In this document: one piece after another, positions 1 to 64,000 of the stretch
Layout of the letters: each line of letters opens with the position of its first letter
Numbering within the stretch: the first letter of the stretch is position 1
Sequence record: PZ583742.1
Reading direction: 5' to 3' (one strand)
DNA from: a phage
Length of the DNA stretch: 64,000 nucleotides
The notes under the pieces: model-generated
Told to the model about the DNA's origin: nothing
The model's database searches: none
What the model saw: the letters and a program-made list of their open reading frames with translations, nothing else
Translations under genes and position numbers: made by a program

Positions 1-2
1 AA

Positions 3-86
3 CCCGTTACGGAAGACCTGATTAAGTTGATGTGGGATTCTACTCGCAAACAAATTTGGGAAATCGTAAATGGCATTAGTAAATAA
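3..86 (+). CDS. 3' end of a gene that begins upstream of the window (partial)
   Basis: Open frame from window edge to TAA at 84-86; only 27 codons visible. Confidence 0.25.
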   Translation, partial: PVTEDLIKLMWDSTRKQIWEIVNGISK

Positions 87-270
87 ACCCTTTAAACGGC
101 TTCTTATTGGAGCCGCTTTCAGACTTCGCTCATATGGTAATATCTGTATCAAACAGACCGAAACCGAATACAAAATGATGGGCCAATATTCTGATGGTAT
201 TTTTAAGATTGAGCCTGTAGCCAAGGTTTGGGTCGATTCTCATCAACTTAAGAAATGGTGGCAACGATGA
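70..270 (+). CDS. hypothetical protein (66 aa)
   Basis: ATG ORF upstream of gene 47; no recognisable motif. Confidence 0.3.
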   Translation: MALVNKPFKRLLIGAAFRLRSYGNICIKQTETEYKMMGQYSDGIFKIEPVAKVWVDSHQLKKWWQR

Positions 271-328
271 TAACATGGACAGGTGGCTAATGAACGACGA
301 ACATCCAGATTTTTAAGAGGCTATATGA

Positions 329-502
329 ATGACGAATTCGACGGATTTTGATAAGATTAAATCTGACAAAAATGAGATGATACTTCAATTTGAAGCCGCT
401 CGCATTAAAGCAGAAAATGAAGGTACTATTACCTATAAGCCTATCAAGTTCAGGTCTTCTCATGAACCTCTGTATGGTGTATTAATTGAAAAGGAAGCCT
501 AG
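329..502 (+). CDS. hypothetical small protein (57 aa)
   Basis: ATG 329 with AAGAGG 8 nt upstream; stop sits inside a stem-loop terminator. Confidence 0.4.
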   Translation: MTNSTDFDKIKSDKNEMILQFEAARIKAENEGTITYKPIKFRSSHEPLYGVLIEKEA

Positions 503-515
503 TGCTTCCTTTTTT
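493..515 (+). terminator. intrinsic terminator
   Basis: Stem GGAAGC 493-498 / GCTTCC 504-509 followed by a T run. Confidence 0.55.
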
Positions 516-539
516 GCTTTATATTCGGGATGATAAAAT
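515..539 (+). promoter_or_regulatory. MotA-box middle promoter candidate
   Basis: TGCTTTA at 515-521 and TAAAAT at 534-539, 19 nt between TGCTT and -10 start. Confidence 0.45.
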
Positions 540-559
540 GAACCAACTGAGGAGAGTAT

Positions 560-703
560 ATGGAATTATTTTTAGGATATGTCGTGCTATTCATGGCATT
601 CTACACATTCACAAGAGCTTGTTGGATAGGATTCTTTTCTACTCCTGACGGGTTCATTTCAGTAATTTTATTTTGCATTGCGATAACGGTGCTTGGCTTA
701 TGA
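560..703 (+). CDS. small hydrophobic peptide (47 aa), predicted membrane
   Basis: GAGGAG SD upstream; stop overlaps gene 47 ATG (ATGA). Confidence 0.35.
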   Translation: MELFLGYVVLFMAFYTFTRACWIGFFSTPDGFISVILFCIAITVLGL

Positions 704-1719
704 AAATTTTAAATTTAGGTGATTGGCACTTAGGTGTCAAAGCTGACGACCCATGGGCTCAAAACATTCAACGCGATGGTATTTTACAGGCGATTGCATA
801 TTCCAAAGCGAATGGGATTAAAGTCTGGATTCAATATGGGGATATTTTTGACGTCCGTAAGGCCGTAACGCATAAGACGATGGAATTCAGCCGTGAGATT
901 ATGGAACTCCTTCGTGAAGCAGGAATTACTATGCACACGATAGTCGGGAACCATGACATGAATCTGAAGAATAAGATTCATCCTAATGCTATCACTGAAC
1001 TCCTGAATAAGTATGACCATGTTAAAATCTACGATAAGCCAACGACTGTTGATTTTGACGGTTGTCAGATTGATATGATTCCATGGATGTGTGACGAGAA
1101 CGCAACTGACATTCACCAACATATCAAAACTTCTGGGGCTGAATATTGCATCGGTCACTGGGAATTAACCGGGTTTTATTTCTATAAAGGATTGAAATCC
1201 CACGGACTTGAGCCTGATTTCCTTAAGAAGTACAAGCAAGTTTGGTCTGGTCACTTCCACACAATTTCAGAAGCTGCAAACGTTAAGTACATCGGGACAC
1301 CATGGACATTAACAGCAGGTGACGAGAACGACCCACGCGGGTTCTGGGAATTTGATACCGAAACCGAAGAGATGAAATTTATTCCGAATGAAACCACCTG
1401 GCATCGGAAGATTTTCTATCCAAACGAAACTATTAACTACGACGACTTCAAAGACTTATCAGTCCGTGTTATTGTAGAAAAAGTCGATAAAGACCTGACC
1501 AAGTTCGAATCTGAATTAGAAAAGCGTGTGCATGAATTGCGTGTTGTCAATAAGGTTGATAACAGTGTTGACACATCAGACTCTGATGAAGAGTTAGACA
1601 TAAAACGCTTAACAGATATGATGGCAGAATATATCGATGCATTACCTGACGCTAATGAGAAAGAATCAAAAGCTCTCAAAGCATTGGCCAATAAATTATA
1701 TCTTGAGGTGCAACCGTGA
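700..1719 (+). CDS. 47: recombination endonuclease subunit gp47 (Mre11/SbcD-like)
   Basis: N-terminal MKILNLGDWHLG and GNHD phosphoesterase motifs; 339 aa; followed by gp46. Confidence 0.95.
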   Translation: MKILNLGDWHLGVKADDPWAQNIQRDGILQAIAYSKANGIKVWIQYGDIFDVRKAVTHKTMEFSREIMELLREAGITMHTIVGNHDMNLKNKIHPNAITELLNKYDHVKIYDKPTTVDFDGCQIDMIPWMCDENATDIHQHIKTSGAEYCIGHWELTGFYFYKGLKSHGLEPDFLKKYKQVWSGHFHTISEAANVKYIGTPWTLTAGDENDPRGFWEFDTETEEMKFIPNETTWHRKIFYPNETINYDDFKDLSVRVIVEKVDKDLTKFESELEKRVHELRVVNKVDNSVDTSDSDEELDIKRLTDMMAEYIDALPDANEKESKALKALANKLYLEVQP

Positions 1720-1979
1720 GACTTTATGATTTTAATGAAGCGGGTCTTGAACATATCCGCGAATGTGCTGTGGTTGACGACGATAATCAACCGAATACTA
1801 TTAAGTATTGGTTTGAAGCTATCACTGACCGGGAAACTGGTCAACTTATCAAAGTCTATGTAGTCACCGATTGGGCCGTGGAATTTAGCTTTAATGTAAT
1901 GGAAGATGATACTCCAGAGACATTAATTCATATGGCTGAATCATGCATCAAGGATGCTTATTATGATGAAGACTTTTGA
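1716..1979 (+). CDS. hypothetical acidic protein (87 aa)
   Basis: GTG start overlapping gp47 stop; fills gap between 47 and 46. Confidence 0.35.
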   Translation: MRLYDFNEAGLEHIRECAVVDDDNQPNTIKYWFEAITDRETGQLIKVYVVTDWAVEFSFNVMEDDTPETLIHMAESCIKDAYYDEDF

Positions 1980-2172
1980 ATTTAATCTTGATGATGAATT
2001 TGTAGCAAATATTGATTATACCGAAGAAGATTCTAGATATGTCGGAATAATTTATATCACATCAAAAACGGCGCAGGGAGTGGTTTGCATGGCTGAATTT
2101 GATGAATGCTTTTTAGATTATGATGATATGATAGAATGGTCTAAAAGATACATTAAAAGGAATCTTTTGTGA
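1963..2172 (+). CDS. hypothetical acidic protein (69 aa)
   Basis: ATG with AAGGA upstream; stop overlaps gp46 start. Confidence 0.35.
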   Translation: MMKTFEFNLDDEFVANIDYTEEDSRYVGIIYITSKTAQGVVCMAEFDECFLDYDDMIEWSKRYIKRNLL

Positions 2173-3851
2173 AGACTTTTAAGCTTAAGAAAGTTATCTA
2201 TAAAAATATTATGTCGGTTGGTGCTCAACCGATTACTGTTGAACTGGATAAAGTCCAAAAAACTCTGGTCACCGGCAAGAATGGTGCGGGTAAATCTACG
2301 TTCCTTGAAGCGGTTACCTTTGCTATGTTCGGTAAGCCTTTCCGTGATGTAAAGAAAGGCCAGTTGATTAACTCGAGCAACAAAAAAGATATGCTCGTTG
2401 AATTGTGGATGGAATATGATGGAAAAGAATACTATATCAAACGCGGGCAAAAACCCAATGTTTTTGAAATCTCTTGTGGCGGTAAACGTCTTGATGAATC
2501 TGCCAGCAGTAAAGACTTCCAAGCGGAATTTGAACAGCTCATCGGAATGTCCTATGCAAGCTTCAAACAGATTGTCGTACTCGGCACAGCTGGATATACC
2601 CCTTTTATGGGCCTATCCACTCCTGCAAGAAGAAAACTTGTCGAAGACCTTTTAGAGGTTTCTGTACTGGCCGATATGGATAAGCTGAACAAATCTCTTA
2701 TCCGCGAAGTCAATAGTCAAATCCAGGTGATGGATGTGCAGCATGACGGGATTGTTCAACAGATTAAAATCTATCAGGACAACGAAGACCGTCAAAGAAA
2801 ATTATCAGGTGATAATCTGTTGCGGCTGCAAACGATGTATGATGAACTTGCCACAGAAGCACGTGGAATCAAGACAACTATCGAAGAAGCAACAACAAGA
2901 CTGACCGAGATAATCTTGGGAGAAGACCCTGAGCATGAACTCACGAAGCTAAAGCAGGAATCATTTCTGATTAAGTCGAAGATAGACGATTACCGAAAGG
3001 TTGTTGGTCTGTACGAGAAAGGTGGTTGTTGTCAGACTTGTGCCAGTCAGTTGCATCCAGGAGACCCTATTGTCGCCAGGATTGAGTCAAAGATTGAAGA
3101 ATGTAATGCATCAGCTGATAAGCATAAAGCTCGCCAGAATGCTGTTCAAGAGCAATTTGATACGTATTCTGCTGCAAGACAAAACCAGCGTACAATAGCC
3201 CAAGACATTCAAACTAAGAAACAAACCTTAATCCAGACTGTTGAAAAGGCTAAAAAGGTTAAAGCATTAATCGAGCAAGCTAAGTCAGAATTCATTGACC
3301 ATGCAGCAGACATTAAAATGCTTCAAGACCAGCTTGATAAAATAGTCAAACAGAAATCTGACCTTGTGATGGAAAAATATCAACGTGGCATCCTAACGGA
3401 TATGTTGAAAGATTCCGGTATCAAAGGCGCGATTATTAAGAAATATATTCCTATCTTTAATAAGCAGATAAACGCTTACCTTAAAGTTATGGAAGCTGAT
3501 TATAGCTTTACGTTAGATGAAGAGTTCAACGAAACTATTAAATCTCGTGGACGTGAAGACTTCAGCTATGCATCATTTAGCCAGGGTGAAAAAGCTCGTA
3601 TCGATATTGCATTGCTGTTTACATGGCGTGATATTGCTGCGAAAGTATCTGGTGTTAATATTAACACCTTGATTCTGGATGAAGTTTTTGACTCGGCCAC
3701 TGATGTAGAGGGTGTTAAAGCAATTGCTACCATCCTGAACAAATTGGAAGACACCAACATCTTTATTATCAGTCACCGAGACCATGACCCGGAAGCATAC
3801 GGGCAACATCTCCAGATGAAAAAAGTTGGTCGATTCACTGTTATGGAATAA
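2169..3851 (+). CDS. 46: recombination endonuclease subunit gp46 (Rad50/SbcC-like ATPase)
   Basis: Walker A GKNGAGKST, central coiled coil with CxxC zinc hook, Walker B LILDEVFD; 560 aa; GTG start. Confidence 0.95.
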   Translation: MKTFKLKKVIYKNIMSVGAQPITVELDKVQKTLVTGKNGAGKSTFLEAVTFAMFGKPFRDVKKGQLINSSNKKDMLVELWMEYDGKEYYIKRGQKPNVFEISCGGKRLDESASSKDFQAEFEQLIGMSYASFKQIVVLGTAGYTPFMGLSTPARRKLVEDLLEVSVLADMDKLNKSLIREVNSQIQVMDVQHDGIVQQIKIYQDNEDRQRKLSGDNLLRLQTMYDELATEARGIKTTIEEATTRLTEIILGEDPEHELTKLKQESFLIKSKIDDYRKVVGLYEKGGCCQTCASQLHPGDPIVARIESKIEECNASADKHKARQNAVQEQFDTYSAARQNQRTIAQDIQTKKQTLIQTVEKAKKVKALIEQAKSEFIDHAADIKMLQDQLDKIVKQKSDLVMEKYQRGILTDMLKDSGIKGAIIKKYIPIFNKQINAYLKVMEADYSFTLDEEFNETIKSRGREDFSYASFSQGEKARIDIALLFTWRDIAAKVSGVNINTLILDEVFDSATDVEGVKAIATILNKLEDTNIFIISHRDHDPEAYGQHLQMKKVGRFTVME

Positions 3852-3875
3852 TGCTTTAAACAAGGATGTTATAAT
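3852..3875 (+). promoter_or_regulatory. MotA-box middle promoter candidate
   Basis: TGCTTTA 3852-3858, TATAAT 3870-3875. Confidence 0.45.
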
Positions 3876-3885
3876 AGAGGCTATT

Positions 3886-4077
3886 ATGGCTGACTTCTTA
3901 ACCGGGCAGCATTTACTGGCTGTCCCTGAAATTAAACGGTATGTGTTAGTTAATACCTTTTCGAAAGATGAACACCTTGTTACTGAACGTGACTTACAAA
4001 ACGCTTTCGGTGAAGAATATGTTAAAATAATCGCGAACAGACACAATGCCTGGTTTGCATATGAATACTTTGATTAA
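3886..4077 (+). CDS. hypothetical protein (63 aa)
   Basis: ATG 3886 with AGAGG upstream, just after the middle promoter. Confidence 0.4.
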   Translation: MADFLTGQHLLAVPEIKRYVLVNTFSKDEHLVTERDLQNAFGEEYVKIIANRHNAWFAYEYFD

Positions 4078-4101
4078 TTGATAATGAATAGAGAGAATAT
4101 T

Positions 4102-4509
4102 ATGAACAACGTAACTGCTAAAGATATCCAAGTTAAAACCATCCGCACCGACGCTAACCCACACAACCAAAACCGCATCCGCAAATCCTGGGTCCTGGCA
4201 TGTGATGAAGCATCTGCTGCCCGTCTGCAGTCTCTGCCGCAAGAAATTAAATTCATGCTGTACGGTGTGATTGATACTGATGTATCTGATAAGTGGATTG
4301 AACTGATGCGTAATCACTACAACGATTCACTGGCTGCTGGTGCTAAACTGGTTATCGACCGTGACGGTTCCGAACGTCTCGAAGATGATTACTGTGTTGA
4401 CTTCGACGACCACCTGGTCCAAGCTGGTTCTATTATTGCTGCGCAACTTCCAGAGTATATTGAATCTCTTCCGGAAGCTATCCGCAAACAAATGGCAGTT
4501 GTTGCGTGA
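4102..4509 (+). CDS. RpbA-like protein (by position between 46 and 45 and by size)
   Basis: 135-aa ORF with strongly biased codon use; start choice (4084 vs 4102) uncertain. Confidence 0.4.
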   Translation: MNNVTAKDIQVKTIRTDANPHNQNRIRKSWVLACDEASAARLQSLPQEIKFMLYGVIDTDVSDKWIELMRNHYNDSLAAGAKLVIDRDGSERLEDDYCVDFDDHLVQAGSIIAAQLPEYIESLPEAIRKQMAVVA

Positions 4510-5393
4510 ATTTGATTTATAAAATAACCTTTATAACAAGGGAACAAAATAATGAATTCCCTTGTTATTATATTGGTTCAAAGGTTGATACGACATTTAA
4601 TGGCCAAAATATTCTCGATAAAAATAATAAAATTTATACAGGTTCTCCGAATTCAAAATATACTACGCTGTATAATGAATTAATTGATAGCGGTGACTAT
4701 ATTGTTACTATCATTGGGGAAACAAAACAGGACCCAAGGAAAATAGAAAATATTTTTCAAATGTCAGTTAAAGCTGTAACCAATGAGAAATACTTTAATA
4801 AAACGTATGCACACGACAAAAGCCGCTATGATGCTCCTGGATATGCTCCATACCGAAACTTGAAAACGGGTAAAGTTGTTAAATTACATCCATCTGAACT
4901 TACATCTGATTATGTTGGTGTTCGTAAAGATTGTTCAATTTCAGATAAGCACATTCAAGCAATTAAAGACTTCCAAAAAGAATATTGGACTGACGAAGCT
5001 CGACAAGCAAGGTCTGTTGAAGTCAAAAATCGTTATAAAGATGTTGAGTATGCTTTAAAATTCAAAGCTATAATGAATACATCTGAAGTATATGAAAAAT
5101 ATTTAAAATCAATTACTGAATATTGGAATAATTCAGATAATAGAATAAAGGCTTCAAAACGAGCAACCGAACGAAATGCCAACCCTGAATTTAAAGAAAA
5201 ATTTAGGAAATCTAAAGCAAGAGGAACCTGGTTACAGTATGAAGATGAACTTAAAGCATTGTGGAATGCTTTAGGCCAACCAGGGTATATTAAGTTTAGA
5301 AAACACGCCATTGAACATGGGTTTAATGATGAAAACTATCAGGGTGCAATCCGGTCCTGGTCAAATTATTATGTTAATAGGAAAATGAAATGA
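4506..5393 (+). CDS. GIY-YIG-like homing endonuclease (Seg-like), free-standing
   Basis: N-terminal LIYKITF...CYYIGSK motif pair; AT-rich ORF wedged between conserved genes; GTG start. Confidence 0.5.
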   Translation: MNLIYKITFITREQNNEFPCYYIGSKVDTTFNGQNILDKNNKIYTGSPNSKYTTLYNELIDSGDYIVTIIGETKQDPRKIENIFQMSVKAVTNEKYFNKTYAHDKSRYDAPGYAPYRNLKTGKVVKLHPSELTSDYVGVRKDCSISDKHIQAIKDFQKEYWTDEARQARSVEVKNRYKDVEYALKFKAIMNTSEVYEKYLKSITEYWNNSDNRIKASKRATERNANPEFKEKFRKSKARGTWLQYEDELKALWNALGQPGYIKFRKHAIEHGFNDENYQGAIRSWSNYYVNRKMK

Positions 5394-6085
5394 AATTTAG
5401 TCGTGACACCATCGCAGTTTTGAAAAACTTCACCTCCATCTACTCTGGCATTATGCTTAAACCAGGCAATACCATCCTAACTCGTTCTGTAACTGGAGCG
5501 TCATATGGTGAATCTGAAATCAATGATACAATCGACTTTGAAGCGGCAATTTATGACCTGAACGGCTTCTTAAGTATCCTGGGCCTGGTAACTGACCAAG
5601 CTGAAGTATCTCTGTCTGAAGATGCATCGAATATCATTATCAAAGACCAACGTTCAACGATTCACTGGCCTGCAGCTGACCCGAGCACTATCGTGTTCCC
5701 TGCTAAGAAGATTCCTTTCCCGGTAGCTAAGGTTATCTTCGACCTGAAAGGCAGTGACCTGCAGCAGCTTCTGCGTGTGGCTGGTGGTTTGTCTCTGGAC
5801 ACTTTTGCAATCACCAACAAAGACGGTAAGATTGTTATCCATGGTTATAACCAGCTCGAAGATAAAGAATTAGCGCGTCCATTGTATTCCCTGGTGTGTG
5901 GCGATTACGAAGGCGATGCAGCGTTTAAATTTATCATTAACAAACTGAATATGAAAATGATTCCGGCTGATTACCGTGTTATGCTTTGGGCGAAAGATGA
6001 TAAATTTGCTACGAAGTTTGAAGGCACACAAGCAAGCTATGTGATTGCAATGGAACAAGGCTCTAGCCACGAATTCCAAGATTAA
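5390..6085 (+). CDS. 45: sliding clamp gp45
   Basis: 231 aa, similar to T4 gp45 along its length (e.g. FPAKKIPFPVA, LWAKD). Confidence 0.95.
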   Translation: MKFSRDTIAVLKNFTSIYSGIMLKPGNTILTRSVTGASYGESEINDTIDFEAAIYDLNGFLSILGLVTDQAEVSLSEDASNIIIKDQRSTIHWPAADPSTIVFPAKKIPFPVAKVIFDLKGSDLQQLLRVAGGLSLDTFAITNKDGKIVIHGYNQLEDKELARPLYSLVCGDYEGDAAFKFIINKLNMKMIPADYRVMLWAKDDKFATKFEGTQASYVIAMEQGSSHEFQD

Positions 6086-6088
6086 TAA

Positions 6089-6106
6089 ATGGGGCTTCGG
6101 CCCCAT
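6089..6106 (+). other. UUCG-tetraloop hairpin (no T run)
   Basis: ATGGGGC-TTCG-GCCCCAT between genes 45 and 44. Confidence 0.5.
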
Positions 6107-6143
6107 GGAGTACAAAGTAGAAACTAATATGAGGAAAATAATA

Positions 6144-7121
6144 ATGGCAACAGTAATTAACGGTTTGACAGTCAATGAATCCGACTTCATGTGGGAACAA
6201 AAATATCGCCCAGGTACATTATCAGAGTGTATTCTCCCGGCCCATGATAAAGAAACATTAGAGGCGATTGTTAAAAAAGGTTTGATTCCTAACTTGATTC
6301 TGGTCAGTAGTTCCCCTGGTACTGGTAAGACAACAGTTGCAAAAGCTATGTGTGCAGATACGAATTCTGATATGCTGTTTGTTAACGGCTCCGATTGCCG
6401 AATTGACTTTGTGCGTAATGAATTGACTCGCTTTGCATCATCCAAATCAATCGAAGGTCGCCGCAAGGTAATCGTTATCGATGAGTTCGACCGTGCAGGT
6501 CTGGCTGAATCACAACGGCACCTCCGTAGCTTTATGGAAGCTTATTCGAGTAACTGTTCAATCATTATGACCGCGAACAATATCGATGGTATCATCACTC
6601 CGTTGCAGTCTCGTTGTCGCGTCATTAAATTCGGTGAAGCAACTCCGGCTGACCAGACTACCATGATGAAAGAGATGATTCATCGTGCAGTCGCGGTATG
6701 TAAAAACGAAGGCGTTGAAATCGAAGACCTGAAAGTTGTTGCTGCTCTGGTTAAGCATAACTTCCCGGACCTGCGTAAGACAATTAACGAGCTTGACCGT
6801 TACTCTGCAAAGGGTGTTATCGATTCTGGTATTCTGAGTATCGTGACAAACAATCGCACACCAATTGATGATGTGATTGATGCCCTTAAGGACCGTAACT
6901 TTAAAGTTCTCCGTGGCTTGGCTCCTAAGCATGCAAATGATTATTCAAGCTTCATTGCAAAGCTGGCTGATGAAATGTATGGCAAACTGACTGGTGCAAG
7001 TATCATCCGCATGTATGAGATTGTAGGTGAGAATAATCAGTATCATGGCATTGCGGCCAATACCGAAGTACACTTGACTTATCTGTTTGCTCAACTGGCT
7101 GGGGAAATGAAATGGCTGTAA
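6144..7121 (+). CDS. 44: clamp loader large subunit gp44 (AAA+)
   Basis: Walker A SPGTGKTT, Walker B VIVIDEFD, SRC motif; start at 6144 after AGGA SD (upstream extension of the ORF-track frame rejected). Confidence 0.95.
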   Translation: MATVINGLTVNESDFMWEQKYRPGTLSECILPAHDKETLEAIVKKGLIPNLILVSSSPGTGKTTVAKAMCADTNSDMLFVNGSDCRIDFVRNELTRFASSKSIEGRRKVIVIDEFDRAGLAESQRHLRSFMEAYSSNCSIIMTANNIDGIITPLQSRCRVIKFGEATPADQTTMMKEMIHRAVAVCKNEGVEIEDLKVVAALVKHNFPDLRKTINELDRYSAKGVIDSGILSIVTNNRTPIDDVIDALKDRNFKVLRGLAPKHANDYSSFIAKLADEMYGKLTGASIIRMYEIVGENNQYHGIAANTEVHLTYLFAQLAGEMKWL

Positions 7122-7690
7122 GTCTCTTTGATGATGACGTTCAATTAAACGAACATGAGGTTGCGTGGAAATCACGCGACTTTAACAAAATTCAGGAATT
7201 GTCCGATTCATACAAAGAGAAAGCAGAAAATGAATTGTTCGCGATTCTTAACGACATAACCGTTAGCAAAAAACCACGGAACCTTATTCAATCAGAAAAC
7301 TACAATAAATTCTGGCTGGATAACGCATTGAGTCAACATGTTGATTGCATCATGCAGGTGAACGTGATGAACTTAATCGGTTCCGGGTTAACAGACCAGC
7401 AGCATTATAATTATTTGTTGCATGCAGTTCCACAAGGCAAGCGTTATGGCAAATGGGCCAAGGCTGAACCGGATGTAGTCAACGTCCAGCTTGTGTTAAA
7501 GCTTTTGATGAAATATTATACAATTAATGCAGATGATGCTTTGATGTATATGGAAACATTGAAAGTCAAAGGTAGTCTTAAAGATGTTTTGAAAAAGACA
7601 AAAGGTCTGGTAACGGATGAATTCTTAAAGACCGTTACCAGTAATGTGAAAGAACAAAAAGAAATTAAAAAACAAATATTGGAATGGTAA
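7112..7690 (+). CDS. 62: clamp loader small subunit gp62
   Basis: 192 aa, start overlaps gp44 end; matches T4 gp62 (GKRYGKWAK). Confidence 0.9.
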   Translation: MAVSLFDDDVQLNEHEVAWKSRDFNKIQELSDSYKEKAENELFAILNDITVSKKPRNLIQSENYNKFWLDNALSQHVDCIMQVNVMNLIGSGLTDQQHYNYLLHAVPQGKRYGKWAKAEPDVVNVQLVLKLLMKYYTINADDALMYMETLKVKGSLKDVLKKTKGLVTDEFLKTVTSNVKEQKEIKKQILEW

Positions 7691-7691
7691 A

Positions 7692-8060
7692 ATGATTGAA
7701 ATTACATTAAAGCAACCTGAAGACTTCCTGAAAGTTAAAGAAACTCTGACCCGTATGGGCATCGCAAATAATAAAGACCGTGTACTGTACCAGAGCTGCC
7801 ACATCCTCCAAAAGCAAGGTCGTTACTATATTGTTCACTTCAAAGAAATGCTGCGCATGGATGGTCGTCAGGTGGATATTGACGGCGAAGACTATCAGCG
7901 CCGTGATTCCATTGCTCAACTGCTCGAAGACTGGGGCTTAATTGCTATCAAAGAAGAAGAGCATAATGAATTGTTCGCAGTAACAAACAACTTCCGTGTT
8001 ATCTCATTCAAACAAAAAGACGACTGGAAGCTCGTAGCCAAATATACAATTGGTAATTGA
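7692..8060 (+). CDS. regA: translational repressor RegA
   Basis: 122 aa; MIEITLK...FRVISFKQK close to T4 RegA. Confidence 0.95.
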   Translation: MIEITLKQPEDFLKVKETLTRMGIANNKDRVLYQSCHILQKQGRYYIVHFKEMLRMDGRQVDIDGEDYQRRDSIAQLLEDWGLIAIKEEEHNELFAVTNNFRVISFKQKDDWKLVAKYTIGN

Positions 8061-8061
8061 T

Positions 8062-8277
8062 ATGAAGCATGAAATTGAAACATGTGAACGCCTTAAAGAA
8101 GTATACGGACTTTCCCCAACTCAAACTATTTTTGACCTTTCCGAAGAACTTCAAATAGAATTTCAAAAGGAACTCAATAAATTATTGCATCCTGGTCAGA
8201 GAGTCTTCCAGGCTATGGTTAGAACTAAAGATGAAAATGGTAATCCGACTATCGAACGTCGTACAATAGAAATTTAA
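8062..8277 (+). CDS. hypothetical protein (71 aa)
   Basis: ORF between regA and gene 43, ends at terminator hairpin. Confidence 0.4.
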   Translation: MKHEIETCERLKEVYGLSPTQTIFDLSEELQIEFQKELNKLLHPGQRVFQAMVRTKDENGNPTIERRTIEI

Positions 8278-8282
8278 AGCAA

Positions 8283-8301
8283 AGGGACTTCGGTCCCTTT
8301 T
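8283..8301 (+). terminator. intrinsic terminator (UUCG tetraloop)
   Basis: AGGGAC-TTCG-GTCCCT then TTTT. Confidence 0.55.
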
Positions 8302-8362
8302 GTAGTATAATAGCGTCAAGTCATAAAACAAAAGTCAATCACTCGACTATAAAGGAAACCAA

Positions 8363-11077
8363 ATGCAAGAATTTTATTTAACTATCGAACAAATCGGTGA
8401 CAATCTGCTTGAACGATACATTGACAAGAACGGTCATGAACGTGTTCGTGAAATCCCTTATGCTCCATGCTTGTTTATGCACGCCCGGGAAGGCCAGGCT
8501 GCAAAGTATACAGACATCTATAATAAAGGTTGTGTGAAAAAAGAATTCGATTCCATGCGTGATGCATCCCAGTGGATGAAGCGAATGAATGACATGGGCC
8601 TCGAAGTTATGGGTATGGATGACTTTAAACTCGCATACTTGTCCGACCGTTACCCACACGAAATCAAATATGATTCAAGTAAAATCCGTGTTGCTAACTT
8701 CGATATCGAGGTGACATCTCCTGATGGGTTCCCTGAACCGTCTGAAGCACGTCACCCTATTGATGCCCTGACGCACTATGATTCGGTAGACGATAAATTC
8801 TATGTCTTTGACCTTTTGGGCTCACCATACGCCACTGTGGAGCAATGGTCTATTGATATTGCTGCTAAGCTGCAGGAAGACGGTGGTGATGAAGTCCCTG
8901 AAGAAATCCTGGAAAAAATTGTTTATATGGCTTTCGATTCAGAAGAAGAAATGCTCCAGCAGTATTTGGTATTCTGGAACGAGAAAACTCCGGTTATGTT
9001 AACCGGTTGGAACATCGAGAAGTTTGATATTCCATATATCTACAACCGTCTTAAAAATGTATTTGGTGAAGCTACGGCAAAACGTCTGAGCCCACATCGT
9101 CGTACAAAAGTTAAGGTCATTAACAACGGCTTTGGTGAAGAACAAGAAATCATTCAGATTCTGGGTATCTCTGTTCTGGATTATCTGGACCTGTATAAAA
9201 AGTTCAGCTTCACAAACCAACCGTCTTATTCGTTGGATTATGTTGCGGAATCTGAACTGGGTGTTGGTAAACTCCCGTATGATGGTCCGATTTCTAAACT
9301 GCGTGAATCAAATCACCAGCGGTATATTTCTTATAACATCATCGACGTTTATCGTGTTGTGCAGATTGACCGTAAGCGGCAGTTTATTAACCTGAGTCAG
9401 TCAATGGGTTATTACGCAAAAATGCAGATTCAGTCTGTATTCAGCCCAATCAAAACTTGGGATGCGATTATCTTTAACAGCCTGAAGACTCAAAACAAAG
9501 TCATTCCGGAAACCAAATCGCATGTTCGTCAATCGTTCCCTGGTGCATTTGTTAAGGAACCTATTCCGAACGCGTACAAATATGTGATGAGCTGTGACTT
9601 AACATCTCTGTATCCAAGCATCATCCGACAGATTAATATCAGTCCAGAAACGATTGCCGGTTCATTTGCCCCAGCGCCGATGTATGAATACATCGCAGGA
9701 ACTGCTGACCGTCCATCTGATACATTTAGTTGTGCTCCAAATGGTATGATGTATTTTAAAGATGTTGCGGGTATTATTCCGACAGAAGTCACCAAGGTGT
9801 TTAATCAGCGTAAAGAGCACAAAGGCTATATGCTTGCGGCTCAACGTAATGGTGAACTGATTAAGGAAGCTCTGCGTAATCCAGGAACTGGCACAACCGA
9901 ACCAGAAGTTGATTATCGTCATGACTTTGATGACAATATGAAAACGGCCCTGCATGGTCTGAATCAAACAGTCCTGAATGGTATGTTGTACAAAGCGCAG
10001 ATGGAAGAAGTTGCAGGCATGACCGCACAGATTAACCGTAAACTGCTTATCAACAGTTGTTATGGCGCTCTGGGCAATATCTGGTTCCGTTACTTTGACC
10101 TGCGAAATGCAACCGCGATTACATCTTTCGGACAACTTGCATTGCAGTGGATTGAGCGTAAAGTTAACGAATACTTCGATAGTGTCTGTGGGACAAGCGG
10201 CGAAACTTATGTGTTCTATGGCGATACTGACTCCATTTATATCCAGTGCGATAACCTGATTAAAAAGGTTGGTGGCGAATCTAAATTCCGTGATACAAAC
10301 CACCTGGTTGACTTCATGGACAAGTTTGCGAAAGACCGTCTGGAACCGGCAATCGATAAAGCTTTCCGTGAGCTGGCTGAATACATGAACAACAAACAGC
10401 ACCTTATGTTTATGGACCGTGAAGCGATTGCATGTCCTCCGCTGGGTTCTAAGGGTGTGGGTGGATTCTGGACGGCGAAGAAGCGTTATGCACTGAACGT
10501 GTACGATATGGAAGGCACACGATATGCTGTTCCGAAATTGAAAATCATGGGTCTGGAAACTCAAAAGTCGAGTACTCCAAAGGCATGTCAGAAAGCTCTG
10601 AAAGAATGTATCCGCCGTATGCTGCAAGAAGGTGAAGAATCTCTGCAGACATACTTCAAGGAATTCAATAAGGAATTTAATGAGCTTAACTACATGACCA
10701 TCGCAGGTGTATCATCGGTTAACAACATCCAGAAATATAATGAAGGCGGTTTCCCTGGATTTAAGTGCCCGGCTCATATCAAAGGTGTGCTTGCATATAT
10801 GCGTGCAACTAAAGGTCTGAAGACTGTTCCACAAATCATGGAAGGGGAAAAGGTGTATGTACTTCCTCTTAAAGTCGGTAACCCGTTTGGTGAAACCGTG
10901 ATTGCATGGCCATCTGGGATTGAACTCCCGATTGAAATCCGTGACCAGGTTCTGCAGTGGATGGACTACAACATACTGTTCCAGAAGACTTTTGTTAAGC
11001 CATTAACAGGTTTCTCTGAAGCTGCAAAGGTTGATTACGAAAAGAAAGCAACTCTTTTTGATATGTTTGACTTTTAA
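8363..11077 (+). CDS. 43: DNA polymerase gp43 (family B)
   Basis: Exo motif FDIE, motif A DLTSLYPSII, motif C YGDTDS; 904 aa. Confidence 0.97.
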   Translation: MQEFYLTIEQIGDNLLERYIDKNGHERVREIPYAPCLFMHAREGQAAKYTDIYNKGCVKKEFDSMRDASQWMKRMNDMGLEVMGMDDFKLAYLSDRYPHEIKYDSSKIRVANFDIEVTSPDGFPEPSEARHPIDALTHYDSVDDKFYVFDLLGSPYATVEQWSIDIAAKLQEDGGDEVPEEILEKIVYMAFDSEEEMLQQYLVFWNEKTPVMLTGWNIEKFDIPYIYNRLKNVFGEATAKRLSPHRRTKVKVINNGFGEEQEIIQILGISVLDYLDLYKKFSFTNQPSYSLDYVAESELGVGKLPYDGPISKLRESNHQRYISYNIIDVYRVVQIDRKRQFINLSQSMGYYAKMQIQSVFSPIKTWDAIIFNSLKTQNKVIPETKSHVRQSFPGAFVKEPIPNAYKYVMSCDLTSLYPSIIRQINISPETIAGSFAPAPMYEYIAGTADRPSDTFSCAPNGMMYFKDVAGIIPTEVTKVFNQRKEHKGYMLAAQRNGELIKEALRNPGTGTTEPEVDYRHDFDDNMKTALHGLNQTVLNGMLYKAQMEEVAGMTAQINRKLLINSCYGALGNIWFRYFDLRNATAITSFGQLALQWIERKVNEYFDSVCGTSGETYVFYGDTDSIYIQCDNLIKKVGGESKFRDTNHLVDFMDKFAKDRLEPAIDKAFRELAEYMNNKQHLMFMDREAIACPPLGSKGVGGFWTAKKRYALNVYDMEGTRYAVPKLKIMGLETQKSSTPKACQKALKECIRRMLQEGEESLQTYFKEFNKEFNELNYMTIAGVSSVNNIQKYNEGGFPGFKCPAHIKGVLAYMRATKGLKTVPQIMEGEKVYVLPLKVGNPFGETVIAWPSGIELPIEIRDQVLQWMDYNILFQKTFVKPLTGFSEAAKVDYEKKATLFDMFDF

Positions 11078-11080
11078 GTG

Positions 11081-11109
11081 TTTACAACGGCAATGGATTG
11101 CCGTATGAT
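11081..11109 (+). promoter_or_regulatory. early sigma70 promoter with stem-loop in spacer
   Basis: TTTACA 11081-11086, 17-nt spacer holding CGGCAAT/ATTGCCG hairpin, TATGAT 11104-11109. Confidence 0.55.
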
Positions 11110-11146
11110 TACCTCATCAACTGATGAATAACTTAAGGATATTAAA

Positions 11147-11389
11147 ATGGAAACATTAATTGCGGGTACTGTTGTTCTTGGTGCGGGTTCTTTCTTCCTG
11201 GCTGCACTGGCATATTTTCTGCCGTGGATTATCGCGCTGCTGCGTGGTACCAAAAGTAATTGTGGAATCTTCTTTGTTAACCTCCTGTTAGGTTGGACAA
11301 TGGTCGGATGGTTTATTGCATTTATCTGGGCACTCGTTGCTGAACGTAAATCAAACGCACAAGTAATTATCATCAAGGAAGCAAAATGA
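11147..11389 (+). CDS. imm: superinfection immunity protein Imm
   Basis: 80-aa two-TM protein with LPWIIALLRG...LLGWTMVGW motifs; position after gene 43. Confidence 0.7.
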   Translation: METLIAGTVVLGAGSFFLAALAYFLPWIIALLRGTKSNCGIFFVNLLLGWTMVGWFIAFIWALVAERKSNAQVIIIKEAK

Positions 11390-11529
11390 AGATAATTACA
11401 ATTATTGTACTGATTGCATTTTTTAGTATGTCAATCTATTGGGCAATAATGACTCCGCATATGATTCCAACTTTAATTTTGGGTTGGGTATTTTTGGGGC
11501 TCCAAGCCCGCTATGAATGTTTTAATTGA
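11386..11529 (+). CDS. small hydrophobic peptide (47 aa)
   Basis: ATGA overlap with imm stop; single predicted TM segment. Confidence 0.3.
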   Translation: MKIITIIVLIAFFSMSIYWAIMTPHMIPTLILGWVFLGLQARYECFN

Positions 11530-11539
11530 GGAAAATACA

Positions 11540-12043
11540 ATGAAAAAGTTAGCTATCGCAGCTGTTATGCTGCTATCTGGTTGTGCTTACCAGGGTGATG
11601 TTGTTAATGCCAACGAGATTGGTAAAGCGCGAATTGCTGCAGACCGTCAGGTGCATAATGGTTCCTTTGATTTCAAAGGCGGTACTGGACTTATCTACAA
11701 ACGCGACAACAATCAATGTGGAAACAACTGCGCGAAATATGCTCAACAAGAAATTGAGTACAAACGCGAGCAAGCTGCGAAGCATGACGAAATCATTGCC
11801 AAGCTGGAAGCAGAAACTAAGCGACAAAATGACCTGGATACTGTTAACCAGATTTCACAGGTCTGCATGTCATATATCAATATGCAGATAAACATCATGC
11901 GCGCAGAAGCTTATCAGGCAGCGGAGACGGGTTCTCCAAAAGCTAATGAGTACCGCGATATGTATCAGCGTTCTGCTCAAAACCGTCTGAGCTATATTAA
12001 TAAATGTGTGGCTAAAGAGAAAGCACGCCAAGGTATTAACTGA
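11540..12043 (+). CDS. predicted lipoprotein (167 aa)
   Basis: Signal peptide MKKLAIAAVMLLSGC with lipobox LSGC; GAGGA SD upstream. Confidence 0.5.
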   Translation: MKKLAIAAVMLLSGCAYQGDVVNANEIGKARIAADRQVHNGSFDFKGGTGLIYKRDNNQCGNNCAKYAQQEIEYKREQAAKHDEIIAKLEAETKRQNDLDTVNQISQVCMSYINMQINIMRAEAYQAAETGSPKANEYRDMYQRSAQNRLSYINKCVAKEKARQGIN

Positions 12044-12150
12044 TGTTATTATTACTTCTGATTGTTGTAACAGTAATTGGTTTGTTGCTATTAGAAAAGC
12101 GTAATAAGCATTTGAATGAAGAAAACTGGAAACGTGGTAACGTTTACTAA
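12043..12150 (+). CDS. small hydrophobic peptide (35 aa)
   Basis: TGATG overlap with lipoprotein stop; Leu-rich TM segment. Confidence 0.3.
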   Translation: MLLLLLIVVTVIGLLLLEKRNKHLNEENWKRGNVY

Positions 12151-12177
12151 ATTGCTCTGAACTGCGAGAAGAATATT

Positions 12178-12306
12178 ATGATTGGTATGTTATTGATTAG
12201 CCTATGGCTGTTGTCTGCATTTGGTATTGGGTTTATGTACTGGTGGGACAAACGTCAGACCCGGAAGATTGTTGAACGTGCAATTAATCGTGGATTCAAT
12301 CGTTAA
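12178..12306 (+). CDS. small hydrophobic peptide (42 aa)
   Basis: ATG after AGAAGAA purine run; TM segment then basic tail. Confidence 0.3.
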   Translation: MIGMLLISLWLLSAFGIGFMYWWDKRQTRKIVERAINRGFNR

Positions 12307-12307
12307 T

Positions 12308-12332
12308 TGCTCTAAAAATACAGTGATATAAT
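12308..12332 (+). promoter_or_regulatory. MotA-box-like middle promoter candidate for uvsX
   Basis: TGCTCTA 12308-12314 (one mismatch) and TATAAT 12327-12332. Confidence 0.35.
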
Positions 12333-12385
12333 TATCCTATCTTAAACCTGTGAGAAAAATATAATGGTGCCTATGGAAAAAATGA

Positions 12386-13564
12386 ATGTCTATTGCAGAT
12401 TTGAAATCCCGTTTGATTAAAGCTTCTACATCCAAAATGACCGCGACTCTTACCAAGTCCAAGTTTTTTAATGATAAAGATGTAGTTCGTACAAAAATCC
12501 CGATGCTGAACATTGCAATCAGCGGTGCACTAGATGGTGGTATGCAGTCAGGTTTGACTATTTTTGCTGGTCCGTCAAAACACTTTAAATCCAATATGGG
12601 TTTAACGATGGTCTCTGCATATATGAACAAATACCCCGATGCAATCTGTTTGTTCTATGATTCAGAATTTGGTATCACAGAAGCCTATCTTCGTGCAATG
12701 AAAGTTGACCCGGAACGTGTTATCCACACACCAATCCAGTCGGTTGAACAATTGAAAGTTGATATGGTTAACCAGCTTGAAGCAATTGAGCGTGGTGAAA
12801 AAGTCATTATCTTTATTGACTCAATCGGTAACATGGCATCGAAAAAAGAAACAGAAGATGCGATGAACGAAAAAGTCGTTGGCGATATGACTCGTGCTAA
12901 ATCCCTGAAATCTCTGTTCCGTATTGTTACCCCGTATTTTAGTATCAAGGATATTCCTTGTGTCGCGGTTAACCATACAATCGAGACGATTGAGATGTAT
13001 AGCAAAACCGTTATGACCGGTGGCACAGGTGTTATGTATTCCGCGGACACCGTATTCATTATCGGCAAACGTCAGATTAAAGAAACTGGTAAAGAACTTG
13101 AAGGCTTCCAATTTGTTCTGAACGCCGAAAAATCTCGTATGGTCAAAGAGAAAAGTAAATTCTTCATTGATGTAAAATTCGATGGCGGTATTGACCCGTA
13201 TTCTGGCCTGCTTGATATGGCAATGGAAATCGGATTTGTGGTGAAACCAAAAGTTGGTTGGTATAACCGTGAATATCTTGATGTTGAGACCGGTGAAATG
13301 GTCCGCGAAGAAAAATCATGGCGCGCAAAAGATACTAACTGCACCGAATTCTGGGGCCCATTGTTCAAACACGAACCTTTCCGTGACGCAATCAAACGCC
13401 ATTACCAACTGGGTGCAATCGATAGCAATGCTGTTGTTGATGCCGAAGTTGATGCGCTTATTGCCTCCAAGGTTGAAAAATACACTGCTCCTGAAGGTAA
13501 GACAAAACCGTCTGCTGCAGATATTGAAAACGATTTAGATATGATGGAAGACCTTGATGAATGA
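12386..13564 (+). CDS. uvsX: recombinase UvsX (RecA-like)
   Basis: Walker A GPSKHFKS; 392 aa; close to T4 UvsX throughout. Confidence 0.95.
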   Translation: MSIADLKSRLIKASTSKMTATLTKSKFFNDKDVVRTKIPMLNIAISGALDGGMQSGLTIFAGPSKHFKSNMGLTMVSAYMNKYPDAICLFYDSEFGITEAYLRAMKVDPERVIHTPIQSVEQLKVDMVNQLEAIERGEKVIIFIDSIGNMASKKETEDAMNEKVVGDMTRAKSLKSLFRIVTPYFSIKDIPCVAVNHTIETIEMYSKTVMTGGTGVMYSADTVFIIGKRQIKETGKELEGFQFVLNAEKSRMVKEKSKFFIDVKFDGGIDPYSGLLDMAMEIGFVVKPKVGWYNREYLDVETGEMVREEKSWRAKDTNCTEFWGPLFKHEPFRDAIKRHYQLGAIDSNAVVDAEVDALIASKVEKYTAPEGKTKPSAADIENDLDMMEDLDE

Positions 13565-13898
13565 TATCGATTTATCTGATTTAGATAATTTCGAGAAAGA
13601 TGCGGAGGGAGCTAAGGCTCCTTCTGTACCTTACTACGAAAAAAGTTTGGAGATTATCCGGCAATCCATGGGAACTGTACGACAGGAAATTCTGTTATCA
13701 CTCCCTGATGGGTCCAGTCACATTGTGTACGTAACCGGAATTAAAATTGAACCATCTGGAAAAGTTTCAGTTGATTTCGGCACCCCTTCTGAAGACCGCA
13801 AAGCGGAGCTTGCAGTGCATGTAGAAAAGTGTGTTACAATGCAAATACAAGATGAAATTGATAAGATTAAAATGAAAAAGAGGTGGTGGAAGTGGTAG
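13557..13898 (+). CDS. 40: gp40-like head vertex assembly chaperone
   Basis: 113-aa ORF between uvsX and gene 41, size and position as T4 gene 40. Confidence 0.55.
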   Translation: MNDIDLSDLDNFEKDAEGAKAPSVPYYEKSLEIIRQSMGTVRQEILLSLPDGSSHIVYVTGIKIEPSGKVSVDFGTPSEDRKAELAVHVEKCVTMQIQDEIDKIKMKKRWWKW

Positions 13899-15322
13899 AA
13901 ACTATTTTATCCCAGCTACTCTTTAACAAGGAATATTTTGTTAAAGTCTGGCCATATCTGAATAATACATATTTTGAAAAGGGTCCTGCAAAGACCCTTT
14001 TTAATACGATTAACGAACACGTAAAAGAATATCAAGCGGTACCAACTAAGACTGCACTTGATATCGCGCTCGACAGTTCTGACCTTTCTGAAGTCGAATA
14101 TGAAGGCACAAAGAAACTCTTAGGAGTCCTGGCCGATACTCCAGAAGACCAGGAATGGTTGGTTAAAGAAACCGAGAAGTATGTACAGAAGTCTGCGATG
14201 TTCAATGCCACATCCAGGATTATCGAAATCCAGAGTAATGCCGAACTTCCGAAAGATAAACGTGATAAACGAATCCCGGATATTGGTGCTATCACCGACA
14301 TCATGCGCGATGCATTGTCTATCTGTTTTGACTCTGCTCTGGGCCATGACTGGTTAAACGATTACGAAGCTCGATTCCAGACTTATCTGAACAAATCGAA
14401 GAAGGTTCCGTTCCGTATTAACATCCTGAATAAAATCACAAAGGGTGGGGTTGAGTACGGTACAGAGAACGTTTTACTGGCTGGGACAAACGTCGGCAAA
14501 TCCCTTGGACTTTGTTCGTTAGCGGCTGACTATCTTCAGACTGGTCATAACGTGCTTTATATAAGCATGGAAATGGCTGAAGAAGTATGTGCCAAACGTA
14601 TTGATGCCAACTTGCTGGATGTATCTCTGGATGATATTGATGAAGGTCATGTGTCATGGGCAGAATACAAAAGTAAGATGGAAAAATGGCGCGCAGCCGG
14701 GACTCTTGGGACTCTGAAGATAAAACAATATCCAACTGGTGGTGCTCATGCGGATACCTTCCGTGCATTATTGAATGAATACAAACTGAAACAAGGGTTT
14801 GTGCCGGATGTGATTATTGTTGACTACCTGGCAATCTGTGCAAGCTCAAGATTGAAAACGTTTACCGAAAACAGTTACGGCCTGATTAAAATGGTTGCAG
14901 AAGAACTTCGTGGCCTGGCGGTCGAGAAAAATGTGGTCCTGTGGACTGCAGCACAGACAACCAGGGGCGCGAACGTTGCAGCTGAGATTGATATGGCTGA
15001 CATTGCAGAATCCTTTGGTATTGCTCACACGGCCGATTTTATGTTGGGTGTTGTTGAGACTGAAGAATTCGCTCAAATGGGTCTGCAGTTAATCAAACAG
15101 CTTAAGTCTCGTTATGGTGATAAGAACTACTATAATAAATTCAAGATGGGTGTTAAGAAAGGTAATCAGCGCTGGTATGAGGTTGATGATGATTCGGCTC
15201 CTAAACAAGGCCCTACGGTTAAAGAAGCCACTGGTGAGATGAATCGCCAGGCTGAAATGAATAGACAAACCAGGGTCAACAGGAGCGACCTGGACGACCT
15301 TGCTGCTCAAATGAAATTCTAA
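13892..15322 (+). CDS. 41: replicative DNA helicase gp41 (DnaB-like)
   Basis: Walker A GTNVGKS; MVETILSQLLF aligns with the T4 gp41 N-terminus; GTG start 6 nt after GAGGTGG. Confidence 0.95.
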   Translation: MVETILSQLLFNKEYFVKVWPYLNNTYFEKGPAKTLFNTINEHVKEYQAVPTKTALDIALDSSDLSEVEYEGTKKLLGVLADTPEDQEWLVKETEKYVQKSAMFNATSRIIEIQSNAELPKDKRDKRIPDIGAITDIMRDALSICFDSALGHDWLNDYEARFQTYLNKSKKVPFRINILNKITKGGVEYGTENVLLAGTNVGKSLGLCSLAADYLQTGHNVLYISMEMAEEVCAKRIDANLLDVSLDDIDEGHVSWAEYKSKMEKWRAAGTLGTLKIKQYPTGGAHADTFRALLNEYKLKQGFVPDVIIVDYLAICASSRLKTFTENSYGLIKMVAEELRGLAVEKNVVLWTAAQTTRGANVAAEIDMADIAESFGIAHTADFMLGVVETEEFAQMGLQLIKQLKSRYGDKNYYNKFKMGVKKGNQRWYEVDDDSAPKQGPTVKEATGEMNRQAEMNRQTRVNRSDLDDLAAQMKF

Positions 15323-15340
15323 AGACCTTCGGGTCTTTTT
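15322..15340 (+). terminator. intrinsic terminator (UUCG tetraloop)
   Basis: AAGACC-TTCG-GGTCTT then TTTT, overlapping gp41 stop. Confidence 0.6.
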
Positions 15341-15350
15341 CATTTAGAGG

Positions 15351-15379
15351 TTTACAACACCATAAAAGGGGTGTACCAT
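15351..15379 (+). promoter_or_regulatory. early sigma70 promoter
   Basis: TTTACA, 17-nt spacer, TACCAT. Confidence 0.5.
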
Positions 15380-15380
15380 T

Positions 15381-15413
15381 ATCCCATCAACTACTGATGA
15401 GGATAATAAAATG
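15381..15413 (+). repeat. conserved 5' leader cassette, copy 1 of 3
   Basis: ATCCCATCAACTACTGATGAGGATAATAAAATG; near-identical copies at 24432-24463 and 28551-28583. Confidence 0.8.
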
Positions 15414-15659
15414 TTATTAGTTAATGTGCATTACCAGTTCAAATCTGAAGAAGCTCTCCAAAAGTATGCTGATATTTGTGAGCATAATAAAAGAACAGCT
15501 GCCATTGTTGGTCTGAAGCCTTTTAAAATTTTGGATTGCACCTTGAACAGAGCAAGGCGCTGGTGTAGTGTTGCCTGTCATGCTTCAGTTGAAGGGAATG
15601 ATTATTTTTTCATTACTTTCAATGCACAAGATTTTCATTTAATTAATGAATTAAAATAG
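15411..15659 (+). CDS. hypothetical protein (82 aa)
   Basis: ORF behind early promoter and conserved leader. Confidence 0.4.
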   Translation: MLLVNVHYQFKSEEALQKYADICEHNKRTAAIVGLKPFKILDCTLNRARRWCSVACHASVEGNDYFFITFNAQDFHLINELK

Positions 15660-15688
15660 TGTACAAGCCCCTTGACTTAGGACATAAT
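15660..15688 (+). promoter_or_regulatory. early sigma70 promoter
   Basis: TGTACA, 17-nt spacer, CATAAT; followed by CCACACTGAGTTAC leader. Confidence 0.55.
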
Positions 15689-15738
15689 GATTCCACACTG
15701 AGTTACACAATAAACCAACTGTTAAAAAGGAAAACCAT

Positions 15739-16041
15739 ATGTTTAATCAAACCGACATGAATCGTTACTATTTTGGACAATTCGCTCGCCGTGATGAAAA
15801 CTGTGCCGCTCTTATCGCATCAGGCATTCAAACTGGTAAATTAATAAAGCTCAAAAGCGATGTTCAACCTTCATCTGTTCGCAGCTCTCTTCGTGAGTAT
15901 CTGCTTGCAGGCGGTGAAGTGTACGTCATCGCCGAACCTTTTGTTAACGTGTGTGATGATTACACAATTAGTGTGACTGTTATGCACCCAACTACCGGGA
16001 AAATTCGTTGTCTGACTATGCGCAACTATGAGTTGGTGTAA
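15739..16041 (+). CDS. hypothetical protein (100 aa)
   Basis: ATG with AAAGGAAAACC upstream; ends at terminator. Confidence 0.4.
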   Translation: MFNQTDMNRYYFGQFARRDENCAALIASGIQTGKLIKLKSDVQPSSVRSSLREYLLAGGEVYVIAEPFVNVCDDYTISVTVMHPTTGKIRCLTMRNYELV

Positions 16042-16049
16042 GTGAATAA

Positions 16050-16071
16050 AGGGGCTTACAGCCCCTTTTTC
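16050..16071 (+). terminator. intrinsic terminator
   Basis: GGGGC-TTACA-GCCCC then TTTTT. Confidence 0.55.
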
Positions 16072-16109
16072 TTATGTTATAATGACTCTATCAACTACTG
16101 GAGAATAAA

Positions 16110-16427
16110 ATGAAAACCATTGATTGCAAGGCAGAATACAAAGTTTATTATCATGGGTCAAGCTCTAATGCTGGAATCCAAAATATGCTTTGCCCTCCTG
16201 ATGCAACTGGTGTTCTGTCAGAAGTTGGACGTAAGAAAAACCTGAATCGTGTGTTCTTTACTGAAGATATCGGTTTGGCTAAGATTTATGCTGGACGTGC
16301 AGCTCGTTCAGTGGGAGGAGAACCTCGTCTTTATCGTGTAATTGCTCCGGTAGATGTGGTTTGTTTAAATGATACTAAAGGCGCCACGGTTTATCATGCT
16401 GAATGGGCCTTCTGCGAGGAAATCTAA
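16110..16427 (+). CDS. hypothetical protein (105 aa)
   Basis: ORF preceded by TGTTATAAT extended -10 and ATCAACTACTGGAG leader; no confident domain. Confidence 0.4.
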   Translation: MKTIDCKAEYKVYYHGSSSNAGIQNMLCPPDATGVLSEVGRKKNLNRVFFTEDIGLAKIYAGRAARSVGGEPRLYRVIAPVDVVCLNDTKGATVYHAEWAFCEEI

Positions 16428-16430
16428 ATG
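16416..16430 (+). repeat. repeated gene-junction cassette GAGGAAATCTAAATG (copy 1)
   Basis: Identical 15-mer at 16626-16640; each encodes a C-terminal EEI, the stop, and the next start. Confidence 0.7.
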
Positions 16431-16637
16431 GAAGAGTTTGCTAAAGTAGTTTTTATCGGTTGGTTTGAAAATGATAGCATGTTTACCAAAGAAATCCGCA
16501 TGGATATATCAGACAAAGAGCATATCATGTGGGCGACCATGAGTTTTGCTGAAGTAAATAAAGCATTGGTAAAAGCCTTTGTCAACGATGTGAAAGTGTT
16601 TGAATGTGATTGGCGCAACAAGCCTGAGGAAATCTAA
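16428..16637 (+). CDS. dmd: Dmd-like antitoxin (discriminator of mRNA degradation)
   Basis: KVVFIGWFENDSMFTKEI...AEVNKALVKAF matches T4 Dmd as I recall it; lies next to gene 41 as T4 gene 61.5 does. Confidence 0.55.
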   Translation: MEEFAKVVFIGWFENDSMFTKEIRMDISDKEHIMWATMSFAEVNKALVKAFVNDVKVFECDWRNKPEEI

Positions 16638-16877
16638 ATGAATATTACCTTAATGAAACCAACTCCCGGTTCTTTTTGGAACAAATCTTTTGGTAAGCAT
16701 AATATGTTTATCCAACGCACTGTAAGCAACTGGGAACTAGTTCTTTCAGTCGGCCACAACGATTATGAACAAGAATACGTAGAGTTCTTCGATTTTCCTG
16801 TGAAGCCTACTAAGCGTCAGATTCGTCAGACAAAACGTAAATTCCGTAAAATTTATTTGGAAGACGCATTAAAATAG
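16638..16877 (+). CDS. hypothetical basic protein (79 aa)
   Basis: C-terminal PTKRQIRQTKRKFRK motif shared with ORF 18021-18242. Confidence 0.4.
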   Translation: MNITLMKPTPGSFWNKSFGKHNMFIQRTVSNWELVLSVGHNDYEQEYVEFFDFPVKPTKRQIRQTKRKFRKIYLEDALK

Positions 16878-16906
16878 TGTACAACAAAGGGATAATGCAG
16901 TATATT
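16878..16906 (+). promoter_or_regulatory. early promoter with stem-loop
   Basis: TGTACA, 17-nt spacer, TATATT; hairpin GGGATAAT/ATTATCCC spans the -10. Confidence 0.5.
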
Positions 16907-16934
16907 ATCCCTATCAACTACTGAGGAGATTGAA

Positions 16935-17228
16935 ATGAAAAAGTTATTAATCGCAGCAATTCTTACCGTAGCATCATGTGGTACAGCTCCAGTTACTGCT
17001 GGACTTGATAAAGACCTTTGTGAGTGGTCTATGACTGCGGACCAGACTGATGTTGAACATCAGATTTATGCCGATATCATGAATATTACTAAACGTGACC
17101 GCCCAGATATGGTTAAAGAAGTATCTGACCAATTGACTTCTGGTGACGTTATGCAGTATAACTATGTTCTGTATTGCGATGCTTCATTTGACAACAGCAA
17201 GATTGTTCAATGGGTTACAGGTGAATAA
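16935..17228 (+). CDS. secreted/lipoprotein-like protein, spackle-like by position and size
   Basis: 97 aa with signal peptide MKKLLIAAILTVASC; position corresponds to T4 sp (61.3). Confidence 0.4.
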   Translation: MKKLLIAAILTVASCGTAPVTAGLDKDLCEWSMTADQTDVEHQIYADIMNITKRDRPDMVKEVSDQLTSGDVMQYNYVLYCDASFDNSKIVQWVTGE

Positions 17229-17229
17229 A

Positions 17230-17667
17230 ATGATTAACAGAAATTTAGTTATCAAAAAACTTCGTTGTAAAAATCCAAATGCACAAGCATACAGGGCGTT
17301 TTGGAGCGACGACCATCAATACCTGGGTTATTTTCTTGTTGATAGTGATGATAGAATTACGTTTGCTCATAAACTTCTTAACAAAGAATTAAACCATTGG
17401 AAAGAACTTATTGCGGTCAAGTCCAAATTATTTTCTTGCAATACAATGCACCAATTGGTTTATTTTTTCGCTGATGGTATTCCTGACAAGGTTGAGTTTG
17501 ACGGGTTTGAATTTAAAGACATCAACCCTGATAATGAATTGAATGACAGTATTGTTAATATGGGTATCCCTGGCAAGTACATCAAAAACAGTCTTTTGAA
17601 AATTCTGGAAACCCCTGTTTATTCAGTTGACGACCAGATTTTTAATGCTTTCATGAAGCGAGATTAA
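17230..17667 (+). CDS. hypothetical protein (145 aa)
   Basis: ATG with GGTGA upstream; C-terminus SVDDQIFNAFMKRD shared with next ORF. Confidence 0.4.
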   Translation: MINRNLVIKKLRCKNPNAQAYRAFWSDDHQYLGYFLVDSDDRITFAHKLLNKELNHWKELIAVKSKLFSCNTMHQLVYFFADGIPDKVEFDGFEFKDINPDNELNDSIVNMGIPGKYIKNSLLKILETPVYSVDDQIFNAFMKRD

Positions 17668-17671
17668 TATG
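17626..17671 (+). repeat. 46-bp direct repeat, copy 1
   Basis: Matches 17978-18023 with 3 mismatches; spans a gene end, stop and next ATG. Confidence 0.8.
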
Positions 17672-18019
17672 AATGATTACAATTTTCTGAATTTTGAACT
17701 GGCGAGCAATAATGATGGTAATGCTCATTATGAATTCCGCGACCCTCGGTTTAATCAGGCGATTGGTTATATTATCGTTAAAGATGATATTATCATAAAG
17801 GCTCGCTCATTCCTGGTAATGAAAGGACCTTATGAAGATACTCGCGGTTATCCGTTTGATAAAAAGAATGTGCGTGATTGCGCCGCCTGGATAACGGGAA
17901 ATCCCAAAATTGGAGTCATGTTATCTGATGAAGCGAACGACATTTTGAATGGGGTAGGCAAAGCTCAAGAACAGTCTGTCGACGACCAGATTTTTAATGC
18001 CTTCATGAAGCGAGGTTAA
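17669..18019 (+). CDS. hypothetical protein (116 aa)
   Basis: Ends with SVDDQIFNAFMKRG, encoded by the second repeat copy. Confidence 0.4.
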   Translation: MNDYNFLNFELASNNDGNAHYEFRDPRFNQAIGYIIVKDDIIIKARSFLVMKGPYEDTRGYPFDKKNVRDCAAWITGNPKIGVMLSDEANDILNGVGKAQEQSVDDQIFNAFMKRG

Positions 18020-18023
18020 TATG
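17978..18023 (+). repeat. 46-bp direct repeat, copy 2
   Basis: See 17626-17671. Confidence 0.8.
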
Positions 18024-18242
18024 TTTGTTTTGACCCAATTCTCTAAAGCAATATATAGTTACTCTTGTCAATGGGAAGTCTTTATTGACACTCCGTCTCC
18101 CAAGTACGGAGTTTTTGGACGAGTAACTACTCAAGCTTACGTTGCTCGACCAACTAAACGCCAGATTCGTAAACTTAAAAAGGCACATCGTCAACTGATT
18201 AAAAGAAGGGAACAATATGAGTGCAATGTGTACGGGCTCTAA
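18021..18242 (+). CDS. hypothetical basic protein (73 aa)
   Basis: PTKRQIRKLKK motif paralogous to ORF 16638-16877. Confidence 0.4.
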   Translation: MFVLTQFSKAIYSYSCQWEVFIDTPSPKYGVFGRVTTQAYVARPTKRQIRKLKKAHRQLIKRREQYECNVYGL

Positions 18243-18408
18243 GATTTCTGTCTTCCAGATTTTTGAAGAATATGAAATCGTATCGCAAGACCAAGAAGCA
18301 ATCCATGTTATCGCTGATGATGGTGTTACCTGGATTATTCCGTTGTATCATGAAGACACTTATGAAGTGACTGATGCAAATGGTGATAAAGCTATCTTCG
18401 TTGTATAA
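18217..18408 (+). CDS. hypothetical acidic protein (63 aa)
   Basis: ATG with AAGGG upstream. Confidence 0.35.
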   Translation: MSAMCTGSKISVFQIFEEYEIVSQDQEAIHVIADDGVTWIIPLYHEDTYEVTDANGDKAIFVV

Positions 18409-18411
18409 ATA
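18404..18411 (+). promoter_or_regulatory. late promoter motif TATAAATA
   Basis: Exact TATAAATA, 17 nt upstream of ATG 18428. Confidence 0.4.
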
Positions 18412-18427
18412 GCGGAAAGGGGGTGTT

Positions 18428-18595
18428 ATGAAAACATTCAAAGATTTTATCAACGAAAATATGGTTGCCGGTGATGCGGGTGGAAACCCAACTAATATCG
18501 CAACAGGTACCACTTCCGGGGCAGTTGTCAATAAAGGCCCTGAACAAATCCCATCAAAAAAGCGTAAGAACAAAGACGATAAACCTACAGTATAA
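18428..18595 (+). CDS. small Gly/Thr-rich protein (55 aa) with basic tail
   Basis: ATG after AAAGGGGG; below the 60-aa ORF-track cutoff. Confidence 0.35.
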   Translation: MKTFKDFINENMVAGDAGGNPTNIATGTTSGAVVNKGPEQIPSKKRKNKDDKPTV

Positions 18596-18613
18596 TGGTC
18601 CTTCGGGGCCATT
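18594..18613 (+). other. UUCG-tetraloop hairpin before gene 61 SD (no T run)
   Basis: AATGGTCC-TTCG-GGGCCATT, 8-bp stem with one G-U pair. Confidence 0.45.
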
Positions 18614-18627
18614 GAAATGAGGAAACT

Positions 18628-19656
18628 ATGTCATATATTGATAAAGAATTTGCAGTCAGAGCTTTATCGTATCAACCACGTTATAGAGAAGTCACCGGGA
18701 GCACATTTAAAGCAAACTGTCGTTGCAAGGTTTGTGGGGACTCCCAGAAAGATTCACACAAGGCTCGATTCTGGGCGTATACTAATCCGACTGATGGCGC
18801 GGTTTACGTGAAATGTTTTAACTGTGACTACTCCACGCATATAAGCAAATACATAAAAGAGTTTGAGCCGGATTTACACCGGGAATATATGGTTGAGAAG
18901 TATAAGGAGAATGCATTTGGGCGACAACGCACTGAAGTTGCAGAAGCTCCGAAAGAACCAGAAAAAACTCCGGTTATTGAGCAGCTTGCTTTTTGTGAAA
19001 GACTCGATACTTTACCAGAAGCACATCCGATAATTAAGTATGTAAAAAGTCGGTGTATTCCGAGCAATGTTTGGAACCGGTTATGGTTTACAAACAAATG
19101 GCCTGCATTAGTTAACTCCGTTAATCCTGGGACGTATAAGAATGAAACGAATGAACCACGCTTGGTTATTCCTATCTTCAACGGCAAAAAAGAAATCGAA
19201 TCTTTCCAAGGACGAGCTCTTCGCAAAGATGCACCACAAAAATATATCACAATCAAAGCTCACCCAGAAGCTTCCAAAGTCTATGGCGTAGACAAGATTG
19301 ATGAGCGTAAACGCGTATGGGTAATGGAAGGTCCAATTGATAGTTTGTTTATCCCTAACAGCATTGCGATAACCGGTGGAACATTAGCATTGGAAGCTGT
19401 TCCTTACCCAGAAACCAGAGTATGGGTGATGGATTCAGAAGCAAGACATCCTGATACGATTAAACGTATGAAGAAATTAGTCGATGCAGGAGAAGCTGTT
19501 ATGTTCTGGGACAACGCACCGTGGCATACGAAAGATATAAATGAAATGATTAAATCGGAAGGAGCAACGCCTGAGCAAATTGAAGCCTATATGAATGATA
19601 ATATTGCACAAGGTTTAATGGCAAAACTTCGATTATCCAAATATGCAAAAATATGA
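18628..19656 (+). CDS. 61: DNA primase gp61
   Basis: Zinc ribbon CRCKVCGDS...CFNCDY; 342 aa; C-terminal LMAKLRLSKYAKI as in T4 gp61. Confidence 0.95.
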   Translation: MSYIDKEFAVRALSYQPRYREVTGSTFKANCRCKVCGDSQKDSHKARFWAYTNPTDGAVYVKCFNCDYSTHISKYIKEFEPDLHREYMVEKYKENAFGRQRTEVAEAPKEPEKTPVIEQLAFCERLDTLPEAHPIIKYVKSRCIPSNVWNRLWFTNKWPALVNSVNPGTYKNETNEPRLVIPIFNGKKEIESFQGRALRKDAPQKYITIKAHPEASKVYGVDKIDERKRVWVMEGPIDSLFIPNSIAITGGTLALEAVPYPETRVWVMDSEARHPDTIKRMKKLVDAGEAVMFWDNAPWHTKDINEMIKSEGATPEQIEAYMNDNIAQGLMAKLRLSKYAKI

Positions 19657-20420
19657 ATTATCTAAAATTATATAATAAATTAATAGACAAAGGCCTCGCA
19701 AGGGGCCTAAACAAAAAGAATATCCCATTTTATACGGAGTCCCATCATATACTACCAAGGTGTTTGGGTGGACCTGACACCGAAGATAATTTGGTATTGT
19801 TATCAGCAAGAGAACATTTTATTGCACATTTGTTACTTTTTAAAATTTATCGACTTTCTAAATTAATGTTTGCTATACACCGGATGTGCGGTGACAAATT
19901 TGATAGCGCAAAATATGAATGGATGCGAAAAGAACATAGTAAAGCCGTTAGTGAACATATGTCAAACTTATGGAGTCAATCCGAGTTTAAAGACAAAATG
20001 TTAATTGCTTTACACAAGCGACATAACGACCACCCTGTGTCTGATAAAACCAAAAGTAAAATAGCTAACTCATTAAAATTGTATTATCAAAATAATCCAG
20101 TTACTGATGAACAACGGCAAAAGAATCGCGATGCACAAATGAGAAGATTTAAAGAAAATCCGCAAACCGAAGAAACGAAAAAGTTGCGGCGAGAAGCATG
20201 CCGAAAGGCAACTGGAACACCGGTTTGTAGATGCGATGAATTTGGTAATATACTTGAAAAGTATAATTCGGGAGCTGAGGCAAAGGAATTATTACAATTG
20301 GCGGGCAATACTCAAAATATATACACAGCTTGTAAAAGAAATAAAAAGACAGGCCGAATGTATAGGTCAAACGGCCATTTTTGGAAGTATCAAGACGAGG
20401 AAGGGATTCCGGTAAAGTAA
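19653..20420 (+). CDS. HNH homing endonuclease with NUMOD-like DNA-binding repeats
   Basis: HNH core ESHHILPRCLGGPDTEDNLVLLSAREHFIAH; basic repeated C-terminal half; ATGA overlap with gene 61 stop. Confidence 0.7.
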   Translation: MNYLKLYNKLIDKGLARGLNKKNIPFYTESHHILPRCLGGPDTEDNLVLLSAREHFIAHLLLFKIYRLSKLMFAIHRMCGDKFDSAKYEWMRKEHSKAVSEHMSNLWSQSEFKDKMLIALHKRHNDHPVSDKTKSKIANSLKLYYQNNPVTDEQRQKNRDAQMRRFKENPQTEETKKLRREACRKATGTPVCRCDEFGNILEKYNSGAEAKELLQLAGNTQNIYTACKRNKKTGRMYRSNGHFWKYQDEEGIPVK

Positions 20421-20596
20421 CCGATGATGGAATGGATATGTTCCATTGTGACCTGGGGTAAGTGTACCCCTTGTGTTGCAGCGATAGGCACAACCAGTAA
20501 GTTCCACAGGAAAACATCAAGAGCTAAAAAGCCCATGATGAGCTTCTTGTCTTTCTTACTGGTTAATTTCCAAATCTGATAGAATAATGTTCCCAT
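20390..20596 (-). CDS. small single-pass membrane protein (68 aa), paralog A
   Basis: Minus-strand ORF; AGGTGG SD overlaps stop of upstream paralog; TM core FLWNLLVVPIAATQGV. Confidence 0.45.
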   Translation of the reverse strand: MGTLFYQIWKLTSKKDKKLIMGFLALDVFLWNLLVVPIAATQGVHLPQVTMEHIHSIIGYFTGIPSSS

Positions 20597-20604
20597 AGTT
20601 CCAC

Positions 20605-20802
20605 CTATATAAGGCCGATTAATGCCAGTGAAACATCTACAACTGATTCGAGCGCGACGACTGGTAATATAACACCATGTGCCATTGCAACTGGAGCAAC
20701 AATGAAGTTCCAGAGTAGAACTAAACAGAGTACCGAAAGGACCAGAATCGTTCGCTTACGACTGCCTTTGATGGCTTGAATTAGACTAGATAGTTTTAGC
20801 AT
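20605..20802 (-). CDS. small single-pass membrane protein (65 aa), paralog B
   Basis: Minus-strand ORF with GGGGGA SD; TM core LLWNFIVAPVAMAHGV paralogous to 20390-20596. Confidence 0.45.
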   Translation of the reverse strand: MLKLSSLIQAIKGSRKRTILVLSVLCLVLLWNFIVAPVAMAHGVILPVVALESVVDVSLALIGLI

Positions 20803-20824
20803 ACATCCCCCTTTCTTGTATTTA

Positions 20825-20848
20825 TGCTTTAAACCAATACGATATAAT
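20825..20848 (+). promoter_or_regulatory. MotA-box middle promoter candidate for gene 56
   Basis: TGCTTTA 20825-20831, TATAAT 20843-20848. Confidence 0.45.
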
Positions 20849-20886
20849 TAACATACAAACAACATGAATTGATAAGGAAAAATATA

Positions 20887-21405
20887 ATGGCTCATTTTAA
20901 TGAATGTTCTCAACTGATTGCTGGTGTTGATAAAGCTCAGGGCGCTTATGATAATGCAATTTTTGAAGGCACTGACCCACTGCAAGTTATGCTTGATATG
21001 CAGAAATCATTGCAGGTTCGTCTGGCTAAAGAAAAACCAGAATATAACGAACATCCTGATAACCTGGCGACTGCTGGTGAAGTTGTTACCTGGCTCCGCA
21101 ACCAGAAAGATTATATTGATGATGAATTCCGTGAACTGATTACTGCATTAGGTGGCATGTCCAATGGCGAGAAAGCTGCCTCGGCCGTATGGAAACCATG
21201 GAAAGCACAACATGGCGAAATGCAGCAAACCCTGATTAATGATTTATCTCCTGAAGACCAGCTCGAAATTAAATTTGAGATGATTGATATCCTGCACTTT
21301 GTCCTGAACATGTTCCACGGTCTTGGACTGACTGCAGAAGAAATCTTTAAATTGTATTATCTGAAAAATGCCGAAAACTTTGCTCGTCAAGACCGAGGTT
21401 ATTAA
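20887..21405 (+). CDS. 56: dCTP pyrophosphatase gp56 (all-alpha NTP-PPase)
   Basis: MAHFNEC...DPLQVMLDMQ...FKLYYLKNAENFARQDRGY close to T4 gp56; start at 20887 after AAGGA. Confidence 0.85.
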   Translation: MAHFNECSQLIAGVDKAQGAYDNAIFEGTDPLQVMLDMQKSLQVRLAKEKPEYNEHPDNLATAGEVVTWLRNQKDYIDDEFRELITALGGMSNGEKAASAVWKPWKAQHGEMQQTLINDLSPEDQLEIKFEMIDILHFVLNMFHGLGLTAEEIFKLYYLKNAENFARQDRGY

Positions 21406-21686
21406 TGGCTCGATTAAATAAACGTCAGCTTAAGAAAGCTCGCAAGAAATATATTAACGATATAATTGAAAATGTTAATACCGAAATCTTCGTAGAACTC
21501 TTATCTAATCAACTAAAACATTTATCTAAACATGAAATTGATACGAATACTGAAAATGCTAAAAATGTAATTGAAACTCATAATGCTTTTGCTAATGCAA
21601 CAGCAGAATGGATGGCGAATCCTACTGCTGAAAATCTAGCTAAAATGACTGAAGCCAATAAAGCAGTTCAAGCCATCAAATTGTAA
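21405..21686 (+). CDS. hypothetical protein (93 aa)
   Basis: ATGG overlap with gp56 stop; basic N-terminus. Confidence 0.4.
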   Translation: MARLNKRQLKKARKKYINDIIENVNTEIFVELLSNQLKHLSKHEIDTNTENAKNVIETHNAFANATAEWMANPTAENLAKMTEANKAVQAIKL

Positions 21687-21688
21687 GT

Positions 21689-21696
21689 TATAAATA
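21689..21696 (+). promoter_or_regulatory. late promoter TATAAATA for soc
   Basis: Exact TATAAATA 32 nt upstream of soc ATG. Confidence 0.55.
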
Positions 21697-21727
21697 CGCC
21701 TGTAATTAAACAACAAAGGAGTTAATT

Positions 21728-21961
21728 ATGGGTGGTTTCGTTAATATCAAAACCTTCACGCATCCAGCTGGTGAAGGTAAAGAAGTTAAAGGTGTTGAAG
21801 TATCTGTTCCGTTTGAAATCTATTCGAACGAGCACCGTATTGCTAATGCACACTATCAGACTTTTCCTTCCGAAAAGGCCGCTTATGTCACCGTAGCGTC
21901 TAGTGCAGCTGATTGGCGAACTAAGAACGCGGCGATGTTTACGCCTACCCCAGTAGTTTAA
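21728..21961 (+). CDS. soc: small outer capsid protein Soc
   Basis: 77 aa; VNIKTF...AHYQTFPSEKAAY matches T4 Soc; AGGAG SD. Confidence 0.85.
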   Translation: MGGFVNIKTFTHPAGEGKEVKGVEVSVPFEIYSNEHRIANAHYQTFPSEKAAYVTVASSAADWRTKNAAMFTPTPVV

Positions 21962-21966
21962 TTATA

Positions 21967-21989
21967 GGGAACCTTCGGGTTCCCTTTTT
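21967..21989 (+). terminator. intrinsic terminator (UUCG tetraloop)
   Basis: GGGAACC-TTCG-GGTTCCC then TTTTT. Confidence 0.6.
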
Positions 21990-22012
21990 GCTTTTAATAG
22001 AAGCGGTATAAT
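21989..22012 (+). promoter_or_regulatory. MotA-box middle promoter candidate
   Basis: TGCTTTT 21989-21995 and TATAAT 22007-22012. Confidence 0.4.
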
Positions 22013-22037
22013 TATTTCAATTACAGAGGAGAATACT

Positions 22038-22235
22038 ATGTTAAACCGTTGGATTAAACCGAACAAAGTTTTAGATGAAGTTATTGCTCATGATGTCCAT
22101 TTTAAGTATGGATTGGGTGTGTTTGATGAGGTTATCGTACATTCATTCATGATGCATGACGATGACTCTTTAGAATTCAATATTGAAATCCGTTGTGATG
22201 ATGGTAAAGTTGAATTTAAACGAGGTTTCCTATGA
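22038..22235 (+). CDS. hypothetical protein (65 aa)
   Basis: ATG with GAGGAG upstream. Confidence 0.4.
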   Translation: MLNRWIKPNKVLDEVIAHDVHFKYGLGVFDEVIVHSFMMHDDDSLEFNIEIRCDDGKVEFKRGFL

Positions 22236-22570
22236 TTAGTTGGCTCAAGAATTTATTCAAGACTAAACCGGGTGAAGGTGTGGTTCCTGTTAGCCTACCA
22301 GATGTTAAACTAAGAGAATATGTTTACATGGGTGATGGTATGATGGAAGAAGTTCGTCGACGACCAGAAAAAGCCGGTAATGTCGGACCAGGCGCATTAC
22401 CATTGAATTCGAAACAGTTAAAAGAGCATCTGGATTCAAGACGTTCTACAAGCCATGTCGATATGACTCCGATTGTAGTCGCTGCTGCCGTCAGTTCGTG
22501 GACTGGTGATTCGTCTTATTCCTCCTATGATTCAGGAAGCTGCGATTCGTCTTCCAGCTCGTGTGATTAA
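22232..22570 (+). CDS. hypothetical protein (112 aa) with Ser/Cys-rich tail
   Basis: N-terminus MISWLKNLF; C-terminal SSYSSYDSGSCDSSSSSCD. Confidence 0.4.
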   Translation: MISWLKNLFKTKPGEGVVPVSLPDVKLREYVYMGDGMMEEVRRRPEKAGNVGPGALPLNSKQLKEHLDSRRSTSHVDMTPIVVAAAVSSWTGDSSYSSYDSGSCDSSSSSCD

Positions 22571-22765
22571 ATGAGAATTACAAGTTGGCTTAAAGATTGG
22601 TTGGTTACCCCAGGGATTGATGATTCCTGGGTGGCCAGAGCCGAGGAAGAAATGCAGCGCGAAGCTGAAGAATGGGCTGCTACAGGGCTTAAAGCCATGC
22701 AGGAAAAGAAGACCGAACGAGCTGCGCTTAAACTGCTGCGTGATATCTACGGGGATAAATCATGA
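22571..22765 (+). CDS. hypothetical protein (64 aa)
   Basis: N-terminus [11 protein letters not shown] paralogous to preceding ORF. Confidence 0.4.
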
Positions 22766-22911
22766 CACAAGAAGAAGCCGAACGCCAGGCAAAAGAAGCA
22801 CTGGATTTGCTTTTGAAAATTGGCAGTAAAATGATGGAAGAAAATGAAAAGTACATCAAGGAAAATAAAGTTCCTGATGGTCCATTAGTTGGTAAGAGGA
22901 AATCATTATGA
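22762..22911 (+). CDS. hypothetical small protein (49 aa)
   Basis: ATGA overlaps on both sides; below ORF-track cutoff. Confidence 0.3.
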
Positions 22912-23390
22912 AAGTATACGAATTAGAATTCTATGTCCGTGATTCGGCTGGGCAAACACGACCTTACTATGCAACAGCCTGTCTTATCTTTGCATATAAT
23001 GGCATGGATTCGGTTACTGAGTTGGAAACAAAATTAATGAACCTGACGATGCCAGAAAACGTTATGCTGAAGGTATTTCATAGAAAAAACGTTAATGTGG
23101 CTGAAGGGTGTCCATTTACTGTTTCCGAAGCTCTGCATATCAAAGGCTATCGCCACCCGGACCTTTATGGCGAAGATACCATTTTCTATAAAGATAGAGA
23201 TAAAATGGCCACTGAACGTCTTCAAGGTCGCACATATCTGATTTCCACTACCGACGACCTTGCTGAAGTTGAACGTCAGATTTGGAAGCACTTTGATATC
23301 GGCTTGCGCTTTACTTTAACAGAAGAAGCTATTCAAGATACTAAAATGCGTGCTCGTATGTATGGTTACGGTCCTATCGGTGGCTACTAA
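22908..23390 (+). CDS. hypothetical protein (160 aa), Mrh-like by position and size only
   Basis: Lies between soc and the ADP-ribosyltransferase pair as T4 mrh does. Confidence 0.35.
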
Positions 23391-23569
23391 TGGATTTATT
23401 TGAACTTTTTGAAGAGCCTAAAGCTCCTACGGAAGCCCGTGTGGACCTAGTTGACGAACTTGATGCGATTATACAGAAGCATGGTTTTAGTCTCCCAATA
23501 GAAGTTCTGCGCGACCTGGCCTCATATTACGACGACCCACCTCCATGGGCACCATGGGTGAAACGATGA
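23390..23569 (+). CDS. hypothetical acidic protein (59 aa)
   Basis: Translationally coupled small ORF. Confidence 0.3.
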   Translation: MDLFELFEEPKAPTEARVDLVDELDAIIQKHGFSLPIEVLRDLASYYDDPPPWAPWVKR

Positions 23570-23799
23570 ACTGGTTAACAAATATTCCCACATCGGCGCT
23601 GGATATCGACCGTAAACAGGCTCATAAGGAAATTGAGCAACAAAAAATTAATCGCTTACAAAGGCTTAAGACTGAATCCGAGACAATTAAAGTCAAACGC
23701 CCGACAGAATCGAAAAGTTCTTACTCATCATATCAATCTCCGATTGGCATGGCCGTAGACATTGCAGTCTTTGGCGTCCCACTTGGAGTATTTAAGTAG
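23566..23799 (+). CDS. hypothetical protein (77 aa) with hydrophobic C-terminus
   Basis: ATGA overlap; C-terminal IGMAVDIAVFGVPLGVF. Confidence 0.35.
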   Translation: MNWLTNIPTSALDIDRKQAHKEIEQQKINRLQRLKTESETIKVKRPTESKSSYSSYQSPIGMAVDIAVFGVPLGVFK

Positions 23800-23855
23800 T
23801 TTACTTACTCCCCTCCTAATGACATAATGGCCTTTCTTACAACAGAGAGGCCATT

Positions 23856-24416
23856 ATGAACATCATCAAATCTGATACCGAACCCAACCAGTTAAAATTT
23901 AGTGAAATGGAGATAGCTTCATTATTTGAGTGTCGCACATCAAAGGTTGATAAGACCTTGCATTCAAACGTTAACTCAATCATCAAGTCAAGGTTATCTG
24001 TACCTGATACAGTCTTGTATCGTGGGGTTACCCAGCAAGAGATTGATTTGTTAGATGAAGCAAAAGAATCAATGCAACCTTTTGAATTTGGAAGGATAAC
24101 CTCCTTTACAGAAGACTATGGTATTGCCAGGGATTTTGCTGCAATGGAATATGTGTCAAGGACTATCATCAGATTGAATCATACAAAAGCTTTTTGTTAC
24201 CATGATGCGATGCGCAAAATCGCGCTTGACGTTCCACTGGAATTCTTCAATACTGCTTCTGGTTCCGAACAGGCAGCAACGTTAAGACGTGAAGAATACA
24301 TGGACATGATTGATTCTGAGCTTGAATGGTTTGTTCCAGTTGACCAGAAATTCGTGGTGGTTGATGCTGGATTTGTTGGTGATTATTATGTTCTTGACTG
24401 TGTACAAGAGCAATAA
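23856..24416 (+). CDS. ADP-ribosyltransferase (R-S-EXE type; ModB-like by position)
   Basis: LYRG Arg, SFT motif and ELE in SELEWFVPV; 186 aa. Confidence 0.55.
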   Translation: MNIIKSDTEPNQLKFSEMEIASLFECRTSKVDKTLHSNVNSIIKSRLSVPDTVLYRGVTQQEIDLLDEAKESMQPFEFGRITSFTEDYGIARDFAAMEYVSRTIIRLNHTKAFCYHDAMRKIALDVPLEFFNTASGSEQAATLRREEYMDMIDSELEWFVPVDQKFVVVDAGFVGDYYVLDCVQEQ

Positions 24417-24431
24417 GACACGTTAAGATGT

Positions 24432-24463
24432 TCCTATCAACTACTGATGAGGATAATAAAATG
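24432..24463 (+). repeat. conserved 5' leader cassette, copy 2 of 3
   Basis: See 15381-15413. Confidence 0.8.
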
Positions 24464-25075
24464 CTGTACACAAGTCACCAATTAGCAGAGTACATCAATG
24501 CAGTTAAATGTGAATATTTTCGTGAAAATACCCAGATTGAAATTGATGAAATTTACTCTGAGTTGGAACAGAGTACACTCTGGCAGTGTATGGAAAATAA
24601 GCCAGACACTATCCAGGAAACTTTGAACAAAATTATTCGTAAGAATTTGACTTCTGCTGTGCCTGGTAAGTTATATCGCGGGATTTCTAAGAAAACTTTG
24701 GCATATCTTGAAACCGTAGGATGTGTTGGTGCTACGATTGAGTTTGACCGTGTAATGAGTTTCTCCAAAGATTTCAGTGTTGCGCGTAACTTTGCTTCCT
24801 TTAGCTTCTATGGAACCAAAAATATTTTCTGTATTAATGATGCACCATTCGCATTTGATTATCAGGAAGCGATTTTTAAAATGATTTGTGCGGCACCTCC
24901 TGAAGAGTTCAACGGACTATATCCTGAAATAACTCGTTCTTCAAACTTGCAATTAGTAAATGATGAAGATGAGATGATGTTCCCTGCGGGAACTACGCTA
25001 CGCGTGGACTCTATTGAGAGCATTTATAGATGGGAAGACTATAAATTATGGAATCTTTCTGTTCTTTCTTACTGA
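24461..25075 (+). CDS. ADP-ribosyltransferase (R-S-EXE type; ModA-like by position)
   Basis: LYRG, SFS motif and EDE in DEDEMMFPAG; start at 24461 after the leader (ORF-track start 24428 lies inside the leader). Confidence 0.55.
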   Translation: MLYTSHQLAEYINAVKCEYFRENTQIEIDEIYSELEQSTLWQCMENKPDTIQETLNKIIRKNLTSAVPGKLYRGISKKTLAYLETVGCVGATIEFDRVMSFSKDFSVARNFASFSFYGTKNIFCINDAPFAFDYQEAIFKMICAAPPEEFNGLYPEITRSSNLQLVNDEDEMMFPAGTTLRVDSIESIYRWEDYKLWNLSVLSY

Positions 25076-25157
25076 AGTATTCTGGGTTAACAAAAGGCCA
25101 AAAACCTTAGAACCATTATACACAGTAAAAATAAAAGCGTTAAAGGTGAAAAAGTAG

Positions 25158-25185
25158 TGTACATAAAAGATGAATAGTGTATAAT
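25158..25185 (+). promoter_or_regulatory. early sigma70 promoter
   Basis: TGTACA, 16-nt spacer, TATAAT; TCATACTGAGTT leader. Confidence 0.55.
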
Positions 25186-25231
25186 GATTTCATACTGAGT
25201 TTTCAATCGTCCGTAAGATGAGAAAAATATC

Positions 25232-25978
25232 ATGACTTTATCAAAAACCAAAACGCTGAAAGTTAAACGTCGTCTGGAACACACTCAAGCTTCCGCTAAA
25301 CGTCGCGGTAAAGACTTTAACCTGGATTTTAATTATCTGGTTAACATTCTTGACCAAAAAGTTTGTGCTTATTCTGGTGAAGCATTTAACAACTCTATTG
25401 AAGGTGAGAAGTTATCATTAGAGCGTTTTAACAATGATATTGGTTATATCAAGGGTAATGTTATTCCTGTTAAAAAGAAATACAATACCATGCGTTCTGA
25501 TTGGTCCCTGGATGAGCTTAAACAACGTCGCGATGATGTTGCTGTAAAAATTGCTCGCCCGTCCGTCAAGAAGATTGAAAAGTTAAATCTGACAGCAGAG
25601 AAATGGGAACAGATTAAAAAGTCGTATACCCATATTAAGAACATCCAACACAAACGTGATAATCGCGTTAAGCATTATGCTCAAATGAGTAAATCAGAGC
25701 AGTCCAAAGAAAACCAATTAAAAATGATTGCTCTGAAGGCTCGCATTGATGGTTCCCGTGTTGCAGAAGGTCATGAGCTTACTAAATTGAATGTCCTGCT
25801 CAAAGGTAATGACTGGAAGGTTACCAAGAAATTAACTAATGCTGAAACGCTTTTTGATTGCTATGATAAAATCATTCAAGGTCTTGAGCGTTTTGAGAAG
25901 ATTGGTTTTATTGGTAAATTAAAACTGAAACGTGGTCTACCTTTGAACGCGTCAATTTTTAAACTGATTAGAGGTTAA
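25232..25978 (+). CDS. hypothetical basic protein (248 aa), Srd-like by position and size only
   Basis: Lies between the transferase pair and dda as T4 srd does. Confidence 0.3.
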   Translation: MTLSKTKTLKVKRRLEHTQASAKRRGKDFNLDFNYLVNILDQKVCAYSGEAFNNSIEGEKLSLERFNNDIGYIKGNVIPVKKKYNTMRSDWSLDELKQRRDDVAVKIARPSVKKIEKLNLTAEKWEQIKKSYTHIKNIQHKRDNRVKHYAQMSKSEQSKENQLKMIALKARIDGSRVAEGHELTKLNVLLKGNDWKVTKKLTNAETLFDCYDKIIQGLERFEKIGFIGKLKLKRGLPLNASIFKLIRG

Positions 25979-25982
25979 TGTG

Positions 25983-26279
25983 ATGTACTACGCATATGTG
26001 CTGGTTCACAAAGATAAAGATGGTTTTGAACGCCCATTGGAATACAATGGAAAGGTTACCTTATACACCACAAAAGCGGGTGCAGAATATGAACTTGCCA
26101 ACTATTCATATACCACAAACCGATATTTAAGTATGGGGCGTATTGAAACCATTTACATTCCTAGGAAGTGGTGGTTTGATAAGCGTGAAACAAAAACAGT
26201 TTTTCCTACTGAAGAACACGCACGAGAATTGAAACAGGTTTTATATACTTTATATGTTAAGCGAGTAAAATTGGCATGA
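25983..26279 (+). CDS. hypothetical protein (98 aa)
   Basis: ATG after GAGG; stop overlaps dda start. Confidence 0.4.
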   Translation: MYYAYVLVHKDKDGFERPLEYNGKVTLYTTKAGAEYELANYSYTTNRYLSMGRIETIYIPRKWWFDKRETKTVFPTEEHARELKQVLYTLYVKRVKLA

Positions 26280-27604
26280 TTAAATTTGAAGACTTGAACA
26301 CAGGACAAAAAGAAGCTTTTGATTATATCACCGAAGCTATTCAACGACGTTCAGGGGAATGTATTACTCTGAATGGTCCAGCTGGTACAGGTAAAACTAC
26401 TCTGACAAAATTTGTCATTGACCATCTGGTGCGTAATGGAGTTATGGGAATTGTGCTTGCCGCACCAACTCACCAGGCAAAAAAAGTTCTATCTAAATTG
26501 TCTGGTCAAACGGCGAATACAATCCATAGTATTCTGAAGATTAACCCGACCACATATGAAGACCAAAACGTTTTTGAACAGCGCGAAATGCCTGACATGT
26601 CAAAATGTAATGTTCTGGTTTGTGATGAAGCAAGTATGTATGACGGGTCTCTGTTTAAGATTATTCTTAACTCTGTTCCTGAATGGTGTACTATTCTTGG
26701 GATTGGTGATATGCACCAGCTGCAGCCAGTTGACCCAGGAAGCACACAACAAAAGATAAGCCCATTCTTTACGCATCCTAAGTTCAAACAGATTCATCTG
26801 ACTGAGGTTATGCGAAGCAATGCTCCTATCATTGAAGTAGCGACAGAAATTCGTAACGGGGGTTGGTTCCGCGACTGTATGTATGATGGTCATGGTGTAC
26901 AGGGTTTCACCTCACAAACCGCTTTAAAGGATTTCATGATAAACTATTTTGGTATTGTAAAAGATGCTGATATGTTGATGGAAAACAGGATGTATGCGTA
27001 CACGAATAAATCAGTTGAAAAACTGAACAATATTATTCGTCGCAAGCTCTATGAAACGGATAAAGCATTTTTACCGTATGAAGTCCTAGTTATGCAAGAG
27101 CCACACATGAAAGAGCTGGAATTTGAAGGCAAGAAATTCAGCGAAACCATTTTTAATAATGGTCAGTTGGTTCGCATCAAGGATTGCAAATACACTTCCA
27201 CAATTCTCCGTTGTAAAGGTGAATCACACCAGTTAGTGATTAATTACTGGGACCTGGAAGTTGAGTCAATTGATGAAGATGAAGAATATCAGGTTGACCG
27301 CATCAAAGTTTTACCTGAAGACCAGCAACCAAAATTCCAGGCATATCTGGCTAAAGTTGCTGACACATACAAACAGATGAAAGCCGCTGGTAAACGTCCA
27401 GAGTGGAAAGACTTCTGGAAAGCCCGCCGGACCTTCTTGAAAGTTCGTGCTCTTCCGGTTAGTACAATCCACAAGGCCCAGGGCGTTTCAGTAGACAAGG
27501 CATTCATCTATACTCCATGCATCCATATGGCCGAAGCTTCATTAGCGAGCCAGTTGGCTTATGTAGGAATCACACGAGCGAGGTACGACGCATATTATGT
27601 ATAA
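26276..27604 (+). CDS. dda: Dda DNA helicase (SF1B)
   Basis: Walker A GPAGTGKTT, Walker B VLVCDEASM; 442 aa. Confidence 0.95.
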   Translation: MIKFEDLNTGQKEAFDYITEAIQRRSGECITLNGPAGTGKTTLTKFVIDHLVRNGVMGIVLAAPTHQAKKVLSKLSGQTANTIHSILKINPTTYEDQNVFEQREMPDMSKCNVLVCDEASMYDGSLFKIILNSVPEWCTILGIGDMHQLQPVDPGSTQQKISPFFTHPKFKQIHLTEVMRSNAPIIEVATEIRNGGWFRDCMYDGHGVQGFTSQTALKDFMINYFGIVKDADMLMENRMYAYTNKSVEKLNNIIRRKLYETDKAFLPYEVLVMQEPHMKELEFEGKKFSETIFNNGQLVRIKDCKYTSTILRCKGESHQLVINYWDLEVESIDEDEEYQVDRIKVLPEDQQPKFQAYLAKVADTYKQMKAAGKRPEWKDFWKARRTFLKVRALPVSTIHKAQGVSVDKAFIYTPCIHMAEASLASQLAYVGITRARYDAYYV

Positions 27605-27836
27605 AGTACATAAAGAAGATTTAGATACTCTTATCTATGGTATTCAGGACGCGGTTGAATTTTTCGAAGATAATCCGACTATCGTCCAACAGGGTAATTA
27701 CGTTTTACTGGAACTGAGTCTTATTCAGAAACGTATGGCCGCGATTGAATATTTTAACAATGAAGAGCCAGGAATTTTTATCTCCGACTATGTTGCTGGT
27801 GAAATTCAGAAATTAAAAGAGATGTGCGATGATTGA
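27597..27836 (+). CDS. hypothetical acidic protein (79 aa)
   Basis: Overlaps dda stop; between dda and dexA. Confidence 0.4.
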   Translation: MYKVHKEDLDTLIYGIQDAVEFFEDNPTIVQQGNYVLLELSLIQKRMAAIEYFNNEEPGIFISDYVAGEIQKLKEMCDD

Positions 27837-28548
27837 TGCTATTATTGACTTTGAAACTCTGGGAAACGGCTCGAAGGGAGCCGTTATTGACTTGGCCCTG
27901 ATTACATTCGAATCTGACCCTGCTATTGTGGAATCATTCGAAACCCTGGTTAATCGCGGCAAACGTATTAAGTTCAGTCTCGAATACCAAAAAGGAAAAC
28001 GTCTGTTTGACACAACAACCATGGGTTGGTGGAAAAAACAATCAGCAGAAGCACGTGTTAACCTGGCCCCTTCTGCACATGATGTTGATACTCTGACCGG
28101 TATCCAACAGGCGATTGACTATCTGAATGGCAATGGAATTAACAAATACGAAAGCCTTATGTGGTGCCGTGGAATGTCTTTTGACTTCCCGTTGTTTGTT
28201 GACCTTATCCGTGACCTGCAGCGCAATGAGGGTATCCCTGAGCGTGAATTGAATACCTATGACCTGGAGCCGGTTGTATTCTGGAACCAGCGAGATATCA
28301 GGACGGCAATCGAAGCCTTGTCACTCGTCCGTAAGATGTGTGAAACCCCATTACCGAAAGGGACTTTAGATGGATTTGTGGCGCACGATTCAGTGCATGA
28401 CTGCGCGAAAGATATTCTTATGCTGAAGTATGCCCAGCGCTATGCTCTTGGTTTAGATGAAGTTCCTTCCGAAGAAGATGCAGACCCGTTATCTTTACCA
28501 AAAAAAAACGATAAAAGTAGTGTACAAGGCCAATGGAAAGAGACATAA
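27829..28548 (+). CDS. dexA: exonuclease A DexA (DnaQ-like 3'-5' exonuclease)
   Basis: Exo I motif IDFETLG near N-terminus; 239 aa; position after dda. Confidence 0.7.
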   Translation: MIDAIIDFETLGNGSKGAVIDLALITFESDPAIVESFETLVNRGKRIKFSLEYQKGKRLFDTTTMGWWKKQSAEARVNLAPSAHDVDTLTGIQQAIDYLNGNGINKYESLMWCRGMSFDFPLFVDLIRDLQRNEGIPERELNTYDLEPVVFWNQRDIRTAIEALSLVRKMCETPLPKGTLDGFVAHDSVHDCAKDILMLKYAQRYALGLDEVPSEEDADPLSLPKKNDKSSVQGQWKET

Positions 28549-28549
28549 T
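28521..28549 (+). promoter_or_regulatory. early sigma70 promoter (inside the dexA 3' end)
   Basis: TGTACA, 17-nt spacer, CATAAT. Confidence 0.55.
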
Positions 28550-28550
28550 T

Positions 28551-28583
28551 ATCTCATCAACTACTGATGAGGATAACAAAATG
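28551..28583 (+). repeat. conserved 5' leader cassette, copy 3 of 3
   Basis: See 15381-15413; one substitution. Confidence 0.8.
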
Positions 28584-28838
28584 ATTACTTCTTTTGAAAT
28601 TGGCCAACAATATGAAATGTCCGCTCTTCAAGCTGCTGAAGCAGGTCTGACCGAAGCGTTTGAATGTGCATTTACAAATATTCGTGGTAAAATCTTTACT
28701 GTCAATAAAATTGCGGTATATGATAAAGAAACAGACATGAACAAAGGCATCTACTTGAACGTGTCAAACGCAAAAGGTCGTCGTGAAATTATGGTTGTAC
28801 AACCTAATCAACTGGCGATGTTCAATAAGGTTGCATAA
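28581..28838 (+). CDS. hypothetical protein (85 aa)
   Basis: Start after the leader (ORF-track start 28533 rejected). Confidence 0.4.
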   Translation: MITSFEIGQQYEMSALQAAEAGLTEAFECAFTNIRGKIFTVNKIAVYDKETDMNKGIYLNVSNAKGRREIMVVQPNQLAMFNKVA

Positions 28839-29590
28839 TGAAACCAGAATTTATTGACTTTGATGTTGTAAGTATGTATGTTCGCCCAATTAAACCATTA
28901 AAACTTGAGAAACAAAATATGACTATTGAAATTAACAAAACTTATCAACTGATTGAACCTATTATTCAAAACGCAGCTATGGTTTCTGGGTATAATACTC
29001 TGACTGATGCTTTAGGTGAAGGTGAATTTATTGTTGAAACTTTTGTAAAAAGTAACTGGTTTGATAAAGCATATATTCTACATGCACGTCGCCTTGATAC
29101 AAATAAAGTAGAAAAAATTATGGTTTATGAAGCTGAGATTGAACTCTTCAAAGAAGTTGAAGAAACTCCTATCAAAGTTGACAAAACCTATCAACTTGTT
29201 GGATATGGTGATTTTGATAATACTAATGCATTGAATGCCGGTTGGCGGGTGCTGAAAGGTATTTTTGGATTTGCTCCATTTACCGTTAAAACAGTTAAGT
29301 ACCACAATCACCAAAGCATCTTTGAATTTACTGCGGTCAATGAATCAGGTGACAATCTTGAAGCTATCCTTTATCCACGTGAATCTGTACTGCTGGAAGA
29401 AGTTAGCGAACTGGGTGACCCTATTGACTTGCTGTGTAAACCAGTTCAAATCAAACGCCCATTTAACAGTTCCATTTGTGGTTGGGTAACAGACCAGTGG
29501 ATTGAAGAGAGTGTTGAACTCCTGAACGTTGTCCATGCTGGTGAATTTACTGTTGTACCACGTTCCATGGTTGTTGAAATTTTTAATTAA
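28838..29590 (+). CDS. hypothetical protein (250 aa) with internal duplication and a C-terminal module shared with 29670-30230
   Basis: Repeated KTYQL segments; C-terminal WVTDQWIEESVELLNVVHAGEFTVVP. Confidence 0.45.
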   Translation: MKPEFIDFDVVSMYVRPIKPLKLEKQNMTIEINKTYQLIEPIIQNAAMVSGYNTLTDALGEGEFIVETFVKSNWFDKAYILHARRLDTNKVEKIMVYEAEIELFKEVEETPIKVDKTYQLVGYGDFDNTNALNAGWRVLKGIFGFAPFTVKTVKYHNHQSIFEFTAVNESGDNLEAILYPRESVLLEEVSELGDPIDLLCKPVQIKRPFNSSICGWVTDQWIEESVELLNVVHAGEFTVVPRSMVVEIFN

Positions 29591-29596
29591 ATTTAA

Positions 29597-29640
29597 AGTG
29601 TACAAACTCTTGGGGTCAGAGTATAATGACCCCACTGGAG
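29597..29640 (+). repeat. 44-bp promoter/stem-loop cassette, copy 1
   Basis: Matches 40846-40889 with one mismatch; includes TGTACA, GGGGTCA/TGACCCC hairpin and TATAAT. Confidence 0.85.
29599..29627 (+). promoter_or_regulatory. early promoter with stem-loop across the -10
   Basis: TGTACA 29599-29604, TATAAT 29622-29627, stem 29612-29618/29627-29633. Confidence 0.55.
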
Positions 29641-29669
29641 AATAAACTTATTAACCAAGAGAGAAAATT

Positions 29670-30230
29670 ATGAAAGTTGAAGCTGGCGAAATCGTTCGCG
29701 TATCCAAAAAATCTCGTTCAAGAGCCGCTGGACGTTTTGTTGAGGTTGTCAGTATTCGTGCTGATATTTTTGTTGACCATCCTGATAATGAAGTAAAGGT
29801 GCGTATCATTCCCAAAAATGGTCAGACTGAAACTCAATTCGCTTATGTTCGTGCTAAATTCCTGGAATCAACTGCTATTACTGCCGCCAACCTCCCTGTG
29901 GTTGAAGAAGTTGAATCCCATGATGGATATGTGTGCGAAAGCAATGATATCCGTGGCGTAATTGCTCAAGACGTTGAAACCATTGACCAGTCTCATGTTG
30001 GGGTTGATTTTAAATGGAAATTGGGCAAAGGTGTCTTTTTTGTTTCACCTAAACCGTTTGAATATGTTGACGAACCTTTTGGTACTTATGAAACCACTAG
30101 CATGTCTGGTTACATCACAGACCAGTGGGTTGAAGAAGGCGTTAAGCTCTATAACATCGTGTTCCTTGGAACCTTTAAGGTGGTTCCTGAAAGCTTTATC
30201 GTTGAGTATGCTGATATTCATCGTGCCTAA
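29670..30230 (+). CDS. hypothetical protein (186 aa) sharing a C-terminal module with 28838-29590
   Basis: C-terminal YITDQWVEEGVKLYNIVFLGTFKVVP. Confidence 0.45.
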   Translation: MKVEAGEIVRVSKKSRSRAAGRFVEVVSIRADIFVDHPDNEVKVRIIPKNGQTETQFAYVRAKFLESTAITAANLPVVEEVESHDGYVCESNDIRGVIAQDVETIDQSHVGVDFKWKLGKGVFFVSPKPFEYVDEPFGTYETTSMSGYITDQWVEEGVKLYNIVFLGTFKVVPESFIVEYADIHRA

Positions 30231-30278
30231 ATTATAAAAATGATAGGGTAAAATTACCCTATCAATGAGGAGAATATT

Positions 30279-30509
30279 ATGTTTAATGAAAATTGTGTGA
30301 CCACTTCCCTGACTGCTGAAGAGTTCTGGGACACTGCTGAAAGTGATAAAGTGATTGTGAAGAAAAACATCAATGAATTTCTTTGTACCACTGACATCAT
30401 TTATGTGTACGCAGATAAAGATGCAGAACTACCTAGCTATGCGCTGTTCCGCGAAGAATCAGAAGATGGCACAGATTTTTGGAAGGAGACTTATCATGTT
30501 GAAATTTGA
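30279..30509 (+). CDS. hypothetical acidic protein (76 aa)
   Basis: ATG with GAGGAG upstream. Confidence 0.35.
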   Translation: MFNENCVTTSLTAEEFWDTAESDKVIVKKNINEFLCTTDIIYVYADKDAELPSYALFREESEDGTDFWKETYHVEI

Positions 30510-30870
30510 AACTGATAAATGGTATTATTTTAAAGATAATGTTGCTGAAAGCAGATTTCGTTTGTTATGCTCTGATAATGATAATATAGCTGATGCTATA
30601 ATCAATGGTGAAGGATTTAGACCAGTCGGAATTGAAGGTGGTGATGTATATCGGATAGAATTTTCGACCGGTGGAATAGAGAGAATATTCATAAAGGAAG
30701 ATGAGCGTCGTTTCTTTGAAGAAGAAAAAGATGACGATACTGAAGATGAATGCGAAGACGCTGATGAAGCATTTGAACCAAGCGAATTCCCTTTGACTAA
30801 AATCACCATTTCTAATAACTCTGAAGCCTGGACCGTTTACCAGATGTTGAAAGCACACTTTAAGGAATAA
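30496..30870 (+). CDS. hypothetical protein (124 aa) with acidic tract
   Basis: AAGGAG SD then ATG 30496; EEEKDDDTEDECEDADE run. Confidence 0.4.
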   Translation: MLKFETDKWYYFKDNVAESRFRLLCSDNDNIADAIINGEGFRPVGIEGGDVYRIEFSTGGIERIFIKEDERRFFEEEKDDDTEDECEDADEAFEPSEFPLTKITISNNSEAWTVYQMLKAHFKE

Positions 30871-30871
30871 C

Positions 30872-31045
30872 ATGCCACTTTATGATTACAAATGTCAATC
30901 CAATGACTGCGCGAAAGAATACGAAAAAATCAAGAAAATCTCTGAAAGAGATAATGATGTTTGTCCTGATTGCCATCGGCTGGCTGTTCGGTTAGTCTCG
31001 GCTCCTAAACATGTTAATGGCGGTTTTTACGACCTTTTGAAGTGA
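30872..31045 (+). CDS. zinc-ribbon protein (FmdB-like), 57 aa
   Basis: MPLYDYKC...C...CPDC layout; AAGGA SD; below ORF-track cutoff. Confidence 0.45.
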   Translation: MPLYDYKCQSNDCAKEYEKIKKISERDNDVCPDCHRLAVRLVSAPKHVNGGFYDLLK

Positions 31046-31051
31046 GGATAT

Positions 31052-31312
31052 ATGAAATACATTAATCGTTCTATTGCAGCACTGGTACTGGCGGTTTCAT
31101 TGGCTAGTTGTACTGATGCAGATAATGCCATTCGTGTATTAGATGCAAACGGCTATGAACAAATCCAAATCACCGGTTATAACTGGTTGGGTTGCTCTGA
31201 AGATGATTTCCAACACACAGGCTTTACGGCCGTAGGGCCAACTGGTAAGAAAGTTAAAGGAACTGTTTGTTCTGGATTGCTGTTTAAGAATTCAACCATT
31301 CGATTTGAATAA
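31052..31312 (+). CDS. predicted lipoprotein (86 aa)
   Basis: Signal peptide with lipobox LASC; GAGGA SD. Confidence 0.5.
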   Translation: MKYINRSIAALVLAVSLASCTDADNAIRVLDANGYEQIQITGYNWLGCSEDDFQHTGFTAVGPTGKKVKGTVCSGLLFKNSTIRFE

Positions 31313-31329
31313 GGCCTTCGGGCCTTTTT
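31312..31329 (+). terminator. intrinsic terminator (UUCG tetraloop)
   Basis: AGGCC-TTCG-GGCCT then TTTT. Confidence 0.55.
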
Positions 31330-31353
31330 GCTTTAAAATATGTGACTTATAAT
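31329..31353 (+). promoter_or_regulatory. MotA-box middle promoter candidate
   Basis: TGCTTTA 31329-31335, TATAAT 31348-31353. Confidence 0.45.
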
Positions 31354-31359
31354 ACCTCC

Positions 31360-32067
31360 ATGAACTTAAAACAATTTATTGAAGAAAATCTTTTAACTAA
31401 GAACCCGAATCGTCTTAACGGTAATTTGTTCAAAAATGATTTAGAATTTGCCAAGAAATTCTGGGAAAAATATCCAGAAGAAGCAAATGTCTTTAGAACA
31501 GAAGCACTGCATTGTCAAGGAGGTAAAAGAGACCAACATCCGTACAATGAGGTCTGCTACCGTATTTTACATGATATAAAAGGAAAAGTCTTATGTAAGT
31601 GTGGTAAACCTGTTAACTATCATACATTTGCTACTGGCTACCATGAATTTTGTTCCGTTAAATGTCAGGGTGGTGGTATATTTGAAGAAGAGCGTATTTG
31701 TCCTGTTTGCGATACTAAGTATATGGCTACGAATAGGACTCAAAAATATTGTTCAGATTCCTGTGGTAAAGAAGCAAGAGATACTCAATCACTGGACTTG
31801 CCATATAGTCATTCCATAAAGATGAAAAAGCGCGACGTTTTGAAGTTAATTGAGGATACTCCGTATTGTGAAATTTGTAAAATAAAACTAACAAACAATT
31901 CGACTTCTTTATCAAAAAGCACTTGGTTCAATGTAGACCATTGCCACTCGACTGGTAAAGTCCGAGGTATTTTATGTTCAAAATGCAACATAGGCCTAGG
32001 AATGTTTAAAGACAATATTGCTTCATTAGAAACTGCGATAGAATACTTGAAACAAAGCAAGGAATAA
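31360..32067 (+). CDS. endonuclease VII-like His-Me finger nuclease with N-terminal zinc fingers (putative homing endonuclease)
   Basis: C-terminal DHCHSTGKVRGILCSKCNIGLG; several Cys pairs; first ATG (31360) near the predicted transcript start, so start uncertain. Confidence 0.55.
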   Translation: MNLKQFIEENLLTKNPNRLNGNLFKNDLEFAKKFWEKYPEEANVFRTEALHCQGGKRDQHPYNEVCYRILHDIKGKVLCKCGKPVNYHTFATGYHEFCSVKCQGGGIFEEERICPVCDTKYMATNRTQKYCSDSCGKEARDTQSLDLPYSHSIKMKKRDVLKLIEDTPYCEICKIKLTNNSTSLSKSTWFNVDHCHSTGKVRGILCSKCNIGLGMFKDNIASLETAIEYLKQSKE

Positions 32068-32073
32068 TTGATT

Positions 32074-33906
32074 ATGATTGAAAATAAAATTGAAATGCTT
32101 TCAGATAAAGACCATTGTTTGAAACGTCCGGGAATGTACATCGGAAGTGTTTCATATGAAGAATACGAAAGATTTTTATTTGGTGAGTATACTAAAGTAT
32201 CTTATGTGGCGGGTGTATTAAAACTAGTTGATGAGATTATCGACAACTCGGTTGATGAAGCTATACGTACAAATTTCAAATTTGCCAATAAAATTTCCGT
32301 TGATATCTCTTTGACTGATAACAAAGTTACTGTTGAAGATAATGGTCGTGGTATTCCGCAGGCTGTTGTCATAACTCCAGAAGGTGAAGAATTACCTGGC
32401 CCTGTAGCGGCCTGGACGAAAACCAAAGCGGGTGGGAATTTCGGTGATGATAAAGAACGTGTAACCGGCGGCCAGAATGGTGTTGGTTCAAGTCTTACCA
32501 ATATTTTTTCAATCCTTTTTACTGGGACCACATCTGACGGTAAAAATGAGCTTCGTGTAAGTTGTTCAAATAATGCCGATAATGTATCATGGAAAACCAA
32601 ACCAACCAAATCCAATGGTACCAAGGTTGAGTTTATTCCAGACTTTAGTCATTTTGAAATGAACAGTTTTGATAAAATTTATCTGGATATTACACTTGAC
32701 CGTCTGCAGACTCTTGCTGTTGTTTATCCTGATATTGAATTCAAATTCAATGGTAAAAAGGTACAAGGTCAGTTTAAAAAGTTTGCTAAACAATATGATG
32801 ATGAAATCATTATCCAGGAACAAGATAATTGCTCAATTGCAATCGGTCGGTCACCTGACGGATTCAGACATCTGACATATGTCAACAACATCCACACAAA
32901 AAATGGTGGACACCATATTGAATGCGTTATGGATGAAATGTGTGATGTGTTAATCCCGGCGATTAAACGCAAGTATAAAATTGAAGTAACCAAAGCACGC
33001 GTTAAAGAATGTATTACATTGTTGATGTTTATTCGCAATATGAAGAACATGCGATTTGATTCCCAGACCAAGGAGCGATTGACTTCCACTGCCGGTGAAA
33101 TTAAATCACATATCCAGGTCAATGGCAAAAAGTTAGCTGGTTCGTTGTTAAAATCAGAAGCTATTCTGACGCCTATCATTGAAGCTGCATTGGCTCGTAA
33201 ATTGGCTGCAGAGAAAGCAGCAGAGACTAAAGCAAATAAGAAAGCTTCAAAGGCCAAGGTACAAAAGCATATCAAAGCCAACGAATGGGGTAATGATAAG
33301 CTGGAAACGACTCTATTCCTGACCGAAGGAGATTCTGCAACGGGTCCGTTTATCAAGGTTCGTGACCGTGAATTGCAAGGTGCTTATCCGTTACGTGGTA
33401 AGTTTAAAAACACATGGGGTCTGAAAGCTGTTGAAGTTATGAAGAACGCTGAAGCCTTTGATGTGTGTGCGATTACTGGTTTAACGATTGGACAACCGGC
33501 CGAGAATATGAATTACCGAAACATTGCTATCATGACAGATGCGGATGTGGATGGTGTTGGTAGTATCTATCCATCGTTATTGGCGTTTTTCAGTAACTGG
33601 CCAGAGCTGTTCCATGAAGGACGAATTCGCTTTGTGAAAACTCCTGTTATTATTGCACAGCTCAAAGATAAACAAGAATGGTTCTATTCTCTTCCTGATT
33701 ACGAAGAAGCTAAGGATAAACTTCCGAAGCATACCATTCGATATATCAAGGGGCTTGGTTCTCTGGAAGATTCAGAGTACAAACGCGTATTGCTCGAGCC
33801 AGTATTCGAAGTTGTTCAATTGCCCGACAATTGGAAAGAACTGTTCGAAATGCTATTCGGTAAAGATTCCCAGCAGCGTAAAGACTGGATGAATGCGACG
33901 CTATAA
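32074..33906 (+). CDS. 39: DNA topoisomerase II large subunit (gp39 with the gene-60 part contiguous)
   Basis: GyrB-like ATPase N-terminus, TOPRIM LTEGDSATGP; single 610-aa frame. Confidence 0.9.
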   Translation: MIENKIEMLSDKDHCLKRPGMYIGSVSYEEYERFLFGEYTKVSYVAGVLKLVDEIIDNSVDEAIRTNFKFANKISVDISLTDNKVTVEDNGRGIPQAVVITPEGEELPGPVAAWTKTKAGGNFGDDKERVTGGQNGVGSSLTNIFSILFTGTTSDGKNELRVSCSNNADNVSWKTKPTKSNGTKVEFIPDFSHFEMNSFDKIYLDITLDRLQTLAVVYPDIEFKFNGKKVQGQFKKFAKQYDDEIIIQEQDNCSIAIGRSPDGFRHLTYVNNIHTKNGGHHIECVMDEMCDVLIPAIKRKYKIEVTKARVKECITLLMFIRNMKNMRFDSQTKERLTSTAGEIKSHIQVNGKKLAGSLLKSEAILTPIIEAALARKLAAEKAAETKANKKASKAKVQKHIKANEWGNDKLETTLFLTEGDSATGPFIKVRDRELQGAYPLRGKFKNTWGLKAVEVMKNAEAFDVCAITGLTIGQPAENMNYRNIAIMTDADVDGVGSIYPSLLAFFSNWPELFHEGRIRFVKTPVIIAQLKDKQEWFYSLPDYEEAKDKLPKHTIRYIKGLGSLEDSEYKRVLLEPVFEVVQLPDNWKELFEMLFGKDSQQRKDWMNATL

Positions 33907-33909
33907 ATA
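33902..33909 (+). promoter_or_regulatory. late promoter motif TATAAATA
   Basis: Exact TATAAATA overlapping the gene 39 stop. Confidence 0.35.
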
Positions 33910-33912
33910 GAT

Positions 33913-33932
33913 ACGGGAGAATATTCTCCCGT
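33913..33932 (+). other. 20-bp perfect palindrome
   Basis: ACGGGAGAAT|ATTCTCCCGT, no T run. Confidence 0.6.
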
Positions 33933-33948
33933 CTTATAGGAGAAGTCC

Positions 33949-34101
33949 ATGAAAAAGTGGTGGGTTACGTTGTCAAATGGCGAATACGGTTATCTGTGGG
34001 CCGAGACTAAACCTCTGTTTGCATCCTTTGTCACCATTATGTGCGAGACCTGGGATGGTGAATACTATACCGCATATGGGCAAGTCTATAAAGTTGAGTA
34101 G
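33949..34101 (+). CDS. hypothetical small protein (50 aa)
   Basis: AGGAG SD then ATG; Trp/Tyr-rich. Confidence 0.35.
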   Translation: MKKWWVTLSNGEYGYLWAETKPLFASFVTIMCETWDGEYYTAYGQVYKVE

Positions 34102-34106
34102 CCAAA

Positions 34107-34128
34107 AGGACCTTCGGGTCCTTTTTTA
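34107..34128 (+). terminator. intrinsic terminator (UUCG tetraloop)
   Basis: AGGACC-TTCG-GGTCCT then TTTTTT. Confidence 0.6.
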
Positions 34129-34131
34129 TTA

Positions 34132-34160
34132 TGTACAAGCCACAAAAAGTGTGTTAATAT
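34132..34160 (+). promoter_or_regulatory. early sigma70 promoter
   Basis: TGTACA, 17-nt spacer, TAATAT with TG upstream. Confidence 0.5.
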
Positions 34161-34177
34161 GTCTTTGAGGTGAAAAT

Positions 34178-34462
34178 ATGATTATGTCTGACGGAAGTTT
34201 AGTTAATCTGCAAAATGTCGCACGGTGTATTATGGAAGCAGGCCTGAGGAAGGTGCAGGGGCTCCCAGATAACGACAGGAAGCGAAGTTACTTGTTAGCG
34301 GTAAGAACAACAGCCATGAGCATTAAGGCTGGCCAGAAGGTCCCTGAGGAGCGAATTGAAGCACTCCTTGCATTGATATACCATGGCCAAGAACATAAAG
34401 CTACCATGCGTAGTATGAGAAAAATATTGCAGGAGATTGGAAATGACGAACTTCAAAGTTAA
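34178..34462 (+). CDS. hypothetical protein (94 aa)
   Basis: GAGGTG SD then ATG. Confidence 0.4.
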   Translation: MIMSDGSLVNLQNVARCIMEAGLRKVQGLPDNDRKRSYLLAVRTTAMSIKAGQKVPEERIEALLALIYHGQEHKATMRSMRKILQEIGNDELQS

Positions 34463-34646
34463 TATGGAACTGTTTGATAAGGCTATCCATAAAGAATACC
34501 GTGTTATCCAACGATTTTTTGATATAAGAGAAGCTGAAGAGTTTAAAGAACGCTTCAAAGAAATCCGTATTAAAATAGCTTCAGACACCGCAACAAAGGA
34601 TGAACTTCTTGAAGTTGCAGAATTAATCAAACGTAACATAAAGTGA
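34443..34646 (+). CDS. hypothetical protein (67 aa)
   Basis: AGGAG SD then ATG 34443 (ORF-track TTG start 34437 less likely). Confidence 0.4.
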   Translation: MTNFKVNMELFDKAIHKEYRVIQRFFDIREAEEFKERFKEIRIKIASDTATKDELLEVAELIKRNIK

Positions 34647-34653
34647 GAAAAAC

Positions 34654-36888
34654 ATGATTTTAGAAACTGAAAAAGAAACAATCCTTGGTAATGGTGCCAA
34701 AGCATCAGCATTCACAATCCAGGCATCTCCAAAGGTGTTTAAGATTCTGACCAGCGACCTTTATACAAACAAGGTGCGCGCGGTTGTTCGTGAGCTGATT
34801 ACCAATATGATTGATGCTCATATGCTCAATGGCTGTCAGGATAAATTCATTGTTCAAGCTCCTGGCGAACTGGACCCACGTTTTGTATGTCGTGACTTTG
34901 GTCCAGGTATGAGTGATTTCCAGATTCGTGGTGATGAAAATACCCCAGGTCTGTATAACAGTTTCTTTGCATCATCCAAGGCTGAATCCAACGATTTTAT
35001 TGGTGGCTTTGGTCTGGGTTCTAAATCTCCGTTCAGTTATACAGAGACGTTTAGCCTGATTTCATATCATGATGGTCAAGTTAATGGTTATGTCGCTTAT
35101 ATGGACGGCGATGGTCCACAGATTAAGCCAACCTTTAGCGAACCAATGAAACCTGGCGACCGCACAGGGATTGAAGTTGTTGTCCCGGTTGATAGTAATG
35201 ATTTTGGTAAGTTCCGCCACGAGATTGCATATATCATGCGCCCATTTGCTGGACTGGCTGAAGTACAAGGCGTAGGCGAAATTAATTATTTCCCGGAATT
35301 TGATGATTATTATGCTCCAGAGCGTATTGATTATAGCAGCCCAGAACGTTATGGACTTTATGCAATTTATGGCGGAATTGTTTATCCGATTGATGGCGGG
35401 TATACAAAGAAAACCTGGATGACTGCCAAAAATGATGTTGTCTTTATTAAGTTCCCGATGGGTTCGCTGGATATCGCACCTTCTCGTGAAGCATTATCGC
35501 TGGACAAACGTACGGTCGCAAATATCGTTGAACGTATTGAAACCCTTGATAAGAAAGTCATGGAAGACGATTGTAAGAAATGGCAGGAATCAGAATGTCT
35601 CCGCCATACATATCGCGAATTGCAGAATCTGAATTATGAAGCTCGTAATTTTCTGAAAGCTCGTAATGCTGAAACGAAATTTACGAAATCACAATTGACC
35701 TTTAACCAGATGTACGAAATGTTCGAGCTGGACAAAGACCTTATTAATGCCGGGGTTGTTTATGATATCTATCGTGACACTCGTCTGAAACGTCTGCGCA
35801 ACTCAAGCTCAAACTCGAACACAGCAAGTCTGACGAGCATGTTTGGTATTCAGAATGATACCTTGAACATTGTTATTGATGATGTTAAAGGGCGAATTGC
35901 GATGATTCGCGGTATCAGTTCAATGTTGTATGATACCAGTGCAAAAGCCAAAAAGCTTATTGCATCTGGTAAAGTCCCGACTCGTCAGGGTAGTAGTTTA
36001 CTGTTTGTTGACCCGACCAGCGAAATTCAAACACGGTTGATGGTTCAACTCCAGGAACGATTTAAAGGCGATACAGTTAATATCTATCGTACGTCTGAAC
36101 TGACTGCCCTTGTAAAAGACTGGATTCCGGTTGCGGACCCGAAAGAGCGTGTTAAGTCAAAGACTCCATCGGTGATTCGTTGGACTAAAACTAATGGCAA
36201 ATGGCAGTCTGTTGAAGAATTTACATGTGCAGCTGATGCAGAGGAAATCGATGGTTATGCTGTATTCATTAACCGCAGTAGCATTTCCCCGTTGAATCAG
36301 GAATATGGCACCACGACCTTCGGGACCCAGACATTGTGTAAACTGGCAAACCTGTTGGAAATCAATGAATTCTGTGTTATTCGTCCACAGCTTCAGAAAA
36401 AGGTTACCAAGCTGGCGCAGTGTGATTGTCTGATTGAAGCTGCGGTCAATCGTTATGTAGAATTGATTGATGCGGTTGATGTGGACCAGTACATTGCCGC
36501 TTCAAGCCGTTCGCGTTATTATATTCCTATCCTGTCTGAATATGCAGAACTGAATTTTATGTTCAAGTATTTTTATGCAAAAGATGTTCAGAAAGATGTG
36601 AATACTGACTATGCCGAACTAATGCAGTTCAATAAGTTCTTTGCTTATAACGCATATAACAGTGGAACGGTTGATAAAACCATGCAGGAAACACTGGTCC
36701 TTTGTAATAAGATTTATTACGACCTGACCAAAAACGCTTCAGTAACAAGCGATAAAATGGTTTTTGAATTTGAAAAGAATCACCCGATTGTTTCACACTT
36801 TTTATATAACCGTAACGCTATGTCAACTGAACAAGTACAGAACGTTGCTCAAATCATGAAGGCCGTGGAAGCGGCCAATAAGGAATAA
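34654..36888 (+). CDS. rIIA: rIIA protein (GHKL-type ATPase fold)
   Basis: N-terminus MILETEKETILGNG and N-box VRELITNMIDA match T4 rIIA; 744 aa. Confidence 0.9.
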   Translation: MILETEKETILGNGAKASAFTIQASPKVFKILTSDLYTNKVRAVVRELITNMIDAHMLNGCQDKFIVQAPGELDPRFVCRDFGPGMSDFQIRGDENTPGLYNSFFASSKAESNDFIGGFGLGSKSPFSYTETFSLISYHDGQVNGYVAYMDGDGPQIKPTFSEPMKPGDRTGIEVVVPVDSNDFGKFRHEIAYIMRPFAGLAEVQGVGEINYFPEFDDYYAPERIDYSSPERYGLYAIYGGIVYPIDGGYTKKTWMTAKNDVVFIKFPMGSLDIAPSREALSLDKRTVANIVERIETLDKKVMEDDCKKWQESECLRHTYRELQNLNYEARNFLKARNAETKFTKSQLTFNQMYEMFELDKDLINAGVVYDIYRDTRLKRLRNSSSNSNTASLTSMFGIQNDTLNIVIDDVKGRIAMIRGISSMLYDTSAKAKKLIASGKVPTRQGSSLLFVDPTSEIQTRLMVQLQERFKGDTVNIYRTSELTALVKDWIPVADPKERVKSKTPSVIRWTKTNGKWQSVEEFTCAADAEEIDGYAVFINRSSISPLNQEYGTTTFGTQTLCKLANLLEINEFCVIRPQLQKKVTKLAQCDCLIEAAVNRYVELIDAVDVDQYIAASSRSRYYIPILSEYAELNFMFKYFYAKDVQKDVNTDYAELMQFNKFFAYNAYNSGTVDKTMQETLVLCNKIYYDLTKNASVTSDKMVFEFEKNHPIVSHFLYNRNAMSTEQVQNVAQIMKAVEAANKE

Positions 36889-36889
36889 T

Positions 36890-37861
36890 ATGTTTAATAT
36901 CAAATGTATGTCTAAAGCCGAACAAGCTGATGTGGTCCAGATGTATTCAACAGGCAATTATACCCAGCCTGAATTGGCAGAATATTTTGCCGTGTCCGTC
37001 GACACCATTCGCCGCGTTTTGAAAAATGATAAAGAATCAAAATTAGCTAAAACCATTTCTGCATCACTGAAAGCAGCTGTTGGCGTGGCGATTAATGCTC
37101 CGGTGACAGTAACGGTTGAAGTCCCGGTTACTGATACAATCGGTGGAAGCCGCCCGGAAATCGTATGGAACGCATCGAGTAAATTCGTTTCCATCACTGA
37201 AGGCCGTACAGTCTGGAACGCAACAAAAGACCATAAACACTTTGATGATATTATTCAGGCATTGATTGAATTCCGTTATGAAGATGCTATCGAGTTTATC
37301 TCAATCAAAGCTGCAGTACAAAAATATGTGAAAGGTGATGTGCGTATTGAAGGTGGTAGTTTGTTCTATCAGGGAATTGAACTGCGCTCTGGCCTGGTTA
37401 CTCGTATCATTGATTCAATGCAAAATGGTGAAGACTTTGAATTCTATCTGCCGTTCCTTGAGAATCTCCTTGAGAATCCGAGTGAGAAAGCTGTACAGCG
37501 TTTGTTTGACTTCCTGGTTGCAAACGATATCGAAATCACCGAAGACGGTCATTTCATCGCATGGAAAATGGTTCGTGCAACTTACAAAGATTGTCACTCA
37601 AACACATTCGACAACAGCCCTGGTCAATATGTTAAAATGCCGCGCTCTCGTGTGAATGACAATGACGAACAGACCTGTTCAACCGGGTTGCATGTTTGCT
37701 CTAAAGGCTATATCGGAAGTGGTTTTGGTCATGGTGATGGACGCATCGTATCCTGTAAAGTTCACCCGCGTGATGTTGTAAGTATCCCGGTGGATTATGG
37801 GGATAGTAAGATGAGGGTCTGTGGTTACCTGGTCCTTGATGATGTAACTGAACAATTTTAA
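36890..37861 (+). CDS. rIIB: rIIB protein
   Basis: MFNIKCMSKAEQ...VSVDTIRRVLKN and C-terminal HVCSK...VHPRDVVSIP match T4 rIIB. Confidence 0.9.
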   Translation: MFNIKCMSKAEQADVVQMYSTGNYTQPELAEYFAVSVDTIRRVLKNDKESKLAKTISASLKAAVGVAINAPVTVTVEVPVTDTIGGSRPEIVWNASSKFVSITEGRTVWNATKDHKHFDDIIQALIEFRYEDAIEFISIKAAVQKYVKGDVRIEGGSLFYQGIELRSGLVTRIIDSMQNGEDFEFYLPFLENLLENPSEKAVQRLFDFLVANDIEITEDGHFIAWKMVRATYKDCHSNTFDNSPGQYVKMPRSRVNDNDEQTCSTGLHVCSKGYIGSGFGHGDGRIVSCKVHPRDVVSIPVDYGDSKMRVCGYLVLDDVTEQF

Positions 37862-37868
37862 ATTAATC

Positions 37869-37882
37869 GGGGCTTCGGCCCC
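37869..37882 (+). other. UUCG-tetraloop hairpin (no T run) before next SD
   Basis: GGGGC-TTCG-GCCCC, same element as 6091-6104. Confidence 0.5.
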
Positions 37883-37894
37883 TAATGAGGCTTT

Positions 37895-38092
37895 ATGTTA
37901 GGTTTCCAAGCACGTGTAGTTGAAGAATACGACCAGCTGGTTTTGAAAATCAATGCTCTTGAAGAATTTATTAAGGGCGGTGTTTTTGAAACTCTTGACA
38001 TCCGTCAACAAGGTCTTTTGATTGCACAACTCGACGCGATGGGCGCTTATGCTCATATACTGGCAGTTCGTATCTCTTATTTTGGTGAATAA
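37895..38092 (+). CDS. hypothetical protein (65 aa)
   Basis: GAGG SD then ATG. Confidence 0.4.
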   Translation: MLGFQARVVEEYDQLVLKINALEEFIKGGVFETLDIRQQGLLIAQLDAMGAYAHILAVRISYFGE

Positions 38093-38095
38093 ATT

Positions 38096-38416
38096 ATGAT
38101 TAACTATATGAACGTTGGTGATGAATCTATTAACGAAATTCGGTTGCATGGTAATCATGTTGCGGATATTGTTTATTGTGTTGATTGCCATTATGCTTCT
38201 ACAAAGTCAACTGGCCGGTTATATGCGAGAGACATCATTCTTGCAACGAAAGAAGAACTTCGTAGTCTGGACCATTCCACTCTAGCCGAAAGTGCCAGAA
38301 TTTATTATGGCGTCGTTCATGTAGACAAAGTTTATATTGGCAGTGATTATCAAGAGCAAGCTGAGCAAAATTCTTTGGATATTGTCGAAAAATCCGATAT
38401 GTATTTTAAAGGATGA
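38096..38416 (+). CDS. hypothetical protein (106 aa)
   Basis: ATG 3 nt after preceding stop. Confidence 0.4.
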   Translation: MINYMNVGDESINEIRLHGNHVADIVYCVDCHYASTKSTGRLYARDIILATKEELRSLDHSTLAESARIYYGVVHVDKVYIGSDYQEQAEQNSLDIVEKSDMYFKG

Positions 38417-38420
38417 GCTG

Positions 38421-39014
38421 ATGATTCAGAAGAGTAAAACATGGGAGCATCTGAAAAAGATGCCCTCCTTTCTTTATACAAAGGAAGACTTAACCCCTGA
38501 ATCCCTGCAAAAGATTGTAGACACGGCTAGGTATTCATTGCGTAAAGACCCAGGTCAGGACCGTGAGCAAGTCATGCAAAGATGTATGGTGGCCACAATG
38601 GCTGAACAAGCTATTGCTAAATGGACCTCCGGTTTTTTATGTGGCGGTGATGAAGATTACGATAATCCTTATTCCTTTGCATTTGATGTAGTTTCGAAGG
38701 AAGGGGTAAGAATCGAAGTCAAGACTCATCAGTCTGGTTCCAAATGGATATCCGTGCATACTGGTCACCAGGGTGATTATCCGCATGGTTACGGGGTCAA
38801 TCTTGGTCCTTTTATGCAACACAAGCTTGCTGACCTTATGATTATGTTTAATGTAAAAGAGACTCTCAAAGGTTATAGATTTAAACCAAAATTCCTTGCT
38901 GGACCTGGTGCTTTCGTTCCTGAGTCTGGTCTTGTGCAGAAGTCACAAGGGGATGGTTGGTACCTCCGTTCTTGTTCAGAAGAAAAATTTCCCTATCACC
39001 GGTTTACAAGCTGA
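38421..39014 (+). CDS. hypothetical protein (197 aa), possible PD-(D/E)xK nuclease
   Basis: FAFDVV...RIEVKT resembles a D...E-x-K core; lies where T4 denB sits, but I cannot confirm similarity. Confidence 0.35.
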   Translation: MIQKSKTWEHLKKMPSFLYTKEDLTPESLQKIVDTARYSLRKDPGQDREQVMQRCMVATMAEQAIAKWTSGFLCGGDEDYDNPYSFAFDVVSKEGVRIEVKTHQSGSKWISVHTGHQGDYPHGYGVNLGPFMQHKLADLMIMFNVKETLKGYRFKPKFLAGPGAFVPESGLVQKSQGDGWYLRSCSEEKFPYHRFTS

Positions 39015-39026
39015 ACCAACTGTGTA

Positions 39027-39060
39027 ATAATGTCCTCATACCAACAAATGAGGACATTAT
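39027..39060 (+). promoter_or_regulatory. SD-sequestering hairpin (translational control element)
   Basis: 13-bp perfect stem ATAATGTCCTCAT/ATGAGGACATTAT; 3' arm contains GAGGA SD and ends 2 nt before ATG 39062. Confidence 0.5.
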
Positions 39061-39061
39061 C

Positions 39062-39337
39062 ATGGAACACGTTACTACTCACAACATCAAACAAATCCTT
39101 ATCCAAGCACTCAAAAACAACAACATCAATTTTCCAACCCATGAAATTTTTGATGTGGCATTCAACGAAGTCCAGGGTCAAGTTGCATATTATGACGTTA
39201 TCATTTATCTTTCAGAATTTGAAGTATACCACCTGACTGAAATTGCTTTCTATCTATATCGTGGGACTGCAGATTTTACTGGGGTCGTGAATGCAGTTGG
39301 CGCATATAAAGAAGTTAAAGAACAAATGCACAATTAA
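39062..39337 (+). CDS. hypothetical protein (91 aa)
   Basis: ATG directly after the hairpin. Confidence 0.4.
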   Translation: MEHVTTHNIKQILIQALKNNNINFPTHEIFDVAFNEVQGQVAYYDVIIYLSEFEVYHLTEIAFYLYRGTADFTGVVNAVGAYKEVKEQMHN

Positions 39338-39348
39338 TTAAAAAGTAG

Positions 39349-39378
39349 TGTACATCAGTATGGAGTCTATTGTATAAT
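39349..39378 (+). promoter_or_regulatory. early sigma70 promoter
   Basis: TGTACA, 18-nt spacer, TATAAT; CCATACTGAGTTAC leader. Confidence 0.55.
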
Positions 39379-39416
39379 GATTCCATACTGAGTTACCAAA
39401 CAGACTGGAGAATAAA

Positions 39417-39572
39417 ATGAAACCTGCTCAATATGCAATGACTTTATACCTTGAAGTTAATGGCGATATTACTGAATTTTTTAAATTAATGCAACAGCGC
39501 GGAAAAAGTTTTGCAGTTACTGAGCGTCAATTTTACGCGTGTCGCAAAAATACATACAATCGTTATGCATGA
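39417..39572 (+). CDS. hypothetical small protein (51 aa)
   Basis: GGAGAATAAA SD region then ATG. Confidence 0.35.
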   Translation: MKPAQYAMTLYLEVNGDITEFFKLMQQRGKSFAVTERQFYACRKNTYNRYA

Positions 39573-39582
39573 GGAAAACAAA

Positions 39583-39780
39583 ATGGATATCAAATTATAT
39601 TACGCCAAGCACAAAGTTACAGGTATGGTTGTTGCTGCCATGTATGATGCGTCAGGTGATGGTGATGATATTACTACAGAATTGTCTCTTTCTGAATGTA
39701 AATTTCTTCGCCCGCTAGTTGCATCAAAGCGTGATTTAAAAAGCTTATTGATGGAAAACTGGATAATGTTGATGGCATAG
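39583..39780 (+). CDS. hypothetical protein (65 aa)
   Basis: GAGGA SD then ATG. Confidence 0.35.
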   Translation: MDIKLYYAKHKVTGMVVAAMYDASGDGDDITTELSLSECKFLRPLVASKRDLKSLLMENWIMLMA

Positions 39781-39940
39781 ATATTCTTTATGACCTTCGC
39801 ACCGCATTGCACAGGGGTCTGATTGAAATAAAAGAGGTGATATTTTGAGCAGCAAAACCTGGTGTCTTATCTGGATGTTGTGTATCCCAGTAATTTGCGT
39901 TTGTTTTAGTTTATTATTAATGAAACTTGCATAAAAGAGT

Positions 39941-39968
39941 TGTACATCTCCGGTGGTTGTAGTATAAT
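39941..39968 (+). promoter_or_regulatory. early sigma70 promoter
   Basis: TGTACA, 16-nt spacer, TATAAT. Confidence 0.5.
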
Positions 39969-39994
39969 GAACCTATCAACTGCTGGAGATGATT

Positions 39995-40105
39995 ATGAAA
40001 AAGTTACTTAAAGTCATTTGGAACATGTTTGTGTTGTTAATGGTATTGAGCATTTTCCCAATCGTTTTTATGATTGACCATGTACGTGTATTCTTTAACT
40101 TCTGA
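39995..40105 (+). CDS. small hydrophobic peptide (36 aa)
   Basis: GGAGA SD then ATG; single TM segment. Confidence 0.3.
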   Translation: MKKLLKVIWNMFVLLMVLSIFPIVFMIDHVRVFFNF

Positions 40106-40115
40106 GGAAAATATT

Positions 40116-40262
40116 ATGGGTAATCGAATTTATAAAGTAAAGCTGCACGGTAAAGTGATTGCAACCCTTAGCTTTAATGCTTATATCAGTGCTGATTGTG
40201 CTCGTGATATCCTCATTGAGGAAGGTTATAGCAAATACATCCAAATTGAAGAAATTCTTTAA
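40116..40262 (+). CDS. hypothetical small protein (48 aa)
   Basis: Leader AACTTCTGAGGAAAATATTATG, repeated before 40280. Confidence 0.35.
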   Translation: MGNRIYKVKLHGKVIATLSFNAYISADCARDILIEEGYSKYIQIEEIL

Positions 40263-40279
40263 CTTCTGAGGAAAACATT

Positions 40280-40492
40280 ATGAAACTTTTTAAAGATGTG
40301 GTAGTCGGCGAGAGCTTTGTATTACATAATGGCCAACAACTGATTCGCATTTCTCCTTTGCAAGTTGGGACCGAATTACAACCTGTTAATGCTACGGACC
40401 TTTATGATTCAACTAAGCGTTTTTGTGTAGGCCCTAGTGTACAGTGCCTTACCGTTGATGAACTGATGGCTATTTCTGTTGACGCTGAATAA
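40280..40492 (+). CDS. hypothetical protein (70 aa)
   Basis: Same leader as previous ORF. Confidence 0.4.
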   Translation: MKLFKDVVVGESFVLHNGQQLIRISPLQVGTELQPVNATDLYDSTKRFCVGPSVQCLTVDELMAISVDAE

Positions 40493-40502
40493 GGAAAATA
40501 TT

Positions 40503-40847
40503 ATGTCTAAAGTATTTTTTGGTAATCGCAACATTATGTTCTTTAAACAGATTAGCGTATCAGAAGCATTTGATTTAAGTTATTCAGGTGGTACAAAGGC
40601 TGTTAACCTTAAAAATTTGATGTCTGCAGAATTTGCATTCTATCAGGACCCTGAAACTGGTTTCTACAAATTTATTAAGTTCCGCATGACTATGGACCGC
40701 GATTATCGCGATGTTTATTATACAAGTTATGAAAGTGTTATCAATGCAATTCGTGAAGCTTATGGATTGGATTCGTTATCTCTTGACCGCCTGTATAATG
40801 CAAGCCTTTACACCAGCGGATTTATTTTAGAACAACTTCAAAAATAG
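40503..40847 (+). CDS. hypothetical protein (114 aa)
   Basis: AAGGA SD then ATG 40503. Confidence 0.4.
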   Translation: MSKVFFGNRNIMFFKQISVSEAFDLSYSGGTKAVNLKNLMSAEFAFYQDPETGFYKFIKFRMTMDRDYRDVYYTSYESVINAIREAYGLDSLSLDRLYNASLYTSGFILEQLQK

Positions 40848-40889
40848 TGTACAAACTCATGGGGTCAGAGTATAATGACCCCACTGGAG
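40846..40889 (+). repeat. 44-bp promoter/stem-loop cassette, copy 2
   Basis: See 29597-29640. Confidence 0.85.
40848..40876 (+). promoter_or_regulatory. early promoter with stem-loop across the -10
   Basis: TGTACA, TATAAT 40871-40876, GGGGTCA/TGACCCC stem. Confidence 0.55.
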
Positions 40890-40920
40890 CACAAAACTTT
40901 AACTTACTGAGGAAATTAAT

Positions 40921-41370
40921 ATGACTACTTACATGACCCGTCGTGACGTACTGAATGCTGGCGCTACCACTGTTGCTTACATCCATAATGGCAATTATGT
41001 TGCAGGGCGTCCAACTAAAGAAGCTATCACTCAACCAGGTTTTTATTTCGTGGTTAAAGGTGAAGGTGAATCACGTATTGTTGCCGCACGTTTTTATGTT
41101 GGTAACCAACGTTCACAACAAGGGTTTGACACTGTATTAAGTCACATCCGCAAACAGCGTTCTCAACTGTCTCGCACAATGGCGAACAATGGGGTTATCT
41201 ATGAAGTCCTGTTTGTCCCAGTTTCTAAAATGAAACCTCTGACAACTGGTTACGGTAAAGGTCAAATTGCGATGGCGTTCACTCGCTCACATAATTCTGA
41301 TTGTCAGACCCTTTCAGAAATGAATCGCATGCTTGCTGATAACTTTAAATTCATTCTGCAGAGCTATTAA
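40921..41370 (+). CDS. hypothetical protein (149 aa); Ndd-like by position and size only
   Basis: GAGGAAA SD then ATG; no motif I can verify. Confidence 0.35.
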
Positions 41371-41431
41371 TATGAGTAATTTCCATAATGAGCACGTGAT
41401 GCAATGGCATCGTCATAATCTGAAATTAACT

Positions 41432-41447
41432 GGCGTCTTTGGACGCC
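41432..41447 (+). other. hairpin immediately upstream of an SD
   Basis: GGCGTC-TTTG-GACGCC followed by CCTGAGGAAAACATG. Confidence 0.4.
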
Positions 41448-41459
41448 CCTGAGGAAAAC

Positions 41460-41624
41460 ATGCAATCAGTTTTTACTTTTATCTGGCTCGTAGCTGTTAT
41501 CGTTGCTGTGACTCTTTTTGCTACAGGTGTATGGGTCCCAAGTACTCTTTTTGCAGGATTTATTTGCACATGGTTTGTACTGGATGCCTTAGTTAAATTT
41601 CTTGAATCGGCTATTAATAAATGA
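41460..41624 (+). CDS. small membrane protein (54 aa)
   Basis: TM segment FIWLVAVIVAVTLFATGVW. Confidence 0.35.
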   Translation: MQSVFTFIWLVAVIVAVTLFATGVWVPSTLFAGFICTWFVLDALVKFLESAINK

Positions 41625-41761
41625 TTAAGAAAATCCTGGGCTACTCGTTAGCCCTTGCTGCCTTATTGGTAGCGCTGTATTATGGAGTTGTATTTGCATT
41701 AGTGCAGGTTGTGCTTTTTATTTCTGATGCTATAATGGCAGTACATTCGTTAATCTGGTAA
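41621..41761 (+). CDS. small membrane protein (46 aa)
   Basis: ATGA overlap; hydrophobic throughout. Confidence 0.3.
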   Translation: MIKKILGYSLALAALLVALYYGVVFALVQVVLFISDAIMAVHSLIW

Positions 41762-41769
41762 GGTGATAT

Positions 41770-43149
41770 ATGTCTGACGTTTTAAGTATGATGTCCAAAC
41801 AGTTCAGTGATTCCGTGGGGACCCTTAACCCACGCAGTCTAAAAGACATTATTGATGTGGAAGCATTGTCATATGCTATCTACACTGTGGAAGGTCGTGC
41901 CATCCCAAACATGATTGATGGTTTTAAACCAGTTCACAGATTTGTTATGGCGAGAGCATTAGACCTGGCTCGTGGTGATAAGAATAAATTCCATAAGGTT
42001 GCATCCATCGCAGGTGGCGTAGCTGATTATGGTTATCACCATGGCGAAGCATCAGCGGAAGAAGCAACTTCTGGTCTGGTCGCAACATATAAAAATGAAT
42101 ACCCCATGTTTGATGGACAAGGCAACTTTGGTTCCAGAATGGTGCCAGAAGCATCATCAGCTCGTTATGTATTCGCAAGGGTTTCAAAGAACTTTTATAA
42201 CTTGTTTAAGGATACAGAATATGCTCCGGTCCATCCTGATGAAGAACATAAGCCTCCTGCTTTTTATCTTCCTGTTATTCCTACTGTATTACTTAACGCC
42301 ACTTCTGGGATTGCTGTTGGCTTCGCTACTGATATACTTCCTCATTCGTTCCAGGACGTCAAGGAAGCTGTTAAAGCTATCGTGGAAGGTCGTGAGCCGG
42401 TTGCTCCGAAAGTAAAATATCCAGAATTCCGCGGTGAAGTTGTTGAGCTGGAAGAGCCTGGTAAGTATGAGCTTCATGGCACATACAAAATGACTTCCCG
42501 GACTCAAATGGAAATTACTGAAATCCCGGTCCAATGGAACCTGGAAAAATATACAAGTAAAATACTTGACCCGCTGGAAGAGAAAGGTTTTATCACCTGG
42601 AAAGATAACTGCGGTGAACATGGTTTTGGGTTTAAGATTAAATTCCGCAAAGAATACAAGTTGGATGGCACTGAAGAAGAGAATCATGAGAAAATCATGA
42701 AAGACTTTGGTCTGATTGAGAAACTCTCCCAGAACTTAACTGTGCTTAATCACAAAGGCAAATTAGCTGAATACACCAACACGCTTGACCTGATTCGCGA
42801 TTTCGTGGATGTCCGTAAGACCTATGTTCAAGTGCGAATTGACAGCAAGATTAAAGAAACTGAAGCGGCATTTAAACTGGCCCGTGCGAAAGTCTTCTTT
42901 ATTAAAGAAGTGATTGATGGTAAGGTTATTATCCAGGGGAAACCTCGTAAGAAGTTGATTGAGGAACTCCAGGCGAGTGAAATATATGGCGATTATGCAG
43001 AGAAGTTAGTGGCGATGAACATCTACCATATGACCTCTGATGAAGCCAAGAAGCTTGCAGACGAAGCAAAGGCTAAGAAAGCTGAGCATGAGTACTGGAA
43101 GACAACTGATGTTAAAACTGAATACCTTAATGATTTGGAGGCTCTATGA
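41770..43149 (+). CDS. 52: DNA topoisomerase II medium subunit gp52 (GyrA-like)
   Basis: AIPNMIDGFKPVHRFVMARALDL and C-terminal EYWKTTDV match T4 gp52; 459 aa. Confidence 0.92.
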   Translation: MSDVLSMMSKQFSDSVGTLNPRSLKDIIDVEALSYAIYTVEGRAIPNMIDGFKPVHRFVMARALDLARGDKNKFHKVASIAGGVADYGYHHGEASAEEATSGLVATYKNEYPMFDGQGNFGSRMVPEASSARYVFARVSKNFYNLFKDTEYAPVHPDEEHKPPAFYLPVIPTVLLNATSGIAVGFATDILPHSFQDVKEAVKAIVEGREPVAPKVKYPEFRGEVVELEEPGKYELHGTYKMTSRTQMEITEIPVQWNLEKYTSKILDPLEEKGFITWKDNCGEHGFGFKIKFRKEYKLDGTEEENHEKIMKDFGLIEKLSQNLTVLNHKGKLAEYTNTLDLIRDFVDVRKTYVQVRIDSKIKETEAAFKLARAKVFFIKEVIDGKVIIQGKPRKKLIEELQASEIYGDYAEKLVAMNIYHMTSDEAKKLADEAKAKKAEHEYWKTTDVKTEYLNDLEAL

Positions 43150-43244
43150 GTTTTGGAGTTGAGTTTGCATTGCTTTGTATTTTCGCGGCAATCGCAGGTG
43201 TGATTGTTGGTATGTTTATTGGTAATAAGATAGATAAAGACTAG
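43146..43244 (+). CDS. small hydrophobic peptide (32 aa)
   Basis: ATGA overlap with gp52 stop. Confidence 0.3.
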   Translation: MSFGVEFALLCIFAAIAGVIVGMFIGNKIDKD

Positions 43245-43265
43245 GACCCTTCGGGGTCCTTTTTT
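43243..43265 (+). terminator. intrinsic terminator (UUCG tetraloop)
   Basis: AGGACCC-TTCG-GGGTCCT then TTTTT. Confidence 0.6.
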
Positions 43266-43281
43266 ATTTTAAAAAAAGTAG

Positions 43282-43310
43282 TGTACAATCCCCTTGACCC
43301 GCTGCATAAT
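43282..43310 (+). promoter_or_regulatory. early sigma70 promoter
   Basis: TGTACA 43282-43287, 17-nt spacer, CATAAT 43305-43310. Confidence 0.55.
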
Positions 43311-43359
43311 GATTCCATACTGAGTTACACAATGAATCACAAAAACTTTGGAGAATAAA

Positions 43360-43575
43360 ATGTTTACTGCACAACAGAATGAAGGTCAAGAATACATTAA
43401 CGCTAAATTCAAATCTAATAAAGAAGCTTGTTATTACTACTTTGACATGTTCAAACTGGCAAACTCTAAAGAAGAACGTAAACAAGCGATTGATGTGATT
43501 GTTTCTACTTCCCATATGAAACGTACTGTGGTACAATCATATGCATCAAATTATATGAAATCTATTAAGGGATAA
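43360..43575 (+). CDS. hypothetical protein (71 aa)
   Basis: GGAGAATAAA then ATG. Confidence 0.4.
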   Translation: MFTAQQNEGQEYINAKFKSNKEACYYYFDMFKLANSKEERKQAIDVIVSTSHMKRTVVQSYASNYMKSIKG

Positions 43576-43577
43576 TT

Positions 43578-44186
43578 GTGAACAAGTTAAATTATATCGT
43601 TAAATGCTCCCAGAACGCTCTACATGAGACTGATGTTAATGCTCTGGTGTTTGTATACAAAAACAACTTTGTGAGTCCAGAAGTTGTTTTAGACCAGCAG
43701 AACACATCAATTGATAGTGTACAGACATTGTTGAATAACAACTATGTTGAAGCTTCCGGTGATGGTTTGATGGTTACAGAAAAAGGTGTTGACCTTATTC
43801 TGGATGCAGCAGAATTGTGGGCGAATGAAAATAATCCCGACCTTCTGGAAGTGAAGAAGACAAGAACAAAACGCGGTGTGACTGATGAAATGGAAGCGAC
43901 TGCAGAATATATCAAAGAGCAATTATTGTCTATTGGTATTGACTTTAAGAGCATTTCAGAAGACCGCAGCAATCTGATTGTGAAGTTCAAGCGTATCAAG
44001 ACATTAAAACAGATTGATGTACGTCGTGATGGTCAGATTCGTGTGCATGCGTATAATACTGAACAAAAGATAGTAAAACAGTTTACAGACGTGGGATTTA
44101 GCGTTAAAGTAGGTGGATTGAATACCTACATTGACAATCATATGTCAACTGAAAACATTCAACATGTTATTAACATCTTAAAGTGA
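43578..44186 (+). CDS. motA: middle-transcription activator MotA
   Basis: ASGDGLMVTEKG and C-terminal VKQFTDVGFSVKV...TENIQHVINIL match T4 MotA; GTG start. Confidence 0.8.
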   Translation: MNKLNYIVKCSQNALHETDVNALVFVYKNNFVSPEVVLDQQNTSIDSVQTLLNNNYVEASGDGLMVTEKGVDLILDAAELWANENNPDLLEVKKTRTKRGVTDEMEATAEYIKEQLLSIGIDFKSISEDRSNLIVKFKRIKTLKQIDVRRDGQIRVHAYNTEQKIVKQFTDVGFSVKVGGLNTYIDNHMSTENIQHVINILK

Positions 44187-44193
44187 GGAAATT

Positions 44194-44526
44194 ATGAATA
44201 AGCTGAATATTGTTAATGAATTGCGTGCTTGTGCGGAACCTACTCAAGAGGGTTGGGATGTTTGGTATCATGGCGCTTACCTTGGAACTATTGTCAAGGT
44301 CAAAGCTGGTCAGTATCTTATTCATCGTCAGGATGATGCGACAGCACCGTTTGGCGTCCGCAAGAACTTCATGGCAGCGATTGGTGCTTTTGTTCCAGCA
44401 GCATATGAAGTATATAAAGCTGACTATAAAGAATACCAGGAATCACAACCAGTTATTCGCTCAATTGGTGTTAATAAAGCTCAACAGAAAAGTCTGTGGC
44501 AACGTGTTAAAGGTTGGTTCAAATGA
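44194..44526 (+). CDS. hypothetical protein (110 aa)
   Basis: GAGGAAATT SD then ATG. Confidence 0.4.
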
Positions 44527-45011
44527 ATCCATTAAAAGGTAAAGAATTATCCTTTAAAGACCGTATGGCTTTATTAGATAAAGCTCTTTCTCGTGAAACT
44601 CCAGAAAGTCTAGCAGCTAAATTACAGGCCTATGGTGACTACACCGAATATACGGAAGAGGATGTTTTAGAAGAAGTTCCTGAAATCTGTTGGCAGATTG
44701 CTCATTGGAACAATAATGAAAAATATCAGCGACGGATTGTATGTGCAGCCAACCGCTTTAAGTTAAAAGATGGTGGGACTCTGGTTATTCCTGGTGCCAG
44801 ACATTATTCCAAGGATATGGCAGAAGTGCTTGACCAGGTAAGTGATAAACTTGTGTCGGACCATGTTTGTGGTGACGACCAAGGATTCATTGACCAATAC
44901 AGCAATTACTGGACCCGCGAAGAAGCAATGATTATTGCGACTTATGCAAATCAGGTGCGTATTGAACGTGGCGGTAGCGAAAAAGAACTTTATTCAGAGG
45001 ACCTTTACTAA
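44523..45011 (+). CDS. hypothetical protein (162 aa)
   Basis: ATGA overlap; contains [15 protein letters not shown] and HVCGDDQGF. Confidence 0.4.
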
Positions 45012-45292
45012 TGAACCTTAAACAACTCCAGATTGATGCAATCGAAACCCATATCAATCATATCAAACGTCTGAACACTATGATGGAAGACAACTGGGGA
45101 ACTTATGTTAACCAACCTGCATGGATAGCCTTAGACCATGAATATATAAAGGATATTAGTTCTAAGACATTTCATGAAAGCATGGTAGGATTGAAGCCTT
45201 TCCTGCGTGATATGTATATAGCAACCAATAAAGAAATTATTAGTTCTCTTGAATATCAATTAAGGAAATTGCATGAACAATCTGGTAGCTAA
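45011..45292 (+). CDS. hypothetical protein (93 aa)
   Basis: Position and size recall T4 arn, but the sequence is not obviously acidic. Confidence 0.35.
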   Translation: MNLKQLQIDAIETHINHIKRLNTMMEDNWGTYVNQPAWIALDHEYIKDISSKTFHESMVGLKPFLRDMYIATNKEIISSLEYQLRKLHEQSGS

Positions 45293-45381
45293 GCACGATT
45301 TCAATAAGGCGTCTGTCCATAAGGACAAGAAGAAAACCAAAATGCAGTCCAAACGTAAGCAGAAGCACAAAGGGAATCATT

Positions 45382-45546
45382 ATGAGTCATAACTTAGAGA
45401 ACACCATCACCGGTCAACGTACACGCGAGCTGGCTTGCTTTGAGGAATTCCTTGGAGCTGATTTTAAGTTCCAGGAACCAGTTGAACAGATGTATCAGGA
45501 ATATGTTGTACACATGGAAAATCATGTGTACAACCCAGAGGAATAA
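45382..45546 (+). CDS. hypothetical small protein (54 aa)
   Basis: AAGGG SD then ATG; 3' end overlaps the asiA promoter. Confidence 0.3.
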   Translation: MSHNLENTITGQRTRELACFEEFLGADFKFQEPVEQMYQEYVVHMENHVYNPEE

Positions 45547-45555
45547 TAGTATAAT
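45527..45555 (+). promoter_or_regulatory. early sigma70 promoter for asiA
   Basis: TGTACA, 17-nt spacer, TATAAT. Confidence 0.55.
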
Positions 45556-45604
45556 ACCCTTACTGAATAATTGAATGTCTTATTGAATACTTGAGTAAAT
45601 TAAA

Positions 45605-45880
45605 ATGACTAAATTTGAAATCGTTTCTGAAATTGTTACTATAACTTCAATTTTGATTAAAACCGACCGGGAAGATATTACGATGAAGCGTGATGTGTTT
45701 ATCGCGTTTTTGAATGAGTTGGGATTGAGAAATGAGAATGGGAATGAGTTAAACAATGTATCGTTTAACAAGTTGTTTAAAAGTTTATCTGAAGATGAAA
45801 TTGAACAAATCATTGAACAATTTAACGAAGGATTCGAAGATATACACCGTTATCTTATGATGTATACCTCCGGATTCTAA
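45605..45880 (+). CDS. asiA: anti-sigma70 factor AsiA
   Basis: SEIVTITSILIKTDREDI...FIAFLNELG...FNEGFEDIHRYLMMYT matches T4 AsiA. Confidence 0.85.
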   Translation: MTKFEIVSEIVTITSILIKTDREDITMKRDVFIAFLNELGLRNENGNELNNVSFNKLFKSLSEDEIEQIIEQFNEGFEDIHRYLMMYTSGF

Positions 45881-46530
45881 CGTGTACGCCCAAGCGTACG
45901 ACCTGCTTGTCCACACATAGCAGAAAGCCTATCAAAACCAAGGTTAGGTTTTTGCTTATACCAGTACAGTGAGACTGTACCTGCATAAACGTTTTCCAAA
46001 TTAAAGAATGGGCAGCTGAACATATATGAGAAGCTGCTTTTTTTCTTTGTTGGTAAGAATACAGATTCCGTACTGGATTCAAAATAATTACCATTAACCC
46101 CCGCCAAATATTCCGCCGAAGTTTTATCTATTGGAAACCCACCTAAATTTTTTTCGTCGACTGTATCAGGCAATATCCCCTCGTATCCCACCATATCCAC
46201 AAAGTAGTTAAGGTTAGTTGGTCTAAAAGAATATATTGCTGTAAAGTCTGCCCCACTTGACGAGTGGACTATCTGGATTTGCTCGATAGCTGCAATTTTA
46301 AATCTGTTGTCCTGGTCTTGCCTTATCATTTCTGTGTATGAGGCATATGAAGCATCCCTGTACGCATCTAAAAGTGCATCACCTTTATACCAGATTACCG
46401 CCATTAAAAATAATAGAACAATAACTAGTACCCGGGAAAAAACAACTTTCCCGGTCGCATTATCTTTAAAAATTCTATCAAGAAGTCCAAAAAGTAGGTC
46501 GGGTATTGATATTCCTACTTTTGGTTCCAT
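45877..46530 (-). CDS. t: holin T
   Basis: LLDRIFKDNATGKV and FSCPFFNLENVYAGT match T4 holin; 217 aa. Confidence 0.9.
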   Translation of the reverse strand: MEPKVGISIPDLLFGLLDRIFKDNATGKVVFSRVLVIVLLFLMAVIWYKGDALLDAYRDASYASYTEMIRQDQDNRFKIAAIEQIQIVHSSSGADFTAIYSFRPTNLNYFVDMVGYEGILPDTVDEKNLGGFPIDKTSAEYLAGVNGNYFESSTESVFLPTKKKSSFSYMFSCPFFNLENVYAGTVSLYWYKQKPNLGFDRLSAMCGQAGRTLGRTR

Positions 46531-46548
46531 ACTTTTCTCCTTTAAAGA

Positions 46549-46556
46549 TATTTATA
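46549..46556 (-). promoter_or_regulatory. late promoter TATAAATA for t
   Basis: Plus strand reads TATTTATA; about 20 nt upstream of GGAG SD. Confidence 0.5.
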
Positions 46557-46567
46557 GCGCTTATGTA

Positions 46568-47350
46568 CTATAGCCAGGAGCCGTAGATAGTGCCTGTAGC
46601 GCCCCATGAAGGAGAACTTCCGAATACAGCTCGTCCAGCTCCGCCTTGTGAGCCGTATGTAACGCGTCGTCCGTAAGCGCCGCCACCAGCCCCACCCGCG
46701 TCGCCGCCATTACCACCACCCCACTGTCCACCAAAGCTACCACCGCCACCTGGTCCGGTATAACTAGCGTTGCCGCCTGGGTTTACGGCGCCATTAGTAC
46801 CACCTAATCCATATGGTCTACCGCCACCGCCACCAGCTGTACCCGCCACAAGCCAAGAGTTATTTGAAGCACATCCGGCACCGCCGCCGCCCCCTGAAGC
46901 TATAACGCCATAGTTCCAGATACGGAGTCTGCCACCAATGTCGTTTTGAATTACATCACCACCATTTGTACCCGCTACCCAAACACGGGTCCCACCGTTA
47001 CCACCACGGCCCCACATATGGACCCCGCCGTGAATATTCAAAGTAACGTATTCATTAGGGGTATCGCCATACATAAAGAACAACGGAACATCTTTAGTAT
47101 AAGATACTAAATCACCTGTGATATTAAACACAATAGGGGCAGCACCGGCTTCAAAACAACGGTCTCTAAACCATTGCCCGTTAAAGTTATGGTCGGCTCC
47201 AAGTGTGTGAATTATTTCAACAGACCGACCTACCATATTACTCATCCAAAACGGAATACCCATTCTCAATCGTTGGGCAGCGCCGCCCATCCAAGGGTCC
47301 CCAGTTTGTACCCTCGCAGACCACCCTACCCACGGTCCTACTACTGCCAT
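46568..47350 (-). CDS. 38: gp38 receptor-binding adhesin (T2-type, glycine-rich motifs)
   Basis: C-terminal half has poly-Gly blocks separated by short variable segments; GGAGG SD before ATG at 47350. Confidence 0.8.
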
Positions 47351-47361
47351 ATAAACCTCCA

Positions 47362-47377
47362 AGGGGCCGAAGCCCCT
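47362..47377 (-). other. UUCG-tetraloop hairpin between genes 37 and 38
   Basis: Minus-strand RNA AGGGGC-UUCG-GCCCCU just upstream of gene 38 SD. Confidence 0.5.
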
Positions 47378-47381
47378 CTTA

Positions 47382-50300
47382 TTATTTTAACAATGATTTA
47401 ATTAATGCTTTAAGTTCTTCAATCTCTGACTTAAGTTCTGCAATTTCTGCAGTATGCTCATTGATTGCAGCTGTATTTAAACCAATTACACCGTTATAGT
47501 TTAAACGAAGTAAAGCTTCACCATCAGGGTCGCCTTCAACCAATTCAGGTAAAATAGATTGAACTTCTTGAGCAATTAAACCAGCGTTAGGTTCCCATTT
47601 CTGATTACCTTCTTCATCCAGGCCACGTTTCTGCATATAAGTGTAACCGTTAATTTTAGAAAGCTTCTGAGAAGCATTTTCAAATTTAACAAGGTCTTTT
47701 TTAACACGAATATCAGAACGGACATAAACATCTCGAACATATGTAGAATAGCTGTCGTTTGCCTGAACAAGATGACCATAAGACATAATAGCTCTTCCTT
47801 GCTCAGTCCACAAAGCACCATTGGTATCCCAAAGACCTTCATGGATATGATAAGCGCTAGACCAAGATGCAATATGCATACCATTGGCAACCATATTGAT
47901 TCGGCCGTCACCACCATGAACTAATCCTGTATCATTATCACCAATAACAAGACACGGGCCGGTCCATACAGGGTCACCACCACCAGCTGATAATCTTGCT
48001 CCAGTTTTAACCATGTTAGGAACATACAGAACTCCATTGTGGTGGAATTCATAGATAGCTTGTGGGTCAGAACCGTTTTCCTGGTTACCTACACGAATAA
48101 TACCTTGCGCCCAGTTATTAGTGATACGACGCATACCGAAATCTACACCTGATATGAATCCTTCGTTAGTAATACCAGATTTTCCTTTGATAATCGGATA
48201 ATAACTATCATTACCAACATTACCAAAATCAACAAATACCGGTGCTTCTTGCTTCCATTGGTTTCCCCAATCGCCGGCCTGGTGGGATGCCCAGACAGAG
48301 CCATTAATAAAAAGACGGTCCCTATTAAAATTAAAAGTGGCTGAACCTTGTGGGTTTAAAGCAATATCGCCGTCTGCATTAATATTTACGCCTGAATTAG
48401 TTTGAAAACTATAAATTGATACAGCATTATCGGCACCGCCGTTACCTACATACCAGTTATCAATACCAGCTTTTTGTCCTTTCATATAACCAGATTCGGT
48501 TGCAGCACTGTTAATAACAATAGCATCCGAGTTTGCATTAAGAGTTAAACGCCCGGTCATTGTGTCACCACTTTTACCGACACGAGTATTCACTGCTGCA
48601 TCAAGGTTAGTAGCACCGCTATACTTTTTCCAAATAGAACCTGCAATATTACCATCGGTATTCATATAAGCTGTACCGGCATATAAGCGGTTCTGAGCCA
48701 TGAAGTTACCTTCTTTGGTAAAGCGCCAATATTTTAATCCTGTAGCATCACCATCACCAAGCAAATCGCCTTGAGCAACAATTCGGTATTCGCTTGTAGC
48801 GCGGTCCATACCTTGAGTAATAGTTACATTAGAAACTGTATTTTTCTGCTTGGTAATTGGATAGAATGCTTGGGTTGCTGCACCAAGTGTTTGATACAAC
48901 GGAGCTTTAGTCGTATTCTGGTTGGCATAAGATGCACCATTACCAGCAGGGAATTCTAATACGCTGTTAGCAATAAAAGAAACTTGGTCAGCCGCTAAAT
49001 TAGGGATTTTAACTTGACCAGTGTCTAACGTAATACTTAATGGGCGTAATGGGCCTAATCCGCCACTTTCGCCGGCATTAACATTGGTCGGGATAATATG
49101 CAGCTGGTCTTCCGAATTTCGAAAAATAACACCGTACTTATCGTTCCAAATACGAAGACCACTAGCAGCGCGAACTTTAATTTCATTGGAAACATACAGA
49201 TTGCGTTTTAAGGATGTATCTTGATTGACAGTCAATCCTTCAATTACATTCATGGTACCATTTAAATAGGATTCGACTTTACCTGCTGTAGTTCGTTGAA
49301 TATAATGCATCCAGCCGGTAGCATCAGATGTTTCCATTACGTTTTTACGAGAACCATCTACCGTATTAAAAGTGTCACCCCAAACTTTGAGCTCTATATT
49401 ATCAACTGAACTACTTCCTGTTGTATTTCCTTTAAAAAGCACTGTCGAAGCATTACTGAGACCATCAATATTAACCGAACCACCACGGACTTCAACGTTA
49501 CCAGGAGTAACCAACAACCCACCATCGGTGTTAACGTTTGTTACACCTTTGCCACGAAAATAATGGTGATATTTGCCACTTTGGTGATATCCTAAAAGAG
49601 TTTGACCGTCACCGAAGCCGTTTTTATCATTAGTAGTATTAACAATAACTAATGGATAGTTTTGGGTTGTAGGGAGAATTAAATCAGAACCGTTGGTTGA
49701 ATAACCCGCAACTAACTGTTTAAGGCTTGTAACTTCAGTCGGAGTTGTAAGTAAAGTATAAGCTCCATTATTAACTATATGGAACTGGCCGTCTTGTCTC
49801 CATTTCAAACCTGTGTTATTGTCGCCAAGTGCGATAGCAGACGGACCTAATGTTGAGTATCCTGAGCTATCCCCAGGTAGGCCAACGGAAAGAGAATTTG
49901 ATGTTTTGACATCTCCATCTGCATTAAATGACCAAAGATACTTAGCTGTTCCGGCTGTAGAAATAGAATGCCATGAAATACCATTTACATTATTAAGTTC
50001 ACGATACCTAATTCCATCGACAGCGTGTCTACTTATTCTAAGATAGTTAATAGCTGTTGCACTTGAACTTGCAGGATTATTATTTGCCAATGAAGATATA
50101 TCATAATCAAGAGCTGATTTATTACCGGTATCAACGGTATTAGTATAAATTACCGGAGATTTTATTGATGTTCCACCGGAAATAGATGGAGCATAAAATA
50201 AACCGTCGCCGTTGAATGCAAAAATATTAGATGTTGAATTAGTATAATCCTGGACACGAACGTTCAAGATTTGCTTGGTATCCCCAGTACGGTTTTGAGA

Positions 50301-50711
50301 ATAAATTATACCTCTTTCGCGAGCATCAGCCAAATCCTGGAATCGAACATGAGTGGTTCCTGTACCTCGTACAAGAACTTCACCGTTATCTGTCATTAAA
50401 CGGGCTTTTGCAGTAATATCACCATTTGCTGTTATATTACCAGTAGTAGTAAAATGTCCAGACGTTTGTGAAATATCTCCGGCTATAGTATAGGCGCCGG
50501 TTTGATTGTAATTTCCTTTATGAATAACGTTACCGTCAATATTACCACCTTTAGCAAAGCCAAGGTCGATGATGGCGCCGGTGTCATCTTTAGTAAAAAG
50601 TAAGCGGTCTTTCAGGTTGATAGCCAGTTCACCTTCAGCAAGAACTGTTGGCGCCGGACGAACGCCGGCAACCTTACTTCTTTTAAATTGTATTTGTTTT
50701 AAAGTAGCCAT
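47382..50711 (-). CDS. 37: long tail fibre distal subunit gp37 with C-terminal autoproteolytic chaperone domain
   Basis: N-terminus [13 protein letters not shown] as T4 gp37; C-terminal SDIRVKKDL...[15 protein letters not shown] plus coiled coil. Confidence 0.9.
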
Positions 50712-50719
50712 AATGCCTC

Positions 50720-51367
50720 TTAATAATATCCAAAATCTTGTACGGAGTCTTTAAGAACGATTTGGTCAAAACGGGGCACGTGAGCCGGGTCTGATGCTGG
50801 GTTCCTAGAGAAGAAATTAGGTGCTGACAAGTTACCTGTCATTGTTTGCAATGTACTATTATTTAGTTCCACCTGTTGCTGGTTAGTTACATTACCAAGA
50901 CCAACTTGAGCTTTTGACGGAGTATTCCCTGGAGAAAATACACGCCCTGTTTCATCATAAATCTGTCGAGCTAACGTATCACCCATAACAATAAGACGTT
51001 TTACTCCCGTCGTAGTGTCAGGGTCAAAAATAACGAATGGTGTTCCCGTTTCAGTCTCAAATCCAAACGGCCCTTTAATACGGAAAGATGCAGTAAATGG
51101 TGCACCACCTGTTCTCGCTCCCAACTTAATCCCGTAACCATTTGAATCGTTAAATGTCAGGCCTTGTTCGAAATATACGTTTGCTTTATAATTACCACCA
51201 AGAGCTTTAGAAACGAAATCGTTATCGACTGCTTGTGGCTTGTTATATTCGGAATAAATTTTATAAGTTTTGAAATATAAGTCATTACTGACTGGTGTTA
51301 ATGGGAAATTACCCTGGTGCCAGAGGACCGAACCTCCGGCTGTTGAGCCTAGTTTTAAATCTGCCAT
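50720..51367 (-). CDS. 36: long tail fibre distal connector gp36
   Basis: 215 aa; position between 35 and 37. Confidence 0.85.
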   Translation of the reverse strand: MADLKLGSTAGGSVLWHQGNFPLTPVSNDLYFKTYKIYSEYNKPQAVDNDFVSKALGGNYKANVYFEQGLTFNDSNGYGIKLGARTGGAPFTASFRIKGPFGFETETGTPFVIFDPDTTTGVKRLIVMGDTLARQIYDETGRVFSPGNTPSKAQVGLGNVTNQQQVELNNSTLQTMTGNLSAPNFFSRNPASDPAHVPRFDQIVLKDSVQDFGYY

Positions 51368-51402
51368 TTATAAGTCCTCTTCAACCGGCATATGATATTT
51401 TG

Positions 51403-51410
51403 TATTTATA
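51403..51410 (-). promoter_or_regulatory. late promoter TATAAATA for gene 36
   Basis: Plus strand reads TATTTATA, about 36 nt upstream of the gene 36 start. Confidence 0.5.
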
Positions 51411-51418
51411 ACGAAAAA

Positions 51419-51436
51419 AGGACTCCGAAGAGTCCT
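51419..51436 (-). terminator. intrinsic terminator after gene 35
   Basis: AGGACTC-loop-GAGTCCT with T run downstream on the minus strand; overlaps gene 35 stop. Confidence 0.5.
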
Positions 51437-52565
51437 ATTGTTTTTCTCGTAGTTCGGCTGCGTATATCTTGCCGGCTCTCGGAGCTTGTGCATCTGGTAA
51501 TGTTACAATTGTATTGCCTGTATTTGTTGCATCGTTTGCATATGACATCCTTATGCCGTTGACACCAAATTCAGCTGGTTTGAATGCCGAGTCACCTCTG
51601 GTTATCTCACCAATAACAATATTACGTATTGACCCAGTTCCCACAGCTACAGTCCTTGATGTTACTACTGTAAAGCCATCGGCTCCCGCTGGAATCTCAA
51701 CATATCTTTCGAAACTTACCCATGCACCAGCTGGAACGTTTGCTGCAATATCGATGTTTGTATTTGATATCGGAGAAGTGCTAGGACTTTTAAAGAATCG
51801 AACCGAAGTCCTTACAGTCCCGGCGGCTTTCAGTTCAGCGTCAAATGACATCTGAAACTTCAGGTAAAGCACATCCAAAGGTAAAAGGTTATATGTGCTC
51901 ATAGGAGTCACCAGGTCCTCTGTGGGGAACCTTCTAATTGAGGTTGATGTTCCATCACCTGTTGATGAATACGTGCTCTCGTCTTCCGTTATGCGCACAG
52001 GATAGCCTGTTGCTCCTATATCACTAAAGGTATCATAAACGACTTCAAGCGGAGTCGAAACATCCTCAACTAACTTCCCGTCATTATACTTAACATGCTC
52101 CGAAACAATTACGTTCCGGCCGGTTATGTAAAAAGCCGAGTACGATGTATCAACTTTATCAATCAGCCATTTCTCGGGGAATGCTCTTGAGCCACATTTA
52201 CGAAGCCAGTCAATTAATGTTTGCGAGGCATTTAGTTTCCCAGAAGAAATAAAAGCAATCAATCTTCCAGCTGGAACAGATTCCACAAAGGTGATTAATG
52301 CCTGACTGATTACATCATGTGTGCTGGTCAATGAATAGTTTTTCGTGTTAACAATTTTATTCGTAGTTGTATCAATTTCTAATAGAGTCAAACCATTGCC
52401 AAAAGTAGTTGGTCCGATTTGTTCATCCTGAAATTTGATATACGATTTCACCGTGGAAAGAGTACAGCTCCCTGCTATACTCATTTTAAATTTAACGGCA
52501 TTATTTTCTGATATAACTGGCGTTTGGACGTATCCTTGTCCAAACTCTGCCATAAATTTTTCCAT
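51435..52565 (-). CDS. 35: long tail fibre proximal connector (hinge) gp35
   Basis: 376 aa; position between 34 and 36. Confidence 0.85.
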   Translation of the reverse strand: MEKFMAEFGQGYVQTPVISENNAVKFKMSIAGSCTLSTVKSYIKFQDEQIGPTTFGNGLTLLEIDTTTNKIVNTKNYSLTSTHDVISQALITFVESVPAGRLIAFISSGKLNASQTLIDWLRKCGSRAFPEKWLIDKVDTSYSAFYITGRNVIVSEHVKYNDGKLVEDVSTPLEVVYDTFSDIGATGYPVRITEDESTYSSTGDGTSTSIRRFPTEDLVTPMSTYNLLPLDVLYLKFQMSFDAELKAAGTVRTSVRFFKSPSTSPISNTNIDIAANVPAGAWVSFERYVEIPAGADGFTVVTSRTVAVGTGSIRNIVIGEITRGDSAFKPAEFGVNGIRMSYANDATNTGNTIVTLPDAQAPRAGKIYAAELREKQ

Positions 52566-52573
52566 ATTACCTC

Positions 52574-55500
52574 TTATTCAACCCATTCAAACTTAACGGA
52601 TTTAGTGGTCGGGTCTGGGATGATGCGCACGTTACCGATACGCAACCAATCGAGAATGGTTAAGTTCCCCATTGTTGTGTTGTCGGCCGGTAATGCACCA
52701 ACATCCTCTGCAGACGGAGGGTTATCCGCGGTGTAAACCATTGCAAAAGTCGTCCATGCAGATTTATTTTTCTGCCATGTACGAGTATAACGAATAGTAC
52801 CACCGTTCAATCCAGTTGGATAACACACCCAATCCTGATAACATGAATCCAATGTATTACCAAACTGAGTTAACGTACCAGGGTATTTAACTTCCTTATC
52901 ACGAACCGAATAGTCAAACCAGGTTCCGCGCAGTTTTTGGCCAGAGCTACCTAATACTTCATCACCGAGTGTACCATCGTCATTACGATAACGAATAACA
53001 GGCGAGGCGAAAGTTCCATTTTCAGTTAACCAACCAGAAGCATTCCAAACTTCATCAGTTACCCCAGCAGGTTTAGTTTGAACTGTATCAATGTTTACCT
53101 GACGTTTTAACTTCATTGTCCAATAACCAGGGAACTGACTATAAGTCGGTTCATCATTGATATCGACAGACCAGAAGCCAACAGTATCTGCAGTCGGAGC
53201 TTGTGCGATAAGACTTGGTTTCGTACCGAATACACGGACCGGAGCATTCACATGGAGCACACCAGACATTGTATCACCGCCTTGGTTAACAAAGTTTCTA
53301 TCTACAATCTCAACAGCGTTTTTCTCGGTCAGGACTTTAAATGCACCGCCACCATTTGCTATGATATTACCAGCATCAAGAGTTTTAAGCACTAAATTCT
53401 GCGAGTTATCACCCAGAGCCAGAGTTGCACCAGAAGCTTCACCCGTTGTGGTTGCGATAGTACGACCATTTAGAACGTAATTATTTTTGGCTTGAACATC
53501 ATTTCCGGCGCTAAGGTTGTTCAGTACAGCAGCATTACCCGAGGCGGTGTTTAATGTCAATACGTTAGTCGTATCGCCAATAGTCATTGTCGTTCCGGTG
53601 GAAGGAGCGGTGATTTTCCACTTGTTAGTTCCGTTAACAACGTTCACAGTTCCGAACGTCGAAGTGCCAGCCGTTACATCAGTAAACACTGCAGTGCTCG
53701 TCGATACAACCGGAGCAGATATATTTGTCTGTTTGGTAAGAGTTAACACACCTTCAACAGTCTGAGCAATATCACGACGAATAAACTGGGTCGAATCAAG
53801 GTTATCCAGTTTTTCAGCATTAACAGCCATCGCATTTATCGGTAGGAAGTTTTGCAATACGCGGTTTAATTCGTAAGGTGAAACTGCATATCCAGATTTT
53901 GCGTAGCTAACCAGTTTACTTGGGTCCGGAGTATACACGCCATTTGCATATGTAAATCCTGCACCAGTCGTTGTAGTTGCGGCCGAAGTAGCTGTACCAG
54001 AAGATAAACGAACAAATCCACGTAGGGTTTCAGATGCTTCCCAGGTTGTTTCCGTTTGTGCAATATATTTCAGCGCTGACGGACTGATGGCCAAGACTTT
54101 TGATGTACCTGCTGTTGCTTCTGCGTTTGTCGCGATGCGAACAATACCTTCGGCATTTTCAGTGGCTTTTTTCGACATCAATTTAAGCGGGGTAACGATT
54201 GTTTTATCGTCAGTGCCGGTATTGACTTCACCCTGAGTTGCTAATCTTGCCGTACCACGCTGAGTCTCATTTGCTTCAAGAATATTCAGGCTATAATGGT
54301 CCCAGAGCGTCCCTGTTTCTACTAAACCACTTAATGCATTAACAGAAGTACGAGCAGTATTATTAAATCTATTTTTAATTTTTAATGGAGTTGAGATACG
54401 AGTATCATCAGTTCCAGTATCAAATTCTGATTGCGTAGCAATCTCGGCTATGCCGGTTAACGTTTCTGATGCTTTACGGTCATTTAACGTTTTAGGAGTC
54501 ACAGCTCTGGTATAATCGGTTCCTGCATCTGTTTCCACTTGAGTTGCAATCTCGATTAAACCGATACGGGAATCAAGAGCAGTTTTGCGATGTAACATTT
54601 CTGGAGTAACGACTGCGTTTGCCCATCCAGATTGAGAAGTACCAGCAATTACTTCACTTTCAACCGCAAGAATAACCGCACCTTGTTGGGTGTAAGTAGC
54701 TTTGTACTGGTCAAGAGCTTTCGGAGAAACAACCAGATTAACCGTATTTTTATTATAAACGTTTGTACCATTTAATTCACGCGAAGCAGCAGGAGTTGCA
54801 CCGGTTGTTGAAACGTAAGTTACAATACCAGATAGCGATTCTGAGCCCTGGCGCGCTTGTAGTTTCTTCGGAGTGATAATTGTGGTATCATCTACACCTG
54901 CATCGGTTTCTTGCTGTGTGGCGAGTTCTGCGAGCCCACGTCTCGTTTCTGTTGCCGTACGTTCATTGAGTTTTTTCGGAGAAATAATTACATCATCAAC
55001 AAATGCAAAATCGCTGTTCTGATTTACTTGAGCAGTCGTTGCGATTCTGGCAATACCTCGTTGGTTCTCTTTAGCAACACGGTTGGCCAAAGTCTGAGGG
55101 GTAATTGCAAGTTCTTTCTCTGGGTTATTTTCATGGTCAACGTTTGCCTGAGTCTGGTTTGCCAGAGCAATAACACCAAGACGTGCGCGCGTGGAATCAT
55201 TTAATGAGTCAACTCGTTCGACAGTCGGGACGTTCTGAGCGACAACCCAATAACTTGTTCCAGACACTGTATCTTCTGCATATGATAATTCAATAACCGG
55301 AGTATAACTGATGTTGCCATTAAAGGTCAATGAATCAACCAACACCCAAGTTGTATCTGGTGGATACTCGGAACGTTTAGGGAATTGCAGCAATTTAATG
55401 TCAGATGCAATCTTATCGCCAACAGCAGCTCTTATATTAACAGTCTGCGATTTACGGAGATAGTTCAATGCAATTTTAACAATGTCACCTTGTAAAACAT

Positions 55501-56530
55501 CAGTCGGTAAATCGATATTAATCGTTGCCGGAGTTGAGTTATCTTCGCCAAATACAATGACGCTTTCGTTTGGTAAAAGTTTAACGCTGTCACGAATAAC
55601 GCGCAGACGAGTTTTAAAATCACCGTCCCAAACATGCCAGAGTTTTTCGGCAGCATCATAAACGAAGAAACCATCACCTGTGGTACGGAATTCCATTTGA
55701 TGCTGACCAGCTTTATCAAGACTGGAACTAGTGTCAAAGGTTTCAACCATCAGGTGGAACGTTGGTCCCATACCATCGATATCAACAGATTTGACAATAT
55801 CACCCTGGTTTGCATACTTAGGAAGAATGAAAGTAATCGGTGCACCAGTTGTATAACGACGCATAATAAAGTCGCCAGCTTGTGCATGGAAACGTCCGGT
55901 CGACGGTTCTACTCTGATACCACGTTCTTCGTTACCTGCTTCCCAAAATTGCCATAAGCGGTTTGAAAAGATAAGCATGTTATAAGAGAATGGTTTGGTA
56001 ATTAAAACTTCTGAATACTGATTACCAAAGCGAACAATCTTTTGGTTACCTTGACCAGGCACATTGCTCGATTGAACTTTAATTTCATTATAACCGGTAT
56101 TACCGCCGATATCTTTAATAACGATGGTATCACCATCAGTCGGGTTCGGAGGCAATGTAAATGTGGTAAAGCTTGCAGCTGAGTCGACTGCGATAAATTC
56201 CCCGGAGCTAAGCTGACGAGTTGGAGATGCAACAGTTTCCCATTTAGGGTCAGTACGAGTTGCTAACCAATACTGAGGGGTAAATGCTCCAGCTGGTGCC
56301 GGAATATCACGTTGAGCAACCCAAATACGGTTATCATTAATAACCGCAAAGTTCTTTTTGTATCCGCGCGTCGCATCATATTGTTGAATTGTGTTTTCTT
56401 CTATAAAGAAACCTACGTTAACGCCGTCTGATAAAACTGAGTAATCAGCTTTTGCGACATTAATGACTTTCTCACCAGCAGCATCGAGACCGGATGTTGC
56501 TCTGAATGCTGGTTTTAAAATATCGGCCAT
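52574..56530 (-). CDS. 34: long tail fibre proximal subunit gp34
   Basis: 1318 aa; start of the late fibre block. Confidence 0.9.
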   Translation of the reverse strand: MADILKPAFRATSGLDAAGEKVINVAKADYSVLSDGVNVGFFIEENTIQQYDATRGYKKNFAVINDNRIWVAQRDIPAPAGAFTPQYWLATRTDPKWETVASPTRQLSSGEFIAVDSAASFTTFTLPPNPTDGDTIVIKDIGGNTGYNEIKVQSSNVPGQGNQKIVRFGNQYSEVLITKPFSYNMLIFSNRLWQFWEAGNEERGIRVEPSTGRFHAQAGDFIMRRYTTGAPITFILPKYANQGDIVKSVDIDGMGPTFHLMVETFDTSSSLDKAGQHQMEFRTTGDGFFVYDAAEKLWHVWDGDFKTRLRVIRDSVKLLPNESVIVFGEDNSTPATINIDLPTDVLQGDIVKIALNYLRKSQTVNIRAAVGDKIASDIKLLQFPKRSEYPPDTTWVLVDSLTFNGNISYTPVIELSYAEDTVSGTSYWVVAQNVPTVERVDSLNDSTRARLGVIALANQTQANVDHENNPEKELAITPQTLANRVAKENQRGIARIATTAQVNQNSDFAFVDDVIISPKKLNERTATETRRGLAELATQQETDAGVDDTTIITPKKLQARQGSESLSGIVTYVSTTGATPAASRELNGTNVYNKNTVNLVVSPKALDQYKATYTQQGAVILAVESEVIAGTSQSGWANAVVTPEMLHRKTALDSRIGLIEIATQVETDAGTDYTRAVTPKTLNDRKASETLTGIAEIATQSEFDTGTDDTRISTPLKIKNRFNNTARTSVNALSGLVETGTLWDHYSLNILEANETQRGTARLATQGEVNTGTDDKTIVTPLKLMSKKATENAEGIVRIATNAEATAGTSKVLAISPSALKYIAQTETTWEASETLRGFVRLSSGTATSAATTTTGAGFTYANGVYTPDPSKLVSYAKSGYAVSPYELNRVLQNFLPINAMAVNAEKLDNLDSTQFIRRDIAQTVEGVLTLTKQTNISAPVVSTSTAVFTDVTAGTSTFGTVNVVNGTNKWKITAPSTGTTMTIGDTTNVLTLNTASGNAAVLNNLSAGNDVQAKNNYVLNGRTIATTTGEASGATLALGDNSQNLVLKTLDAGNIIANGGGAFKVLTEKNAVEIVDRNFVNQGGDTMSGVLHVNAPVRVFGTKPSLIAQAPTADTVGFWSVDINDEPTYSQFPGYWTMKLKRQVNIDTVQTKPAGVTDEVWNASGWLTENGTFASPVIRYRNDDGTLGDEVLGSSGQKLRGTWFDYSVRDKEVKYPGTLTQFGNTLDSCYQDWVCYPTGLNGGTIRYTRTWQKNKSAWTTFAMVYTADNPPSAEDVGALPADNTTMGNLTILDWLRIGNVRIIPDPTTKSVKFEWVE

Positions 56531-56560
56531 GTGCTTTATCCTTATTGATTGGTATATGTG

Positions 56561-56568
56561 TATTTATA
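56561..56568 (-). promoter_or_regulatory. late promoter TATAAATA for gene 34
   Basis: Plus strand reads TATTTATA, about 31 nt upstream of gene 34 ATG. Confidence 0.55.
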
Positions 56569-56569
56569 T

Positions 56570-56597
56570 TGCTTTAAAAATTTTATGCTAATATAAT
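56570..56597 (+). promoter_or_regulatory. MotA-box middle promoter candidate for rnh
   Basis: TGCTTTA 56570-56576, TAATAT/TATAAT 56589-56597. Confidence 0.45.
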
Positions 56598-56625
56598 CGA
56601 GTCAACTAATTGAACAGAGGTTCAT

Positions 56626-57570
56626 ATGAATTTAGATTTTTTACTCCCTGAAGAAGACCGTCAAAAAGAAGGTTTTCAGTTACTCGATTTTAGTCAGCTC
56701 ATCATGGCTGCAGCCTTTCAGGAATTCGGCAAAGACGCAGGCTTTCCGAAAGTAACAACTGCAATGACCAGACACTTGGTTCTGAACTCTATCCGAAAAA
56801 ATATCGTACAGTTCAAAAAGCTTGGTTATACAATTCCAATTATTTGTGTTGATAACTCGAAGAATGGCTATTGGCGCCGGACTAAATCTTATTATTATAA
56901 GAAAAACCGTGCAAAGGCTCGTGAAGAGTCTCAATTCGATTGGGAAGGTCTACATGCTGCCATGCACATCATCATCGATGAAATGGAAAAATACATGCCT
57001 TACATCGTGATGAATATGGATAAAGTCGAGGCTGATGACCATATTGCAGTATTAACGAAGTTGCTCACTAGTCTAGGACATCCGGTTATGATTGTTTCTT
57101 CGGATGGTGACTTTACACAGTTGCATAAATTCCCTGGGGTGAAACAATGGTCCCCGATGCAGAAAAAATATGTCAAAACTAAATCAGGCGATGCCCTTAT
57201 GGATTGCGTGACAAAGGTTGTTAAAGGTGACAAAAAAGATAACGTGTCAAGCATCAAGGTTCGTGGTGATTTTTATTATACTCATGAAGAAGGTGAACGT
57301 ACTCCACCAACCCGTGCAGCCGAGCTTGAACAAATTGCTCTCAACTATTACGACCATGACGTGCTGAAAACGCTTTTAACAGAAGAGCAATATAATAGAT
57401 TCTGTGAAAACCAATTGTTGATTGATATGGACTTTATCCCAACGGAAATATCCGCTTCAATCTTAGAACGATATAATAATTACGTTATCCCAGCCAAAAG
57501 TAAAGTTTATCCTTACTTTGTTAAGTCTGGTTTGTCTAAACTAACTGCAAACATTGCTGAATTTTATTAA
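56626..57570 (+). CDS. rnh: RNase H (5'-3' exonuclease, FEN family)
   Basis: GYWRR...YYYKKNR, EADDHIAV, SSDGDFTQLH match T4 RNase H. Confidence 0.9.
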   Translation: MNLDFLLPEEDRQKEGFQLLDFSQLIMAAAFQEFGKDAGFPKVTTAMTRHLVLNSIRKNIVQFKKLGYTIPIICVDNSKNGYWRRTKSYYYKKNRAKAREESQFDWEGLHAAMHIIIDEMEKYMPYIVMNMDKVEADDHIAVLTKLLTSLGHPVMIVSSDGDFTQLHKFPGVKQWSPMQKKYVKTKSGDALMDCVTKVVKGDKKDNVSSIKVRGDFYYTHEEGERTPPTRAAELEQIALNYYDHDVLKTLLTEEQYNRFCENQLLIDMDFIPTEISASILERYNNYVIPAKSKVYPYFVKSGLSKLTANIAEFY

Positions 57571-57578
57571 GGTATATT

Positions 57579-57848
57579 ATGAAAGAGAAAAAAGTGAAAG
57601 TTGAATTTTGTCCTGATACTCATGGTGCTGAACTGGCCAAGCTGATTAAAGCTGCTTCCGATACCAAATTAAAAATGGAAGCATATGCAGACGAAATTAA
57701 AGACCTTAAAGACAAGGCAAAAACCGAATTAGGCGTTGACGGTAAGATGTTCAATACACAGCTCGGCCTGTATCATAAAGGCACTCGTGAGCGTTTTGAA
57801 GATGAAAAAACCGAAGCTGTGGAGCTCTATGATGTCCTCTTTAGTTAA
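57579..57848 (+). CDS. dsbA: DsbA-like dsDNA-binding protein
   Basis: 89 aa, the size of T4 DsbA, between rnh and gene 33. Confidence 0.55.
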   Translation: MKEKKVKVEFCPDTHGAELAKLIKAASDTKLKMEAYADEIKDLKDKAKTELGVDGKMFNTQLGLYHKGTRERFEDEKTEAVELYDVLFS

Positions 57849-58122
57849 TTTTGATACACAGAAAACTGAATCGCCTTCCGGGGCGATTAGTAAGCAGCAA
57901 AACGGGCTTGATATTGAAGCCATGGTCGAGTCAACTGAAATGTCTTATCTGGAAGCTGCGACTGCCTGGTTGGAAGAACGTGGAATTCCTGAAGGTAATT
58001 TTGCGCGATATATCCCTGCGGGAATCGTCGATAAGATTATGAATGAAGCATATGATGATAACTTGCTTCGTCCTAGTATGTCTCGTACACAGAAAACTAA
58101 TACGCTGGACTTTTTGTTATGA
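57829..58122 (+). CDS. 33: late transcription co-activator gp33
   Basis: C-terminal LRPSMSRTQKTNTLDFLL and NGLDIEAMVESTEMSYLEA match T4 gp33. Confidence 0.8.
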   Translation: MMSSLVNFDTQKTESPSGAISKQQNGLDIEAMVESTEMSYLEAATAWLEERGIPEGNFARYIPAGIVDKIMNEAYDDNLLRPSMSRTQKTNTLDFLL

Positions 58123-58787
58123 TTACGATTCGCATGCCTCCAAATAACAACCGATATATAAATGGTAAATCAGTATACCAACTGTACTTATCCATCAAAC
58201 AGCATTTTTCGGGTCGTTATGATATTATCAAATATAACTGGACCATGCGAATCTCCGATAGTGCTTATCAAAAACGTCGCGATAAGTATTTTTTCGAAAA
58301 GCTTAGCGATAAGTACACTCTTAAAGAATTAACGTTAATATTCATGTCAAACCTGGTTGCAAACCAGGATGCATGGATAGGCGATATAAGTGATGCCGAT
58401 GCTCTGATATTTTATAGAGAATACATTGGCCGACTTAAAAGAATTAGACAAGTATACGAAGATGATATAAAGAACATCTATTACTTCAGTAAGAAAGTCG
58501 AAGTCAAATCGCTCCAAGAGATTTTCGAGTATAATACTAAAGTGAATACAAGTTATATTTTCAAACTTCTCCAATCGAATGTTATCTCATTTGAAACGTT
58601 TTGTTTGCTTGATTCATTTTTAGGTATTATAAATAAACATGATGAACAGACTAACGACTTGGTTTGGGAAAAGTATTCAACCAAACTAAATGCCTATAAG
58701 AAAATCTTAAATATAGATTCTCTTGAAGCTCGTAAATTGTTCATCGAGACCGTTAAAAACTGTCAAATAACGCTTCAATCACTTTGA
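58119..58787 (+). CDS. 59: helicase loader gp59
   Basis: RYINGKSVYQLYL...ANQDAWIGDISDADAL match T4 gp59; 222 aa. Confidence 0.92.
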   Translation: MITIRMPPNNNRYINGKSVYQLYLSIKQHFSGRYDIIKYNWTMRISDSAYQKRRDKYFFEKLSDKYTLKELTLIFMSNLVANQDAWIGDISDADALIFYREYIGRLKRIRQVYEDDIKNIYYFSKKVEVKSLQEIFEYNTKVNTSYIFKLLQSNVISFETFCLLDSFLGIINKHDEQTNDLVWEKYSTKLNAYKKILNIDSLEARKLFIETVKNCQITLQSL

Positions 58788-58847
58788 AGTATAATTAATA
58801 CGTAATCAAAACAACTGCTAAAAATCAAATAATCTAAGGAAAATCAT

Positions 58848-59759
58848 ATGTCTATGTTTAAACGTAAAAACCCTGCTGACCTGGCTGCTTCCCTTAACGC
58901 TCTGAAAGGTGGTGCTGGTTTCTCTTCTGACGATAAAAAAGAATGGAAACTGAAAGATACTGATGGCGTCGGCTCTGCGGTTATTCGTTTCCTACCTTCT
59001 AAGAATGAAGAAAATCCATCTCCATTCATCAAGCTCGTTAACCACGGCTTTAAAAATGCTGGTCAATGGTATATTGAAAACTGTACTTCTACTCACGGTG
59101 ATTATGAAAACTGCCCTGTGTGTGCGTACATGAATAAGAATGACCTGTACAATACAAACGAATCCGAATATCGTAAACTGAAGCGTAATACTTCTTACTG
59201 GGCTAACATCCTGGTCATTAAAGACCCTGCAGTTCCGTCTAACGAAGGTCAAGTATTCAAATATCGCTTCGGCAAGAAAATCATGGACAAAATCAACCAG
59301 ATGGTTGAAGTTGATGTTGACATGGGCGAAACAGCTATTGATGTAACTTGTCCGTTTGAAGGTGCGAACTTCGTACTGAAATCTAAAATGGTTTCCGGTT
59401 ATAAAAATTACGATGATTCCAAATTCATGAACCAGTCTGAAATCGCTGGTATCAATGATGAAGCATTCCAGAAAAAACTTTGGGACGAAATGTCTGACCT
59501 GAATGAATTGCTGACATTTAAATCCCTTGAAGAGAATCAGAAGAAATTCTCTAAAGTAATGGGTACAGCTGCTCTCGGTGGTGCTGCTTCTAAAGCTGCT
59601 GCGCAAGCCGATAAACTGGGCGCTGACCTGGACGATTTTGATAAAGATATGGAAGACTTCACTTCCAGCAAACCTGCTAAGTCTGAACGCACTGCGACCG
59701 CTCCAAGCACTCCAGAGCCTTCTGATGATGGTCTTGACGACCTTCTGGCTGGCCTTTAA
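58848..59759 (+). CDS. 32: ssDNA-binding protein gp32
   Basis: Zn-site [26 protein letters not shown], acidic C-terminus; 303 aa. Confidence 0.95.
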
Positions 59760-59765
59760 TATAAG

Positions 59766-59788
59766 GGGACCTTCGGGTCCCTTTTTTA
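59766..59788 (+). terminator. intrinsic terminator (UUCG tetraloop)
   Basis: GGGACC-TTCG-GGTCCC then TTTTTT. Confidence 0.6.
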
Positions 59789-59802
59789 TTTTCAAAAAGT
59801 AG

Positions 59803-59831
59803 TGTACAAGTCCTTTGAGCTAAGGCATAAT
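59803..59831 (+). promoter_or_regulatory. early sigma70 promoter
   Basis: TGTACA, 17-nt spacer, CATAAT. Confidence 0.55.
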
Positions 59832-59869
59832 GATTCCATCAACTACTGATAACAACTGAGGAAATAAAA

Positions 59870-60232
59870 ATGGAAATCGGCAAAAAATATGAGTTCAATC
59901 CACATCGTATTAAATCTTTCATTGATATTAGTTCATCGAATGCTAGTATGGTCGACATCATCCAAGAAAATGGCGGTTGGTTTGAAGTTAAATCAATATC
60001 AAGTGCAGACGGCTATGATTATGTAACCGAAATCATTTGTGCTAATGGTGCAATCTATAATGATGATGGCATGGGTGATGATTATTTTGAACTTAGTGAA
60101 GAAGAGTTTTATTGCTTCCGTGAATACTCCAATTATACGAAAACACCTTCGGGGGCGGTTTCTATTAATTGTGTTGTAGATGCTAATAACGTCGACCAAA
60201 TCATTGAACTTCTACAAAAAGCTTTCAAATAG
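59870..60232 (+). CDS. hypothetical acidic protein (120 aa), paralog of 60581-60955
   Basis: Shares MEIGKKYEF, DDYFELSEEEF and C-terminal IIELLQKAF with the paralog. Confidence 0.45.
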   Translation: MEIGKKYEFNPHRIKSFIDISSSNASMVDIIQENGGWFEVKSISSADGYDYVTEIICANGAIYNDDGMGDDYFELSEEEFYCFREYSNYTKTPSGAVSINCVVDANNVDQIIELLQKAFK

Positions 60233-60235
60233 CAG

Positions 60236-60265
60236 TTTACAACGGGTCTATGATTATGTTATTAT
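60236..60265 (+). promoter_or_regulatory. early promoter with stem-loop
   Basis: TTTACA; GGTCTAT/ATAGACC hairpin; TATTAT. Confidence 0.45.
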
Positions 60266-60294
60266 AGACCTATCAACTACATGAGGAAAATAAA

Positions 60295-60522
60295 ATGGCT
60301 AAGGTTAATATTGATATCGTTGATTTTGAATACACTTACGAAGTTATCCGTAATCGCTATCCTTCTTTGAGTATGACTTACATTAAAGATACGCAATTCT
60401 TTAGTATTCAAATTGAAGTTCAAGGTCCTCTTGAAGACCTTACTCGCTTTATGGCTGATGAGTATTGTGACGGTATGCATGCTGAAGACGCTGAATTTTA
60501 TATGGGCTTAATTCAAGCGTAG
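60295..60522 (+). CDS. hypothetical acidic protein (75 aa)
   Basis: ATG after CATGAGGAAAATAAA leader. Confidence 0.4.
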
Positions 60523-60551
60523 TATACAAACCAATGGGAACATATTATCAT
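60523..60551 (+). promoter_or_regulatory. early promoter with stem-loop
   Basis: TATACA; GGGAACAT/ATGTTCCC hairpin; TATCAT. Confidence 0.45.
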
Positions 60552-60580
60552 GTTCCCTCAACAAAAATGAGGAAATTAAA

Positions 60581-60955
60581 ATGGAAACCGGTAAATTTTA
60601 CGTATTGGACCCTGCTGCTAAAAAACAATTCATCACTTCTGCCATTGCTGATGATAATTATAATTCATGCATGGTCAAGTTGATGGAACAACACGGCAAT
60701 TCCTTCAAAGTCCTGGATATGAGTTATATTGAAGGTGATTATTTTGTTGAAAAAGTTGAAATGAAAGATGGCACTATCCTGAATAGTATGGGTGGGCCTG
60801 ATGAGTACTTTGAACTCGCTGAATGGGAATTCCGTCACTTCCTGGAAGTTGATGGCGATGCTCCTGATGTTGATACCCAAACCATTCATGTGCAAGTCAA
60901 TCACAAAAATGCCGCAGAAGTCATTGCGCTGATTAAAGCAACTTTTGGGGTCTAA
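60581..60955 (+). CDS. hypothetical acidic protein (124 aa), paralog of 59870-60232
   Basis: See 59870-60232. Confidence 0.45.
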   Translation: METGKFYVLDPAAKKQFITSAIADDNYNSCMVKLMEQHGNSFKVLDMSYIEGDYFVEKVEMKDGTILNSMGGPDEYFELAEWEFRHFLEVDGDAPDVDTQTIHVQVNHKNAAEVIALIKATFGV

Positions 60956-60956
60956 C

Positions 60957-61211
60957 ATGACTAAAGATGATTTCCTGGATGCAGTAGAAAAAGCAAGCGA
61001 TCAATTTGAAGTAATGGGTGTACGAGTTCATAAAGACAGAAATTATGGTCTGGATGTTCAAACATACTCATTATGGCTTGTTGGTGAACACAGTCTTGCA
61101 ACCAATCTTGTTATGGGGGTTGATACTCATCCTTTATTAGTTAAGTTCAGAAGTATGGAAAAAGCCACCAAGGAAATGATTAAACTTGGCAAATGGCTTG
61201 ATAAAATTTAA
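60957..61211 (+). CDS. hypothetical protein (84 aa)
   Basis: ATG 60957 after GGGG (ORF-track TTG start 60945 less likely). Confidence 0.4.
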   Translation: MTKDDFLDAVEKASDQFEVMGVRVHKDRNYGLDVQTYSLWLVGEHSLATNLVMGVDTHPLLVKFRSMEKATKEMIKLGKWLDKI

Positions 61212-61218
61212 AAAGTAG

Positions 61219-61247
61219 TGTACAACCAAATGGGGCTATGACATAAT
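61219..61247 (+). promoter_or_regulatory. early sigma70 promoter
   Basis: TGTACA, 17-nt spacer, CATAAT; CCATACTGAGTTAAC leader. Confidence 0.55.
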
Positions 61248-61288
61248 GGTCCCATACTGAGTTAACAACTAAAACACTGGAGAATAAA

Positions 61289-61528
61289 ATGAAATTACAA
61301 CGTGAGAGCATCAAAGATTCAGAAGTTAAAGGCAAATGGTACTTTACAATCCAGGGTAACAATCCAGAAGCCCTGGAAAAAGCTGAAGAAACTTTATGTG
61401 CGATGGGTTGGAAAGATGAGTGTGATGGTTGTCCTCTTTATGAAGATGGTAGCTCATCTGGTTTCTGGATTCACCACTCTGATGTTGACCAATTTAAAGC
61501 TGACTGGAAAGTCGCTAAGAAAGCGTGA
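61289..61528 (+). CDS. hypothetical protein (79 aa)
   Basis: GGAGAATAAA then ATG. Confidence 0.4.
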   Translation: MKLQRESIKDSEVKGKWYFTIQGNNPEALEKAEETLCAMGWKDECDGCPLYEDGSSSGFWIHHSDVDQFKADWKVAKKA

Positions 61529-61538
61529 GGAAAATATA

Positions 61539-63314
<1,776 letters not shown>

Positions 63315-63315
<1 letters not shown>

Positions 63316-63512
63316 TGAATATTCGTATAGTAAACAATAGATACGGCGCCAATGAGGTGCTGTTTGAAAAAATGAACATAAGTCTCGATGAACTGCCTAA
63401 AGAGAAAACAACGATTTTTGTCCAGGGTAAAGAACTTTATGTTATGCGTGTAATTAAATCGTATGAATATGATGATTTCAATCGGTCTATCTGGTTTATT
63501 GTCGAGGTCTAA
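63315..63512 (+). CDS. hypothetical protein (65 aa)
   Basis: ATG overlapping td stop. Confidence 0.4.
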
Positions 63513-63573
63513 TGAAAATTCAAATTGTCGGTATTTTATTTCTGGCCGTAATGGTCGGGCTTAACTTCCTATT

Positions 63574-63873
63574 ATGAAAGCCTGTCGGGTTGTTAACAAA
63601 TATCAATCCGACTTTGATGTGAATATTCAACGGGGTACCATGTGGGGAAACCCATATAAAGATGGTACCCGAGAAGAAAACATAAAGAACTTTAAAGAAT
63701 ATTTCATAGCAAAGATTAAATCGGGTGAAATCAAAAGAGAACACCTTGAAACCCTTCGTGGAATGCGATTAGCCTGCACATGCAAACCGAAGTCATGTCA
63801 TGGCGACGTTATCGCTCTGGTCGTTAACAAACTTTTCAAAGACACCTTTTCGCTCGAGGATTTGGGTACATAA
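63574..63873 (+). CDS. DUF4326-like protein (99 aa)
   Basis: WGNPYKDG ... LACTCKPKSCHGDV signature. Confidence 0.4.
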   Translation: MKACRVVNKYQSDFDVNIQRGTMWGNPYKDGTREENIKNFKEYFIAKIKSGEIKREHLETLRGMRLACTCKPKSCHGDVIALVVNKLFKDTFSLEDLGT

Positions 63874-63932
63874 ATACGATTCCGCTTCAGGGCACTGTGA
63901 TATAATTATTTAAAATTTAATGAGAGGAAATT

Positions 63933-64000
63933 ATGAATTTACGATTTAAACGCCAGTCAGGCGAAGTCATTTTTGAAATGCCACAATTTACCGAACAGGA
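63933..64000 (+). CDS. 5' end of a gene continuing past the window (partial)
   Basis: GAGAGGAAATT SD then ATG 63933; runs to window end. Confidence 0.3.
   Translation, partial: MNLRFKRQSGEVIFEMPQFTEQ

Follow-up and report, generated by a model that had tools for sequence, protein, structure and literature searches.

The window, by which we mean the whole 64,000-nucleotide stretch of phage DNA that was analysed, carries an interval at 15323-16427 between the helicase gene 41 (13883-15322; DnaB_C, 2e-13) and dmd (16428-16637, + strand; Pfam Dmd, 5.7e-23), which encodes the antitoxin against host RnlA/LsoA. Within this interval lie three + strand ORFs of 82, 100, and 105 aa. ORF1 (15411-15659) is short and homologous to T4 GoF/ComC-alpha over the N-terminal half of the latter, ORF2 (15739-16041) is an ORFan restricted to Gaprivervirus, and ORF3 (16110-16427) has a predicted stand-alone mini ADP-ribosyltransferase (ART) fold related to Arr and Tpt1. 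Downstream of dmd, a 61.4-like gene (DUF7279; 16638-16877, + strand) belongs to the same transcription unit as ORF3, in which it comes third, and the 41-61 hyperplastic region as a whole also carries sp and AdfA-related ORFs in addition to dmd. In T4, dmd comes directly after gene 41, with a 58-nt spacer containing an early promoter between them. That three mutually unrelated small genes occupy the junction here, unlike in T4, had been recognised in a preliminary description of this DNA, and this is correct.

For short ORFs such as these, it is worth considering whether at least one is a chance reading frame in an intergenic spacer rather than a gene. ORF2 has neither a homologue beyond one genus nor a confident structure, and the substitutions in ORF1 are too few for a selection test. 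However, a Shine-Dalgarno sequence and a promoter are present at each of the three; ORF2 has changed by 10-13 synonymous versus 2-3 non-synonymous substitutions (dN/dS 0.04-0.08, purifying selection); ORF1 has 13 close records, homologues at 57% identity in 71 further records, and a significant match to GoF; and ORF3 has homologues in at least 610 phage records. SP18 and UPEC01, the nearest relatives, both have all three annotated as CDSs. Given these signals, the selection, and the homologues, we dropped the spurious-ORF reading, the chance of which we put close to nil. The three are real, early-type, non-housekeeping genes of the 41-61 hyperplastic region, as had been supposed; the anti-defence role considered for them at that point is conjectural for each.

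Each gene has its own early-type, sigma-70-like promoter. That of ORF1, (G)TTTACA-N17-TACCAT (15351-15379, + strand; 9/12), shows one mismatch only to the T4-group PeSL consensus TTTACW-N17-TAYWAT (PMC4122927). ORF2 is preceded by a promoter-like site, TGTACA-N17-CATAAT (15660-15688, + strand), the 5' part of which is overlapped by a 17-nt exact repeat, ATTAAAATAGTGTACAA (family D7), located at 15650-15666 and again at 16868-16884. The promoter of the ORF3-dmd-61.4-like unit, CTTACA-N17-TATAAT with an upstream TG (16055-16083, + strand; 10/12), is the highest-scoring site of the region. The promoter scan gave 19 sites where shuffled sequence gave 6.2 +/- 2.3, which makes lone 9/12 sites weak evidence. 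However, a -10/5'UTR cassette (ATCAACTACTG plus Shine-Dalgarno; families D2 and D3) occurs in three copies, which precede ORF1 (15374-15411, + strand), ORF3 (16078-16115), and sp (16901-16938).

Two + strand hairpins accompany these promoters. One, at 16048-16068 (-15 kcal/mol, z -3.4), is a strong terminator that closes ORF2, in line with the earlier remark that one of the three genes has a terminator of its own; its sequence extends into the -35 element of the promoter that precedes ORF3, and the two form a PeSL-like composite. The other, at 15321-15338 (-8.1 kcal/mol, z -4.4), closes gene 41 and has a UUCG-type loop followed by a U run; it is also the stem-loop half of a PeSL-like cassette.

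Mobile promoter/stem-loop (PeSL) cassettes have been described in T4-type phages (Arbiol 2010, PMC2839356; Comeau 2014, PMC4122927), and the same pairing of a stem-loop with an early promoter is found here twice, at 15321-15379 and 16048-16083. The likeness extends to the hyperplastic region, the near-consensus promoter, the repeated sequences (families D2, D3, and D7), and the variability of the flanked ORFs, which differ in presence between close relatives. The differences are that the stem-loop adjoins only two of the three promoters and that each repeat is only 17-38 nt long; recombination at these repeats is presumed.

The whole of ORF1 aligns with GoF residues ~1-85 (4.7e-20 against phrog_2980 “goF”; by BLASTP against T4 GoF, 40% identity over 40 aa, E 1e-7), and it lacks the acidic C-terminal half of the 141-aa T4 GoF/ComC-alpha. 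Nor does it lie at the place of T4 GoF, beside cef and gene 39; neither full-length homology nor synteny was found for ORF1, and the true syntenic goF sits elsewhere in the window, at 30496-30870. A word-index search recovered only the ORF1 cluster itself. The 71 further records, found by tblastn, are of RB3-type and similar phages, and the one inspected is a Tequatrovirus; the RB3-type homologue is an 84-aa protein (57% identity) encoded between 61.4 and sp. A weak zf-CGNR match (E 0.0075) was discarded, since neither RB3 nor T4 GoF keeps the Cys residues. We read ORF1 as an additional copy of the N-terminal domain of GoF, and it is on this ground that we would guess at a role in modulating mRNA metabolism or Rho-dependent termination; with GoF itself so poorly understood, the kinship tells little about ORF1.

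ORF2 is found in 22 phage records, all from Escherichia or Shigella phages, and every one that was fetched is a Gaprivervirus. It forms a single 90% cluster among 5.8e9 proteins, the homology search returned this cluster only, and Pfam, NCBIfam, and PADLOC gave no match. The single-sequence AF2 model (pLDDT 45) was unusable and was left out of the fold search. ORF2 is a genus-specific small protein, one that presumably binds a host factor.

Turning to ORF3, the distribution is of another kind. Its records span many genera and include Klebsiella (116), Acinetobacter (68), and Aeromonas (62) phages, along with many that infect Escherichia. It follows gene 41 in Dhakavirus, Gaprivervirus, and Mosigvirus, as well as in the Pectobacterium-, Yersinia-, and Enterobacter-phage loci that were fetched; T4 does not have it. 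The gene is under purifying selection (dN/dS 0.07-0.15). Compared with the Acinetobacter-phage copies, ORF3 retains 72-74% identity, against 55-60% for gp41 and 54-56% for gp61, and compared with JS10 it retains 93%, against 80% for gp41 and 63% for Dmd. By these identities ORF3 is better conserved than the replicative helicase, and such slow evolution is more in keeping with a target conserved among hosts than with an arms race against some variable defence protein.

The three genes do not share a history. VR20, VR25, and VR26 have ORF2 and lack ORF1, so these two vary independently and are, judging from the loci compared, recent and individually variable additions. A single three-gene mobile unit was rejected: ORF3 is widespread at the junction, and ORF1 and ORF2 are present or absent separately. 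The preliminary description had seen one three-gene insert in an ancestral 41-dmd junction and had proposed a comparison of that junction as a check; the comparison agrees with recent arrival for ORF1 and ORF2 and does not support it for ORF3, which is the ancestral occupant beside gene 41, with T4 as the lineage that lacks it.

Structure prediction, also proposed as a check, gave ORF3 an ART fold. The AF2 model (pLDDT 86) displays the split beta-sheet of this fold, all of its significant Foldseek neighbours are ARTs (Arr at probability 1.0, TMq 0.62), and as modelled it appears closest to Arr and Tpt1. Sequence searches are less direct. ORF3 alone found nothing in Pfam at E ≤ 1, and hence does not itself reach the Arr-ms gathering score; NCBIfam, PADLOC, and PDB sequence searches with ORF3 or the close-family profile also found nothing. 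The Arr connection surfaced only once the profile was widened with distant homologues: in the PDB the wider profile retrieved Arr proteins and no others (E 0.003), and six distant homologues (P0151, P0130, P0128, P0146, P0156, and P0166) reach the Pfam Arr-ms gathering score on their ORF3-like stretch (27-31 bits; cut-off 25). The link between ORF3 and Arr is transitive and, through the predicted model, structural.

The profile alignment places H15-G-S of ORF3 on Arr H19-G-T, and E38-x-G-R41-x-x-N44 on Arr E40-x-G-R43-x-x-N46. The first position of the catalytic triad is a His, part of an H-G-[ST] motif located where strand 1 ends, and both NAD-site motifs, HG[ST] and ExGRxxN, are kept; the earlier remark that no catalytic motif could be confirmed is superseded. 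H15-G16 is invariant in alignments of 40 and 32 sequences, and in the 32 diverse sequences E38, R41, F49, Y60, G69, and G70 are invariant as well; the conserved set as a whole comprises H15-G16-S17, E38-x-G40-R41-x-x-N44, F49, T51, Y60, R63, and G69-G70. In the sequence alignment, the position of Arr Tyr49 is taken by the invariant Phe49 and the catalytic Asp84 of Arr falls on the variable N87/D88. This variable Asp84 site, together with the Tyr49-to-Phe replacement, means that catalysis by ORF3 cannot be taken for granted.

ORF3 has the ART core of Arr (PF12120; PDB 2HW2, 9IAF) together with its HG[ST] motif and E-x-G-R-x-x-N loop, and Arr is the nearest sequence family. One phage record even labels a homologue (H72) “rifampin ADP-ribosyl transferase.” Could ORF3 then be a rifamycin-inactivating enzyme that shields host RNA polymerase? 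T4-type phages rely on the host RNA polymerase throughout infection, which would give such an enzyme a purpose. However, ORF3 is 38 residues shorter than Arr (105 versus 143 aa), aligns with Arr residues 13-82 only, and does not itself match Pfam Arr-ms. It has no counterpart beyond Arr ~85, and so lacks both the catalytic, rifampin-contacting D84-P-N, with no conserved acidic residue in its place, and the C-terminal ~55 residues, in which Arr contacts rifampin through S99 and V140 (PMC6092378). With D84-P-N and the C-terminal rifampin region missing, we rejected a rifampin resistance enzyme as very improbable indeed.

Catalysis by the RNA 2'-phosphotransferase Tpt1/KptA depends on an Arg-His-Arg-Arg tetrad. 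Only 75 residues of ORF3 match a 179-aa Tpt1 chain and correspond to the NAD+-binding C-lobe of Tpt1/KptA only, and because the N-terminal, RNA-binding lobe is missing most of the tetrad is missing too. The ORF3 product is accordingly not a two-lobed Tpt1/KptA protein. T4 Alt, ModA, and ModB, the textbook host-takeover ARTs, belong to the R-S-E clade, whereas ORF3 has no sequence relation to them and is of a different clade; the comparison also took in AcrF11, a phage ART with an anti-CRISPR function. We found no biochemical data on any member of the ORF3 family in the literature searched.

The domain also occurs in much larger company, within proteins of up to 3924 aa. In the shorter of these homologues (≤1981 aa), Pfam identifies ART-PolyVal, NUDIX, 2H/Acb1-like, GNAT, Toprim, LPD23, ddrB-ParB, and portal domains alongside. 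These are polyvalent proteins, multi-effector fusions that phages and plasmids carry into new hosts and in which ART domains are a known component (Iyer et al. 2017, PMC5512222). The difference is that polyvalent proteins are virion-delivered fusions, whereas ORF3 is a free-standing early gene.

These contexts bear on whether ORF3 is an enzyme at all. A catalytically inactive ART fold could work through binding alone: it might be a sponge that soaks up immune signals derived from NAD+ or ADP-ribose, or it might serve as decoy or inhibitor against host ART toxins (DarT, CmdT) or an NAD+-using defence. Of the canonical catalytic residues, Phe replaces the second (Tyr), and the site of the third (Arr D84) is not conserved; the 105 aa amount to roughly the NAD-binding core, with the C-terminal substrate region of Arr missing; and AdfA, to which ORFs of the same region are related, works by binding DarT1. 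Against this, the conservation of HG[ST] and ExGRxxN is what one expects of an enzyme active site, and the fusions, direct with NUDIX in three architectures and also with 2H phosphoesterase, suggest that the product undergoes further processing. Proteins that bind variable defence proteins usually evolve quickly, unlike ORF3. Finally, an acidic third residue is not indispensable to ARTs, as the H-Y-I/Y mono-ARTs are active without one. Balancing these points, we consider an inactive binder unlikely and take ORF3 to be a probable enzyme.

Whatever ORF3 does, its relationship with dmd needs careful inspection. The TAA of ORF3 abuts the ATG of dmd within GAGGAAATCTAAATG (16416-16430, + strand), the dmd Shine-Dalgarno sequence lies inside the last ORF3 codons, and neither promoter nor terminator was seen between the two, so that they would be co-transcribed and, from the look of the junction, ORF3 is translationally coupled to dmd. 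The zero-spacer coupling recurs in Dhakavirus, Gaprivervirus, and Mosigvirus loci; it is real in these three genera and may be functional. An ART in this position was already known from a computational prediction: Iyer et al. 2022 (Viruses 14:1977; PMC9503650) described, for T4-like phages of Escherichia, Shigella, and Salmonella, a predicted small ART of the H-Y-[EDQ] clade encoded just upstream of dmd, predicted that this p0068-family ART and Dmd form a toxin-antitoxin pair, and reported a Mod-like ART beside Dmd in Klebsiella phages. Their gene arrangement is exactly that of ORF3 and dmd, and ORF3 is likened to “p0068” by text description. No experiment on the predicted pair was found in the literature searched.

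A phage type II toxin-antitoxin pair, with ORF3 as ART toxin and Dmd neutralising it in addition to blocking host RnlA/LsoA, would account for this junction and its recurrence. The order of the genes is toxin first, as in rnlAB/lsoAB, the modelled ORF3 fold appears related to the ART toxins TreX, ParT, and RES, and ORF3-like domains are found in giant multi-effector proteins. The distribution points the other way. Dmd follows ORF3 in 10 of 68 IMG/VR loci and is absent within 4 kb in the other 58, iterated jackhmmer included. About 200 phages have both genes. Among the matches listed, however, Dmd is confined to phages of Escherichia, Shigella, Yersinia, Salmonella, and Citrobacter and a few more, and several hundred ORF3 records come from host genera without detected Dmd. 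The downstream genes elsewhere are heterogeneous and mutually unrelated, encoding membrane or secreted proteins. In VR26, of the same genus, ORF3 stands alone, followed by a gene for a 188-aa secreted protein, and the 41-61 interval lacks dmd (of this genome, the first 50 kb were read); this phage is missing from the best 60 Dmd tblastn matches; conversely, T4 and RB3 carry dmd without ORF3. Dmd is fast-evolving, and the copy here is atypical for the genus (63-65% identity to same-genus dmd, 74% to that of Tequatrovirus HY01/RB27), whereas ORF3 is nearly frozen. As to the junction itself, tight coupling is the norm for T4-type genes that lie side by side, and its 15-mer recurs identically between dmd and the 61.4-like gene (16626-16640; family D13). 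With inconsistent co-occurrence across the 68 loci and differing host-genus ranges, the data argue against an obligate pair and do not support the partnership in that form; we doubt that ORF3 and Dmd are toxin and antitoxin.

The reading we favour, and regard as probable, treats the interval as a mosaic: its three early genes are independent of one another, ORF3 is an NAD+-dependent host-modifying ART, and ORF1 and ORF2 were added by way of PeSL-like cassettes. At 11.6 kDa, ORF3 would be a minimal NAD+-dependent ADP-ribosyltransferase and belong to the Arr/Tpt1-like branch. Its gene would stand first in the ORF3-dmd-61.4-like operon, with an early promoter of its own from which host RNA polymerase transcribes it. 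For host takeover, it would probably ADP-ribosylate a target highly conserved across Gammaproteobacteria, and would do so independently of Dmd; candidates include host proteins, the ends of RNA molecules, and other small acceptors. ORF1 and ORF2 may have been inserted between gene 41 and ORF3 by recombination at the repeated cassettes.

A bolder proposal makes ORF3 a fourth, mechanistically distinct class of T4-like-phage ART that acts on nucleic acid and forms an RNA-protection module with Dmd. It could carry out Tpt1-like ADP-ribosylation or de-phosphorylation of RNA ends, or mark mRNA or tRNA; ORF3 and Dmd would together protect RNA against host RNase toxins, and the NUDIX and 2H domains fused in the polyvalent relatives would process the reaction product. 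We hold this to be improbable next to the host-modifying reading, which we keep. ORF3 represents a fourth ART family that has never been studied because T4 itself lacks it. Its acceptor, once identified, would reveal either a conserved host vulnerability or a new ADP-ribosylation reaction on nucleic acid or a small molecule, and would show at the same time whether a second partner of Dmd exists within the phage. What remains, ORF1 and ORF2 with the repeats of the cassettes, is an ordinary case of hyperplastic-region shuffling.

The window belongs to a Gaprivervirus, a T4-like phage, and its stretch 14800-17000 shares ~93% identity with SP18, UPEC01, and TH44. Local gene order starts with uvsX (12386-13564) and gene 40, followed by gene 41 (13883-15322), ORF1 (15411-15659, 82 aa), ORF2 (15739-16041, 100 aa), ORF3 (16110-16427, 105 aa), dmd (16428-16637; Pfam Dmd, 5.7e-23), a 61.4-like gene (16638-16877; DUF7279), sp, three further small ORFs, 61.1, and primase gene 61 (18628-19656). 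ORF1-ORF3, all on the plus strand, lie where the preliminary description placed them and are also annotated CDSs in SP18 and UPEC01. That description saw them as a three-gene insert relative to T4, a correct point of comparison, since there dmd comes 58 nt after gene 41 and only this spacer, carrying the early promoter GTTTACA-N17-TATAGT, separates the two. Comparison of the junction between relatives upholds the proposal for ORF1 and ORF2, which are variable, but not for ORF3. In Dhakavirus (JS10) and in the fetched Pectobacterium, Yersinia, and Enterobacter phage loci, the latter comes immediately after gene 41; in Gaprivervirus it is likewise placed directly behind that gene, and in Mosigvirus one other ORF lies between them. 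T4 is therefore the exception in lacking ORF3. In Acinetobacter phages ORF3 lies within the 41-61 interval, and in Aeromonas and Klebsiella phages elsewhere. The architecture of the 41-dmd interval is the ordinary one of a hyperplastic-region mosaic.

The item of substance here is ORF3, a widespread, ultra-conserved predicted mini-ADP-ribosyltransferase (mini-ART). By tblastn it occurs in 610 phage records (Escherichia 216, Klebsiella 116, Acinetobacter 68, Aeromonas 62; also Enterobacter, Cronobacter, Vibrio, and others), and its conservation is unusual: between the window and Acinetobacter phages identity is 72-74% for ORF3 against 55-60% for gp41 and 54-56% for gp61, and with JS10 it is 93% for ORF3, 80% for gp41, and 63% for Dmd.

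ORF1 matches phrog_2980 "goF" (4.7e-20) and resembles T4 GoF in the latter's N-terminal part (E 1e-7), its whole length aligning to GoF residues ~1-85, and is less like the window's own full-length, syntenic goF (30496-30870; E 0.018). Close copies (≥95% identical) occur in only 13 records and a 57%-identical homologue in 71 more; in the one of these inspected, the Tequatrovirus RB3, the homologue sits between 61.4 and sp, within the same hyperplastic region. ORF1 is thus a putative mobile "GoF-N" mini-gene. Modulation of mRNA or termination would be only a guess at its role, given how poorly GoF itself is defined. ORF2 is found in 22 records, all from Escherichia or Shigella phages and each fetched one a Gaprivervirus; a search of 5.8 billion proteins gave one cluster only, family searches gave no match, and structure prediction no usable model. 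Purifying selection is clear (dN/dS 0.04-0.08 for ORF2, 0.07-0.15 for ORF3), so ORF2 is a real, genus-specific ORFan. Presence of ORF1 and of ORF2 is independent (VR20, VR25, and VR26 lack ORF1), and Mosigvirus has a different ORF, of 124 aa, at the same place.

Each ORF is preceded by a Shine-Dalgarno (SD) sequence and a promoter-like site (ORF1, TTTACA-N17-TACCAT; ORF2, TGTACA-N17-CATAAT; ORF3, CTTACA-N17-TATAAT with TG upstream), which bears out the promoters described earlier. Our scan found three times as many sites in the real as in shuffled sequence, so a lone 9/12 match is weak and means little. That the ORFs are spurious is scarcely credible, given these signals and the selection on ORF2 and ORF3. 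Stable hairpins with U-tails follow gene 41 (15321-15338, -8.1 kcal/mol) and ORF2 (16048-16068, -15 kcal/mol), the second overlapping the -35 of the ORF3 promoter. A -10/5'UTR element (ATCAACTACTG plus SD) recurs before ORF1, ORF3, and sp, and a 17-nt exact repeat, ATTAAAATAGTGTACAA, lies upstream of ORF2 and of sp. Such stem-loop/promoter composites and repeats fit the PeSL (mobile promoter/stem-loop cassette) model, in which modules are shuffled within the hyperplastic regions of T4-type phages (PMC2839356, PMC4122927) and by which the interval may have been built. A perfect 10-bp hairpin without U-tail (16884-16916, -11.4 kcal/mol), within the sp promoter spacer, is a further composite of this type. 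ORF3 and dmd are mosaic as well: against SP18, dS is 0.58 for ORF3 and 0.13 for gp41, and the dmd allele resembles Tequatrovirus alleles more closely than congeneric ones.

In family libraries ORF3 matches only an unnamed PHROG, phrog_2110. Structure prediction, which the preliminary description had proposed, gave a confident AlphaFold model with an ART fold (pLDDT 86; input alignment of 40 homologues), for which Foldseek returned the rifampin ART Arr first, then pertussis toxin S1, Arr-2, RES, ParT, and tankyrase. A profile run against 1.84 billion representative proteins yielded 243 relatives, and the profile widened with these matched, in the whole PDB, Arr proteins alone (E 0.003). The ORF3-like stretch of six distant relatives reaches the Pfam Arr-ms gathering score, BFVD holds a 94-aa phage protein of that name (38% identity), and several GenBank records already label homologues "ADP-ribosyl transferase." ORF3 is, on the predicted structure, an ART-fold protein.

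In alignment, H15-G16-S17 corresponds to the HGT motif of Arr, and E38-x-G40-R41-x-x-N44 to E40-x-G-R43-x-x-N46 in its flexible NAD-binding loop; these positions are invariant or almost so in the wide family. The HG[ST] and ExGRxxN motifs are thus common to both proteins, but of the critical Arr residues H19, Y49, and D84 (PMC6092378), Y49 is replaced by an invariant Phe49 and D84 falls on N87/D88, both variable. The C-terminal rifampin-contacting region has no counterpart. ORF3 thus does not belong to the Arr enzymes, and rifampin as its substrate is highly improbable. Catalytic competence is nevertheless predicted as likely. The altered Y49 and D84 sites would also suit an inactive binder or sponge, which we consider unlikely in view of the company kept by ORF3-like domains.

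Many relatives are embedded as domains in very large proteins (the longest of 3924 aa), namely "polyvalent proteins," which phages and conjugative elements carry into a new host (PMC5512222). Pfam scans of the shorter homologues (≤1981 aa) gave ART-PolyVal, NUDIX, GNAT, Toprim, LPD23, ddrB-ParB, lambda-type portal, and 2H/Acb1-like phosphoesterase as partners. Among the distant homologues P0145, P0189, P0168, and P0179, NUDIX stands immediately after the ORF3-like domain in three different architectures, which argues for a domain performing real NAD+/ADP-ribose chemistry whose product would be processed onward. In a portal fusion from the same set, a 2H/Acb1-like phosphoesterase follows the ORF3-like domain. 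The recurrence of NUDIX or 2H partners is a hint that an ADP-ribose-containing product is processed.

The stop codon of ORF3 and the start codon of dmd are contiguous, the dmd SD sits within the final ORF3 codons (GAGGAAATCTAAATG), and neither promoter nor terminator was found between them; ORF3, dmd, and the 61.4-like gene would thus form one early operon. The arrangement fits, by description and not by accession, the ART toxin and Dmd antitoxin pair predicted by Iyer et al. (PMC9503650); both the ART nature of ORF3 and its dmd neighborhood had already been noted computationally. A toxin-antitoxin pair is nonetheless doubtful. Of 68 IMG/VR loci, only 10 have Dmd after ORF3, and iterated jackhmmer finds none in the others, where a very divergent Dmd could escape detection; elsewhere the gene after ORF3 codes for unrelated membrane or secreted proteins. 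Detection of Dmd is confined to phages of Escherichia, Shigella, Yersinia, Salmonella, Citrobacter, and a few others (742-798 records), dmd occurs without ORF3 in T4 and RB3, and VR26, of the window's genus, has ORF2, ORF3, and then a 188-aa secreted protein, with no dmd in its 41-61 interval. Adjacency therefore looks lineage-specific rather than obligate. We lean toward ORF3 as an early enzyme that would modify a conserved target using NAD+, without involvement of Dmd.

In VR26 the 188-aa protein, with a signal-like N-terminus, occupies the dmd position (L028:4289-4855); small proteins with such N-termini follow ORF3, directly or one short ORF later, in the Yersinia, Pectobacterium, and Enterobacter phage loci. 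The window dmd is an outlier allele, 95.7% identical to one record alone, 74% to the next best (Tequatrovirus HY01/RB27), and 63-65% to its own genus, with flanks at 93-99%. An identical 15-nt junction, GAGGAAATCTAAATG, borders it on either side (16416-16430 and 16626-16640), and this suggests an allele swapped by micro-homology. Some Gapriverviruses, namely UPEC01, VR20, and VR25, carry a second, longer Dmd-like gene (110-113 aa; jackhmmer 1e-14 to 1e-18) right after dmd (L002:3332-3673, L010:4532-4873, and L027:4492-4824), where the window has its 61.4-like gene.

That gene has a DUF7279 paralogue at 18021-18242, also in the 41-61 region, with a common PTKRQIR motif and a 21-nt repeat. Adjacent ORFs at 17230-17667 and 17669-18019 terminate alike in SVDDQIFNAFMKR[DG], a sequence that forms the C-terminal tail of T4 gp61.2 (AdfA, anti-DarT1 factor), with a repeat at 17623-17678 / 17975-18030. 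Apart from the tail they hardly resemble AdfA; its locus here is therefore occupied by two shorter, tail-sharing genes. Two Mod-like ARTs are encoded at ~23895-24365 and ~24548-25006, and with these and a full-length goF present, ORF3 and ORF1 add to those functions rather than replace them.

Follow-up and report, generated by a model that had tools for sequence, protein, structure and literature searches.

Early promoter cassettes resembling PeSL elements and a leader shared by three unrelated genes in a T4-like coliphage

Promoter-early stem-loop (PeSL) cassettes have been described in RB49/phi1, T4/PST and KVP40/nt-1 (Arbiol et al. 2010, PMC2839356; Comeau et al. 2014, PMC4122927). Mini-circles and the promoter and terminator activity of these cassettes have been demonstrated experimentally for RB49/phi1 only (PMC2839356), and the cassettes reported here are read from sequence. 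A second point of reference is the immediate-early promoter of T4, for which a review lists 'additional regions of consensus' beyond the UP, -35, TGn and -10 elements (Hinton 2010, PMC2988021).

The DNA analyzed here, referred to as the window, is a phage sequence of 64,000 nucleotides (record PZ583742.1). A 4-kb piece around the shared leader shows 93-94% identity to Gaprivervirus phages, among them UPEC01, SP18 and vB_EcoM_RZ. Projection of the SP18 annotation onto the window yields a T4-type early and replication region, reversed with respect to the conventional map and with the gene order gp55 ... gp43, imm, uvsX, gp41, dmd, sp, gp61, modB, modA, srd, dda, dexA, motB, gp39. GC skew indicates that the coding strand is the + strand up to ~44 kb and again from ~56 kb. 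Sequence identity and synteny identify the window as the early-gene region of a T4-like coliphage belonging to the genus Gaprivervirus. A search of the available literature for promoter analyses of VR7 or other Gapriverviruses found none.

The early promoter units of the window share their basic layout with PeSL cassettes, namely an AT-rich tract, a sigma-70-like early promoter and a Shine-Dalgarno (SD) sequence with start codon at the 3' end. Their -35 consensus is (G)TGTACA, compared with TTGACA in RB49 and TTTACW in T4/PST.

Predicted early promoters

The initial annotation counted at least 17 promoter-like sites and proposed a position weight matrix scan as a check. The scan, carried out with a two-box matrix without leader columns, supports this count and detects 20 sites scoring at least 12.8 bits, all on the + strand and none on the - strand. 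As the matrix was trained on the same sites that it scores, independent support is provided by the strand asymmetry and by the strict pattern TGTACA-N16-18-YATAAT, which has 11 matches on the + strand and 0 on the - strand with 0.11 expected. The consensus of the 20 sites is aaAaAgtaG-TgTACA-N16-18-(T/C)ATAAT-GatCCcAT. All of them are located on the early-gene strand and possess a -35/-10 spacing of 16-18 nt. The 22 nt preceding the promoters have a mean AT content of 0.75 vs 0.60 in the window (standard deviation of single 22-mers 0.105, n = 20). TG at -15/-14, corresponding to the extended -10 element TGn, is found in only 5 of the 20 sites, whereas most of the T4 sites compared contain it.

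Similar to T4 immediate-early promoters (PMC2988021), the sites combine an AT-rich upstream tract with a GT(T/G)TAC -35 region, N17, a -10 box similar to TATAAT and further conserved positions. In the -35 hexamer, position 2 is G here and T in T4. Four sites match T4 promoter-like sites in both position and sequence, located at imm.1, sp, motB and downstream of dexA, and share the leader motif ACTACTGA(G)G with T4. The T4 site at ~8.2 kb, downstream of dexA, is one that we take, judging by its name, to be the studied early promoter 'P8.1'. The strand, the AT-rich tract, the 16-18 nt spacing, the downstream SD and ATG and the positional orthologues in T4 all agree with the initial reading of these sites as early promoters. 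They carry every feature expected of T4-type immediate-early promoters, and promoter activity is predicted from their sequence and from orthology with the T4 promoter-like sites.

All predicted promoters are on the + strand. The first is the imm promoter at 11081-11109, with an ATCAAC leader and a 7-bp stem-loop within the spacer. It is followed by the promoter of leader 1 at 15351-15379 (-35 TTTACA, N17, -10 TACCAT), a promoter at 15660-15688 identified by both strict pattern and matrix (ACACTGAGTTAC leader), one at 16055-16083 (ATCAACTACTGGAGAATAAAATG leader) with the stem-loop GGGGC-ttaca-GCCCC around the -35 box and a subsequent T run, and the sp promoter at 16878-16906 (ATCAACTACTGAGGAG leader), where the stem-loop AGGGAT/ATCCCT spans the -10 box. 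The modB promoter at 23800-23828 was identified by the matrix and has an unclassified leader. The promoter of leader 2 at 24401-24429 consists of a TGTACA within the end of modB, N17 and TAAGAT, and has the lowest core score of the 20. Its poor -10 box and the TACCAT of promoter 15351 weigh against promoter activity at these two sites. The srd promoter at 25158-25185 (ATACTGAGTT leader) represents the right boundary of a modA swap. The promoter of leader 3 at 28521-28549 (TGTACA, N17, CATAAT) corresponds in position to the T4 promoter-like site downstream of dexA, and the motB early promoter occupies 29599-29634, with the stem TGGGGTC/GACCCCA (29611-29617 and 29628-29634) enclosing the -10 box.

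A weaker promoter-like site detected by the matrix is found at 39003-39031. Beyond it lie promoters at 39349-39378 (ATACTGAGTTAC leader; 10-bp stem GTATGGAGTC/GATTCCATAC spanning the -10 box), at 39941-39968 (ATCAACTGCTGGAG leader; strict pattern and matrix) and at 40848-40876, the last being a near-duplicate of promoter 29599, with 1 mismatch over the region between the -35 box and +13. The segment 43243-43310 contains a UUCG terminator (43243-43260) and an early promoter (43282-43310; again with the ATACTGAGTTAC leader), and the segment 59763-59831 likewise contains a UUCG terminator (59763-59784) and an early promoter (59803-59831; ATCAACTACTGAT leader). Between these two segments, a promoter-like site at 45527-45555 precedes a 91-aa ORF, and its -35 box forms part of the 3' arm of an inverted repeat of 13 bp. 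The remaining promoters are located at 60236-60265 (ATCAACTACATGAGG leader; stem spanning the -10 box), 60523-60551 (degenerate leader; stem GGGAAC/GTTCCC spanning the -10 box) and 61219-61247 (ATACTGAGTTAAC leader; 8-bp stem spanning the -10 box).

Several additional features of these regions were observed. The segments 29599-29640 and 40848-40889, 11 kb apart, are near-identical from the -35 box to +13 and read TGTACAAACTC(T/A)TGGGGTCAGAGTATAATGACCCCACTGGAG. In both copies a GGAG comes next without an ATG at the proper distance, the real SD and ATG following 25-35 nt further on, and this GGAG looks like a vestigial initiation region. The perfect 13-bp inverted repeat at 45505-45537, TGTTGTACACATG gaaaat CATGTGTACAACC, is located near the point where the coding strand switches, and the 91-aa ORF (45605-45880) is probably asiA, judged by position. 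The leader of promoter 43282 holds an 8-codon mini-ORF at 43333-43362, ATGAATCACAAAAACTTTGGAGAATAA, which spans the GGAG Shine-Dalgarno sequence and ends in a stop codon overlapping the start of the main ORF (TAAAATG). In the 15660 leader, which belongs to this family, the matching codon is ATA, so the mini-ORF is not a shared trait of the family. At 21966-22012 and 31311-31353, UUCG-loop terminators directly abut MotA-box-like middle promoters (TTTGCTTT...N12...TATAAT), an arrangement resembling the 'PmSL' composites of phage nt-1. MotA-box/-10 patterns number 12 on the + strand and 1 on the - strand of the window.

Leader families and the leader shared by three genes

Two leader families had been recognized in the initial annotation. 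Both are real, with ATCAAC(TACTG) comprising 9 of the 20 promoters, or 10 if a degenerate member is counted, and (C)CATACTGAGTT comprising 5. A third family, GACCCCACTGGAG, had been overlooked and has 2 members, the leaders of promoters 29599 and 40848, which are also nearly identical outside the leader. The leaders of three of the 20 promoters are unclassified. All 9 members of the first family have ATCAAC 6 nt past the -10 box, and every one of these leaders leads to the SD and ATG of a listed ORF 20-32 nt past the predicted transcription start, the range of UTR lengths in this family. The fixed distance of ATCAAC to the -10 box and its variable distance to the ATG indicate that this 5' module belongs to the promoter and start site.

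The 5' module ATCAACTACTGA is present in six further promoters of the window and also in T4 and JS10. The T4 leaders are ATCAACTACTGAT at imm.1 and ATAAACTACTGAGGAG at sp, while those of JS10 are ATCAACTGAGGAG at modA and ATCAACTAATCG at srd. Judged by this distribution, the ATCAAC module is old. A 3' module, GGA(T)AA(T/C)AAAATG, is anchored to the ATG and is similar to GGAGAATAAAATG in four other leaders; the 3' module sequences of the leaders are GGAUAAUAAA and GGAGAAUAAA. The srd leaders of the window (25186-25231) and JS10 (locus L017, 1640-1680) have the 3' part AATCGTCCGTAAGATGAGAAAA(A)TATCATG in common and differ in their 5' modules, ATACTGAGTTTTC (ATACTGAG, ATACTGAGTT leader) in the window and ATCAACT in JS10, indicating that modules have been exchanged.

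One 28-nt block, ATCAACTACTGATGAGGATAAYAAAATG, occurs exactly three times in the window, at 15386-15413, 24436-24463 and 28556-28583, all on the + strand and with a single T/C difference among the copies. Searching the whole window with up to 3 mismatches revealed no further copies, and none are expected in shuffled sequence. Copy 1 represents the predicted 25-nt 5'UTR and ATG of an 82-aa ORF (15411-15659, +; PHROG 2980, GoF-like). Copy 2 represents the predicted 5'UTR and ATG of modA (24461-25075, +; PHROG 832, ModA ADP-ribosylase). Copy 3, with T changed to C at 28577, represents the predicted 5'UTR and ATG of an 85-aa ORF (28581-28838, +; PHROG 17795, function not known). In the three-way alignment, the copies agree from the predicted +1, the seventh base past the -10 hexamer, as far as the ATG; outside this stretch they have nothing in common except the -35 and -10 boxes on the upstream side. 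The initial annotation had described three virtually identical leaders up to the ATG. The exact 28-nt block confirms this, with the correction that the starts then given (15381, 24432 and 28551) include 4-5 non-identical bases. The accompanying statement that three unrelated genes share one translation initiation region is likewise in agreement with the shared block and the unrelated PHROGs. BLASTP comparison of the 82-aa ORF with the goF of the window gave E = 0.021 for a single comparison, and an internal duplication is not convincing. At the 3' end of dexA (28494-28550), an A run is 2 bases longer in the window than in SP18 and shifts the frame, so that the dexA ORF of the window (27829-28548) stops at a TAA within the -10 box CATAAT and SP18 uses an earlier TAA. 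The longer run is a genuine polymorphism or else a sequencing error in a homopolymer.

Taken together with the 6 bases before it, the leader occurs in 37 phage records, which are essentially all Gaprivervirus-like, at 3-6 places per genome, and the second-family leader ATACTGAGTTAC in 38 records at 8-11 places per genome. In VR20, VR25 and VR26, the same 18-mer leader precedes modA and the 85-aa ORF as well as two further small ORFs, one of 58-60 aa and one of 77 aa, and is not found before any ORF after gene 41. The VR-clade loci were retrieved with the exact 18-mer and therefore cannot be used to argue for leader invariance; four coincidental matches in unrelated contigs (L003, L010, L012 and L015) were excluded.

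The predicted leader RNA, AUCAACUACUGAUGAGGAUAAYAAA-AUG, is 25 nt long with a G-poor 5' end and a GAGGA SD 7 nt before the AUG. Its minimum free energy is -0.6 kcal/mol (z ~0 vs shuffles), and an Rfam search of the whole window returned no family above threshold. An unstructured leader with a GAGGA SD suggests that the three genes should be efficiently translated right after infection. Published start preferences for NAD capping around +1A do not fit the context tCC-A-UCA.

The 3' module also resembles a cleavage site. Strong RegB/S1 sites have the consensus GG*AGRAYARAA with the cleaved core GGAG/U (Uzan and Miller 2010, PMC3014915). The related pattern GGAKRAYARAA has 8 matches in the window compared with 0.89 expected, all on the + strand and 7 of 8 directly before an ATG. 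The three identical leaders are among these matches, each with U as the fourth base. As in known RegB/S1 sites (PMC3014915), GGA(G/U) and an A-rich RAYARAA are located in unstructured intergenic initiation regions of early genes. Four leaders of the window match GGAGAATAAAA perfectly, and the shared leader reads GGAUAAYAAAA in its three copies, its fourth base U differing from the GGAG of the strong consensus. GGAU is cleaved by RegB in some cases ('GGAG/U'; PMC3014915), not necessarily efficiently. SP18, which is ~94% identical to the window, has an annotated regB located beyond the part of its genome covered by the window, and a regA within the syntenic region. The module GGAUAAYAAAAUG thus fits the RegB cleavage consensus, and this fit suggests that expression is probably shut off early by a RegB cut inside the SD. 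VR-clade copies of the leader have GGAA or GGAC in place of GGAU, and RegB targeting therefore cannot be what holds the whole leader constant.

Stem-loops and gene-exchange boundaries

The proposal that promoters usually lie just after a UUCG terminator is not borne out. A UUCG-loop hairpin with a T run is present within 80 nt upstream of only 3 of the 20 promoters (15351, 43282 and 59803), one of these being the terminator of gene 41 (15321-15338, +), 13 nt before the -35 box of promoter 15351. Stem-loops mostly overlap the promoter instead. A stem of at least 5 Watson-Crick bp spans the -10 box in 8 of 20 promoters, or in 10 of 20 if G.U pairs are allowed, compared with 12% of cross-pairings. 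In these inverted repeats, the 5' arm is located in the spacer and the 3' arm corresponds to the 6-10 nt right after the -10 box, and spacers pair better with their own post-(-10) segment than with those of other promoters (permutation p ~0.001). Elsewhere, promoter 11081 has its stem in the spacer, the stem of 16055 surrounds the -35 box, the 13-bp stem of 45527 includes that box, and the three UUCG hairpins lie upstream of their promoters. Variable placement of the stem-loop upstream, enclosing the -35 box, in the spacer or across the -10 box is shared with PeSL cassettes.

To follow one such stem across genera, orthologues of the motB promoter from T4-, Dhakavirus- and Gaprivervirus-type genomes (locus L018, which is T4, and loci L019-L032) were compared by a pattern scan of the loci. 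The arms read GGGACC/GGTCC(C/T), GAGAGCC/GGCTCTC, and GGGGCC/GGTCCC or GGGGTC/GACCCC. Pairing is 100% in 11 distinct orthologues (72 of 72 cells are standard pairs), with slid controls giving 29-50%, and 4 of 7 pairs show two-sided, compensatory changes with G.U intermediates present. Tolerance of G.U argues for selection at the RNA level, on transcripts reading through from upstream; the predicted transcript of the promoter itself lacks the 5' arm. The covariation consequently points to a function of the stem enclosing the motB -10 box in read-through RNA.

At the three loci examined, cassettes lie at the boundaries of insertions, deletions or replacements between related phages. The unit consisting of promoter 15351, leader 1 and the 82-aa ORF is present in SP18 and missing from VR20, which has a single cassette directly after the gene 41 terminator. 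The breakpoints of this indel between the window and VR20 fall in the -35 regions of the two cassettes flanking the 82-aa ORF (15351 and 15660). Promoter and leader of the unit are collinear with the VR25/VR20 cassette preceding the 58-60-aa ORF. An origin of promoter 15351 as a spacer-deletion fusion ('AAAAGGGGTGTAC' abutting 'CATTATCCC') is excluded by this collinearity.

At the second locus, window and VR20 are 95-100% identical through modB and the leader to ~24471 (ATG+10 of modA), 45-83% identical through modA and 98% identical again from 25102, just before the srd cassette. The modA allele is put at 55-75% identity to VR20 modA, against 97-98% for its flanks. The modA allele of the window shows 76-79% identity to Dhakavirus modA from 24428 on. 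These sharp modA boundaries could also have arisen if recombination took place at any point of the conserved flanks and ModA was under diversifying selection. In contrast to the window, T4 modA has neither promoter nor leader of its own because it overlaps modB. At the third locus, T4 carries an almost identical promoter and leader behind dexA (ATAGCTACTGAGGATAATAAAATG); the gene that comes next in T4 is motB.2, and it has no relationship to the 85-aa ORF. PeSL cassettes similarly occur in many copies per genome on the early strand and at exchange boundaries between close relatives, where a gene that has cassettes on both sides in one phage is replaced by just one cassette in another (PMC2839356, PMC4122927) and with crossovers near the stem-loop and -35 region (PMC2839356; PMC4122927).

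Origin of the shared leader and relation to known cassettes

We consider it quite probable that the units are PeSL-type composite cassettes and that the identical leaders are copies of the 3' end of one such cassette, spread by recombination and kept by selection. Each cassette would consist of an AT-rich tract, a strong sigma-70 immediate-early promoter, a stem-loop upstream of, within or across the promoter, a short 5'UTR with SD and the ATG. Host RNA polymerase would initiate ~7 nt past the -10 box, and recombination between cassettes would insert, delete or replace the genes behind them. The three leader copies would be identical because the whole leader travels within the cassette. Selection on the start site and on a strong, open and probably RegB-sensitive initiation region would preserve the leader sequence.

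Two other readings of the identity are possible and seem about equally doubtful to us, and both are partial alternatives that are compatible with each other. The leader could be an RNA operator, with RegB acting in the SD, RegA at the AU-rich start or another factor binding, so that the three genes would be co-regulated and identity would be maintained by selection for binding. This reading, which overlaps with the cassette explanation, is consistent with the fit of the 3' module to GG*AG/U-RAYARAA, with the location of the only difference between copies (T/C, 28577) at the Y position of the RegB consensus, with the lack of structure that RegB/S1 and RegA sites have in common, with the presence of regA and regB in SP18 and with the identical GGATAATAAAATG retained by T4 at the locus downstream of dexA despite divergence at the genus level. 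It is weakened by the fourth base being U rather than the G of strong sites and by the VR-clade copies, where GGAAAAC or GGACCAA after the SD shows the putative operator to vary and the 5' module to remain constant. Moreover, the 5' module keeps a fixed distance to the -10 box rather than to the ATG, and an operator leaves the exchange boundaries at the leaders unexplained. This distance, constant at 6 nt in 9 of 9 leaders, is what would be expected if the block were instead an extended DNA promoter element that tunes open complex stability, start choice, escape or the response to Alt/ModA-modified RNA polymerase. The presence of the motif at early promoters of T4, JS10 and the window phage and the extra consensus regions of T4 early promoters (PMC2988021) argue in the same direction, and identity up to the ATG would be incidental given the short UTR. 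Such an element covers only the first ~11 nt, however, and the other 17 nt from SD to ATG are equally identical; in addition, promoters of families 1 and 3, with different sequence after the -10 box, have equal or better core scores.

Two further readings were rejected. Coding N-terminal extensions, as annotated in the SP18 reference, are very improbable. The SP18 RefSeq entry starts modA and gp013 (record L001, 24325-24972 and 28429-28734) 33 and 48 nt upstream of the SD-preceded ATGs, and in-frame upstream ATGs at 24428 and 28533 in the window are equivalent to the starts used there. Copy 1 has no upstream ATG and contains an in-frame TAA at 15363-15365, and nucleotide-identical 'codons' would be unexpected in three unrelated proteins. 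The upstream ATGs are located in or before the -10 box and hence would be absent from a transcript of the adjacent promoter, GAGGA is found 7 nt before the downstream ATG, and the JS10 annotation begins its 204-aa modA at the ATG equivalent to that of leader 2. The downstream ATGs at 24461 (modA) and 28581 (gp013) are therefore more likely starts than those of the SP18 RefSeq entry. We assign even less chance to a structured RNA, either an SD-presenting hairpin CAUCA/UGAUG or a ribozyme with a CUGAUGA hammerhead core. The leader does contain 4-5 bp of complementarity, (C)ATCA...TGAT(G), and the string CTGATGAG. Against this, its folding energy is no better than that of shuffles, the Rfam search was negative for the window, the complementarity is missing in other family members and neither a helix II nor a GAAA partner for a hammerhead is present.

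The cassette explanation leaves room for one further idea, which we regard as improbable, namely that AUCAACUACUGA, fixed at the transcription start, is a dedicated cis signal in the mRNA 5' end or the promoter that is read by a phage or host factor. This 5' module is common to early genes of T4, Dhakavirus and Gaprivervirus. If the idea were true, the module would be more than a by-product of cassette ancestry and would mark immediate-early transcripts for stability, processing or translation, or for a response to ADP-ribosylated RNA polymerase.

The analysis provides a map of predicted promoters and leaders for the early region of a Gaprivervirus and probably puts right the annotated start codons of two genes of the SP18 reference, modA and gp013. 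The motB stem adds comparative evidence, as covariation across several genera, for stem-loop action in read-through RNA. With cassettes of probable PeSL type located exactly at gene-exchange boundaries, Gaprivervirus would represent a fourth T4-like lineage of this kind. No new kind of element or mechanism is implied, as the cassettes are of an already described kind and nothing departs from known T4-family biology. The TGTACA variant of the -35 box, the weak TGn element and the discrete leader families are genus-specific. To our knowledge, accounts of PeSL cassettes do not stress discrete or identical 5'UTR families. In this respect the window differs from the reported cassettes, its 5'UTRs falling into discrete genus-specific families, one of which is nucleotide-identical at three genes.

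Follow-up and report, generated by a model that had tools for sequence, protein, structure and literature searches.

We analysed a 64,000-nucleotide stretch of phage DNA (the window) in which two adjacent genes, ORF-A and ORF-B, end in the same short C-terminal tail. ORF-A and ORF-B are likely to belong to the AdfA (anti-DarT factor A) family as tandem single-module paralogues that have diverged strongly, and they lie in the early anti-toxin island. The tail itself is, in all likelihood, a hallmark of this family that doubles as a recombination point, rather than a tag common to unrelated proteins. No new kind of system is revealed by the repeat finding.

The repeat pair and its locus

The window belongs to a T4-like coliphage (Gaprivervirus) and is about 95% identical to the Gapriverviruses DK-13, VR20, and SP18. 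The locus reads gp41, dmd, DUF7279, sp, ORF-A, ORF-B, DUF7279, a 63-aa gene, 61.1, and gp61, with the following features.

16428..16637, + strand: dmd homologue (RnlA antitoxin), from its translation, the DK-13 annotation, and PMC9391042; marks the anti-toxin island
16638..16877, + strand: tifA-like gene 1 (gp61.4 family, DUF7279); Pfam DUF7279, E 2e-19
16935..17228, + strand: sp (spackle); Pfam T4_Spackle, E 1.7e-43
17230..17667, + strand: ORF-A, 145 aa (phrog_8539); PHROG E 7e-94; ends ...YSVDDQIFNAFMKRD
17623..17678, + strand: repeat copy 1; last 14 codons of ORF-A, TAA, one base, ORF-B ATG and first bases
17669..18019, + strand: ORF-B, 116 aa (phrog_4122); orthologue of T2 'gp61.2'; ends ...QSVDDQIFNAFMKRG
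17975..18030, + strand: repeat copy 2; last 14 codons of ORF-B, TAA, one base, ATG and first bases of tifA-like gene 2
18011..18023, + strand: gene junction CGA GGT TAA T ATG, read directly from the sequence
18021..18242, + strand: tifA-like gene 2 (second DUF7279 paralogue); Pfam E 3e-20; its ATG lies inside repeat copy 2
18217..18408, + strand: 63-aa conserved gene (phrog_3249); PHROG match
18428..18595, + strand: gp61.1 homologue; PHROG match
18628..19656, + strand: DNA primase gp61, right-hand anchor of the locus

The dmd-tifA-adfA region has been put forward as an anti-TA island in T-even phages (Srikant et al. 2022, PMC9391042), TifA being gp61.4 and gene 61.2 being adfA (PMC9391042). 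The ORF-A/ORF-B pair lies downstream of sp in the gene 41-gene 61 early cluster. We found sp to be the invariable left neighbour of all tail-bearing genes, and its stop joins ORF-A by TAA A ATG. On the other side, the phrog_3249 gene is directly 3' of the tail in RB69-like phages and some Gapriverviruses, and 61.1 is in T2, T4, and Shfl2. The presence of tifA-like gene 2, whose equivalent is annotated 61.4 in VR7, varies among close relatives; it is missing from L025, EAWsc9, and ECML-359, and AATATG is found at both ends of this indel. No terminator-like site was detected on the + strand from sp to gp61. A separate promoter-plus-stem-loop element lies upstream of sp, at approximately 16878-16912.

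The sequence-only reading had described 46-bp direct repeats at 17626-17671 and 17978-18023, and both their coordinates and their content were right, with 3 of the 46 positions differing. Copy 1 reads GTT GAC GAC CAG ATT TTT AAT GCT TTC ATG AAG CGA GAT TAA T ATG, and copy 2 GTC ... GCC ... GGT TAA T ATG. Each copy codes for SVDDQIFNAFMKR(D/G) followed by a stop, a single base, and the next ATG, and both are in frame, at the 3' ends of the ORFs at 17230-17667 and 17669-18019. In a repeat search of the window, the pair grew to 56 nt with 88% identity and a spacing of 352 nt. The 34-nt core has only two sites in the 64-kb window, namely the two copies, and its absence from 100 dinucleotide-preserving shuffles (0 matches) rules out a chance origin. 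A 33-nt inverted repeat, I1 (17618-17650 and 18171-18203, 73% complementary), was also detected and taken as chance.

A duplication introduced by assembly or sequencing had been raised earlier as the case against the repeat, and all that favours it is that a short direct repeat is there. The two copies are not identical (3 positions differ) and each sits in an intact ORF of its own; the two-tail arrangement recurs in metagenome contigs and in 34 phage records that different laboratories sequenced independently. This contradicts an artefact, to which we leave practically no chance.

At 18011..18023, a Shine-Dalgarno-like GAGG lies within the last two codons, 5 nt ahead of the next ATG; the ORF-A/ORF-B junction at 17659-17671 is CGA GAT TAA T ATG (GAGA). 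Junctions of the CGA-GGT-TAA-T-ATG type stand upstream of four different downstream genes in other phages. As judged from these letters, the final codons of the tail provide a Shine-Dalgarno-like sequence, the stop, and the start for the following gene.

The tail and the bodies of the tail-bearing proteins

The motif DDQIFNAFM(N/K)RG, a criterion derived from the present alignments and not a published one, is the C-terminal end of every protein found in the slot directly after sp; the wider motif of the family tails is [SA][VI]DDQIFNAFM[NK]RG. It terminates T4 AdfA and both Shfl2 genes, the AdfA of the RB69-like phage PhAPEC2, T2 gp61.2, Dhakavirus ORF-A, the A2 variants, and the divergent proteins P0014 and P0021, the latter placed by the A2 alignment at 27% identity with ORF-B. 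Moreover, the reverse primers published for RB69 adfA encode ...IFNAFMNRG (PMC11257639). In a search of 5.8 billion proteins, all 62 matches (62/62) fitted the AdfA family by length, Pfam label, or source name, and exhaustive HMMER gave 7 clusters only; neither search found the tail on other protein families. Bacteria and archaea gave 0 matches in 185,579 species genomes.

Genes of the ORF-A type occur in Dhakavirus and Gaprivervirus (87 phage records), and 34 of these 87 records also contain ORF-B, which is 45-48% identical over its full length to its Tequatrovirus homologues. Both types are currently annotated as hypothetical or, wrongly, as kinase, regulator, or DUF2528. With the Pfam AdfA model (PF23813, gathering cut-off 27 bits), T4 AdfA scored 454.9, T2 gp61.2 32.5, thereby passing, and P0021 26.1. 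ORF-B reached 19.8 bits (E 5e-4), under the cut-off, with residues 32-116 on profile positions 131-211, and ORF-A had no match at E <= 0.1. A profile of ORF-B searched against 1.84 billion proteins retrieved the AdfA protein P0019 with an E value of 4.4e-8, over profile positions 19-115. The two-module architecture of AdfA, of about 210 aa, was found in neither gene, ORF-A (145 aa) and ORF-B (116 aa) having one module each.

The two proteins had first been taken for non-homologous ones, and BLASTP between ORF-A and ORF-B indeed aligns the tail alone. Domain grafting, in which unrelated ORF-A and ORF-B each gained the same short C-terminal tag by gene-end recombination, would account for this, for the lack of a Pfam AdfA match for ORF-A, for the three separate PHROGs families that cross-match at the tail only, and for crossovers in or beside the tail. 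However, once the tails were trimmed, the profile-profile alignment of ORF-A with ORF-B was collinear and scored 20.1 against 11.8 +/- 2.2 for column shuffles, none of which reached the real score (0/120). The same held for ORF-B with the AdfA N-half (28.2 against 10.9 +/- 1.8) and ORF-A with the AdfA N-half (21.9 against 11.5 +/- 1.9), with 0/60 shuffles reaching it in each case. The hhalign P values obtained without tails were 0.009 for ORF-A with ORF-B, 2e-4 and 1.6e-3 for ORF-B with the AdfA N-half and C-half (score 22.6 for the latter), and 5e-3 for ORF-A with the N-half (score 17.6 with the C-half), all to be read with hhalign probabilities of 5-47% and shallow alignments (Neff 1.1-2.6).

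Other observations also speak against grafting. A hairpin motif, [YVI]xG[YFG][IF]xV[KD][DN][DN]xI, is common to all modules, and the AlphaFold models of ORF-A and ORF-B (AF2; pLDDT 62, a low confidence, for ORF-A and 81 for ORF-B) have an identical order of strands and helices. Foldseek searches of BFVD are reciprocal, either model recovering the family of the other at an E value of ~3e-4, a score that includes the shared tail. Finally, the T2 gp61.2 orthologue of ORF-B passes the Pfam AdfA threshold, and the tail never occurs outside this slot and family. We regard grafting as quite improbable, and the claim of non-homology is not upheld. From the alignments and models, ORF-A and ORF-B are probably remote homologues, that is, diverged paralogues; ORF-B probably corresponds to one AdfA module and ORF-A is probably a single-module member of the AdfA superfamily. 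For ORF-A, the profile comparisons are suggestive of homology to AdfA beyond the tail.

It could also be that ORF-A and ORF-B are a split two-module AdfA, or that an A-like and a B-like gene fused to give AdfA, the first tail being a duplicated 3' end that gave a stop and a restart. We see this as unlikely, even if several features fit. AdfA is ~210 aa long and its halves are similar to each other (hhalign P 0.005); ORF-A and ORF-B are adjacent, keep their order, and occupy the same slot as AdfA; GF[DE][FI] is common to ORF-A, A2, and the AdfA N-half, and G[YF][ED][LF]P.EEK to A2 and the AdfA C-half. Nevertheless, both ORF-B and ORF-A favour the N-half (28.2 vs 22.6 and 21.9 vs 17.6), and therefore a one-to-one correspondence of the halves is unsupported. 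Moreover, genomes with ORF-A alone, with ORF-B alone, or with AdfA and ORF-B all occur. Such a fission or fusion is compatible with tandem AdfA-family paralogues, and concerns their history alone.

Selection and recombination at the tail

Among loci, synonymous variation affects 7 of the 8 degenerate codons in DDQIFNAFM. Two amino-acid changes only were seen in the DNA table of tails, both from one contig; a few single substitutions occur in the tails of other database proteins. The pN/pS ratio was 0.08 in the tail vs 0.36 in the body of ORF-B and 0.11 vs 0.34 for AdfA; for ORF-A it was 0.18 vs 0.16, the body of ORF-A being itself constrained. Purifying selection acts on the tail peptide while its synonymous sites drift. 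Since the synonymous divergence of the tail (pS 0.27-0.32) equals that of the gene bodies (0.30-0.35), the DNA itself is under no extra constraint, and an additional nucleotide-level constraint on the tail is ruled out. The functional C-terminal tag put forward by the sequence-only reading draws its support from one result, the strong purifying selection on the peptide across all variants.

These data bear on the idea that the selected element is the DNA, a 46-bp cassette dedicated to recombination or regulation and resembling the promoter-early stem-loop (PeSL) elements found in T4-type phages, the peptide being incidental. The repeat does contain a ribosome-binding site, a stop, and a start, and indels as well as a mosaic junction coincide with it. 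The copies are also slightly more identical than the peptide demands, 3 differences being observed over the 13 shared codons where 7.7 are expected from the codon usage of the window (P ~0.018). This excess beyond coding constraint is modest, the nucleotide identity of the repeat being mostly due to the identity of the peptide. In addition to the equal synonymous divergence of tail and body, codon choice is free across genera under a fixed peptide; the repeat was found to contain no promoter-like or stem-loop site, and Rfam gave no match at E <= 1 in or near it. Finally, tails from the same genome are no closer than tails from different genomes, the mean number of differences between the A and B tail cores in Gaprivervirus being 1.94 within and 1.89 between genomes. 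A selected DNA element is therefore very unlikely in our opinion. As regards homogenisation of the tandem copies by gene conversion, the same figures show no signal of concerted evolution still under way within Gaprivervirus. Across genera, Lys and GAC GAC CAG..TTC are common to the two Gaprivervirus tails, whereas Asn is found in the tails of Dhakavirus ORF-A and of the Tequatrovirus ORF-B-type gene.

Traces of recombination were found in several phages. VR26 and JS98 differ from the window by a clean 352-bp indel, exactly one repeat period, by which ORF-B may have been either inserted or deleted. UGJNEcP3 is a natural mosaic in which a window-like segment (622-991) lies between Dhaka-like ones (20-583 and from 1015 on), and its right-hand parent switch falls inside the ORF-B tail. 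T4 resembles Shfl2 minus one repeat period, and T4 AdfA has an R-type tail and a 61.1 junction, as does the ORF-B-type gene in tandem Tequatroviruses. T4 is known to recombine where homology spans 2-10 bp (PMC9391042). Recombination at a gene-end cassette, as suggested earlier, is thus borne out as a consequence of the repeat, by the one-period differences and the crossover in the tail of the mosaic, and not as its purpose.

Proposed explanation and comparison with known systems

In our explanation, the 46-bp repeat encodes a near-invariant C-terminal family motif joined to a conserved Shine-Dalgarno-like/stop/start junction. The locus evolves fast, and the tail, its only long identical stretch, is where crossovers and unequal exchanges land, so that ORF-B comes and goes as a single block, exactly one repeat period long. 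The bodies may be variable toxin-recognition modules. In RB69 AdfA, the residue that switches DarT1 binding sits in the body, at position 164, and DarT1 is bound if this residue is His (PMC11257639); in a weak alignment, this position corresponds to an Asp in ORF-B, unlike both the His of the active form and the Arg of the inactive one. No phenotype is reported for T4 deleted for adfA (PMC11257639). The tail, modelled by AF2 with low confidence (pLDDT ~45-58), may be a flexible amphipathic helix that stays constant and does the same job in all members, for example docking onto a partner that is itself conserved, or self-association. sp, ORF-A, ORF-B, and the second tifA-like gene would be co-transcribed and translationally coupled via the TAA-N-ATG junctions.

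More speculatively, the AdfA superfamily might be a 'variable head, constant tail' anti-defence platform, with the 12-14-residue helix as a short linear docking motif, an extension that we offer as doubtful. Through the tail, toxin-binding bodies that diversify rapidly (A, A2, B, AdfA) would all reach a single conserved partner, either a replisome component or a surface conserved among DarT-like toxins, and the coding stretch of the tail would let co-infecting T-even phages swap or stack heads via homologous recombination. IFNAF in the tail loosely resembles LFDMF in the clamp-binding end of the phage's own gp43 (KKATLFDMFDF), a likeness over too few residues to be assessed, and between phages of the T4 and RB69 types the tail shows no co-variation with the end of gp43.

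To our knowledge, AdfA is among the few phage inhibitors of DarT toxins described so far. On the proposed explanation, what stays invariant in this fast-diverging family is only a short helix at the C terminus, a precise target to delete or mutate. Genes of the ORF-A and ORF-B types become candidate anti-toxin factors, possibly against other DarT variants or other toxins. The locus also offers a clean natural example of how an anti-defence island changes, a conserved coding stretch focusing crossovers within a hypervariable region, so that entire genes come and go as units.

Short conserved segments at gene edges have precedents in T4-type phages. The capsid-targeting sequence of T4 internal proteins is N-terminal and serves capsid targeting and protease cleavage, and the PeSL is a non-coding early promoter with a stem-loop, found in hyperplastic regions. 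Such cassettes were reportedly treated by Repoila and colleagues in 1994 and by Arbiol and colleagues in 2010. Like them, the repeat in the window is a short conserved gene-edge segment beside hypervariable accessory or anti-defence genes and a possible crossover point. In contrast to them, the tail is C-terminal and coding, without promoter or stem-loop, so that the repeat is not the intergenic element that defines a PeSL.

With AdfA itself (T4/RB69 gp61.2, PF23813), the two ORFs share the slot after sp, the DDQIFNAFM(N/K)RG end, the junction, and the hairpin motif. AdfA, however, has two modules in about 208-216 aa, whereas the window has separate 145- and 116-aa genes, each with its own tail; anti-DarT activity is reported for AdfA, while ORF-A and ORF-B are, from their sequence, candidates only. 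The T2 'gp61.2' / RB32ORF033c family (phrog_4122) contains the direct orthologue of ORF-B, with the same length and tail. Many Tequatroviruses carry this gene in tandem after AdfA, with direct repeats ~358 bp apart; there, AdfA and not ORF-A lies upstream, 61.1 and not a tifA paralogue lies downstream, and the tail has MNRG where the window has MKRG.

Finally, the window resembles the T-even anti-toxin island (PMC9391042) in its locus, in its small early genes, of the sort that neutralise host toxins in that island, and in its use of recombination at short homologies, which drives both amplification and deletion there. The two differ in the homology used, ~46 bp of conserved coding sequence in the window against 6-10 bp of microhomology, and the island in the window is expanded, with two tifA-like and two adfA-like genes.

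The repeat pair and its locus

The sequence-only reading had proposed 46-bp direct repeats with three mismatches, each coding for a C-terminal tail, a stop and the next ATG, and the sequence agrees with this at both coordinates. Copy 1 (17626-17671) reads GTT GAC GAC CAG ATT TTT AAT GCT TTC ATG AAG CGA GAT TAA T ATG, and copy 2 (17978-18023) is identical apart from GTC, GCC and GGT, giving 3 mismatches in 46 nt. In a repeat search of the window, the pair lengthened to 56 nt at 88% identity with a spacing of 352 nt, and a 34-nt core had only two occurrences in the window, against none in 100 shuffles. The two proteins said to share a tail are indeed encoded by adjacent ORFs closed by the repeat copies: ORF-A, ending in ...SVDDQIFNAFMKRD, and ORF-B, ending in ...SVDDQIFNAFMKRG. 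Their BLASTP alignment was limited to the tails. The window comes from a T4-like coliphage with about 95% identity to the Gapriverviruses DK-13, VR20 and SP18, and its genes around the repeats are as follows.

Genes from gp41 to gp61
13883-15322, + strand, gp41 helicase
16428-16637, + strand, dmd
16638-16877, + strand, DUF7279 gene (gp61.4/TifA family)
16935-17228, + strand, spackle (sp)
17230-17667, + strand, ORF-A, 145 aa
17669-18019, + strand, ORF-B, 116 aa
18021-18242, + strand, second DUF7279 gene (tifA2)
18217-18408, + strand, 63-aa gene
18428-18595, + strand, gp61.1
18628-19656, + strand, primase gp61

The equivalent T4 region was proposed to be an "anti-TA island" (PMC9391042), in which Dmd inhibits RnlA, TifA (61.4) inhibits ToxN and the anti-DarT factor AdfA (61.2) counters DarT (PMC9391042; PMC11257639). 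No terminator-like site was found on the + strand from sp to gp61, and TAA-N-ATG is present at all three junctions (sp/A, A/B and B/tifA2), from which we infer that sp, ORF-A, ORF-B and tifA2 would be co-transcribed and translationally coupled. Beyond the tail codons, both repeat copies take in the stop, a single spacer nucleotide and the following gene's ATG. Among tail-bearing genes, the final two codons (CGA/AGA GGT) give GAGG, a Shine-Dalgarno-like sequence, about 5 nt upstream of the next ATG. The ...GGT TAA T/A ATG junction was found before four different genes (ORF-B, tifA2, the 63-aa gene and 61.1), which accounts for the tail being conserved to its very end.

The tail in the gp61.2/AdfA family

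ORF-B gave a sub-threshold match to Pfam AdfA, at the C-terminal end of the model, and three PHROG families (those containing ORF-A and ORF-B, and one of 210 aa) cross-matched solely in their last 16-20 residues. In translated related loci, different proteins of one slot have the same ending, DDQIFNAFM(N/K)RG. T4 AdfA ends in ...VSIDDQIFNAFMNRG, the AdfA of the RB69-like phage PhAPEC2 also has the tail, and PMC11257639 prints reverse primers for RB69 adfA that code for ...IFNAFMNRG. T2 'gp61.2', an ORF-B orthologue, bears the tail, and Dhakavirus ORF-A ends in ...MNRG. The tail-bearing A2 variant (143-144 aa) has only the final ~30 residues in common with ORF-A. Two divergent proteins, P0021 and P0014, have 120 and 125 aa; P0021 aligned to ORF-B with just 27% identity, yet its tail is intact. 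All listed tail-bearing genes lie immediately 3' of sp. When 5.8 billion proteins were searched by word index, a method able to catch any protein with tail pentamers in common, the 62 matches listed all fitted these families by length, Pfam label or source name. HMMER, run exhaustively over 1.84 billion representatives, gave 7 clusters, AdfA included at E 4.4e-8. The back-translated motif matched 16 loci from viruses and 12 from metagenomes, every locus read being T4-like, and the genomes of 185,579 bacterial and archaeal species gave no match. As judged by these searches, the tail is a hallmark of the gp61.2/AdfA family.

Among the loci compared, a Logan contig (SRR21291449; L034 3437-3794) carries an A2-type gene followed by an ORF-B-type gene split into overlapping 63-aa and 68-aa ORFs, with a drifted tail, NAFLKRGE, and the usual stop read through; the copy is probably decaying, or a frameshift arose in sequencing. 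In PQ341120 (EAWsc9), PP693301 (P8), MW233709 (UPEC01) and MW250787 (UPEC07), automatic annotation has given ORF-A, ORF-B and the genes beside them implausible names (serine/threonine protein kinase, transcriptional regulator, DUF2528, nucleotidyltransferase, exonuclease, major capsid domain).

Within DDQIFNAFM, 7 of the 8 degenerate codons vary synonymously among loci. The DNA table of loci holds only two amino-acid changes, both in the same contig and one in a frameshifted copy, and other database proteins show a few single substitutions.

Tail and gene body compared within each family
ORF-A: pS tail 0.27, body 0.30; pN/pS tail 0.18, body 0.16
ORF-B: pS tail 0.32, body 0.30; pN/pS tail 0.08, body 0.36
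AdfA: pS tail 0.30, body 0.35; pN/pS tail 0.11, body 0.34

The pS values indicate the same synonymous divergence in tail as in body. The fall of pN/pS in the tail is clear in ORF-B and AdfA and absent in ORF-A, where the body itself is constrained. The constraint is on the peptide rather than the DNA, the invariant tail being held by selection at the protein level. The window copies, with 3 differences versus 7.7 expected from the shared peptide (P about 0.018), are somewhat closer than the common peptide demands.

Probable relatedness of the bodies and exchange at the tail

The two proteins had been called non-homologous. On the contrary, ORF-A and ORF-B are probably related. A hairpin motif is common to all modules: YLGYFLVDSDDRI in ORF-A, AIGYIIVKDDIII in ORF-B, YVGGLFVKDNKI and HLGVIFVIVKDNEI in the AdfA halves, and YVGFIMVQNNKI in A2. 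Tail-free profile alignments (hhalign) among modules were collinear, although they are shallow and of low hhalign probability.

Tail-free hhalign comparisons
A vs B: P 0.009, score 20.1; column shuffles 11.8 +/- 2.2, 0/120 reach the score
B vs AdfA N-half: P 2e-4, score 28.2; column shuffles 10.9 +/- 1.8, 0/60
B vs AdfA C-half: P 1.6e-3, score 22.6
A vs AdfA N-half: P 5e-3, score 21.9; column shuffles 11.5 +/- 1.9, 0/60
AdfA N-half vs C-half: P 5e-3, score 20.3

AlphaFold models of ORF-A and ORF-B match in element order: four to five strands come first, followed by a helix, another strand and a C-terminal helical region including the tail (pLDDT 81 for ORF-B and 62 for ORF-A, the tail being low-confidence in both). 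Foldseek searches of BFVD, with scores that take in the shared tail, gave reciprocal matches: VR25 ORF-A at E 4.5e-4 for the ORF-B model, and a protein of the ORF-B family at E 2.7e-4 for the ORF-A model. T2 gp61.2 is above the Pfam AdfA threshold. On our reading, all three proteins belong to one small superfamily, in which ORF-A and ORF-B have a single module each and AdfA has two; the case is strong for ORF-B and suggestive for ORF-A.

Recombination at a gene-end cassette, also proposed from the sequence, was supported by related phages. ORF-A is alone in Dhakaviruses and VR26, and is accompanied by ORF-B in the window and in 33 further phage records; AdfA is alone in T4 and Mosigviruses, and with an ORF-B-type gene in Shfl2 and others; T2 has the ORF-B-type gene alone. 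When VR26 and JS98 were aligned to the window, the indel was clean and exactly one repeat period long, comprising one tail and the body of ORF-B. Tequatroviruses with the tandem pair have MNKG at the end of the AdfA tail and MNRG, followed by 61.1, at the end of the ORF-B-type tail; in T4, where AdfA is alone, its tail ends in MNRG followed by 61.1, as expected from exchange between the two tails. UGJNEcP3, a natural mosaic classified as a Dhakavirus, is Dhaka-like at locus positions 20-583, window-like over 622-991, where the last part of ORF-A and the body of ORF-B lie, and Dhaka-like once more from 1015. Its right-hand switch sits within the tail of ORF-B; the 3' portion of that tail, its TGA stop and the sequence beyond match the single tail of ORF-A-only Dhakaviruses. 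Gene gain or loss is shown to be cassette-like, with junctions at the tail. T4 recombines even at 2-10-bp homologies in this region (PMC9391042). Among Gapriverviruses, same-genome tails are no more alike (1.94 differences) than tails from different genomes (1.89). Since this is so and tail pS equals body pS, we see recombination at the tail as a side effect of the peptide being conserved within a locus that is otherwise hypervariable, rather than as a selected DNA function.

In T2 (L002 1425-1475), ...TTAGAGGTTAGTATG CAT AGT TCT GAA... just after the sp stop looks like a remnant end of an AdfA tail with its junction, which points to deletion of the AdfA body. For the T2 ORF-B-type gene, the annotated start (108 aa) probably leaves out 10 codons.

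Proposed function and comparison with known systems

The bodies may be diversifying toxin-recognition modules; the R164H specificity switch of RB69 AdfA (PMC11257639) maps to the body helix, which aligns to ORF-B 65-76. The tail would be a constant, flexible amphipathic helix, with I, F then F, M at i, i+1, i+4, i+5, and could serve a function common to all members, e.g. partner docking or self-association. Deletion of adfA from T4 gave no phenotype (PMC11257639). Publications already describe AdfA, the slot it occupies and the anti-TA island, and in T2 and VR7 the ORF-B-type gene already bears the annotation 'gp61.2'. A limited literature search found neither ORF-A-type genes recognised as kin of AdfA and ORF-B-type genes, nor the near-invariant C-terminal motif as common denominator, nor the tail as crossover point.

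Other features of the region were observed. The DUF7279 genes (16638-16877 and 18021-18242) are TifA/gp61.4-family paralogues with a PTKRQIR motif and a 21-nt repeat in common; tifA2 is missing from L025 (a compared locus), EAWsc9 and ECML-359, and AATATG flanks the indel on both sides. A 255-aa ORF (19653-20420), directly 3' of the primase gene, appears to vary in presence among relatives, and its counterpart position in DK-13 is annotated as a homing endonuclease. The gp43 DNA polymerase (8363-11077) ends in KKATLFDMFDF, which we take to be an RB69-type sliding-clamp-binding peptide; it bears only a loose likeness to the tail core IFNAF. The N-terminus of the gp61.1 homologue (18428-18595), MKTFKDFINE|NMV... 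(MKTYKEFIKE in T2, L002 1802-1966), resembles MKTYQEFIAE, the sequence that targets T4 internal proteins to the capsid, and likewise has an (L/I)xE prohead-protease site, so that gp61.1 might be packaged into the capsid and injected. Finally, early-promoter-like blocks (...TATAAT/TATATT..TCTATCAACTACTGAGGAG..ATG) are repeated upstream of three genes, at 15374-15411, 16078-16115 and 16901-16938, with further blocks at 15650-15666 and 16868-16884, and the block preceding sp overlaps a 9-bp stem-loop (16888-16912). These blocks and this stem-loop resemble the promoter-early stem-loop (PeSL) cassettes of T4-type phages.
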